Below, piece by piece: positions 1 through 32,000 of a DNA stretch of 32,000 nucleotides. The DNA is from Aeropyrum pernix K1 (GTDB lineage Archaea > Thermoproteota > Thermoprotei_A > Sulfolobales > Acidilobaceae). Made by a program: the position numbers and the translations under genes. Location of the stretch: contig NC_000854.2 of the NCBI RefSeq assembly GCF_000011125.1, forward strand, positions 510,001-542,000, given 5' to 3'. Under the pieces are notes generated by a model that worked only from the letters and a program-made list of their open reading frames with translations, had not been told where the DNA came from and made no database searches. Each line of letters starts with the position of its first letter. Position 1 is the stretch's first letter.

Positions 1-1
1 G

Positions 2-844
2 ATGCCGGGCTGTGTGGAGACGGAGTTCGGCCCTTACAGCCCGCCGAACCTGGATCCGGCGTCATCCAGCGAGGCCGGATTGAAGTGTGCCCAACCGCGT
101 GGAGGCGGTGGCGAAGGGTCTGTGGATGCTGGAGGAGCGGTCTTAACCCTAAACTGGGTGCGGAGGATCGGCGGCCTCACCGTAGGCGGGTCGGAAGGCT
201 TCACCGCCGTAGCCTCCGGGGACGCGGCCCTAATAATACCACACGGCAGCAGCGTCTCAGTCACCCTCCGCACCCCCGCAGCTTCATACAGGGTGGGTAT
301 GCTCTATGGCCTGGCTTTTGAGGAGCCTGTGCTGGGTGGTGAGTATTTCGGCAACCTCATTGTGCTATCGGGCCCGGGGCTGGAGGTTTCTATAGCCTCG
401 CCAGCCGGGGCCAGAGTGAGCCTCGCCCCCGGTGTTGTTGAGGTTTACACTCGAGAGGCCTTCGCCCTCGTAGGGGAAGGCGTCTCTAGGGGGTTCAAGG
501 CCCTGGTTGAACTGCTGTACAGCTACAGCTTGCTCGACAGGGCTCCGGCCAGGATAGGTAACTTCTACTCTGTAAAGAGCTTCGCCTACATAACCAGGGT
601 TGACGGCCGTGCTATAGAGTTTAAGGCGGCCGCCCTCAAGGGGGCTGGAGGCGGCACGGTCTACCTAAACCCGCCGTTCAGGAGTAGGCTGGTGAAGGTT
701 GAGACGCTCCTCGGCGAGACTGAGATGCCCGGGGGGCCCAGGGTAAGCGTACCGGTTGCAGAGTGCGGCTGCGCGAGGGCTAGGATACACGCTAGCGGGG
801 GCTTGCTAATGAGAATGGTGGAAAGGAGAGGGCCCGGCCTATAG
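2..844 (+). CDS. hypothetical protein (possibly 5'-truncated by the window edge)
   Basis: A 280-codon ORF starts at the left edge, so the ATG at 2 may be internal. No competing long ORF exists on either strand. The product is Gly/Val/Ala-rich and looks beta-rich, with no motif I recognise. Its 3' end overlaps the convergent PDO gene by 6 nt. Confidence 0.55.
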   Translation: MPGCVETEFGPYSPPNLDPASSSEAGLKCAQPRGGGGEGSVDAGGAVLTLNWVRRIGGLTVGGSEGFTAVASGDAALIIPHGSSVSVTLRTPAASYRVGMLYGLAFEEPVLGGEYFGNLIVLSGPGLEVSIASPAGARVSLAPGVVEVYTREAFALVGEGVSRGFKALVELLYSYSLLDRAPARIGNFYSVKSFAYITRVDGRAIEFKAAALKGAGGGTVYLNPPFRSRLVKVETLLGETEMPGGPRVSVPVAECGCARARIHASGGLLMRMVERRGPGL

Positions 845-1570
845 CTCCTCCGCCTCTCCAGCCCTTATGGGCCCCTTGACGGTTAGCCTACCCTCCGCCG
901 CGCTCTTCACGTAGTCCAGGAAGTCCTCCTCGTAGGGCACGCCGACGAAGACTAGGTAGCCGTTTATCGCAATGCTAGGCACGCTCATGACCCCGTACTT
1001 GTCAGCTATATCCGGGTTCTCGTAGGCCTCCACCGCCTCCGAGAGTATGACGGGATTGCCCTGCTTCCACGCCTCATACGCGAACATGTGGGCGAGGAGC
1101 ACTGCGTAGGGGCAGTAGGGGCAGCTCGGCGTGATTATAGTCTCTATGTGAACCCTCCCCTTCAGGCTTTTTAAAGCCTCCTTCGTAGCGTCCTCAAGCC
1201 CTGACTCATCCTCGCTGAGCCTCATTATCACCTCGACTAGAGCCCTGATCTCCTCGCCAGCCGGTATGCCCGTCCACCTGACTTCGCCCCCCAGGAAGGC
1301 TACTGTGGGCACCCTCTCAACCTTAAACTCTGAAAACTTGTCACTATCGCTCTCCCTGTAGTATACGTTAAGCTTAAGCAGTTTCCCCCCATTCCTTGTA
1401 GGAGACTCCTCCTCGAAGAGCTTCATGAGGCGTAGCGTGTCCTCGCAGGTCTCGCACCCGCTCTTAGACAGGAAAACATGAACCTCGACAGGGTTCACCA
1501 TCTCGGCAAGCGTCTCCCTAAGCTCTCGCCTAAAGTCTTCCGACAGGTCAAGCACGTAATACCTAGCCAT
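839..1570 (-). CDS. protein disulfide oxidoreductase (PDO), two thioredoxin-fold units
   Basis: 243 aa. The N-terminal half carries a CETC active site (SKSGCETCED) and the C-terminal half a CPYC site (TPSCPYCPY). This glutaredoxin-like two-unit architecture is typical of archaeal PDOs. Confidence 0.9.
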   Translation of the reverse strand: MARYYVLDLSEDFRRELRETLAEMVNPVEVHVFLSKSGCETCEDTLRLMKLFEEESPTRNGGKLLKLNVYYRESDSDKFSEFKVERVPTVAFLGGEVRWTGIPAGEEIRALVEVIMRLSEDESGLEDATKEALKSLKGRVHIETIITPSCPYCPYAVLLAHMFAYEAWKQGNPVILSEAVEAYENPDIADKYGVMSVPSIAINGYLVFVGVPYEEDFLDYVKSAAEGRLTVKGPIRAGEAEEL

Positions 1571-1594
1571 CGCCCATCTTCCTCCTCATTCACG

Positions 1595-1602
1595 CTATAT
1601 AT
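1595..1602 (-). promoter_or_regulatory. TATA-like box for the PDO gene
   Basis: CTATATAT is centred about 28 nt upstream of the PDO ATG (1570). This spacing fits a leaderless or very short-leader archaeal promoter. Confidence 0.4.
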
Positions 1603-1722
1603 CAAAGCCCTAATCAAGCCATCTTATACCTAAAGGACTTATCTTTTGATATAGTAAAAACGGGTCTACGATGGTGGGCTCTCCGACTGGGACACTAGGG
1701 GGGCCCGGTATATAGGCAAGGA

Positions 1723-1730
1723 TTTATAAT
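1723..1730 (+). promoter_or_regulatory. TATA-like box for the 1794 HTH gene
   Basis: TTTATAAT lies in the divergent intergenic region. The predicted TSS is near 1753, and a GGTGG Shine-Dalgarno-like element sits just before the ATG at 1794. Confidence 0.35.
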
Positions 1731-1793
1731 GACTCTACGCACTTTTCTTAAACATGGGTTAAAGAGCGGCTCTTCTAAGCGGGATGGTGGGTC

Positions 1794-2183
1794 ATGCACC
1801 AGAAAATAGAACTACCCTGTGAATATGCAGCTAAGAATATATTCCCGTCGATACGTGCAAGCATAGCAAAGATACTAGTAGAGGAGTATAAGATGAGCAA
1901 GTATAGCGTTGCTAAGATGCTTGGCGCCACGCCGACTGCCGTTTCATACTATATATCCGGCAAAAGAGGTGAGAAGTTCGTCGACAGGATAATTCGCGAC
2001 GAGGAGATCTACAGCATAGTGCGAGAAGCCGCCTCCCTACTAGTGGAGGCGCACGAGAGGGAGGAGAAGAGTGACGAGAAGGAGCTAATGGGGAAGCTGC
2101 AGGTGTTAATGTGTAAGGCCTGCAGCAGGCTCAACATGCTTGCCCAAAAGTACGGATGCCCTGCCCTTATGTTCACCAGGTAG
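1794..2183 (+). CDS. small HTH DNA-binding protein (predicted archaeal transcriptional regulator)
   Basis: 129 aa. The helix-turn-helix stretch is MSKYSVAKMLGATPTAVSYYISGKRG, and the C-terminus has a CKAC...C cysteine motif. The gene is divergent from PDO. Confidence 0.6.
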   Translation: MHQKIELPCEYAAKNIFPSIRASIAKILVEEYKMSKYSVAKMLGATPTAVSYYISGKRGEKFVDRIIRDEEIYSIVREAASLLVEAHEREEKSDEKELMGKLQVLMCKACSRLNMLAQKYGCPALMFTR

Positions 2184-2299
2184 CGCTTAATCACACACCC
2201 CACATCTAGTTCGTGACGGACTAAAAGTTTGAGATTGGATTAGCTTTGCACGGTAGCAGTGGCAATGGAGATGTTCGCCTAGGCATGGTCCCTAGTTTC

Positions 2300-3247
2300 T
2301 CACCATGCTACAAATCCTGTGTGCTCTCCATGTTCTGGCTGGACTGTTGCTATGCATTCATTCAGGAACTCCTTTATATCGTCAGTAACTATGCTCTCTA
2401 GCTTGCAATTGAGGAACGCGGCTTGACTATTAAAATAGGGTGCGCCCAGTCTGGAGAACAAGGTAACAACAGATCCCCCGTGGTTGAGTTTGTACCCCCT
2501 CATAGCAGGCTCGTGACCCCTTACTATACGCTTAATATTGAGCGATCTTGCCATATGAACTGTCACCCCAGGTCCCCAAAGGCTGCCTACTCCCCGAGGG
2601 TTCGGCGCCCTAATTATGTCAAGCTCTGCTGGGTCGTTCCACAGTATCTCTGCTATAACCTCAGGATCTCCGTCGGAGCCGAGGTAGAGTGCAGGGTCTC
2701 TCGACGCCGTTTCAAGGTTTATAGTCGGTGGGCCTCCGTGGAGCATGAGGAGGGCTCCCTCGACTAGTATGGCGTGGGGCAGGCTGTCGAATAGCTTTCT
2801 TGACAGGCTGTAGAGCCTCCTGCCATCGCTCCCGTAGACTGTCTGGAGGGCTAGGGGGTAGTCGTGCGGCATGGGCTCTAAGCCCTCGGGGGGTTCGTGG
2901 TTGCCCCTGAGCATGACAACTCTCCCTGGGTACTCCTTGGTGAGCCTGCAGAGCCTGTAGATGGTGAGAACCTGGCCCTCAGGAGTGCCACGGTCTATAT
3001 AGTCGCCCAGGAGAAACATGTACCCCCCTCCTTCTAGGGTTTGGAGCGAGCGCTCAACTATAGTGCTGAACGTCGTGTAGTCGCCGTGTATGTCTCCCAC
3101 GATTACTAGGCTGTCACTCCGGTTGAGCCTCAGAAGTATTACCCCACCTCTTTTCTCGAAATACGCAGCCTTGAGCGGCGGCTCCCTTGAGTATAGGGAC
3201 AGGTGTTCCAGACAGTGTGCGAATTCCTCCCTGCTCGGCAGGCTCAA
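2300..3247 (-). CDS. PPP-family serine/threonine protein phosphatase (metallophosphoesterase)
   Basis: 315 aa with the three canonical PPP motifs in order: GDIHGD, GDYIDRG and RGNHE. A downstream HGG and a GH follow. Confidence 0.85.
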   Translation of the reverse strand: MSLPSREEFAHCLEHLSLYSREPPLKAAYFEKRGGVILLRLNRSDSLVIVGDIHGDYTTFSTIVERSLQTLEGGGYMFLLGDYIDRGTPEGQVLTIYRLCRLTKEYPGRVVMLRGNHEPPEGLEPMPHDYPLALQTVYGSDGRRLYSLSRKLFDSLPHAILVEGALLMLHGGPPTINLETASRDPALYLGSDGDPEVIAEILWNDPAELDIIRAPNPRGVGSLWGPGVTVHMARSLNIKRIVRGHEPAMRGYKLNHGGSVVTLFSRLGAPYFNSQAAFLNCKLESIVTDDIKEFLNECIATVQPEHGEHTGFVAW

Positions 3248-3254
3248 AGCCTCG

Positions 3255-3298
3255 CCCCAAGCTAAATTGCTTTTAGCCTATTTAAATATTGCTTGGGG
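3255..3298. promoter_or_regulatory. 8-bp perfect inverted repeat (CCCCAAGC / GCTTGGGG) bracketing a palindromic TATA-like box ATTTAAAT
   Basis: The arms lie at 3255-3262 and 3291-3298, with a 28-nt AT-rich spacer between them. The repeat sits in the divergent promoter region between the phosphatase gene (start 3247) and the HTH gene (start 3376). Confidence 0.35.
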
Positions 3299-3375
3299 AT
3301 ATATCATTAATATGTGGAAACGGTCGGGATGGATTGTGAAGGTCTAGGTGCTGGGCCTTAGCCGGGGGGCAGCTG

Positions 3376-4365
3376 ATGGTGCAGGGTCTGCCAGGGGAGT
3401 TCGAGGACTATCTCTACAGGGTTATAGCTTCGCTATATAGGTATGCTGAGAGGCTTGTGGTTGTAGACTATCCAAGCAGCCCTACCAGGCGGAGTATAGA
3501 CTTAATAGTCAGCCTCCCCGGCTCCAGGGTTGTGCTTATAAAGGCGATCTACGACGCGTCGCTCATATCGAAGAAGGAAGTGGAGGAGCTATCGGCCGTA
3601 GCCAATAGTTTAGGAGTATCGGCCGTCATAATAGCTGAGAGGATGGGTAGGGAGGACCTGCTCACCGGCGTAGTCTACGACAGGTATGGGGTGAATATGG
3701 TTAACCTCGAGACCTTTGAAAACTTTGTCTCTGGAAGGGAGGAGGTGTACGTCACAAGATACAAGGACATATACACTGTTAGCATAAGCAGCGAGAAGCT
3801 TAGGGAGAAGAGGCTGGAGAAAGGACTCAGCCTAGGCCACCTGGCGTATATGCTCAAGACATCCAGAAAGAGCATATACGAGTACGAAAGGGGCGTAATG
3901 TCTCCTTCCGTAGAAAAGGCGGAGAAGCTAGTAGACATACTCGGGGAAGAGATTCTCGAGCCCATAGACATCCTCACCAGCCCTAGGAAGCCGGTTTCTA
4001 AGAGGGACTTCGACAAGCCGGAGGAAGCTCTGGTTGGCGAAAAGCTTCTGGAGCTAGGCTTCAAGGTATCCCACGCAAAAAGAACGGTCGTGGACCTCGT
4101 TGCCGGCAGGAGCGGGGAGGAGGGTGTGGGCAGCAGGATCATGATAGTTGTGAAACGGAGCCGGGAGGGTAGGGAGAGGATGATGAGCAGGATAATGAAG
4201 GGAGTTAAGATGGGCAGCATACTCTCCAGCAGTCTCTACGCTGTGGTGAACAGGGAGGAGAAGAGCCTGATAAAAGACATAGATTATACAAAGACGATCG
4301 TGAAGGACGTTAGAGAATTTATCAACGATGTTAGCAGGGGGAGAGTGGAGGAGAATGAGGAGTAG
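3376..4365 (+). CDS. archaeal putative HTH-type transcriptional regulatory protein (COG1395-like: N-terminal domain + central XRE-type HTH + C-terminal domain)
   Basis: 329 aa. The central XRE HTH is LREKRLEKGLSLGHLAYMLKTSRKSIYEYERGVMSPSVEKAEKLVDILG. The architecture matches the conserved archaeal family of putative HTH-type regulators. Confidence 0.75.
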   Translation: MVQGLPGEFEDYLYRVIASLYRYAERLVVVDYPSSPTRRSIDLIVSLPGSRVVLIKAIYDASLISKKEVEELSAVANSLGVSAVIIAERMGREDLLTGVVYDRYGVNMVNLETFENFVSGREEVYVTRYKDIYTVSISSEKLREKRLEKGLSLGHLAYMLKTSRKSIYEYERGVMSPSVEKAEKLVDILGEEILEPIDILTSPRKPVSKRDFDKPEEALVGEKLLELGFKVSHAKRTVVDLVAGRSGEEGVGSRIMIVVKRSREGRERMMSRIMKGVKMGSILSSSLYAVVNREEKSLIKDIDYTKTIVKDVREFINDVSRGRVEENEE

Positions 4366-4486
4366 GTTATAGCGGCCCCCTCCGCAAAAATCAAAAGTGA
4401 AACACACTATCCTATAGACTGTAAGTAAAAACGCTCTATACTCTCCTCTCCCAACACACGCATCACATAGTTTTAGTCTTCACACC

Positions 4487-5131
4487 ATGTTTAGTAGAGG
4501 GGCTAGCACCATGCAGTCCAGGGAGCTTCGTGAACAGCTTTTAGGGTGCGTTAAATCTAGGAAGTCTCTGCATGTTACTGGCCCACCTGGCTCGGGTAAA
4601 AGCACCTTCGTTTCCAGGCTAGCGGAGGCATTGCGAGTTAAGGGCTGTAGGCTTGGGGGTTTTATGGCGCCTGAGGTAAGGAGGGGTGGTAGGCGTGTTG
4701 CCTTCAAGATAGTGGATATCGCCAGCGGGGAGGAGGGTTATCTTGCTGTTGCCGACGAGAGTCTTGCGGCGCCGGGTGGTAGGCGTGCGAGGCATGGGAG
4801 ATATCTTGTGCTGGTTGACGAGGCTTGGCGTGTCATGTCCCATGCCATCCGTAATGCCTTTGAGCATGCTGACATCATAATTGTCGACGAGATAGGTCCT
4901 ATGGAGCTCGCGGTTCCAGGTTTTAGGGAGGCGCTTACCGAGATCCTAGATTCCGGGAAGCCGTTGGTAACAGTTTTCCATAGGAGGCTGAGGACTCTAG
5001 ACCCGGGGCTGTATAAGCTGTTGGAGAGGGGCTGTATAGTGTGGCTGGACGAGAGGAATAGAGGCCCTCTTATAAGATTGGTGAGTGAAATTGCCAGTGC
5101 CCTCTCCAATGAGGCTTGCGGTAACTCATGA
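4487..5131 (+). CDS. nucleoside-triphosphatase, THEP1 family
   Basis: Walker A is GPPGSGKST, Walker B is [12 protein letters not shown], and the length is about 200 aa. An alternative ATG at 4511 is possible. The 3' end overlaps the trm1 start. Confidence 0.8.
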
Positions 5132-6314
5132 GGGTAGGAGTATAATCTACATACCCAGCCCAGAGTACGCTGTAGCCTCTGGTAGGCTAGAGCCCGCGTG
5201 GCTGGAGGTCTTCTACAACCCCGCCATGGAGTTTAACAGGGATGTAAGCGTAGTCGCCGCATCCGCCCTGAGGAGGACGGGTTTGCTGACGAGGTCTGGC
5301 GTAGCGTTCGACGCCCACGCGGGGGTCGGTGTGAGGGGCGTGAGGTATGCTGTTGAGGCGGGTTACGTGAAGGTGATAATGAACGATATAAACCCTAAGG
5401 CTTCAATGCTGGCAGCGCTCAACGCCAGAGCGAACGGTCTAGAGCCGGGCTCCTACATGATATTCAACAAGGAGTCCAACAGCCTGATGTTCCACCTTTC
5501 CAGGGAGAGGCCCACGCCTGTTTCCCTTATAGATATAGACCCCTACGGCTCGCCCGCGCCCTTCGTAGACGCTGCTCTCGCCCTCTCTGGTAAGGGGACC
5601 GTGGTCGCCATGACCGCTACCGATCTTGCCGTGCTCGAGGGAGGGAAGGCTAGGGCGGCGGTGAGGAGGTACATGCTGAGGAGCGTCTCAAAAACTCCCG
5701 TCTCCAAGGAGACCGGGTTGAGGGTGCTCCTGGGGTATGTGGCTAGGGTTGCTGCAGCGCACGACAAGGCTGTGAAGCCGCTGCTGGCATACTATGCGGA
5801 CCATTATTACAGGGTGTATGTGGCGGTGGAGCGGGGGGCTAGGCGGTCCGACTCCATGCTGGAGGAGAACCTTGGCAGGCTAGTCTACTGCCCCGAGACC
5901 GGCGTGGCGCTAGCCCTCTCTTACGCCGAGGACCCCGCTAGCGCGTGTGGCGGATCCTATGTGGTGGCAGCAGATCCTGCTTGGATAGGAAGCCTGGGAG
6001 ACCAGGCTTTCCTTGAGGCTATGCTTAACATAGCGGTTGAGGCGGTATGGTTGGGCACCCGCCCGAGGGTGGAAAAGCTTCTGAACACTCTGCATGGTGA
6101 GGCCCCCCTCTCCCCGAGGAGCATATATGTGTCGCTGACCAGCGTAGCATCAAAGGCCAGAGTGAACACTCCTAAGAAGAGCAAGGTCGTGGAATTGCTG
6201 AGGAGTATGGGGTATAGGGCTGTGGCGACACACTTTTCGGGTGAGGGCGTCAGGACTGACGCGCCTTGGGGTGAGGTGCTGGAGGCTGTTGTGAAACTAG
6301 GCTCTAGCGGATAG
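5085..6314 (+). CDS. trm1: tRNA (guanine(26)-N2)-dimethyltransferase Trm1
   Basis: Family signatures [14 protein letters not shown] and [14 protein letters not shown] are present. The ORF opens at GTG 5085, but ATG 5109 (MRLAVTHEG...) is the more likely start and gives a 23-nt overlap with the upstream NTPase gene. Confidence 0.85.
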
Positions 6315-6321
6315 GAGGCGT

Positions 6322-6744
6322 CTACCTGCCGTGCACCCACTCGTCAATCAGGCGGCAGCTCTCAGGGCTGTAGAAGCCTCCCTCGCCACACTCGTCTATG
6401 TAGGGGCACACGACGCATGGTATGTCGAGTATGGATCCGATGTCGACTATTATGTTTAGCTTCTTCCTATCAGTCGGCTCTGCGGGAAAGAGCCTGTACG
6501 TTTTCCTACCGTTGATGACAACCTGCTCCCTCCGTATTATTCCCTTCCTTGCTAGGCGCAGGACTATACGCGAGCCTTCGCGGCTGTCGAGGCCCAGCAG
6601 CTTCCAGAGTTCGCTCTGCAGTATACCCTCAGTCTGCTTTATGAGTTCTAGCGCACGCTTTTCGTAAACCTCAACGTTTCTAACCATTCCCTGTTGAGCA
6701 CCTCGCCTAGCAGCTCGTGAGGTTCGAGCGTTACCAGTATACAT
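6322..6744 (-). CDS. winged-helix protein with C-terminal 4-Cys (Fe-S type) domain, TFE-beta / RPC34-like
   Basis: The winged-helix segment is LQSELWKLLGLDSREGSRIVLRLARKGIIRRE, followed by CVVCPYIDEC...C (C-x2-C-x5-C-x11-C). This matches the architecture described for crenarchaeal TFE-beta. The internal ATG at 6687 (MVRNVEVYEK) may be the true start. Confidence 0.55.
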   Translation of the reverse strand: MYTGNARTSRAARRGAQQGMVRNVEVYEKRALELIKQTEGILQSELWKLLGLDSREGSRIVLRLARKGIIRREQVVINGRKTYRLFPAEPTDRKKLNIIVDIGSILDIPCVVCPYIDECGEGGFYSPESCRLIDEWVHGR

Positions 6745-6951
6745 TGAAAAGCGCGAAACTCTATAAATCTTAGTTACATCTAAACCGCGGTATCATTACA
6801 CGGCCGGGGGGAACGATGCCATGTTTCCACGAGGAACCTAAATCCTTGTTTAAATTGTGACCTAGGTGGACGGCTGGAATTCAACTTTTAGCTTATCGCT
6901 GCGTTCTGCTTAATTACTCTACTTTGATTTTAGGTCTACTGGGGTGTTGGG

Positions 6952-8844
6952 TTGAAGGCCTGGGAGATTGCTAGGAAGCCAAGGGTTGTAGTGTATCCTG
7001 GCGACCCGCTGACATATGTGAGGGCCATGATGAGGCGTGAGGAGGAGCCGATAGCTGTTGTTGTTGTTGAGAGTGAGAAGAGCGAGAAGGTTGTAGGCTA
7101 TATTACGTGGAACGAGGTCATACAGGTGACAAGCCACTACTCACACCTGCGCGCCAAGGACGCGATGCTAGATTATCCTGTGGCCTTTAAGGATGACGAC
7201 ATCGGAGATGTTTACAAGAGGATGGTTGAGGAGAAGGTCTACGCCATCCCTGTTCTCGAGTCGAGGGATAACCCAAACCTGGTTGGCGTGGTGACTGTAG
7301 CAGATATAGTTAGGGCTCTAAGGAGGGCGGGCTTCAAGCCTATGGCCGAGACTGTAGCCGAGGTCATGACTGTGGAGGACCTAGACCGCTACCTGGCGGA
7401 GCCGGGGGAGAGAGTTGACAGGGTTTGGAGCGATCTAGTGTATAGGAGGATGCCGGGCAAGATAGTCGTTAGGAGCAGGGAGGAGCCCGTGCCATGGGGT
7501 CTCGTGTCCCCCCGCGAGTTCGTATCGACTAGTAGATGGTTCTTCCATAGGGAGAGCGAGCGTGGGTTAAAGACTGTTGCCAAGGTTAGGAGGATCATGT
7601 TGAGAGGAGTTCCCGTAGCCACGCCTGAGACTCCGATAGAATATGTTGCAGACGTTATGGCGGAGCATGATTACACCGTGTTGCCTGTTATAGATGAGAA
7701 GGAGGGCCGAGTCGTCGGAGTGGTAACTATATTCGACGTGGCAAGGGCCTACATCGAGGGCGCCAAGCCTGGCAGGGTGAGGCCTGTAGCCAGGCCGGTC
7801 GTGCCGATAGAGGTTAAGCCTGAGGAGAGGGTGGCCTACGTTAGCACCGAGAGGATGCTGCAGCAGGTTATGGTTGAGAGGCCGCAGCCGGTGGAGATAG
7901 CTGGTCTCACGGCCTCAGAGATAGCTAGGAGCGAGCTGCCAGCTATCACTGTGAACGATAGCATCGAGCACGCGAGGAGAGTGATGCTCAGGTACAGGTC
8001 AAACTATGTCCTTGTGGTTGACGAGGACGGGAACATAAAGGGGGTTGTGTCTAAGTGGAGTATGCTTAAGGCCATAGGCCTGAGAGGCCCGCTCTGGAGG
8101 AGAAGGGTCTATGACAAGTTCTTCATAGACTTCGTTATGGACACTAATATCGAGAGGATCAAGCCTGATGCTAGTATAGAGGAAGTTGCTCTGAAGATGG
8201 CGTCCTCTAGGAGTGAGGTTGTGATAGTTGAGGGTGATGACGGCAAGCCGATTGGCTTCATAACAAAGGACGATCTAGTGGAGGCATACAAGAGGCTGAT
8301 GGCCGGGCGGTCGAAGGTTGAGAACATCATGACTCCAGGCCGTATAGGCATAGTGCATCCGCACCATAGCCTGTATCATGCCGTAAACAAGATGCACAAC
8401 TTCTACCTCGACGCTTTAACGGTCTACGACGGCCGCGAGGTCATAGGTGTCGTGTCCGCCAATAGACTTCCCTTCGTGGCTTACGAGGACGCTATGGGTA
8501 GGAAGTCTAGAAGGCTGATCTGGGTTAGAAAGCTTGTTAAAGGCTCTGCCAGAAGGGGCAGGTACGTGAAGGTGCTGCCACTGGTGGTGCTCGACGTTAC
8601 AACAGAGCTCAGAGGAGTCTACGTCAGTCCGGACGACGACGTTGTAAAAGCCATAGAGCTTATGGAGAAGTACAACGTGGACGGTATACCAGTCGTTGAC
8701 AAGGATGGACGCGTCCTAGGGGTTGTCACAAAGACCGACGTGGTGAGAGAGCTAGCGAGAACAGCCAGGATAAGGATCGAGAGGGGCCTTCCCACCCGCG
8801 TGGAAGAGAGTAGAAGGGAGGAAGAGGCGGCCAAGGCAGGCTGA
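6952..8844 (+). CDS. stand-alone multi-CBS protein (eight CBS motifs = four Bateman modules)
   Basis: 630 aa with a TTG start. Eight successive units of about 55-60 aa each end in the CBS-typical hydrophobic-G-hydrophobic-hydrophobic-T/S-x-x-D pattern, for example VGVVTVADIVRAL, VGVVTIFDVARAY, KGVVSKWSMLKAI, IGFITKDDLVEAY and LGVVTKTDVVREL. No other domain is evident. Confidence 0.85.
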   Translation: MKAWEIARKPRVVVYPGDPLTYVRAMMRREEEPIAVVVVESEKSEKVVGYITWNEVIQVTSHYSHLRAKDAMLDYPVAFKDDDIGDVYKRMVEEKVYAIPVLESRDNPNLVGVVTVADIVRALRRAGFKPMAETVAEVMTVEDLDRYLAEPGERVDRVWSDLVYRRMPGKIVVRSREEPVPWGLVSPREFVSTSRWFFHRESERGLKTVAKVRRIMLRGVPVATPETPIEYVADVMAEHDYTVLPVIDEKEGRVVGVVTIFDVARAYIEGAKPGRVRPVARPVVPIEVKPEERVAYVSTERMLQQVMVERPQPVEIAGLTASEIARSELPAITVNDSIEHARRVMLRYRSNYVLVVDEDGNIKGVVSKWSMLKAIGLRGPLWRRRVYDKFFIDFVMDTNIERIKPDASIEEVALKMASSRSEVVIVEGDDGKPIGFITKDDLVEAYKRLMAGRSKVENIMTPGRIGIVHPHHSLYHAVNKMHNFYLDALTVYDGREVIGVVSANRLPFVAYEDAMGRKSRRLIWVRKLVKGSARRGRYVKVLPLVVLDVTTELRGVYVSPDDDVVKAIELMEKYNVDGIPVVDKDGRVLGVVTKTDVVRELARTARIRIERGLPTRVEESRREEEAAKAG

Positions 8845-8876
8845 AGAACCGCCACACCACACACTTCATCTGTCGG

Positions 8877-8888
8877 TTTTAATTTTTT
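8877..8888 (+). terminator. oligo-T terminator candidate after the CBS gene
   Basis: TTTTAATTTTTT lies 33 nt after the stop codon. Archaeal RNAP terminates at T-runs. Confidence 0.45.
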
Positions 8889-8912
8889 CCCACCGCCAAG
8901 ACGTGTTATAGC

Positions 8913-8921
8913 TTCTATAAA
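8913..8921 (+). promoter_or_regulatory. TATA-like box for gar1
   Basis: TTCTATAAA is centred about 27 nt upstream of the ATG at 8945. This fits a leaderless transcript starting at that ATG. Confidence 0.45.
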
Positions 8922-8944
8922 CTGCGGCCCTGTAATACCTTAGA

Positions 8945-9397
8945 ATGCCGAAGGAACTGTGGCCTCTGACGGGCAGCCGCCTGGAGGGTTCGAGTATGGC
9001 AGATCGGAGAAGGCAGCGCCGCACTAGCAAGGCTGGTGTAGGGGGAAGGCGTGTTGAATATAAAAGGGTGCCTCTCGGCTTTATAAAGGCTATCGTCAAG
9101 ACGGGCCACGTGGTTGTCGAACCCAGCGAGAAGGTACGGAGAAACCCGCCCCGCGGCAGGTTTCAGGTCCTCCTCGCCGGCGACGGGGAGGTCGGCTATG
9201 TATCAGACGTCATAGGCCCCATAAACTCCCCATTCATAGTTGTCAGGGTTAGAGAAAGGGGTGTTATTGAGAAACTTAGCCCGGGAGCGGAGCTTATCAT
9301 GCTTGTACCCCCCAAGAAACCCCCCAGGAAGGGAGCCCCTCGCAGGGGGTCTTCCAGGGGGCGTAGGGGTTTCAAGAAGGGGAAAGCGAGAGGATAG
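8945..9397 (+). CDS. gar1: H/ACA ribonucleoprotein complex subunit Gar1, with Arg/Gly/Lys-rich N- and C-terminal tails
   Basis: The core beta-barrel signature is LGFIKAIVKTGHVVV ... GYVSDVIGPINSPFIVVRV. The flanking basic tails are RRRQRRTSKAGVGGRR and PRKGAPRRGSSRGRRGFKKGKARG. An alternative start is ATG 8996. Confidence 0.85.
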   Translation: MPKELWPLTGSRLEGSSMADRRRQRRTSKAGVGGRRVEYKRVPLGFIKAIVKTGHVVVEPSEKVRRNPPRGRFQVLLAGDGEVGYVSDVIGPINSPFIVVRVRERGVIEKLSPGAELIMLVPPKKPPRKGAPRRGSSRGRRGFKKGKARG

Positions 9398-9414
9398 TGG
9401 GAGAGTCAAGACGC

Positions 9415-9423
9415 CTATATAAA
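9415..9423 (+). promoter_or_regulatory. TATA-like box upstream of the TFB paralogue
   Basis: CTATATAAA. The predicted TSS is near 9445, leaving a 45-60 nt leader to the GTG 9490 or ATG 9505 start. Confidence 0.4.
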
Positions 9424-9489
9424 CGGGCTAGGAAGCCAGGCTAAGGCCCTCCAGGCGGCGCCTCTGGCACACTTGATCAACCTCTGCCT

Positions 9490-10416
9490 GTGGAGGTGGC
9501 TGGTATGCATAGCTCGTGCGAGAACGTCATAGTCACGCCTGAGGGCGAGTGGGTCTGCCTTGATACGGGGGAGGTTTTGAGGGAGAGCAGTTTCGCGGAG
9601 TACATAGCAGTGTCCAGGCACTCTTCAACCCCTGAGACGGCGACTCCAGTCTCGTTCAAGACGCATGATATGAACATTGGAGCTAGGATGAGCGATTTCA
9701 GCTCTGCCAGAAACCCCTTGAGGAGGAGCTTGAGGACCTCGAAATACGCGACGAGCAGCATATCAAGGTCGGAGGTTCCGACTATAACTGCTTTGCAGAA
9801 GCTAAAGGAGATGGTGGAGATACTTAAGATTCCTACTAGTGTTCATGAGACGGCCGCCCTAATTCTGAGGAGCTATCTAGACTCTGTTTCCAGGAGGCCG
9901 GGTAGGGTGGAGCAGTATGTGGCAGCCTCTATAGCTAAGGCTGTTGAGATACACGGCATACCTATTAGCAGTGGTGAGATAGCTAAGGCTGCCGGCGTCG
10001 AGGTAGAGAGTGTTCAGAAGGCTATACTACAGATGTCCCAGACTGACGTCGTCAAGAGTCTTGTCAGGAAGTCGATTGCAAAGGCCCGCTTCCGGGGTTA
10101 CTCAACAAAGATGAGGAGGATAGAAGAGTTTATAAACAGGCTAGTTACGAACCTAGGCTTAGACCCTGAGGTTAAGAGGATAGCGCTGGAGTTTGTAAAG
10201 GTCTCTCTCAAGGCGGGTAGCGGAGCGTCTATCAAAACCTTCCACGGTAAAAAGTCGGCGGCGCTGGCGGCGGCTGCAGTATACTTGGCCGCCAGACTGC
10301 TTAACTATGATGTAAGCCAGAAGAAGATCGCGAGTATTCTGGAGCTTAAAGAATCCAATATAAGGAAGCACTATAGATTTTTAATAGATAATGTCGCTAT
10401 AATAGTCTATGTATAA
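9490..10416 (+). CDS. tfb: transcription initiation factor IIB (TFB) family protein, degenerate N-terminal zinc ribbon
   Basis: Two cyclin-fold repeats are present: ...SVHETAALILRSY...QYVAASIAKAVEIHGIPIS... and ...GKKSAALAAAAVYLAARLL...SNIRKHYRFL. A B-linker-like THDMNIGARM is also present. The N-terminal ribbon region has only 2 Cys (SSCENV...WVCLDTGEV) instead of CxxC...CxxC. Confidence 0.85.
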   Translation: MEVAGMHSSCENVIVTPEGEWVCLDTGEVLRESSFAEYIAVSRHSSTPETATPVSFKTHDMNIGARMSDFSSARNPLRRSLRTSKYATSSISRSEVPTITALQKLKEMVEILKIPTSVHETAALILRSYLDSVSRRPGRVEQYVAASIAKAVEIHGIPISSGEIAKAAGVEVESVQKAILQMSQTDVVKSLVRKSIAKARFRGYSTKMRRIEEFINRLVTNLGLDPEVKRIALEFVKVSLKAGSGASIKTFHGKKSAALAAAAVYLAARLLNYDVSQKKIASILELKESNIRKHYRFLIDNVAIIVYV

Positions 10417-10420
10417 TGTG

Positions 10421-10425
10421 TTTTT
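10421..10425 (+). terminator. T5 terminator candidate after the TFB gene
   Basis: TGTGTTTTTAACC lies immediately after the TAA stop at 10414-10416. Confidence 0.35.
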
Positions 10426-10507
10426 AACCAGGGTTGTAATGGGAGGCTCGAGTTTTCCTCCCGCTCCCACTTTACAGCCCAGCCTGTTTTAAGACTCTCG
10501 GCTAAAC

Positions 10508-11128
10508 ATGCTTCGGTCTAGTAGGTGGGCACCTGTGGCTGTTACTGTTGCCGTGGGCACAAGTAACCCCATCAAGTATCGTGCTGTTCTAAGGGCTTTC
10601 TCGAGGTATTATGATGTTAGGGTTGTGATGGTCAGCGTCGACAGTGGTGTTGGGCCTCAGCCCTCGGGAGTAGCAGACGTTGTGGGGGGTGCTCTCGCCA
10701 GGGCTGTGAGAGCTGTTGAGAAGGCTGACTCATATTTTGGCGTAGGAGTCGAGGCTGGCCCTATAGAGTTCCCCGCCTCAGGCGGCTATGTGGAGACTCA
10801 GGTGGCGGCTATCGTGGATAGGGACTGCCGCGCAACAATAGGGATGAGCCCCTCCTTCGAGGTGGATAGAAGGGTGCTTGCTTTAATGCTGGATGGCGTC
10901 GAGATGGAGAAGGCTGTGGGTGTGGAAAGGCATGGAGGCCTAGGCGAGTCTGTGGGTTTTGTGGGCGTGGCAACATCGGGTGCTGTAACGAGGCAGGACC
11001 TCACGGAGCATGCTGTGATAATGGCCCTTATACCCAGGCTAATGGGTTACGGGAGCATAGCTACCGTTGAAGAGATAGCAGCTCAGGCCGGGGCAAGCGT
11101 GGAGTGCAGGAGCACTAGAGCTATATAA
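10508..11128 (+). CDS. non-canonical purine NTP phosphatase (inosine/xanthosine triphosphatase, YjjX/DUF84 family)
   Basis: The N-terminal VAVGTSNPIKYRAVLRAF signature (compare the family's GS/T-T-NP-x-K) and a length of about 200 aa support the call. A GTG at 10535 (MAVTVAVGTSNP) is a plausible alternative start. Confidence 0.7.
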   Translation: MLRSSRWAPVAVTVAVGTSNPIKYRAVLRAFSRYYDVRVVMVSVDSGVGPQPSGVADVVGGALARAVRAVEKADSYFGVGVEAGPIEFPASGGYVETQVAAIVDRDCRATIGMSPSFEVDRRVLALMLDGVEMEKAVGVERHGGLGESVGFVGVATSGAVTRQDLTEHAVIMALIPRLMGYGSIATVEEIAAQAGASVECRSTRAI

Positions 11129-11169
11129 GGCTCCTTTACGAGTCCACCCAATACCAGGGTGAATGGCGG

Positions 11170-11580
11170 GTGGGCATCTACCAGTGGCGTGACAAGAAGA
11201 AGCCCTCCGGGGGCAAAAGGCGCTACTACTATAAAGTAAAGCGAAAGTACGCGGCTGGCAGGCCCCCAACATACACAACACTATCCGCAGCTGAGGAAGA
11301 GGAGAGGAAACCGGTTAGAGCCAGAGGGGGCAGCTATAAGATTAAGGCTAAAAAGGTCGCGTTCGCCGTAGTATCAAACCCAAAGACTGGAGAAGCAAGA
11401 AAAGCCAGGATACTCAGGATAGTAGAGACGCCTGCACACAGGGAATACGCGCGAAGAGGAATAATAGTGAAAGGAGCGGTGATAGACACAACACTAGGAA
11501 GAGCTGTAGTAACCTCAAGACCGGGACAGGAAGGTGTAGTCAACGCGGTGCTACTGGAGGAGCAGGGACAAAAACAGTAG
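11170..11580 (+). CDS. rps8e: 30S ribosomal protein S8e
   Basis: GTG start. The N-terminus is GIYQWRDKKKPSGGKRRYYYKVKRKY, and the product is highly basic and 136 aa, typical of archaeal S8e. Confidence 0.9.
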   Translation: MGIYQWRDKKKPSGGKRRYYYKVKRKYAAGRPPTYTTLSAAEEEERKPVRARGGSYKIKAKKVAFAVVSNPKTGEARKARILRIVETPAHREYARRGIIVKGAVIDTTLGRAVVTSRPGQEGVVNAVLLEEQGQKQ

Positions 11581-11973
11581 CGGTAGCAAAAGGGGGAAAG
11601 GGAGCTAGCACTTATGGAGATAGACAAATCGATGCCAAGCCTGCTACTCGGCTATATAGAATATGCTCAAAACTTTCTATATCACTTAGACACCCTATTC
11701 CTAATATCTAGCAATAGCGAATGGCGTTAGTCTAGAAGGTACTTTGAATACCTAGATTAGGAGCTAAACTGCGGTCATTTAACATTCCCGCACATAGTAG
11801 CCTGTACCCACGGTGGACGGAGGTAGACTAGGCTTTATAGTTTTCAAGTAGCCTAGACTATGAGACTATATAAAACATGCGTGTTGAACCGTAGCTTCTC
11901 TGGTTTGAGTGCAAACATTTTCGGCTGTCTAGAACTCTCATGTTTTGCAGAAATAGCTGTGCTCTGTTACTCG

Positions 11974-12867
11974 TTAGTCGTAGAAGCCGTATATTAGTTT
12001 CAGCTCCTCCAGGGTCAGGGGCTCGCCCTTTTCCATCTTCTTCTTAATTTCTTCTCTCCTCTTCTCTACCTCGCTAAGCTCCATGCCCCTCGCCATTGCT
12101 ATCCTTATGTCCTTTAGCCTAGTCATCACTTCCCTGTACTTAGCATAGAGGTTGTCTATCTCTTTAGACAATTCATCTATTCTGGTGCTCCTCTTCTCTA
12201 TCTCCTCGCTAAGCTTCTTTATCCTCTCGTTATACTCTTCTATCTTGCTGCTCAGCGTTGCCAGCTCCTCCTTTACCGAGCCGGCCTGCTGCCTCAGCTC
12301 ATCTATCCTCTGGTTAAGGTCTTTAAGCTTGATAACCAGTGCCTTTACTTCGGCCTGAAGCTCCATAGTAGAGAGGGCCTGTTCTTTAGCCTTTCTAACT
12401 CTCTCTATAAGCTCCTCCAGCCTTGATATCTCCTCTACTAGCCTCTTCTCCTCTTCAGGTCTTAGGACCCTCGTCATCTGCATCATTTCAAGCTCCTGAA
12501 GCCTCCTCTGCAGCCTCTTGAGGCTTATCTTGGCCAGCCTACCGCCCTCCTTCTCGAGAAGACCTCGGAGCACTCTCAGCTGGTCCCTCTTTATAACGAG
12601 CTCATCTCTAGTCTTCTTCCTCTCCTCCTTAAGCTGTGCAAGCTCGTCTAGTATCTTTTTCCTCTCTTCCCTGAGGCTGCGGAGCTTCTCGACATACTCC
12701 CTCTTCTCCCTAGATGCTTTCCGCCTTTCCTCCCTTAGCGCTTTCACCTCGTTGATAAGCTTCCGCCTCTCCTCTTTCAGCCTTACAATCTCCTCCTTCA
12801 GCTCTTCAATAGTCTTGAGTAGCTCTTCCTCCTCTTTCTTAAACTCGGCTATACTTCTACCTTGCAC
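11974..12867 (-). CDS. archaeal coiled-coil protein (COG1340-like)
   Basis: 297 aa, almost entirely E/K/R/L heptad-like coiled coil (EELKEEIVRLKEERRKLINEVKALREERRK...). No enzymatic motif is present. Confidence 0.75.
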   Translation of the reverse strand: MQGRSIAEFKKEEEELLKTIEELKEEIVRLKEERRKLINEVKALREERRKASREKREYVEKLRSLREERKKILDELAQLKEERKKTRDELVIKRDQLRVLRGLLEKEGGRLAKISLKRLQRRLQELEMMQMTRVLRPEEEKRLVEEISRLEELIERVRKAKEQALSTMELQAEVKALVIKLKDLNQRIDELRQQAGSVKEELATLSSKIEEYNERIKKLSEEIEKRSTRIDELSKEIDNLYAKYREVMTRLKDIRIAMARGMELSEVEKRREEIKKKMEKGEPLTLEELKLIYGFYD

Positions 12868-12982
12868 TAATGCATCACCTGGCCTTGATATCCAACCCTG
12901 GAACCTATGGGCCAGGCTTAGGCCCGGTGTTCACTAACCTGGGCTCCAATGGTTAAAAGCTTAATTTTAAGTAGATGAAGTT

Positions 12983-13795
12983 TCACTGGCCTGTGATATC
13001 ATATATTTTGTAGTCGTCGCCGCCAGCTAGTATCTGCTGAGCTTTGGCGGCGAGGAGCGTCACCGTCTCTGGCTCGAGAACCGAGGCCTGTAGGACTTCG
13101 CCTATAAATCCTGTTGTCTCTATAGCTCTGGCTAGCTCCTCTGCCAGGGCTTTGCCAGCCCCTTCATAAGTCTTATCCTTTTCCAGCAGGAACTCTAGGA
13201 AGCCGGGCTCTCCGAGCCTGGGTATAACCTCCTCTCTAACCTCGGGCAATAGCATGTCAGCCTTCGAAACAGCGTTAACCTGGGGCAGACCCAGCCTTAC
13301 AGCCACACTGCTGGCGAGTAGAAGGGCTGAGACTAGGCTTATAGCGTTGTCGATGAATATCGAGTCTATGAGGAATATATTTACACCGTTGTAATCACCC
13401 ATAATGCCTCTGAGGACCAGAGGACCTCCGACTCTATACGCAAAGAGCTCCAGCTGACCAGGCGTATCGACTACCACATAATCTGGGGAGTAATAATCTA
13501 TCTCCTCCCTAATATCCAGAACATGGTTTATCAGCGAGTCAACAGCCGCCACAAGAGCCCCATTAGGCCCGAGACCCTTATCCATGAGCTCCGCGACAGA
13601 GACGTAATCCCGAGCGTCTACGGAAGGATCGTAGGGAAGCTTCTCTGCAGCGGGGTCAAGGTTAAGAGTAGCTACATTAGCGCCGAGAGACGTTATCCTA
13701 TCAGCCAAGGCACCGACTAGACTGCTCTTACCAGCGCCAGCAGTGCCAGTAACTATTATATATCCTATCAAACCTTCCTCTCCATCTAAAAACAT
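12983..13795 (-). CDS. GPN-loop GTPase
   Basis: The P-loop is GTAGAGKSS, the GPN motif is GLGPNGALV, switch II is DTPGQLELF, and an NKxD-like SKAD is present. The product is 270 aa. Confidence 0.85.
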   Translation of the reverse strand: MFLDGEEGLIGYIIVTGTAGAGKSSLVGALADRITSLGANVATLNLDPAAEKLPYDPSVDARDYVSVAELMDKGLGPNGALVAAVDSLINHVLDIREEIDYYSPDYVVVDTPGQLELFAYRVGGPLVLRGIMGDYNGVNIFLIDSIFIDNAISLVSALLLASSVAVRLGLPQVNAVSKADMLLPEVREEVIPRLGEPGFLEFLLEKDKTYEGAGKALAEELARAIETTGFIGEVLQASVLEPETVTLLAAKAQQILAGGDDYKIYDITGQ

Positions 13796-13965
13796 GATCG
13801 TAAAGAGAGGCTATTACCTAAAATAGGGTTCAATACGCTGGCAGCTCTACTTCTCTGTTTTGGAGTTGTAATGGCAGTTGAGGGAGTACAGCGCCCTTTA
13901 AAATAGTTCGGCATGAGCTTTCTACAACGCGTATCTCAATGAAGGAAGCTTTATTAAAGTAGGCC

Positions 13966-14040
13966 GGGAGTGACCCGCCCCGTGCACATTTATCCCCGAG
14001 CCCCGGGGTCTATTCGCACGGGACCGGGGTACACTCATTA
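13966..14040. ncRNA. candidate small structured RNA (family unknown; H/ACA-like geometry on + strand)
   Basis: This is a GC-rich module in a gene-free island. Stem CCCGUGC (13979-13985) pairs with GCACGGG (14016-14022). The internal loop is 8 nt (ACAUUUAU) against 7 nt (UCUAUUC). The apical hairpin is CCCCG-AGCCC-CGGGG (13994-14008). ACA at 14031-14033 lies 15 nt 3' of the internal loop. TATA-like boxes flank the module on both sides (13950-13958 on +, 14061-14070 on -), so the strand is unresolved. No K-turn was recognised. Confidence 0.3.
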
Positions 14041-14196
14041 GAATCTTCTAGCTCAGGCGGGTTTAAATACGTTGATTTCTGACCAGCGGTCATATGCTAT
14101 TTACGTGACTACAGATGCACTAGCTATAGGAGTTAAAGATTTTACCTAAAAATTCCTTCTATACATTAAATCAATATATGGCAGTTACCACGCGAT

Positions 14197-14378
14197 GACC
14201 AAGCGTTCCAGCACCGACTCGAACCCGGGGAGGATGATGTAAACTTCCGCCCCTGGGGAGCGTGGTGGAGATGAAGCGAAGACACGCCTCTCAGGCGTCT
14301 TGCTCATCTGGTAGGCTTTACAGTGGAGGGGCAGAAACGTTTAGTTGTAAGCTTCCTGTACTAGATTCTGTCTTTTTG
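14197..14378. ncRNA. candidate structured RNA transcription unit (family unknown)
   Basis: A near-perfect hairpin of about 41 nt spans 14269-14309 (AGAUGAAGC...GCUCAUCU, loop CUC). It is nested in the outer stem GCCCCU (14249-14254) / AGGGGC (14327-14332), with large internal loops. On the + strand a TATA-like box sits at 14171-14180 and a T5 run at 14373-14377. On the - strand the mirror image holds, with a TATA at 14391-14400 and a T5 at 14148-14152. Confidence 0.3.
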
Positions 14379-14435
14379 ACTCTTGGATGGGTTTATACTA
14401 TCTGTCTGCCCTGGAAAGCTGTTTAATGGCCACAT

Positions 14436-14530
14436 GGCGGTGGGGGCATTGCTCCAAGCCCTGCAGGGCTTGCTTGTAGATGGGAGCCCCGGTGCCGTTG
14501 GGCTCGACCGCCGCTCGTAACCCCACACAT
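14436..14530. ncRNA. candidate structured RNA: three-way junction with SRP-Alu-like sequence signature (family unassigned)
   Basis: GGCGGU (14436-14441) pairs with ACCGCC (14507-14512) and closes two hairpins. Hairpin A is CAAGCCC-UGCA-GGGCUUG (14455-14472). Hairpin B is GAGCCC-10 nt-GGGCUC (14484-14505). They are separated by a UGUAG element (14475-14479) and followed by GUAACCCCAC (14517-14526). The strand and the ends are not determined. Confidence 0.3.
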
Positions 14531-14823
14531 GCTATACATTGCACCCAAGCCCCTGTGGTCGAGAAGGGAACCAATGAAAACTATTTAAAGATATAAAGCG
14601 ATACTGTGGGAGGAAGTGGGATGAAGAGCCAACACCTAGAGTGAAGGGCCCTCTGGATGGGGGTGCCGATGTACGGTTCCCTGCGGCTGGACCTTCTTCT
14701 AATTTGTTTCACGGCTAAGGTGGCTTGGATCTCTTGTTTGGCCGCTGTATGGCTTCTATGCTTCCTCTCTATACAGATTGTCTTGTTGAGAAAACTCGGT
14801 GCTAATACGAATGCTGTTTTAAA

Positions 14824-14833
14824 CTATAAAATA
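14824..14833 (+). promoter_or_regulatory. TATA-like box for the oxidase operon
   Basis: CTATAAAATA. The predicted TSS is near 14855. The leader of about 70 nt carries a GGAGG-type Shine-Dalgarno sequence (GGGGGAGGAT, 14906-14915) before the aoxA start. Confidence 0.4.
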
Positions 14834-14922
14834 CTGTCTTCGAGACTTGAGCCTTACAGTAGGGTATGAACCAAGTATTAAGGATGTAGGAGGAGTTTTG
14901 GAATCGGGGGAGGATCCGGGAG

Positions 14923-15633
14923 TTGTCTATGGACGTTATCCCTACAGAGGCGATTTGGTGGAGACTGTTCCTCCTGTTCACAGCGGTGGGTGTATTAGCT
15001 GCAGGCACTGTCACAGCGTTCTTCATCTACAGCCTATTCAAGTATAGAAGCAGCGGTCAGGCGTTGGGAGAGGATCAGGGTACTGCGGGGAGGATTTACA
15101 GGATCATGGTTGAAAGCCCCGTTTCCGGAAAGTCAAAGTATCTTCTCTTTGTAACTGGGATAATAGTTATGGGACTAATTGTAGCCACGATAGATGAAAC
15201 ACTTTATCTCGAGAAAAGCCCTCCCGTAGAAGACGCTCTTGTAGTTATGGTAATTGGGTTCCAGTTTGGATGGCAATTCGAGTATTCAGTGGGAGGCGAG
15301 ACTGTCACCACTCTAAACTACCTGGTAGTCCCCTCAGACACCCTCATAGAGTTTAGGGTGACGAGTCGAGACGTGTTCCATGCGTTTGGCATACCAGAGT
15401 TTAAAAATAAGATTGACGCCATACCGGGTATTCTGAACAGCATGTGGATAAAAACCCCTGACGAGCCGGGGAAGGTGTATAACGCCTACTGTTACGAGTT
15501 GTGTGGCATAGGCCACAGCCTCATGGTTGGGAAGGTTATAGTAGTCGATAAGGAGGAGTTCTATAATGCTTATAATTCGGGTCCAGACGTGTTTAGCGAG
15601 TATGTGAATAATGTAATATCGAAATATAAGTGA
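14923..15633 (+). CDS. aoxA: haem-copper oxidase subunit II (CuA-containing)
   Basis: Two N-terminal TM helices are present. The CuA ligand pattern is FHAFGIPEF ... CYELCGIGHSLM (H...C-x-E-x-C-x3-H-x2-M). The ORF opens at TTG 14923, and ATG 14929 (MDVIPTEAIWW) is an equally plausible start. Confidence 0.9.
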   Translation: MSMDVIPTEAIWWRLFLLFTAVGVLAAGTVTAFFIYSLFKYRSSGQALGEDQGTAGRIYRIMVESPVSGKSKYLLFVTGIIVMGLIVATIDETLYLEKSPPVEDALVVMVIGFQFGWQFEYSVGGETVTTLNYLVVPSDTLIEFRVTSRDVFHAFGIPEFKNKIDAIPGILNSMWIKTPDEPGKVYNAYCYELCGIGHSLMVGKVIVVDKEEFYNAYNSGPDVFSEYVNNVISKYK

Positions 15634-15636
15634 GGG

Positions 15637-18093
15637 GTGATGTGTATGGTGTCTAGGCTTAGGGGCTTCTTAGCCTGGGTATATAGGTGGATTACCACGA
15701 CTGATCACAAGGATATAGGGCTTCTCTATCTTGTGACCAGCATAGCCTTCCTACTGATAGCAGGCAGTCTAGCACTCTTGTTCAGGGTTCAGCTTGCCAT
15801 ACCGAAGTCTAACTTCCTAACGGGGGATGCCTATTATGAGGCAGTGACGGTCCACGGGTTGATAATGCTTCTCTGGTTCGCATCGCCGTTCGCCTTCGGC
15901 CTTGCAAACTATATAGTGCCGCTGCAAATCGGAGCTAGGGATCTAGCGTTCCCAAGGCTTAATGCCCTAAGCTACTGGCTCTACCTGCTCAGCGGTCTCG
16001 TGCTTCTCGCCAGCTTCTTCACCGAGTCGGGAGCGCCCAATGTTGGATGGACGCTCTACGCCCCTCTAACAGCCAGGATATACACGCCGGGAATAGGGTT
16101 GGATCTCGCCGCCCTTGCTATTTTCCTCTTTTCACTCAGCGTCACTCTGGGTACGATAAACTTCCTAGTGACTATAGCCGCTATGAGGGCGCCAGGCATT
16201 GGATGGTTTAAGATGCCGATGTTCACGTGGTCAATACTTTTCACGGTCATACTGATGCTCTGGGCCTTCCCACCCCTTATGGTGGGCGGGGCTCTGCTCC
16301 TGCTGGACAGGAACCTAGGCACCGAGTTCTTCCTGAACCCTGCCGGCGGCGCCCTGCTGTGGGATCACCTATTCTGGTTCTTCGGCCACCCTGAGGTTTA
16401 CATACTCCTGTTCCCAGCTCTAGGAGCCATGGCCGACGTTATATCCACTTTCAGCGGAAAGCCGATCTATGCCAAGAGGTACATTCTCACTGCATTCCTC
16501 ATAGCCACAATAATCAGCTTCGTCGTGTGGATGCACCACATGTTCATAACAGGAACGAACATCTACACTAGGCTCTTCTACAGCATAACCACTATATTGA
16601 TATCGATACCCTTCGAAATGGCTGTAATGTCGTTCATATTCACGCTATACAAGGGGAGGCTTGTATACACCGTCCCGATGCTCTTCGCTGTTGGCGCTCT
16701 TCTGAACTTCATTATAGGCGGCTCTACGGGCGTGTACCTCGGATCCATAGCCATAGACAGGGGCTTCAGGGGCACCTACTGGGTTGTAGCACACTTCCAC
16801 TATATACTGGTGGGTACTGTGACTCTAGGATTGATCGCCGGCCTCTACTACTGGTGGCCCAAGATAACCGGGAGGACCTACAGCGAGAGACTAGGTAAAA
16901 TACACTTTGCCCTGGCTATGCTCGGCGTTGCCCTAACCTTCCTCCCCCAGTTTGCACTTATGGATATGCCTAGGAGATACTTCACGTACGACATACCAGA
17001 ATGGGTTCCGCTAAACCAGCTTTCAACCCTAGGCGCGTTCATCTTCGGCGGCTCCATGGCCATCGGCCTGGTAAACTTCCTCTACTCGCTAGTCAAAGGC
17101 GGTTCTGCAGCTCCCAACCCGTGGAACTCTTGGACTCTCGAGTGGTTCACGAACTCACCACCGCCTAAGCACAACTTCGACGGTGTTCCCGTCGTTAGGA
17201 AAGACAACACCGTGGTATTCGTCAGTGAAGAAGCCTTATCGAAGTACGGTAAGGACGCAATAGTAGAGGGCAGGGTAGACGTTTCAAACGTGCCCCTCAG
17301 CGGAGGCCAGTCACACTCTAGCCACGGGCTAACCCACCATGGCACAACCGATCCTCTCGTGCTGGCCGCAGGCTTGACGCTAGCACTATTCGGCCTATTC
17401 GTGAGCAAGCCACTCTCATACCTAGGCGCCATAGTGTTCCTCCTATCCTTGGCTAGATGGCTCTGGAAGGATGTAAAGAACGTATTCGCCGAGGAGCTGC
17501 CAGGCTATGTCGAGCACTGGCCTTTCCCCAAGGATAAGATCAGGAGCGCCATGTGGGTGTTTATAGCCAGCGAGGTTGCCACGTTCGGCAGCATATTCAG
17601 TGCATACTTCTTCATCAGGTTCAACCCGGTAGGAAAGTTCCTGACCGAGGCGTGGCCTCCAGGATATCTCGTGCACGATGTCAACGTCGGCCTCATAAAC
17701 ACTATAATACTGTTCACTGGGACGATGCTCTTCACCCTAGCATACCTTGGTGTGAAGAGGGACAACTACCTCATAACCCTCTCAGGCCTGCTAGGCACAC
17801 TCTTCATGGCAATCTACTTCCTGACAGTGAAGTACTTCGAGTGGAAAGAACTCTTGATCGCCGGCCTCGGTCTCGATGCGGGCATGTATATGCAGGCTTA
17901 CTATGTGACCACGGGAGCACACGCGCTACACGTCATACTGGGAGTACTAGCCACAACATATCTGCTCGTCAAGCTCTTCAACGGCAACCTCAGGGGCAGG
18001 CAAGCACTCTCCGAGGTTCTGGCTGTAGGCATCTACTGGGGTATAGTGGAGATAGTCTGGACACTAGTGTTCCCGCTCTACTATCTGGTCTAG
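15637..18093 (+). CDS. aoxB: haem-copper oxidase subunit I fused to subunit III
   Basis: 818 aa. The subunit I signatures are WFFGHPEVYILLFPALG (CuB His plus cross-link Tyr), WMHHMF (CuB His-His) and VVAHFHYIL (haem ligands). A His/Gly/Ser linker follows (SGGQSHSSHGLTHHGTTD). The C-terminal COX3-like domain carries WVFIASEVATFGSIFSAYF and TTGAHALHVILGV. Confidence 0.92.
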   Translation: MMCMVSRLRGFLAWVYRWITTTDHKDIGLLYLVTSIAFLLIAGSLALLFRVQLAIPKSNFLTGDAYYEAVTVHGLIMLLWFASPFAFGLANYIVPLQIGARDLAFPRLNALSYWLYLLSGLVLLASFFTESGAPNVGWTLYAPLTARIYTPGIGLDLAALAIFLFSLSVTLGTINFLVTIAAMRAPGIGWFKMPMFTWSILFTVILMLWAFPPLMVGGALLLLDRNLGTEFFLNPAGGALLWDHLFWFFGHPEVYILLFPALGAMADVISTFSGKPIYAKRYILTAFLIATIISFVVWMHHMFITGTNIYTRLFYSITTILISIPFEMAVMSFIFTLYKGRLVYTVPMLFAVGALLNFIIGGSTGVYLGSIAIDRGFRGTYWVVAHFHYILVGTVTLGLIAGLYYWWPKITGRTYSERLGKIHFALAMLGVALTFLPQFALMDMPRRYFTYDIPEWVPLNQLSTLGAFIFGGSMAIGLVNFLYSLVKGGSAAPNPWNSWTLEWFTNSPPPKHNFDGVPVVRKDNTVVFVSEEALSKYGKDAIVEGRVDVSNVPLSGGQSHSSHGLTHHGTTDPLVLAAGLTLALFGLFVSKPLSYLGAIVFLLSLARWLWKDVKNVFAEELPGYVEHWPFPKDKIRSAMWVFIASEVATFGSIFSAYFFIRFNPVGKFLTEAWPPGYLVHDVNVGLINTIILFTGTMLFTLAYLGVKRDNYLITLSGLLGTLFMAIYFLTVKYFEWKELLIAGLGLDAGMYMQAYYVTTGAHALHVILGVLATTYLLVKLFNGNLRGRQALSEVLAVGIYWGIVEIVWTLVFPLYYLV

Positions 18094-18107
18094 AGGGTGA
18101 GGGTGAA

Positions 18108-18419
18108 GTGGCATCGGGAGGAGGATTTGAGGACCTCGCGAGGGAGGCTGCTAAATACTTCGGCGTCTGGATCGTGCTGGTTGCTAGCGCCGTCGCAGAA
18201 GTCTATCTAGTGCTGGAAGGTATAGCCAGGAATCCCTTCGTCTTCGTACTGGCTGTGGCCCTCTTCCAGTCGTCGCTAATAGCCCTGTTCTTCCAGCATC
18301 TAAGAGACGAGCCCATAATAATCAGGGGGATAACAGTATCCGGCGCTGTGCTAATAGCAATACTAATCATATCAGCTGTGACGAGCGTCCTGACGTGCAC
18401 GCCATACTTCCCAGGCTAG
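18108..18419 (+). CDS. small hydrophobic oxidase subunit (prokaryotic COX-IV-like), 3 predicted TM helices
   Basis: This is the distal third of track ORF 17553..18419. The GTG at 18108 is preceded by GAGGGTGAGGGTGAA (Shine-Dalgarno-like) and lies 15 nt after the aoxB stop. The sequence is MASGGGFEDLAREAAKYFGVWIVLVASAVAEVYLVL...ALFFQHLRDEP...AVLIAILIISAVTSVL. The upstream 185 codons of the track ORF lie inside aoxB and are discarded. Confidence 0.6.
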   Translation: MASGGGFEDLAREAAKYFGVWIVLVASAVAEVYLVLEGIARNPFVFVLAVALFQSSLIALFFQHLRDEPIIIRGITVSGAVLIAILIISAVTSVLTCTPYFPG

Positions 18420-18440
18420 CACCTGGGGGTGTGGGTGTAA

Positions 18441-18551
18441 ATGGTTTCCAGGTACGCGTTGGGGGCTATAATAGCTGGCATGCTGCTAACTGGCGCCGTG
18501 ATACTGCTCATCATAGCACGGCTTTTCCAACTAATACCTCCAATATTTTAG
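18441..18551 (+). CDS. 36-aa single-pass membrane micro-ORF (candidate extra small oxidase subunit)
   Basis: Translated by hand, since it falls below the ORF-track size cut-off: ATG 18441 ... TAG 18549-18551 gives MVSRYALGAIIAGMLLTGAVILLIIARLFQLIPPIF. It lies 21 nt after the preceding stop and is preceded by G-rich GGGGGTGTGGGTG. T-runs follow (18546-18549, 18558-18561). Confidence 0.35.
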   Translation: MVSRYALGAIIAGMLLTGAVILLIIARLFQLIPPIF

Positions 18552-18663
18552 ACTCGGTTTTCAAACGATTTTCTTCAATCCAATAATCATTGTTAAGTGA
18601 AGAGGATTGTATGTACCATCCGATAAGGAGTGTGTCTCTATGAATGGATTGCATGGAGTGTAG

Positions 18664-19365
18664 GTGAAACCATTGGGGTCAGGAGAGCTGAACTCTATTC
18701 TGGAGGCCATAGGCCCTTTCAAATGGGCTGTGCTCGTATCGCTACTAGTAGTGGTTTCCGGCTTATCCATAGGCTTATATACAGCAGTAACTGGGCTGTA
18801 TCCTAAGGCTGACGTGGCGGGGGGCGAATACGCTACTGTCTATAGCGTCGGCCAACGCCTGTTTCCCGTCACTATACCCAGCACCCAAGGCACGGTCTCG
18901 GTTCCCATAGAAGGCAAAGTAAACATAATAGTGCCACAGTATGTGAGGTGCCCAGACATATGTCATTACGAGACTCTCATAATGAAATCTCTAATGATAA
19001 AGCTGTTCCAGGAAAACTCTCTCGATGACGTTGTTTTTGTGACTGTAGAGGTTGACCCGTGGAGAGGGTCCTTGGAGGAGGCTGACATGTACATCAAGGA
19101 GTCCACAGCATCGCTAGGCTTCACACCTCCCTGGATATGGGTTGGAGGCAACATGGAGCCGCTTGAGACTCTGTATAAACAGCTCGGGCTGAGCGTCCAG
19201 CTTGACAGTAGCACGGGCCTCATAGTTCATACGGCCGGATTCTACATAGTCGATAGAAACGGCATCCTGCTCTACTATGTAAAGGTAGAAGATGAGGGTT
19301 GGAAGAACCCGGGTAAGGTGGCCGATGTACTTGAATACGTGGTTAATGATGCTCTATCGAAGTAG
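18664..19365 (+). CDS. SCO1/SenC-family copper chaperone (thioredoxin fold, membrane-anchored)
   Basis: GTG start with an N-terminal TM anchor (WAVLVSLLVVVSGLSIGLY). The motifs are CPDIC (CxxxC), VEVDPWRGS (compare DPxRD) and HTAGFYIVDRNG (the conserved His). The gene lies immediately downstream of the oxidase genes. Confidence 0.8.
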   Translation: MKPLGSGELNSILEAIGPFKWAVLVSLLVVVSGLSIGLYTAVTGLYPKADVAGGEYATVYSVGQRLFPVTIPSTQGTVSVPIEGKVNIIVPQYVRCPDICHYETLIMKSLMIKLFQENSLDDVVFVTVEVDPWRGSLEEADMYIKESTASLGFTPPWIWVGGNMEPLETLYKQLGLSVQLDSSTGLIVHTAGFYIVDRNGILLYYVKVEDEGWKNPGKVADVLEYVVNDALSK

Positions 19366-19921
19366 CGTGCATTGGGAGGCGAAGGGCAGAAACAAGAAGG
19401 AACACATGATCCGTATGCAAGCTCAAGGGGCCTACTGAAACCCTCAAAAAACCTCCAAGGCTGCGCTCTAGATGTTTTATCAAGCCGTGAGGAGGGTCTA
19501 GGTGGGATCCTGCTATAAAAGTGGGGCTGCTGCTGCACATCTCACCCCAATGTGACGATATGTCTCCACCTTTTTCGGCCAGTAGTATGCGAGGTTTAAA
19601 CCTCCTCAAGAGCGATGCTAGAGCTTCAACACCCTCATCATTAACAGTGAAGCAAGAACGCCTACCGCGTAGAGCCCTTGAAGCCTCTATCATGAAGGAA
19701 CGTTCGCTCCTAACAATATCTTTGCATGACAAGGGGGCTATTAGAAGCCTAGGCGGGAGGGGGCCGCCCATGAGAAGTGCAGCTAGCGTTGCATTCGGCT
19801 CCAGTATTGCATTGTAAGCCCTGGCTATGACGTCTAACCTACCACTGGGGCCTGCATACCCCCTAGCAGGTATATTCCCGTCTGTCCGGCCTGTAGGCGA
19901 TATCACTACGTACAAGCTCAT
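19343..19921 (-). CDS. trmY: SPOUT-class tRNA (pseudouridine54-N1)-methyltransferase TrmY-like (COG1901)
   Basis: 192 aa. The pattern is G..GRLDVIARAYNAIL, RSERSFMIEASRAL, PTFIAGSHLDPP and VSVGPLSLHTDHVFLLV, which resembles the TrmY family layout as I remember it. Its 3' end overlaps the convergent Sco gene by 23 nt. Confidence 0.55.
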   Translation of the reverse strand: MSLYVVISPTGRTDGNIPARGYAGPSGRLDVIARAYNAILEPNATLAALLMGGPLPPRLLIAPLSCKDIVRSERSFMIEASRALRGRRSCFTVNDEGVEALASLLRRFKPRILLAEKGGDISSHWGEMCSSSPTFIAGSHLDPPHGLIKHLERSLGGFLRVSVGPLSLHTDHVFLLVSALRLPMHATSIEHH

Positions 19922-20001
19922 AACGCCGTACCATAATTCTATACCTATCTCTGGACACTATCCTTAAAACAACAATATAATGTAGGACAGGTGGTAGGTG
20001 T

Positions 20002-20595
20002 ATGGCTAGTCTGAGGGGGTTGAAAGCCAGTGTTATGGCTCTAATAATACTGGCGTTTCTAGCTGTCCTAGTTATGGTATCGCGCTGGCTGTGGATTAAT
20101 ATTATGGCCCTCGATCCTGGCCCCATTCACCCCGCTCTCGCCGTTGTAGGCGGGTTTATCGTAGGCGTTGGTGTGGCAGAGCTGCTTTACACCTACATTT
20201 ACTTCAGCCCAACCACTATGCTCTCGAACACTATAGATGATATAGTAGAGATAGTAGGGGATATACTTAAGGGTAGGGCTCCCTGGAAGCCTGGGAGTAA
20301 TGTAGAGTGCAGGGAGCATAATATAGTGGCGGATGGCCCGTACAGGTGTGTCCGCCACCCCGTCTACACTGCAGCCCTCACAATGTTCCTCGGCGCATCG
20401 CTCGTTAAACACTACTTCCTGCTGGCTTCCGCACTCATGATTGCAGCGTACACAATCCTAGGTGTTTTCGAGGAGGCCAGGCTTAACGCTAGAACCTGCG
20501 GCAAGTACATGGAAGTTATGAGTGACAAGCCTAGACTCAACCCCCTCAGCCTTCTAAAATGCATGTTAAGAGAGATAGCCGGGGGTACAGGCTAA
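20002..20595 (+). CDS. isoprenylcysteine carboxyl / phospholipid methyltransferase-family membrane protein
   Basis: Multi-TM protein with the family signature DGPYRCVRHPVYTAALTMFLGASL (GPY..RHP.Y). Confidence 0.7.
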   Translation: MASLRGLKASVMALIILAFLAVLVMVSRWLWINIMALDPGPIHPALAVVGGFIVGVGVAELLYTYIYFSPTTMLSNTIDDIVEIVGDILKGRAPWKPGSNVECREHNIVADGPYRCVRHPVYTAALTMFLGASLVKHYFLLASALMIAAYTILGVFEEARLNARTCGKYMEVMSDKPRLNPLSLLKCMLREIAGGTG

Positions 20596-20596
20596 C

Positions 20597-21691
20597 TCAA
20601 CACTCTTCCACAGGCTCCTTAACCACGCTTTCCGAACTCGAAGTAGGACGTGACGCAGCCATCTCAGGGGGTATAGGTTCTTGAGACCCAGTAGCTATAG
20701 ATTCTACCACCAGTCTGGCTAGGACAGGGGCTAGTGTCACACCAACGCCATCCAGCCCGGCCAGTAAGTAGACCCTGCTGCAGCCGGGAAGCATCCCAAG
20801 GACTGGGCGGGCGTCCCTTCCTACTACACACGGGGCAGATACTGGGGTTATCAACTCTGCTTCGCCTAGGCCCTCCAGCCTCTCTATAGACCTGCTAATA
20901 ACAGCGTCCAGAACGTCCCCACTATACCTATACCCGTCTAGGGGGCTAGCTATCTCAACGCAGCATCCATTGCCCAAGACACCGTCTCCAGAGGCGTGTA
21001 TAGATAAGTAGAAGTCTAGTATGTCGTCTACCACGGCAAAGGGGCCCCCGCCCGCTCTGATAATTAGTGCCTCACACCTGTAGACGCGTAGCATGTTGGA
21101 AAGAGCTTGAAGCCCACTTATGAACCCGGTCCATGGGCCCGCTGCTACAATTATTGCGTCAAACTCTCTACTACCCCCCCTCTTGAGGCCTACTGAACCG
21201 CAGCCCACGTACTCCACGCTATCCTCGACAATATCCACATTGGAGGCTGAAGAGGCTAGGCTATAGAACTCTCCAGTGTCTACTATTATGGTATTTATTA
21301 CGTGCAGCTCCTCACCGTAACCAAGATTGACCGTATACCTGCCTAGCCTGATCGATTCTTCCCCGGCCACACTACGCTCGATAATCCCTTTGTCCGACAG
21401 GAGCCTTTCCAATCTCCTGCACGAGCCTCGCTCATGGAGCCATAACAGCCTAGACTCAAGCCCGAGCCCAAGCCTCTTCAACAGCGACAGAGTCTCCAAC
21501 GCTACTGGCGCTAGGGAGATGTCGATTGTCGGGTCTATAATGCCTGCTGACACTCTCGTGGCGGTAAGCGAAGATAGGTCTGCCTCGTAAACCACGACGT
21601 CATAACCATAGTTAGAAGCCCACCAGGCCGCCATTAAGCCCGCGACGCCCCCGCCGACAACAGCTATTCTCCTCGCCATGACAGCAGACAC
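20597..21691 (-). CDS. FAD-dependent oxidoreductase (DAO / glycine-D-amino-acid oxidase-like)
   Basis: The N-terminal Rossmann motif is RIAVVGGGVAGLMAAWWASNYGYDVVVYE. The product is 364 aa. Confidence 0.75.
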   Translation of the reverse strand: MSAVMARRIAVVGGGVAGLMAAWWASNYGYDVVVYEADLSSLTATRVSAGIIDPTIDISLAPVALETLSLLKRLGLGLESRLLWLHERGSCRRLERLLSDKGIIERSVAGEESIRLGRYTVNLGYGEELHVINTIIVDTGEFYSLASSASNVDIVEDSVEYVGCGSVGLKRGGSREFDAIIVAAGPWTGFISGLQALSNMLRVYRCEALIIRAGGGPFAVVDDILDFYLSIHASGDGVLGNGCCVEIASPLDGYRYSGDVLDAVISRSIERLEGLGEAELITPVSAPCVVGRDARPVLGMLPGCSRVYLLAGLDGVGVTLAPVLARLVVESIATGSQEPIPPEMAASRPTSSSESVVKEPVEEC

Positions 21692-21812
21692 CTTAAAGCT
21701 ATTGTGCTACGCTAACTCTCCATGACTCCTCTGGGTGTGGGTAGGTGCTCAACTTAATTTGGGCCTCCCATACTATACCCTTTATTACAGTGTAGCTTTA
21801 GGGTGTGAGTGG

Positions 21813-22616
21813 ATGCTAAAAGCCATTGTAACTAATGATGACGGCGTGCACAGCAGGTCTCTCAGAGCACTGGCCGAGAGCCTAGCATCTAGAGGTTGGG
21901 ATGTGGTTGTCGCCGCGCCGCTGGGCAACTGGAGCGGCTACTCGAAAAGCATAGGCAGGTTTAGGGGGAATAGGGTTTACCGCTTCGAGTCTAGGGGTGT
22001 GAGATTCTTTACAGGTGATATGCCCCCAGCCGCCCTTGTAGGTACAGCTATTGACATCGCTGGCTTCGAGCCGGATATAGTAGTCTCGGGCATAAACTAC
22101 GGACCCAACCTTGGGATATACGACTTTTTCTCCAGCGGCACCATAGGAGGCGCTCTAGAGGCGGCTCTGAGAGGGTTTAAGTCGGTTTCAATAAGCTCCG
22201 CCTGCAGGGAGGAGGAGACTGACTGCCTGCCAGAGGCCCTCAGCATCTCCCTAGCCGTTGTCGAAACGTCTGTAGAAACTCTGAGCAGCAGCGCAGGATT
22301 AATGGTCGTCAACATACCAAGGAGCCCTAGAGGATTTAAGGTGACCAGGCCGTGCAGGAGGGTGCCCAGGTTCTCGGGGGAAATCGGCGAAGAGGGCTCG
22401 CTTCTTGTAGAGAAGTTCGACCACTCCAGGCTGTTCAGCAGCGAGCATGACAGTTGCGACGGCAGACTCTTCTCTATGGGATACATACCAGTATCACTGT
22501 ACAAGATTGACAACGGCTGGATCCACCCCCTCGACCCCAGTAGAGATGGGTACCTGAAGGCAGTCGAGGATATTCTAAACTACAAAATCTTTCCATCGGC
22601 GGGGAAGCAGTTTTAA
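21813..22616 (+). CDS. surE: 5'/3'-nucleotidase SurE
   Basis: The MLKAIVTNDDGVHSRSLRALAE N-terminus carries the SurE hallmark (VTNDDG), and GINYGPNLG is also present. The track ORF opens at 21735, but ATG 21813 matches family N-termini. Confidence 0.85.
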   Translation: MLKAIVTNDDGVHSRSLRALAESLASRGWDVVVAAPLGNWSGYSKSIGRFRGNRVYRFESRGVRFFTGDMPPAALVGTAIDIAGFEPDIVVSGINYGPNLGIYDFFSSGTIGGALEAALRGFKSVSISSACREEETDCLPEALSISLAVVETSVETLSSSAGLMVVNIPRSPRGFKVTRPCRRVPRFSGEIGEEGSLLVEKFDHSRLFSSEHDSCDGRLFSMGYIPVSLYKIDNGWIHPLDPSRDGYLKAVEDILNYKIFPSAGKQF

Positions 22617-23801
22617 GGCGTAACAGCCTGAAGGAGGCCTGTAACCAGGGCTCTTCTCCTTTGACTCTAGGAGCCCGAAACCAAGGTCCTTAGGGGGAGA
22701 GCCTGTAGCTAGAGCGTATGACACCATGTAGGAGGCTATTCTGGCCTCGGCAGTAGCCCCCCGAGACTTTGTGCTCTCCTCGCTGACTAGGATCGCGCTG
22801 GCCCCGCTCTCCGCCGAAGCTAGTGTGAGGACGGGTATAGAGCCCGTGGTATCGGCGTCAATCATCTCATAAACATTGTTGATTCCGACCATAGCAGGGC
22901 ATTCCATGCCGCGTTCACGGGCTATTTTCAGGGCGGCCAGGCTTTCGAAGGGATATGGAAGGGCTCCCGGCCTGCGCAGCACGGGGTCTACTATCGGGTT
23001 AAGGCCCTCTCTAACCCCCCATTTGCAGGACCTCAGTATATCCTCGGCCATCTGGAGCGTGTCATTGCTTCTGTACCTTGGTAGGATTGTTGTAAAGCGG
23101 CTTTCAACATTTGGAGCCTCTCCACCCTCCCACACGCTCATGTACACAACTGGCTTTGGAGATCCGGGGGGGAGGCCTGCCTCTAGGAAGTCGTGGGACG
23201 GGGGGTCGACTCCCGCCTCTATCCCGAGGTCTCTAGCGGCGGCTGCAAAGACGCTTGCGAAAGACTCTGAGTCGCCGCCCGAGGCACCAATAACGACTAC
23301 ATCAGCGCCCTGTGCTGCCCTGTAGGCTGCTTCAAGGATAGCGTCGAAGACGCTGGGAAACCCGTCTACATAGACCTCTGAGAGGACAAATACAGGTGGG
23401 GGGGAGGCTGGAGGGTTGAAGCCGTTTATGCCCGAGGCAACTTCGCCCAGCACATCCTTAACAACCTCCACGAACCTGCCTCCCAGGAGTTTCTCCGCGG
23501 GCAGTACTGGGCTGAGGTCCTGTGGTTCCACTATCCTGAGCACTTTCGGGAGCGGCTTGAGGGAGTATGTCCCCTTGACAACCCTACCGCCGAACTCGAG
23601 GAAGTCTCCCGGCACGCCTCCCGGCGTTATGATAGTCGCCCTTGGAAACCTTTCCAGTATGCTCCTGAGCGAATCCTTTGTGGGTGGCGATCGAACTGTG
23701 GCTACACTGTAGCCGAGGGACTCTATCTCCCGTACGACGCGTGAGACTTCACCGCCTGTTTTCTGGAGTAGGAGAACTATGTCTGCATCAGCCGTCTCCA
23801 A
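22575..23801 (-). CDS. pterin-binding (dihydropteroate synthase-like) domain protein with extra N-terminal domain
   Basis: 408 aa with a TTG start. The C-terminal two thirds show a DHPS-like order of motifs: QGADVVVIGASGG, IVDPVLRRPG, MVGINNVYEMIDADT and SGASAILVSEES. The assignment is by motif resemblance only. The 3' end overlaps surE by 42 nt. Confidence 0.5.
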   Translation of the reverse strand: METADADIVLLLQKTGGEVSRVVREIESLGYSVATVRSPPTKDSLRSILERFPRATIITPGGVPGDFLEFGGRVVKGTYSLKPLPKVLRIVEPQDLSPVLPAEKLLGGRFVEVVKDVLGEVASGINGFNPPASPPPVFVLSEVYVDGFPSVFDAILEAAYRAAQGADVVVIGASGGDSESFASVFAAAARDLGIEAGVDPPSHDFLEAGLPPGSPKPVVYMSVWEGGEAPNVESRFTTILPRYRSNDTLQMAEDILRSCKWGVREGLNPIVDPVLRRPGALPYPFESLAALKIARERGMECPAMVGINNVYEMIDADTTGSIPVLTLASAESGASAILVSEESTKSRGATAEARIASYMVSYALATGSPPKDLGFGLLESKEKSPGYRPPSGCYALKLLPRRWKDFVV

Positions 23802-23864
23802 GCCTCAACCCACTGGCACAAAAGTTGCCTGCTAGAATTTTAATCTGGTTTAAACGTCCATGGG

Positions 23865-24953
23865 TTACCGCACCCTCGCACCCCCTCTCCTCCTGCTCGG
23901 CACCACACGGCCGTAGCCTCTGCTGGTGTCGGGCGTCATGCCTGCTTGAATAGTGTGGGGATGCCCGTAGCCTTGGGGATGCTGAAAGCGGTGCTGAGGG
24001 TATGTGTCATACACCATGGCTGGAGGATACATGCCGGTTTGCTGGGGGCTTTGAAGCGGCTGTGTAAGCATGGGGCTTGCGAACGTCTGATAATACTCTC
24101 TCTCTACGTCGTCGTACGTCATATGGAGGTAGAGCTGGGTCACCTTTATGTCGCTATGGCCCAGTAGCCTCTGAAGCGCGGCGAGGCTCATGCCCCTTCT
24201 CAAAGCCTCGGTGGCGAAGGTATGCCTCAGTATGTGGGGCCTCACCTTACGCGGGTCCAGCCCCGCCCTCTTGGCTAGGCTCTTCAGCCTCTTGTAGACG
24301 GCTTGGTACGAGAGTTCTATTATCCTGGAGTCGGGTGGTAGGGGGTTGGAGGCTAGGTACTCTTCAAGCAGCATCCTAGATAGGGGGCCTAGGAACACTA
24401 TCCTCTCCTTTCCATACTTTCCTACGACCCTGACAACACCCCTCCCGAGGTCGACGTCTGACAGTCTCAGCGACAGTAGCTCGGAAACCCTAAGACCAGT
24501 CTCGGCCAGCATGGAAACTATAAGTGCGTCTATAATATCCCTAGACGCCGATAGCAGCGCCTCAACGTCCCTCCACGAGAGGCTGCCGCTGAACCTCCGC
24601 TCGCCCCTGCTGAACGGTCTCATGACACCCTCCACACCGGCCCATTTGAGGAAGCGCCTGACCATTATGCTGTAGTAGTGTGCTGTAGTCCTGGATATGA
24701 CCCCCTTCCTCACCCTCTCGCTTACACTAGACATCCACTGGACGTACGTCATGTGTGAAGCGTCTCCAACTCTGACCCTTCCGTAGCTCTTGAGGAAGTC
24801 CTTCAAAGCCGCTCTATAAACCTTTATAGTCTTACTGCTCCACCCTGTGCTTTCTAGTATTGTCAAGAAGAGCCTAGCTGCATCCTCTAAACTATACTCC
24901 CTAATATCCCTAGGAGGCGGCGGCAGAGACTCTATAGAACCGGCTCTAGCCAT
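23865..24953 (-). CDS. xerA: tyrosine recombinase, XerA-like, with low-complexity C-terminal extension
   Basis: An N-terminal SAM-like domain is present. The catalytic signature is TGLRVSELLSLRLSDVDL (Arg), HILRHTFATEALRRG (H-x-x-R), LLGHSDIKVTQLYLH (His plus the nucleophile Tyr). About 80 extra residues rich in Q/P/Y/H/G follow. Confidence 0.85.
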   Translation of the reverse strand: MARAGSIESLPPPPRDIREYSLEDAARLFLTILESTGWSSKTIKVYRAALKDFLKSYGRVRVGDASHMTYVQWMSSVSERVRKGVISRTTAHYYSIMVRRFLKWAGVEGVMRPFSRGERRFSGSLSWRDVEALLSASRDIIDALIVSMLAETGLRVSELLSLRLSDVDLGRGVVRVVGKYGKERIVFLGPLSRMLLEEYLASNPLPPDSRIIELSYQAVYKRLKSLAKRAGLDPRKVRPHILRHTFATEALRRGMSLAALQRLLGHSDIKVTQLYLHMTYDDVEREYYQTFASPMLTQPLQSPQQTGMYPPAMVYDTYPQHRFQHPQGYGHPHTIQAGMTPDTSRGYGRVVPSRRRGGARVR

Positions 24954-24965
24954 AGCTAACCCCGG

Positions 24966-24975
24966 AATACGTATT
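24966..24975. promoter_or_regulatory. perfect 10-bp palindrome AATACGTATT just upstream of the xerA start
   Basis: The palindrome is read directly from the sequence. It lies 13 nt upstream of the ATG at 24953, which is too close to be a standard -26 TATA for a leaderless mRNA. It may be an operator or a TSS-proximal element. Confidence 0.25.
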
Positions 24976-25108
24976 TGGCGTGTAGGACACGAGACCCGTG
25001 ACGGCCGGTATTTTCAGGGTTATACCGCGGCCACCCTCTAGCCTTCTTTGAGGCCCCCTTGAGGATCTAGACTCGGCGAAAATTCAGTTTGATAAGTATT
25101 CCCCGTTA

Positions 25109-26770
25109 ATGACTATTGTTTGGACACCGGTTAAAGGGTGGTTCCTCGTGGCTTTATGGAGGATAGAGAAGCCTAAGAACGAGCCTTTCCTGGAGTTTAG
25201 GCCTGGGACTAAGGAGAGGGAGCTTCTAAAGAAGAAGCTCGAGGAGGTTAAGAGTAAGACCGTCGAGATCCCCCTGATAATCGGGGGGAAAGAGGTCAAG
25301 ACTGGTGAGACCGTCGAGATACGCGCGCCCCACGATAAGGATGCCGTGCTGGCTGTAGCCCACCTTGCTGGGGAGGAGGAGATAAGGGATGCCATAGAGA
25401 AGGCCCTGGACGCTTGGACAAAGTGGTCCGAGATGGAGTGGTACCACAGGGCCTCAGTCTTCCTGAAGGCTGCAGACCTGCTGGCGGGGCCCTACAGGCT
25501 TGAGGCCGATGCTGTCATAATGCTTAACCACTCGAAGACGCCGTGGGAGGCGGAGATAGACCTGGCAGAACTCGTGGACTTCTGGAGGTTTGGGGCCTAC
25601 TATGCTAGATTCATCTTCGAACAGCAGCCTGAGCAGGCTCCCGGCGAGCTAAACAGGGTCGAGTGGCGGCCTCTAGAGGGCTTCGTATTCGCAGTTCCCC
25701 CGTTCAACTTCTTCAGCATAGGAGGTAACCTGCCCACCGCCCCCGCGCTCGTGGGGAACGTGTCGATATGGAAGCCTTCCAGATGGGTTATATACTCCAA
25801 CTACATAATAATGAGGATCCTGATGGAGGCTGGGCTACCTCCGGGCGTGGTAAACTTCGTTCCCTTCAACACCAAGTACTCGAGCATAGTGCTCTCCCAC
25901 CCAGACTTCGCAGGCCTCCACTTCACAGGGAGCTACTCAACTTTCGTCAGGCTCTGGAAGATGATAGCGCAGAACCTGGACAAGTACAGGAACTTCCCCA
26001 GGATAGTGGGCGAGACGGGCGGTAAAGACTTCATTGTGGTCCACCCGAGCGCAGACATAACCGAGGCAGTGGTTGCTACGATAAGAGGAGCCTTCGAGTA
26101 CCAGGGGCAGAAGTGCAGCGCTGCCTCCAGGCTATTCGTACCCAAGAGCATGTGGCCCAGGTTCTGGGAGGCCATGAAGGCGGAGCTGGATAAGGTTAAG
26201 GTCGGGCCGGTTGACGACTTCACAGTATTCATGGGCGCCATAATAAGCGAGGAGCAGTTTAGGAAGATAGTCTCCTACATAGAGTATGCTAAGCAGCATC
26301 CCGAGGAGTACCAGATAATCTACGGTGGCAAGTATGATGACAGTAAGGGCTACTTCATATGGCCTACTGTCGTGCTCACCAACAACCCGAAGGGCAAGCT
26401 GATGACAGAAGAGATCTTCGGCCCTGTGCTCACGGTCTACGTGTATGACGACGACAAGTATGATGAGATACTGTGGGTTGTGGACAAGGCAGCTCCCTAC
26501 GGACTAACAGGGTCCGTGTTCGCGAAGGATAGGGAGGCCATACTCAAGGCGGAGAAGGCGCTTAGGTATGCAGCAGGCAACTTCTACATAAACGACAAGC
26601 CGACAGGATCCATAGTGGCTAGACAGCCCTTCGGAGGCGCCAGATGGTCGGGCACCAACGACAAGGCAGGCTGGTTCACAAACCTCCTAAGGTGGCTGAA
26701 CCCGAGATCGATAAAGGAGACCCTAGTGCCGCCGAAAGAGTGGAGAAGACCCTATATGGGAGAGGACTAG
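25109..26770 (+). CDS. aldehyde dehydrogenase family: 1-pyrroline-5-carboxylate (L-glutamate gamma-semialdehyde) dehydrogenase
   Basis: The motifs are KNEPFLEF near the N-terminus, PPFNFFSIGGNL, WKPS, GETGGKDF (catalytic Glu), EYQGQKCSAASR (catalytic Cys) and EEIFGPVL. The GTG at 25148 is a possible alternative start. Confidence 0.8.
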   Translation: MTIVWTPVKGWFLVALWRIEKPKNEPFLEFRPGTKERELLKKKLEEVKSKTVEIPLIIGGKEVKTGETVEIRAPHDKDAVLAVAHLAGEEEIRDAIEKALDAWTKWSEMEWYHRASVFLKAADLLAGPYRLEADAVIMLNHSKTPWEAEIDLAELVDFWRFGAYYARFIFEQQPEQAPGELNRVEWRPLEGFVFAVPPFNFFSIGGNLPTAPALVGNVSIWKPSRWVIYSNYIIMRILMEAGLPPGVVNFVPFNTKYSSIVLSHPDFAGLHFTGSYSTFVRLWKMIAQNLDKYRNFPRIVGETGGKDFIVVHPSADITEAVVATIRGAFEYQGQKCSAASRLFVPKSMWPRFWEAMKAELDKVKVGPVDDFTVFMGAIISEEQFRKIVSYIEYAKQHPEEYQIIYGGKYDDSKGYFIWPTVVLTNNPKGKLMTEEIFGPVLTVYVYDDDKYDEILWVVDKAAPYGLTGSVFAKDREAILKAEKALRYAAGNFYINDKPTGSIVARQPFGGARWSGTNDKAGWFTNLLRWLNPRSIKETLVPPKEWRRPYMGED

Positions 26771-26897
26771 ACCAGCTTTAGAAGGGTTGTAAGAGGGTTA
26801 AAACACCACGCTTCTTTTCTCCCTCCATCTATACTTCTTGCTAATTTACAGTGTAGGATCGAGGGGCAGCATACTTCCTTGGGACTGGTAAACCCTT

Positions 26898-28352
26898 ATG
26901 GGAGTTGGTGTAAGCCCTTTCCATGGGGATTGGTCTTTGGCTAGTGGGCAGGACAAGACTCATATAGACTATGCTTACGAGCTAGATATAACTGTAAAAC
27001 CCGACTCTAGGGTTCCTGTGTTTAACCGGGAGTTCGCTACATTCACCGGGGCGGGTGTGCCGCTCTTCAGCCTTGGAGGCGGTCCTATACGCTACGCTCT
27101 GGCCGAGGTCCTGGCTAAGTTTCACGCGAGGAGAGGCTACTATGTTGTGGAGACTCCTATAATTGCAAGCACCGAGCTCTTCAAGGTGTCCGGCCACATA
27201 GAGTTCTACAGGAATAACATGTATCTCTTCGATATAGAAGGTCATGAGTTCGCTGTCAAGCCGATGAACTGTCCCTACCATATACTGCTGTTCCTGAACG
27301 AGGTTGCCAAGCACAGGTCGAAGCTGCCCCTACCCTTCAAGGTCTTCGAGTTCGGGAGAGTCCACAGGTACGAGCCTAGCGGAAGCATATATGGGCTGCT
27401 AAGGGTCAGGGGGTTCACTCAGGATGACGCCCACATTATAGTCCCCGGGGGGAGGGTTATCGATGTGGTGTACGATGTTTTCGAGGAGATGAAGCTTGTC
27501 CTTGAGAGGCTTTTCAAGCTCGGTGTGTCCTCGGAGACGTTCAAAGTTAGGCTGAGCATGTCGGATAAGAGCCTTATAGGGAAGGAGTTCATGGGGTCCA
27601 AAGAGGAGTGGGAGGGTGCTGAGGAGGCCCTTAGGGAGGCTGCAAGCAGGATAAATGAGAAGTATGGTATAGATATTGTCGAGCTAGAGGGGGAGGCCGC
27701 CTTCTACGGCCCCAAGCTCGACTTTATCATGATGGTTGAGGAGTCGGGGGTGAGTAAGGAGTGGCAGATGGGGACTATACAGTTCGACTTCAACCTCCCT
27801 AGGAGGTTCAGGCTTTACGACGTTGTCAGAGAGGAGTTCGGTATAGAGGAGGTCTACATAATACACAGGGCTCTCCTAGGCTCCATAGAGAGGTTTCTAG
27901 GCGTCTATCTGGAGCACAGGAGGGGTAGGATGCCGTTCACCCTGGCCCCAATACAGTTCGCGGTTATCGCTGTCAAGACTGGGGGCGAGGTCGACAGGGA
28001 GATAGAGGATTTAGCTAGTAGCATAGCGAAAGGACTTTTAGACAAGGGGTTTAGGGTCGCCGTTAAGGGATCTTCCAAGACAGGCCTCTCAAGCGATGTC
28101 AGGCATATAGAGTCCACTGCAAAGCCTGCTGTCAACGTATTCATAGGCGCCAAGGAAGTCAGAGAGAAAGTGCTAGACGTGAGGGTTTTCGACCTAGAGT
28201 CCATGAAGAGGAGGAGGCTCGCCATAGCGTATGGGGACGCGGCCGATGCTGTGGAAAATCTAGCCGCTGTTGCAGAGGAGCTCGAAAGCCCCGTTAGATC
28301 CCTCTCGGGCCAGGCGCCCAGGATACCGGCTGACTTCAGCTTCATGCTATAA
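26898..28352 (+). CDS. thrS: threonyl-tRNA synthetase, catalytic-only form (no N-terminal editing/TGS domains)
   Basis: The class II ThrRS motifs are FKVSGHIEFYRNNMY, KPMNCPYH, FGRVHRYEPSGSIYGLLRVRGFTQDDAHI, GEAAFYGPKLDF and QFDFNLPRRF, plus a C-terminal anticodon-binding domain. Only about 60 residues precede the catalytic core. Confidence 0.9.
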   Translation: MGVGVSPFHGDWSLASGQDKTHIDYAYELDITVKPDSRVPVFNREFATFTGAGVPLFSLGGGPIRYALAEVLAKFHARRGYYVVETPIIASTELFKVSGHIEFYRNNMYLFDIEGHEFAVKPMNCPYHILLFLNEVAKHRSKLPLPFKVFEFGRVHRYEPSGSIYGLLRVRGFTQDDAHIIVPGGRVIDVVYDVFEEMKLVLERLFKLGVSSETFKVRLSMSDKSLIGKEFMGSKEEWEGAEEALREAASRINEKYGIDIVELEGEAAFYGPKLDFIMMVEESGVSKEWQMGTIQFDFNLPRRFRLYDVVREEFGIEEVYIIHRALLGSIERFLGVYLEHRRGRMPFTLAPIQFAVIAVKTGGEVDREIEDLASSIAKGLLDKGFRVAVKGSSKTGLSSDVRHIESTAKPAVNVFIGAKEVREKVLDVRVFDLESMKRRRLAIAYGDAADAVENLAAVAEELESPVRSLSGQAPRIPADFSFML

Positions 28353-28377
28353 GCACGGCGGCACAGGTGCTTAGGCG

Positions 28378-29388
28378 TTGTTGAGCGGATGGCGAGGGGT
28401 ATCGGTGGTATACGACAGGTGTGTGGAGCTGGGGAAAGAGATAGGTAGGCTTGTCGAATCTATGGATGTCGACCAGTTTCTAAACCCCGAATACTATCCC
28501 CCAGCCGACGCCCCCAGGGAGGTTGTGGCCTCATATTTCCTCGTCATGGTAGCCATGGACCACAGGCTGAGCAGGCCAGGTAAGCCATATGAGGCTGTGG
28601 TCGACGGCAAGCTGTACCACGGAGCCGACCTCCTCTACAGGCTAGGGTCCAAAAAGCTCCAGGAGGATCCAGGCTTCTTCACAGCCGAGAGGCTCTCAAG
28701 AGTTACTGTAGAAGATGTGAAGGAGTGGCTGTCAGTAGGCAATGCCTCCCCGCCCGATCCGGATGTTAGAGCCAAGCTTCTCAGGGATCTCGGCAGGAAG
28801 CTCATGGCCCTATACCAGGGTAGCGCGTGGATGCTTATTGTAGAGTCTAAAGGGTACTTGAGGCGCGGGGTTGGCGAGGGCTTCGTGGACAGGCTTAAGG
28901 TTTTTACCGCGTACCAGGATCCCGTGGAGAAGAAGGCTTTCCTGCTGGCCAAGTTTCTAGAGCGCCGCGGTGTCGCCCGCTTCGCTGACCCCCATAACAA
29001 GGAGTTGCCCGTCGACAATCACCTGGTAAGGCTGGCTCTTAGGATGGGTATAGTATCGGCCACTGAGGACCTGCTGGAAGCCGTGAAAAGGCAGAGGGAG
29101 GTTGACACGCTCGACGATGTGGCTCTAAGGCTAGCCTCTAGAAGGGCGTGGAGGATAGTGGCGCAGCACGGAGGCATAGACCCTTTCATACTAGACGACT
29201 TCCTGTGGGCTTTCGGGAGGCTCTGCTGCACGCGCGACGCCCCCACGTGCAGGACAGGTTGCAGCGCTAAGTGCCGCGGCATGGGCTGGTGTGACGGCGG
29301 GTGCCCATTGTCCAGGGTCTGCAGAGCGTATAGTGACGACAGGTTAATGGTCCCGGAGCATAGATTCCTATTGACCTGGTGGTATTGA
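28378..29388 (+). CDS. divergent HhH-GPD-superfamily-like protein with Fe-S cluster loop and 8-Cys C-terminal tail (function unknown)
   Basis: LPVDNHLVRLALRMGIV resembles the EndoIII-type VDTHVxRVxxRLG helix. FGRLCCTRDAPTCRTGC resembles the EndoIII Fe-S cluster loop (C-x6-C-x2/3-C). Further Cys follow: C-x3-C-x5-C-x3-C-x5-C. No canonical GVG hairpin was recognised. TTG start, 25 nt after the thrS stop. Confidence 0.5.
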   Translation: MLSGWRGVSVVYDRCVELGKEIGRLVESMDVDQFLNPEYYPPADAPREVVASYFLVMVAMDHRLSRPGKPYEAVVDGKLYHGADLLYRLGSKKLQEDPGFFTAERLSRVTVEDVKEWLSVGNASPPDPDVRAKLLRDLGRKLMALYQGSAWMLIVESKGYLRRGVGEGFVDRLKVFTAYQDPVEKKAFLLAKFLERRGVARFADPHNKELPVDNHLVRLALRMGIVSATEDLLEAVKRQREVDTLDDVALRLASRRAWRIVAQHGGIDPFILDDFLWAFGRLCCTRDAPTCRTGCSAKCRGMGWCDGGCPLSRVCRAYSDDRLMVPEHRFLLTWWY

Positions 29389-29395
29389 GAGGAGA

Positions 29396-30478
29396 GTGGT
29401 GATGGAGGGTCTAGTCGCCGAGGTGATGAGGGAGTCTGGTGAGGGCTGCACTGTCTACAGCTCGATAGCCGGGCCTATAGCCCTCGGCCATGGCGGGCTG
29501 GCAACGAGAAAGTTCTCGCTAAGGTTCTCGCAGCATAAGCCCTACGGGGGAAAGGCCGAGAGGGTATTCGTCTCCGTGGGCGTCCTACTATCAAAAACTG
29601 TGAAAACTCCTCTGAAGTGGAAGCTAGCTGTCGACGGCTCAACTCTATCCCGTGAGATCAAGCCGCAGGTTACAGTCGATCTGGAGGAGGCTAAGTATGC
29701 TAAGATGGTGATAGATGCGACTCCACTCCTCTCCTCGAAGTTCAGCGAAAGGAGCGTTCACAACCTCTTCACATACTACGACGGCGCTCAGCCCATAACC
29801 CTCGTCGACGTATTCATGGTTGCTGTCTACAGGCCCCTCGAGGATGATAACACCTCCTATCATTTCAAGGCAAGCTACCACACAGGAGCCTTAGCCCTAG
29901 AGCCTGGGGATGTTGCTAAGGTGTATTCAACCCTGGGGAGGGCTCAGGATGACGCGTTTAGGGTTGCTGTGGCGGGAGTCCAGGTCTCCAGCCCCCAGCT
30001 TCGGGTGTACCTCGTTGCGGGGGGTAGCAGGAGGGATTACGCAGCAGGCCCGGGCTACAAGCTGCTCAGGGTAGATATACCCTACAGGGGGGTCGAGGTG
30101 CCCGTGGCTGTTGTTAACGAGCCTGTCGATACCCCGGTCTACCCGCGGCTCAGCATTGTAGGGGATATACTCGTCTACGAGTCAAGGATTGACGGTCTGC
30201 GAGTGGGCATACGTGACGTGTCGATGGAGTACTCTAACAAGCAGACCGTGGTTAAGGCGGTGGTCTATAACGAGGGGTCGGTAGAACTCAAGAGGATCTC
30301 TATATATGTGCTGCCGAGTCCCAGGCACAAAGTATCTATAGATAGCCTAAAACCGGGCGAGCATAGGAGCGTGAGGCTACTTCAAGCTCCGGGCGATAGG
30401 CCCCCTCAGTGGATAGCGGTTGAAGCGAGCGCCGCCGGCGTTCCCTTCTATAGGGAATACCCGATAAAGCATTCCTAA
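29396..30478 (+). CDS. hypothetical beta-rich protein with CARDB/Ig-like C-terminal segment
   Basis: 360 aa with no signal peptide or TM helix. The C-terminal QTVVKAVVYNEGSVELKRISIYVLP...SLKPGEHRSVRL has the alternating pattern of CARDB-type Ig folds. The start cluster GTG-GTG-ATG (29396-29404) lies 8 nt after the upstream stop and is preceded by GAGAGGAGAG. Confidence 0.6.
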   Translation: MVMEGLVAEVMRESGEGCTVYSSIAGPIALGHGGLATRKFSLRFSQHKPYGGKAERVFVSVGVLLSKTVKTPLKWKLAVDGSTLSREIKPQVTVDLEEAKYAKMVIDATPLLSSKFSERSVHNLFTYYDGAQPITLVDVFMVAVYRPLEDDNTSYHFKASYHTGALALEPGDVAKVYSTLGRAQDDAFRVAVAGVQVSSPQLRVYLVAGGSRRDYAAGPGYKLLRVDIPYRGVEVPVAVVNEPVDTPVYPRLSIVGDILVYESRIDGLRVGIRDVSMEYSNKQTVVKAVVYNEGSVELKRISIYVLPSPRHKVSIDSLKPGEHRSVRLLQAPGDRPPQWIAVEASAAGVPFYREYPIKHS

Positions 30479-30515
30479 TTCCTGCAGAGAGGAGGATACT
30501 AGGAGCAATAAGAGG

Positions 30516-30806
30516 CTAAACTAGTAGCTCGCGGGGAACGCCCCTCTTCCTTACATACTCTCTCAGGGGCTCCGCAAGGTTATAGCAGCCCACACCCTCC
30601 TCCAGAAGTCCTAGATCCACTAGCCTCGCTATAACCTCTTCAGGCTCCTCCACACCCTGATGCCTCAGCTCCTCCACAGCCTTAATCTCCCCCACCGATA
30701 TGTTCTCGAAAAAATATTTCAGCACCCTCTTCTCCACCCTCCCCAGCGATTCCACCAGGGAGAATAGCTTGTCGACCCTCTCGTCCACGGGCAAGCCCGC
30801 CCCCAT
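30516..30806 (-). CDS. small winged-helix-like protein (hypothetical)
   Basis: I use the internal ATG at 30806 (MGAGLPVDERVDKLFSLVESLGRVEKRVLKYFFENISVGEIKAV...). The longer track ORF (to 30989) adds a Ser/Ile/Leu-rich extension that overlaps the divergent gene. Confidence 0.45.
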   Translation of the reverse strand: MGAGLPVDERVDKLFSLVESLGRVEKRVLKYFFENISVGEIKAVEELRHQGVEEPEEVIARLVDLGLLEEGVGCYNLAEPLREYVRKRGVPRELLV

Positions 30807-30846
30807 GCAATACCCTATAGCCTTCGGCAGGATTTTATCATGTGTT

Positions 30847-31725
30847 ATGGAAGGGGAAGCCTTGGCTCTGCTGAAAGAGATAGCGGAGGAGGTGCTAGGC
30901 AGGGACAAGGCAGCGCTGCTCTGGAAGAGGATCGATATAATAGGCGATATAGCAGTTATAAAGAAGCCTATACACGGCGGTGTGAGCATAGAGGATTTGA
31001 GGCTTGTAGCGGGGGAGCTCCTCAGGAGACTCCCCCACGTTAGGAGCGTGTGGCTAGCAACAGGTCCTGTAGGGGGGTTGTTTAAAGTCAGGAGAGATCT
31101 ACTGCATCTAGCCGGGGAGAAGAGGACCTCTACGGTTTACCGTGAACACGGAGCCGAATTCCTCGTAGATATATCCAAGGTTTTCATAACTCCCAGGCTC
31201 AGCTTCGAGCACCTCCGCGTGGCGAGGCTTGTTAAGCCTGGAGAAACGGTTGTCAACATGTTCGCCGGAGTAGGGGTCTTCTCGATAATAATAGCTCTCA
31301 AATCAAGGCCTAGCAAGGTCTATAGCATTGACATAAACCCTGATGCATATAGGCTGATGATTGAGAACATTAGGCTTAACAGGGTTGAGGATGTTGTAGA
31401 GCCGATGTTAGGCGATTCAGCGAGGATAGTGAGTGAGAGTCTAAGGGGGGTTGCAGACCGGGTGCTGATGCCCCTGCCCGACCTCGCTCTAGACTATATA
31501 GGACATGCTCTCGACGCACTGAGAGGGCGGGGCTGGCTCCACGTTTACCTCCATGTCGACTATGAGAGGGGGAAGGGCCACCTGCGGAGGGCGTGCAAGC
31601 TGGTGGAAGCAGAGGTAGAGAGGCGGGGCTGGAGAGTGGTTGAGGCTAAGGCCCGCGTAGTGAGGAGCGTAGGGCCCAAGCTGCTGCAGGTCGTCGTTGA
31701 CGCTGTGGTGAGGCGGGATGGGTAG
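30847..31725 (+). CDS. Met-10+/Trm5-Taw2 family tRNA modification enzyme (likely Taw2, wyosine-pathway aminocarboxypropyl transferase)
   Basis: The class I SAM-binding motif VVNMFAGVGVFSIIIA and DINP are present, and the length from ATG 30847 is about 290 aa. The 3' end overlaps the taw3 start by 8 nt (ATGGGTAG), which favours Taw2 over Trm5. The track ORF start at 30700 is rejected. Confidence 0.7.
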   Translation: MEGEALALLKEIAEEVLGRDKAALLWKRIDIIGDIAVIKKPIHGGVSIEDLRLVAGELLRRLPHVRSVWLATGPVGGLFKVRRDLLHLAGEKRTSTVYREHGAEFLVDISKVFITPRLSFEHLRVARLVKPGETVVNMFAGVGVFSIIIALKSRPSKVYSIDINPDAYRLMIENIRLNRVEDVVEPMLGDSARIVSESLRGVADRVLMPLPDLALDYIGHALDALRGRGWLHVYLHVDYERGKGHLRRACKLVEAEVERRGWRVVEAKARVVRSVGPKLLQVVVDAVVRRDG

Positions 31726-32000
31726 TATAGAGGAGGTGCTTTTGGAGGAGAGGCTCATAGGATATCTAGACCCCGGAGCCGAGAAAGTTTTAGCGAGGAT
31801 AAACAGGCCTTCAAAAATAGTGTCTACAAGCAGTTGTACAGGGAGGATAACACTGATCGAGGGCGAGGCTCACTGGCTCAGGAACGGGGCAAGAGTAGCG
31901 TACAAGACCCATCACCCCATATCCCGGAGTGAGGTTGAAAGGGTTCTAAGGAGGGGCTTCACAAACCTTTGGCTCAAGGTGACCGGCCCTATACTACATC
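31718..32000 (+). CDS. taw3: tRNA wyosine-derivative methyltransferase Taw3 (TYW3 family), 3'-truncated by the window
   Basis: Translated by hand, since it is absent from the ORF track: MGSIEEVLLEERLIGYLDPGAEKVLARINRPSKIVSTSSCTGRITLIEGEAHWLRNGARVAYKTHHPISRSEVERVLRRGFTNLWLKVTGPILH... It contains the TYW3 hallmark (S/T)SSC(S/T)GRI and P-I-L-H. The frame is open to the window end. Confidence 0.8.
   Translation, partial: MGSIEEVLLEERLIGYLDPGAEKVLARINRPSKIVSTSSCTGRITLIEGEAHWLRNGARVAYKTHHPISRSEVERVLRRGFTNLWLKVTGPILH

Follow-up and report, generated by a model that had tools for sequence, protein, structure and literature searches.

The gap between a GPN-loop GTPase gene and the cytochrome c oxidase (cox) genes of Aeropyrum pernix K1 is probably a compound intergenic region, in which three small-RNA genes with TATA promoters (RNAs A, B and C) would lie beside the promoter of the cox operon. 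The three transcripts are predicted from sequence comparison. A cluster of small-RNA genes had been proposed for this gap in the initial annotation. Its general idea stands, with three islands that combine conservation, TATA-like boxes and compensatory changes; its particulars were largely off.

The gap and its conserved islands

The window is the whole 32-kb stretch of DNA that was analyzed. Within it, the gap spans 13796-14928, or ends at 14922 if the TTG start of coxII is used, and its flanking genes are divergent. The flanking features are:

12983-13795, minus strand: GPN-loop GTPase gene (PF03029), start ATG 13795, alternative TTG 13771 possible
13819-13825, minus strand: TATA-like box TATTTTA, read from the sequence, 24-30 nt upstream of ATG 13795
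14790-14850, plus strand: putative cox operon promoter block, with the TATA box CTATAAAATA at 14824-14833
14929-15633, plus strand: open reading frame of cytochrome c oxidase subunit II (coxII), start TTG 14923 or ATG 14929
15637-18093, plus strand: open reading frame of a fused cytochrome oxidase subunit I+III, downstream of subunit II

We compared the gap with 12 related loci from Aeropyrum, Acidilobaceae metagenome-assembled genomes (MAGs), Stetteria and Caldisphaera, of which L081 is the closest and L099 is Stetteria. The window GTPase shares 99% identity with an A. pernix protein that has the PF03029 domain, and the homolog in L083 starts at the equivalent of TTG 13771. The box at 13819-13825 is likely the proximal promoter of the GTPase gene. 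Pfam COX2, COX1 and COX3 match the L081 orthologs of the cox genes, and a Shine-Dalgarno-like GGAGG precedes ATG 14929 of coxII. Identity across the cox promoter block is 98% to L081 and 85% to L082.

The gap had been described as exceptionally long, free of credible ORFs and alternating in composition, and our data agree on all three points. The runner-up ORF-free stretch in the window is ~393 nt (11581-11973). The gap holds 13 ORFs of at least 30 aa, all of which are broken in L081 except three; these three overlap or adjoin the near-identical blocks A and B and are lost in farther relatives. GC content runs from 0.34 to 0.62 across the gap in 100-nt windows. As for the second largest gap, 11581-11973 is conserved no further than the closest relative.

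Across the 12 related loci, three short islands (A, B and C) are conserved far above the flanking genes. Nucleotide identity of the three islands is 82-95% in relatives where flanking proteins such as the GTPase share only 56-73%. Between the window and L081, the flanking genes agree at 91% of third codon positions. Six TATA boxes had been listed for the gap, and four lie 20-30 nt upstream of conserved units: 14061-14070 (minus strand, A), 14160-14180 (B), 14581-14598 (C) and 14824-14833 (cox). The remaining two (13950-13958 and 14390-14400) have no conserved product downstream.

We searched Rfam with the whole window at the gathering score, and with the gap, A and B alone and four relatives at E up to 10. 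No match reached the gathering score in the 32 kb, and only noise appeared at E up to 10 in 13600-15100 and the relatives. No covariance-model match in the gap pointed to SRP RNA, RNase P RNA or another Rfam family. A literature search by sequence strings of A, B and C returned no relevant matches.

RNA A and the GTPase gene

Two features make up the first island:

13962-14036, minus strand: RNA A, a 75-nt three-tier GC-rich hairpin with the 3' tail CCGGCC
14062-14069, minus strand: TATA box of A (TATTTAAA), 25 nt upstream of the first base of A

RNA A is built from a basal tier of 5 + 4 bp, a middle tier of 10 bp, an internal loop, an apical tier of 5 bp and a 5-nt loop. Its folding z-score is -2.9, and 0/200 shuffles were as good. 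L081 agrees with it at 75/75 positions, and eight more distant lineages at 82-95%. Of the alignment cells, 96.5% are paired, and 4 pairs show changes in both partners; because the stems are almost invariant, the covariation of A rests on few sequences. G.U pairs occur only on the minus strand. Of the three GC-rich modules in the initial annotation, only the first (13966-14040) is a conserved RNA, and it is encoded on the opposite, minus strand. With the covariance model of A, relatives score 75-102 bits and Caldisphaera 26.6 bits; the A-like hairpin in Caldisphaera shows further stem swaps (CCUGCG/CGCAGG vs CCCGUG/CACGGG). A YTTTAAA-like box lies equally far upstream of A in 9/9 relatives examined. 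Searches of A against Rfam matched no family.

In all lineages retrieved, Aeropyrum, Stetteria and Caldisphaera among them, A precedes the GTPase gene and has the same orientation, while its other neighbors (permease, B and CBS-domain genes) change among lineages. The distance from A to the GTPase start is 10-75 nt in relatives (L091, 49 nt; L092, 41 nt; Caldisphaera, 10 nt). It is 166 nt in the window (124-166 nt in Aeropyrum), with a second TATA-like box between. The A-like match in Caldisphaera stops 10 nt before the ATG, the hairpin being followed by UUUUUAU and a GGUGG ribosome-binding site. In most lineages no T-run terminator was found after A.

RNA A would be transcribed toward the GPN-loop GTPase gene as a stable hairpin. 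Because there is little or no room for a second promoter in the relatives, A is most readily interpreted as a leader of the GTPase gene close to the promoter, or as an sRNA derived from such a leader, with a putative regulatory role. In this genome A is probably released as a separate RNA of ~75 nt, because it lies 166 nt from a gene that has its own TATA box; its expression is a prediction. We regard as possible, though doubtful, that A is instead a free-standing small RNA acting in trans, whose place beside the GTPase gene is mere synteny with no cis role. A conserved TATA box of its own would suit such an RNA, as would the 166-nt spacing in the window to a gene with the TATA-like box 13819-13825, and the invariant stems and 3' tail (CUCCCGGCC) could serve a trans partner as a recognition surface. 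However, a trans-acting RNA does not account for the constant, co-oriented position directly upstream of one gene amid changing neighbors, for start codons only 49, 41 and 10 nt away, which leave little or no promoter room, or for the lack of a terminator T-run in most lineages.

The leader reading of A has precedents in structured 5' leaders such as the k-turn in the l7ae 5' UTR (PMC5539422). Like these, A is a conserved structure between promoter and start codon, is always co-oriented with the same gene, and abuts the ribosome-binding site in several lineages. It differs in having no k-turn, and in being separated from the gene in Aeropyrum by 124-166 nt and a second TATA-like box; A is a candidate leader by position and conservation.

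A also resembles H/ACA sRNAs, for example Ape7 of A. pernix (PMC2651775), in being a single ~75-nt hairpin whose lower stem leads through an internal loop of 6-9 / 7 nt to an upper stem of 5 bp. H/ACA sRNAs place an ACA/ANA box 14-16 nt 3' of the pocket-closing pair and have a lower stem of 7-9 bp (PMC4652768). In contrast, A has GGG at positions 14-16 of the transcribed strand in place of an ACA/ANA box, and its lower stem is ~19 bp. It lacks a k-turn or k-loop, and its 5-nt apical loop is variable (GGGCU, AGUCA and others). GA/GA at the internal loop occurs in 5/10 sequences, is absent in the window, and conflicts with the register of the 10-bp stem. The 'pocket' bases vary while the stems are invariant, which is the opposite of a guide. 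We rejected A as an H/ACA guide on the k-turn, the ACA box and pocket conservation.

Small GC-rich RNA genes with strong promoters of their own, side by side in intergenic DNA, are likewise seen in the split tRNA-Asp halves of A. pernix, located at 372,080 in strain K1 (Chan, Cozen and Lowe 2011, PMC3218864). An inverted repeat (14001-14016 / 14215-14230) that makes A and B complementary suggested trans-pairing halves; it is not kept in L083. The known split tRNA locus is elsewhere and its primers are absent here, A and B have no T-arm, D-arm or anticodon arm, and no T-loop could be drawn. ARAGORN, which also misses an intron-containing tRNA in L099, found 0 tRNAs, and the Rfam tRNA model gave nothing at E up to 10. 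A tRNA or split-tRNA half was rejected because there were no cloverleaf parts, ARAGORN was empty and split tRNA-Asp lies at another locus.

RNAs B and C as candidate box C/D guides

The second and third islands, all on the plus strand, comprise:

14160-14171, plus strand: TATA-like box of B (TATACATTAAAT), ~20-27 nt upstream of B
14187-14266, plus strand: RNA B, a putative box C/D-type k-turn sRNA of 80 nt
14187-14193 / 14260-14266, plus strand: terminal stem of B
14195-14201, plus strand: C-like box of B, AUGACCA
14202-14213, plus strand: guide of B, AGCGUUCCAGCA, 12 nt
14214-14217, plus strand: D' box of B, CCGA, with a variable spacer after it
14234-14240, plus strand: C' box of B, AUGAUGU
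14244-14255, plus strand: guide of B, CUUCCGCCCCUG
14256-14259, plus strand: D-like box of B, GGGA
14581-14598, plus strand: TATA boxes of C (CTATTTAAAG / ATATAAAG), ~20-25 nt upstream of C
14610-14699, plus strand: RNA C, a putative box C/D-type sRNA
14610-14619 / 14692-14699, plus strand: terminal stem of C
14621-14627, plus strand: C box of C, AUGAAGA, 6/7 against RUGAUGA
14628-14640, plus strand: guide of C, GCCAACACCUAGA, 13 nt
14641-14644, plus strand: D' box of C, GUGA, with a variable spacer after it
14668-14674, plus strand: C' box of C, GAUGUAC
14675-14687, plus strand: guide of C, GGUUCCCUGCGGC
14688-14691, plus strand: D-like box of C, UGGA (UGGA/UAGA)

RNAs B and C look like box C/D-type guide RNAs with non-canonical boxes. 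C/D-box RNAs had been excluded by eye for this gap, yet B and C have a C/D-type architecture. Neither RNA was among the GC-rich modules proposed earlier, and module 2 overlaps B by ~18 nt only.

RNA B is identical to L081 at 82/82 positions over 14187-14268. Its homologs in farther lineages (L082, L083-86, L092, L096 and L099) are 80-92% identical. All homologs have an A/T-rich box 20-38 nt before B. In the terminal stem, 5/7 pairs are changed on both sides, and 0/500 shuffles reached this covariation score. The C box AUGACCA agrees with RUGAUGA at 4/7 positions, with GCGAUGA (6/7) as an alternative register; the alternative to D box GGGA is CUGG. Across homologs, D' is CCGA/CUGA and C' is RUGAKGU, the distance from C to D' is 12 nt and that from C' to D is 15-17 nt. 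A bulge followed by G.A/A.G pairs can be drawn in 5/6 homologs. The k-turn of B is not universal, because in Stetteria (L099) the tandem G.A pairs are replaced by Watson-Crick pairs (GGCC/GGCC). The spacer of B holds a conserved palindromic CCCGGGG, which RNAalifold pairs with the D-side guide.

Homologs of C are present in L081, L082, L083-86, L096 and L092, with invariant boxes and guides and variable spacers. Boxes comparable to the TATA boxes of C occur in L081, L083 and L092. The terminal stems have four different sequences, including GGGG/CCCC, GGCGGCGG/CCGCCGCC and GGCCC/GGGCC. D' is GUGA/GCGA/AGGA/UUGA, C' is (x)GAUGU, and C to D' and C' to D are each 13 nt. For C, the bulge and G.A/A.G pairs can be drawn in all homologs.

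Archaeal box C/D sRNAs were first described by Omer et al. (2000, as cited in PMC5539422). Several features of B and C match this class: a terminal stem that closes the C/D pair, a possible k-turn with tandem G.A pairs, internal D' (CYGA, xxGA) and C' (RUGAKGU) boxes with 12-13 nt from C to D', a length of 80-90 nt, TATA promoters of their own and a tandem gene arrangement. In each RNA the boxes and both guides are invariant, whereas the length of the D'-C' spacers ranges from 12 to 22 nt, and the guides of C match nearby 16S sites. The C boxes AUGACCA (B) and AUGAAGA (C) differ from RUGAUGA, and the D boxes GGGA (B) and UGGA/UAGA (C) differ from CUGA. The canonical hexamers are absent; both RNAs have the GA dinucleotides that sheared pairs require. 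In place of the U.U and G-C layers of the k-turn, B has C-G/C-G and C has A.G. In B, the 15-17 nt from C' to D and the long D'-C' spacer (12-22 nt) with CCCGGGG are also atypical. A canonical C/D candidate in L083 likewise uses D' CCGA and C' AUGAGGA. No Rfam model, including sR47 (RF01131) and sR55 (RF01307), matched B or C at threshold. The sub-threshold matches were to archaeal C/D families only (sR55, 10.9 bits against a gathering score of 35; sR47, 8.1 bits against 40), and these families are species-specific, which makes this a weak test.

In the proposed mechanism, the terminal stem would join the C-like and D-like boxes into a k-turn whose tandem G.A/A.G pairs form an L7Ae binding site, and the internal D' and C' boxes would mark off two guides of 12-13 nt in each RNA. 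Together with the presumptive partners L7Ae, Nop5 and fibrillarin, the guides would direct 2'-O-methylation. To find rRNA targets we used a plasmid-borne rRNA operon of Halococcus and E. coli rRNA, of which E. coli was uninformative. Guides of box C/D sRNAs are expected to pair with rRNA or tRNA over at least 9-10 bp, the target being the 5th nucleotide from D/D'. The guides of C pair over 8 bp and 11 bp with two 16S sites 33 nt apart in Halococcus, a distant archaeon. In the 6.2-kb archaeal rRNA operon, the best joint site was 16S CUAGGUGU and GCCGUAGGGAA. Its joint target score (18.5 vs 14.4 ± 1.05) was reached by 1/200 shuffles. Most likely, C would guide modification of two sites flanking one 16S rRNA hairpin. 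The Aeropyrum 16S rRNA is predicted to contain ...CUAGGUGUUGG... and ...GCCGCAGGGAA..., complementary to the guides of C. A metagenome scan with a guessed 16S helix-45 variant returned four contigs, all non-archaeal. For the guides of B, neither E. coli nor Halococcus rRNA offered a match better than chance.

A role of B, and perhaps of C, as a structural or regulatory k-turn RNA (e.g., a protein-binding decoy) and not as a methylation guide is unlikely in our estimate. The non-canonical C/D boxes fit that role, as do several traits of the 80-nt B: its palindromic 'spacer' paired with the D-side guide, its lack of an above-chance rRNA target and the replaced G.A pairs in Stetteria. However, the order C-guide-D'-spacer-C'-guide-D with 12-13 nt from C to D' is a signature of archaeal C/D sRNAs, and so are invariant guides beside variable spacers and covarying terminal stems. 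The significant dual 16S match of C and the fact that the sole Rfam similarities are to C/D families also argue for guide function.

History of the gap and other readings of it

Between B and C lie two further features:

14267-14609, no strand assigned: lineage-specific, unconstrained filler of ~340 nt, holding the module-2 hairpin and module 3
14441-14512, plus strand: tnpB relic, like the 3' end of an IS200/IS605 tnpB gene

Of the loci compared, only the window and L081 carry the filler; in L082, L083 and L096, which lack it, just ~50-70 nt lies between B and C. Its identity between the window and L081 is 83-84%, and 58% in the last 80 nt (14531-14611), vs 91% at third codon positions. No further copy of the filler was found within the window.

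Positions 14441-14512 match tnpB of the Pyrococcus abyssi plasmid pGE2 at 62/72 positions (86%; E = 1e-11 in 7.3 Gb), so that module 3 is an IS200/IS605 relic. The match lies 100-170 nt before the tnpB stop and carries two frame-breaking gaps; it is a single 72-nt match in all. By tblastn, 10 aa of TnpB protein are recognizable at the relic. No similarity was found downstream of the relic core. Neither the tnpB motif and pGE2 TnpB protein against viral contigs nor the pGE2 segment against plasmids and phages gave anything else. A phage or plasmid origin of the whole gap was rejected, there being no phage match and, among plasmids, only the tnpB fragment.

The 3' end of tnpB is where omega-RNA scaffolds are encoded in IS200/IS605 elements. 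The relic resembles an omega-RNA (reRNA) in that it matches the scaffold-coding last 100-170 nt of the tnpB ORF and keeps three small stems, with G.U/A-U and C-G/U.G changes between the relic and pGE2. Gaps that break the reading frame suggest that the nucleic acid, and not the protein, was conserved. Unlike an omega-RNA locus, the relic lacks a tnpB ORF, recognizable transposon ends and a second copy in the window. The sequence is also decaying, at a rate equal to or above neutral (83% identity to L081, including changes that disrupt the stems). Omega-RNA-type models of Rfam did not match the relic.

In L083-86 and L096, A and B are separated by a xanthine/uracil permease gene (474 aa), which is found beside A in L087-91. 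In this genome the permease gene has been lost from between A and B, and ~340 nt that included an IS200/IS605 tnpB 3' end and is now decaying was inserted between B and C. Permease loss and the ~340-nt insertion together account for the 1.1-kb length.

Three other readings of the whole gap were weighed against the compound region. Taken literally, the initial annotation made the modules at 13966-14040, 14249-14332 and 14436-14530 three RNA genes driven by adjacent TATA boxes. Module 1 does coincide with conserved RNA A, and TATA-like boxes precede modules 2 and 3 on the plus strand, with the box at 14390-14400 kept in L081. However, module 1 is read from the other strand, and L082, L083 and L096 have no counterpart of modules 2 and 3. 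The extensive base-pairing claimed for these two was not upheld, as they fold like shuffles (z = -0.3 for the mostly non-conserved module-2 hairpin, 14270-14335; z = -0.1 for module 3), and L081 substitutions break, rather than compensate, their stems. The related-genome comparison that had been suggested found covariation and conservation at A, B and C, whereas modules 2 and 3 change at or above the synonymous rate (83-84% identity in L081 vs 91% at synonymous sites). Module 3 is homologous to the tnpB 3' end; as a decaying tnpB fragment, it falls under the decayed-pseudogene explanation that the initial annotation itself had named as counting against an RNA gene. We consider this literal version very unlikely.

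A decayed protein gene, such as the lost permease, with the conserved blocks acting as DNA-level promoter or operator elements, is highly improbable. The permease does fill the homologous interval in sister lineages, and the region has several true promoters. However, tblastn of the permease against the gap found nothing (best E = 1.2), and by synteny its slot is the 150-nt A-B spacer only; on these two grounds we rejected a permease pseudogene. Compensatory stem changes, variable loops and strand-specific G.U pairs would also be unexpected for protein-binding DNA. The probability that the gap is a replication origin is negligible in our view. The gap is a long non-coding stretch with AT-rich segments, and origins outside orc1-adjacent positions are known in A. 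pernix. However, the repeat search gave short two-copy chance matches only, with no repeated ORB-like elements, there is no adjacent orc1/cdc6 or whiP gene, GC skew does not turn at the gap, and the conserved parts are explained as RNAs. An origin was rejected for want of ORB-type repeats.

The locus is a useful annotation and not a new kind of system, and it does not overturn current understanding. It records a clean gene loss and an IS200/IS605 remnant, whose 86% identity to a Pyrococcus plasmid gene hints at mobile-element exchange between hyperthermophilic Crenarchaeota and Euryarchaeota. RNA C leads to a concrete prediction, namely two 2'-O-methylations on either side of one 16S hairpin. 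Tentatively, A may represent a new structured-RNA family, a cis leader or leader-derived sRNA for the GTPase, and B and C may indicate that C/D RNPs tolerate D boxes GGGA/UGGA and C boxes AUGACC/AUGAAG. GPN-loop GTPases are conserved universally in archaea and eukaryotes; the eukaryotic members assemble RNA polymerase II, and the archaeal role is poorly understood. To our knowledge, there is no RNA regulator of a GPN-loop GTPase, and A is a candidate for the first RNA element linked to such a gene. Overall, our data suggest that annotation based on Rfam has overlooked three conserved RNA genes in this model hyperthermophile and in its relatives, and that C/D finders that rely on canonical boxes plausibly miss B and C too.

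Conserved islands in a non-coding gap

The gap (13796-14928; 1127-1133 nt) is flanked by divergent genes and must therefore contain at least two promoters. The left flank is an ORF (12983-13795, -) that shares 99% identity with a protein of A. pernix carrying the GPN-loop GTPase domain PF03029. Its start codon is ambiguous, and the choice shifts the gap length by 24 nt: ATG 13795 gives the 270-aa protein of the NCBI annotation, and TTG 13771 is where the ortholog in L083 (an Aeropyrum sp. MAG) begins (MIGYI...). In two Acidilobaceae MAGs, the cox genes had just ~190 nt upstream and different neighbours, and we therefore fetched contigs of relatives via GTPase homologs.

Loci of relatives, with GTPase protein identity to the window
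L081: Aeropyrum, flanking genes 96-97% identical in nucleotides; 99%
L082: Logan run; 90% over 82% of the query, covered by a 222-aa gene call
L083-86: Aeropyrum sp. MAGs; 73%
L087, L088-90, L091, L096: metagenome contigs; 59-66%
L092/93 and L099 (L099 from a Stetteria protein cluster); 56-61%
L097/98: Acidilobaceae; 56%
L104/105: Caldisphaera; 52%

As the initial annotation stated, the gap has no credible ORF. Ten of the 13 gap ORFs (≥30 aa) were frameshifted or stopped in L081, the nearest relative, and the three unbroken ones lie over or beside blocks near-identical as DNA. The gap is thus real and non-coding. A 70-aa hydrophobic, membrane-protein-like ORF just 5' of coxII (14657-14869, +) was rejected as a gene because its ATG is missing from L082 and, in L081, it carries a frameshift and two stop codons. 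After this gap, the longest stretch free of ORFs measured ~393 nt, in agreement with the earlier estimate of ~390 nt. This second gap (11581-11973, 393 nt) separates the ribosomal protein S8e gene from a 297-aa gene; it is kept only in the closest relative (87%), with no conserved island in farther relatives.

BLASTN of the gap against the fetched loci revealed three short islands far more conserved than the coding flanks (~70% in L083), and a conserved cox promoter block.

Features of the gap and its right flank
13962-14036: island A, 82-95% identity; RNA A, - strand
14069-14062, -: TATA box of A, TATTTAAA; a YTTTAAA-type box in homologs
~14187-14266: island B, 80-92% identity; RNA B, + strand
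~14612-14693: island C, 75-89% identity (29-nt core 90% in L092); RNA C, 14610-14699, + strand
14790-14850: cox promoter block
14929, +: ATG of coxII, beside a fused coxI+III gene

A and B showed 0 differences from L081 in 75 and 82 nt, against 91% identity at third codon positions in the flanking genes. Positions 14269-14530 (83-84%) are evolving at or above the neutral rate. The initial annotation had likened the layout of the gap to small RNA genes clustered together and transcribed independently, with at least three base-paired GC-rich modules (about 13966-14040, 14249-14332 and 14436-14530). This reading is supported for A, B and C, but not for modules 2 and 3, which fold no better than shuffles; module 1 coincides with A but lies on the opposite strand. 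The comparison of relatives it proposed gave conservation of all three islands and both-side pair changes in A and B.

Rfam gave no matches at gathering score over the entire 32 kb, and nothing meaningful in the gap at E up to 10, so that the search of known families suggested earlier did not account for the region. ARAGORN found zero tRNAs, a weak test on archaeal DNA since it also missed a tRNA gene in Stetteria-type loci that contains an intron and encodes its CCA end (...CCCGGGTTCAAATCCCGGCGGCCCCACCA) (L099 ~2190-2310; L092 ~3230-3331; L093 1-29). Gene order there is tRNA gene, 86-90-aa ORF, B, A, GTPase gene. An origin-like or CRISPR-like array was ruled out because the repeat search yielded short two-copy matches only.

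RNAs B and C as candidate C/D-type guides

The terminal stem of B is ACCACGC/GCGUGGU in the window and AUGGUGC/GCACCAU, GCGGGGC/GCCCCGC or GGGAGG/CCUCCC in relatives, with both-side changes in 5/7 pairs (covariation score matched by 0/500 shuffles). Beside it, GAU-GACC opposite GGGA would form a k-turn layout (3-nt bulge, G.A and A.G, two C-G pairs). The interior runs from a 12-nt invariant segment, AGCGUUCCAGCA, through D' (CCGA/CUGA), a 12-22 nt spacer and C' (RUGAKGU) to the invariant CUUCCGCCCCUG. C shares this plan: C box AUGAAGA, guide GCCAACACCUAG(A), D' xxGA, variable spacer, C' (x)GAUGU, guide UUCCCUGCGGC and D UGGA/UAGA, with terminal stems of different sequence in each lineage. TATA-like boxes lie 20-30 nt 5' of both, and in L082, L083 and L096 the two are in tandem at a distance of ~50-70 nt. 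Searched by itself, B resembled only sub-threshold archaeal C/D families of Rfam (sR55 and sR47), with boxes aligned. From these sequence features we file B and C as putative guide RNAs of box C/D type whose boxes are non-canonical, with a stronger case for C.

We also observed a canonical C/D candidate in an intergenic region of L083 (9857-9915, +; ATGATGA-12 nt-CCGA-13 nt-ATGAGGA-12 nt-CTGA). Its D' CCGA and C' AUGAGGA indicate use of the box variants CCGA and UGAGG in this lineage.

E. coli rRNA yielded no match above shuffles. The archaeal rRNA searched was a plasmid-borne operon of Halococcus, a distant archaeon. There, the best joint site of the C guides was 16S CUAGGUGU (8 bp) and GCCGUAGGGAA (11 bp, one G.U included), 33 nt apart and flanking one hairpin (joint score 18.5 vs 14.4 ± 1.05; equalled in 1/200 shuffles). 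B had no significant site in this operon (0.15 of shuffles at least as good). In two metagenomic 16S 3' ends (L101 1445-1487 and L103 ~45-80), the 3' strand of the last helix and the bases after it share a 12-mer, in sense, with the 3' part of C (14675-14691, CCUGCGGCUGGA). This makes the helix's 5' strand a second possible target of the D guide of C.

A hairpin RNA upstream of the GTPase gene

A is predicted to form a three-tier hairpin (5+4 bp / 10 bp / internal loop / 5 bp with a 5-nt loop) of −41 kcal/mol (z = −2.9; as stable in 0/200 shuffles). Across 10 aligned sequences, 96.5% of cells were paired, the stems nearly invariant and the loops variable, with both-side changes at four pairs and G.U pairs confined to the - strand. 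With a covariance model, all relatives scored 75-102 bits and a diverged Caldisphaera copy was detected at 26.6 bits; the latter has the same fold (z = −3.2) with additional compensatory swaps. Rfam matched no family to A by itself. An H/ACA sRNA was rejected under published structural rules (PMC4652768), as A lacks both a k-turn or k-loop and an ACA box at 14-16 nt, and its 'pocket' bases vary.

A is always 5' of the GTPase gene and co-oriented with it, at distances of 166, 124, 142, 130, 75, 69, 49 and 41 nt, and 10 nt in Caldisphaera, where UUUUUAU, then a GGUGG ribosome-binding site and ATG, come after the hairpin. Every homolog has a YTTTAAA-type box ~25 nt 5' of A on the GTPase-gene strand. 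We interpret A as a leader hairpin of the GTPase gene close to the promoter, or as an sRNA derived from that leader. ATG 13795 of the window has a TATA-like box of its own 24-30 nt 5' (13825-13819), so that here A is probably a transcript separate from the GTPase mRNA. L081 lacks 42 nt (13895-13936) that the window has between A and the GTPase gene, so the spacer 3' of A is free to vary in length.

Permease loss and a tnpB relic

In the sister lineages L083-86 and L096, A and B are separated by a gene for a xanthine/uracil permease (458-474 aa), which in L087-91 lies beside A. It is missing in the window, L081 and L082, where A and B are 150 nt apart and this spacer holds their divergent promoters. 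The permease slot is 14037-14186 in the window and 4191-5795 in L083. No permease remnant was found in the gap by tblastn, so the loss in A. pernix-type genomes was clean; it brought the two divergent sRNA promoters next to each other.

In the window and L081, ~340 extra nt separate B from C, and both the module-2 hairpin and module 3 fall in this stretch. Part of it, 14441-14512, gave a match to the tnpB 3' end on plasmid pGE2 of Pyrococcus abyssi (62/72 positions, E = 1e-11, two frame-breaking gaps). In IS200/IS605 elements, the tnpB 3' region encodes the omega-RNA scaffold. The segment is a relic: it comes with neither a TnpB ORF nor a transposon end, has no second copy, and in L081 shows changes that break its stems. 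Just 3' of the shared segment, at the tnpB 3' end, pGE2 has a perfect hairpin (2570-2640; GCCATCTGGATT-GAAAA-AATCCAGATGGC) with no counterpart in the window.

Overall, the earlier observation is partly confirmed and its interpretation partly supported. Gene loss together with a transposon relic explains the length of the gap. What is new are candidate sRNAs of C/D type, unusual in their boxes, and a conserved hairpin RNA tied to the GTPase gene; for all of them expression, protein partners and function are what we infer.
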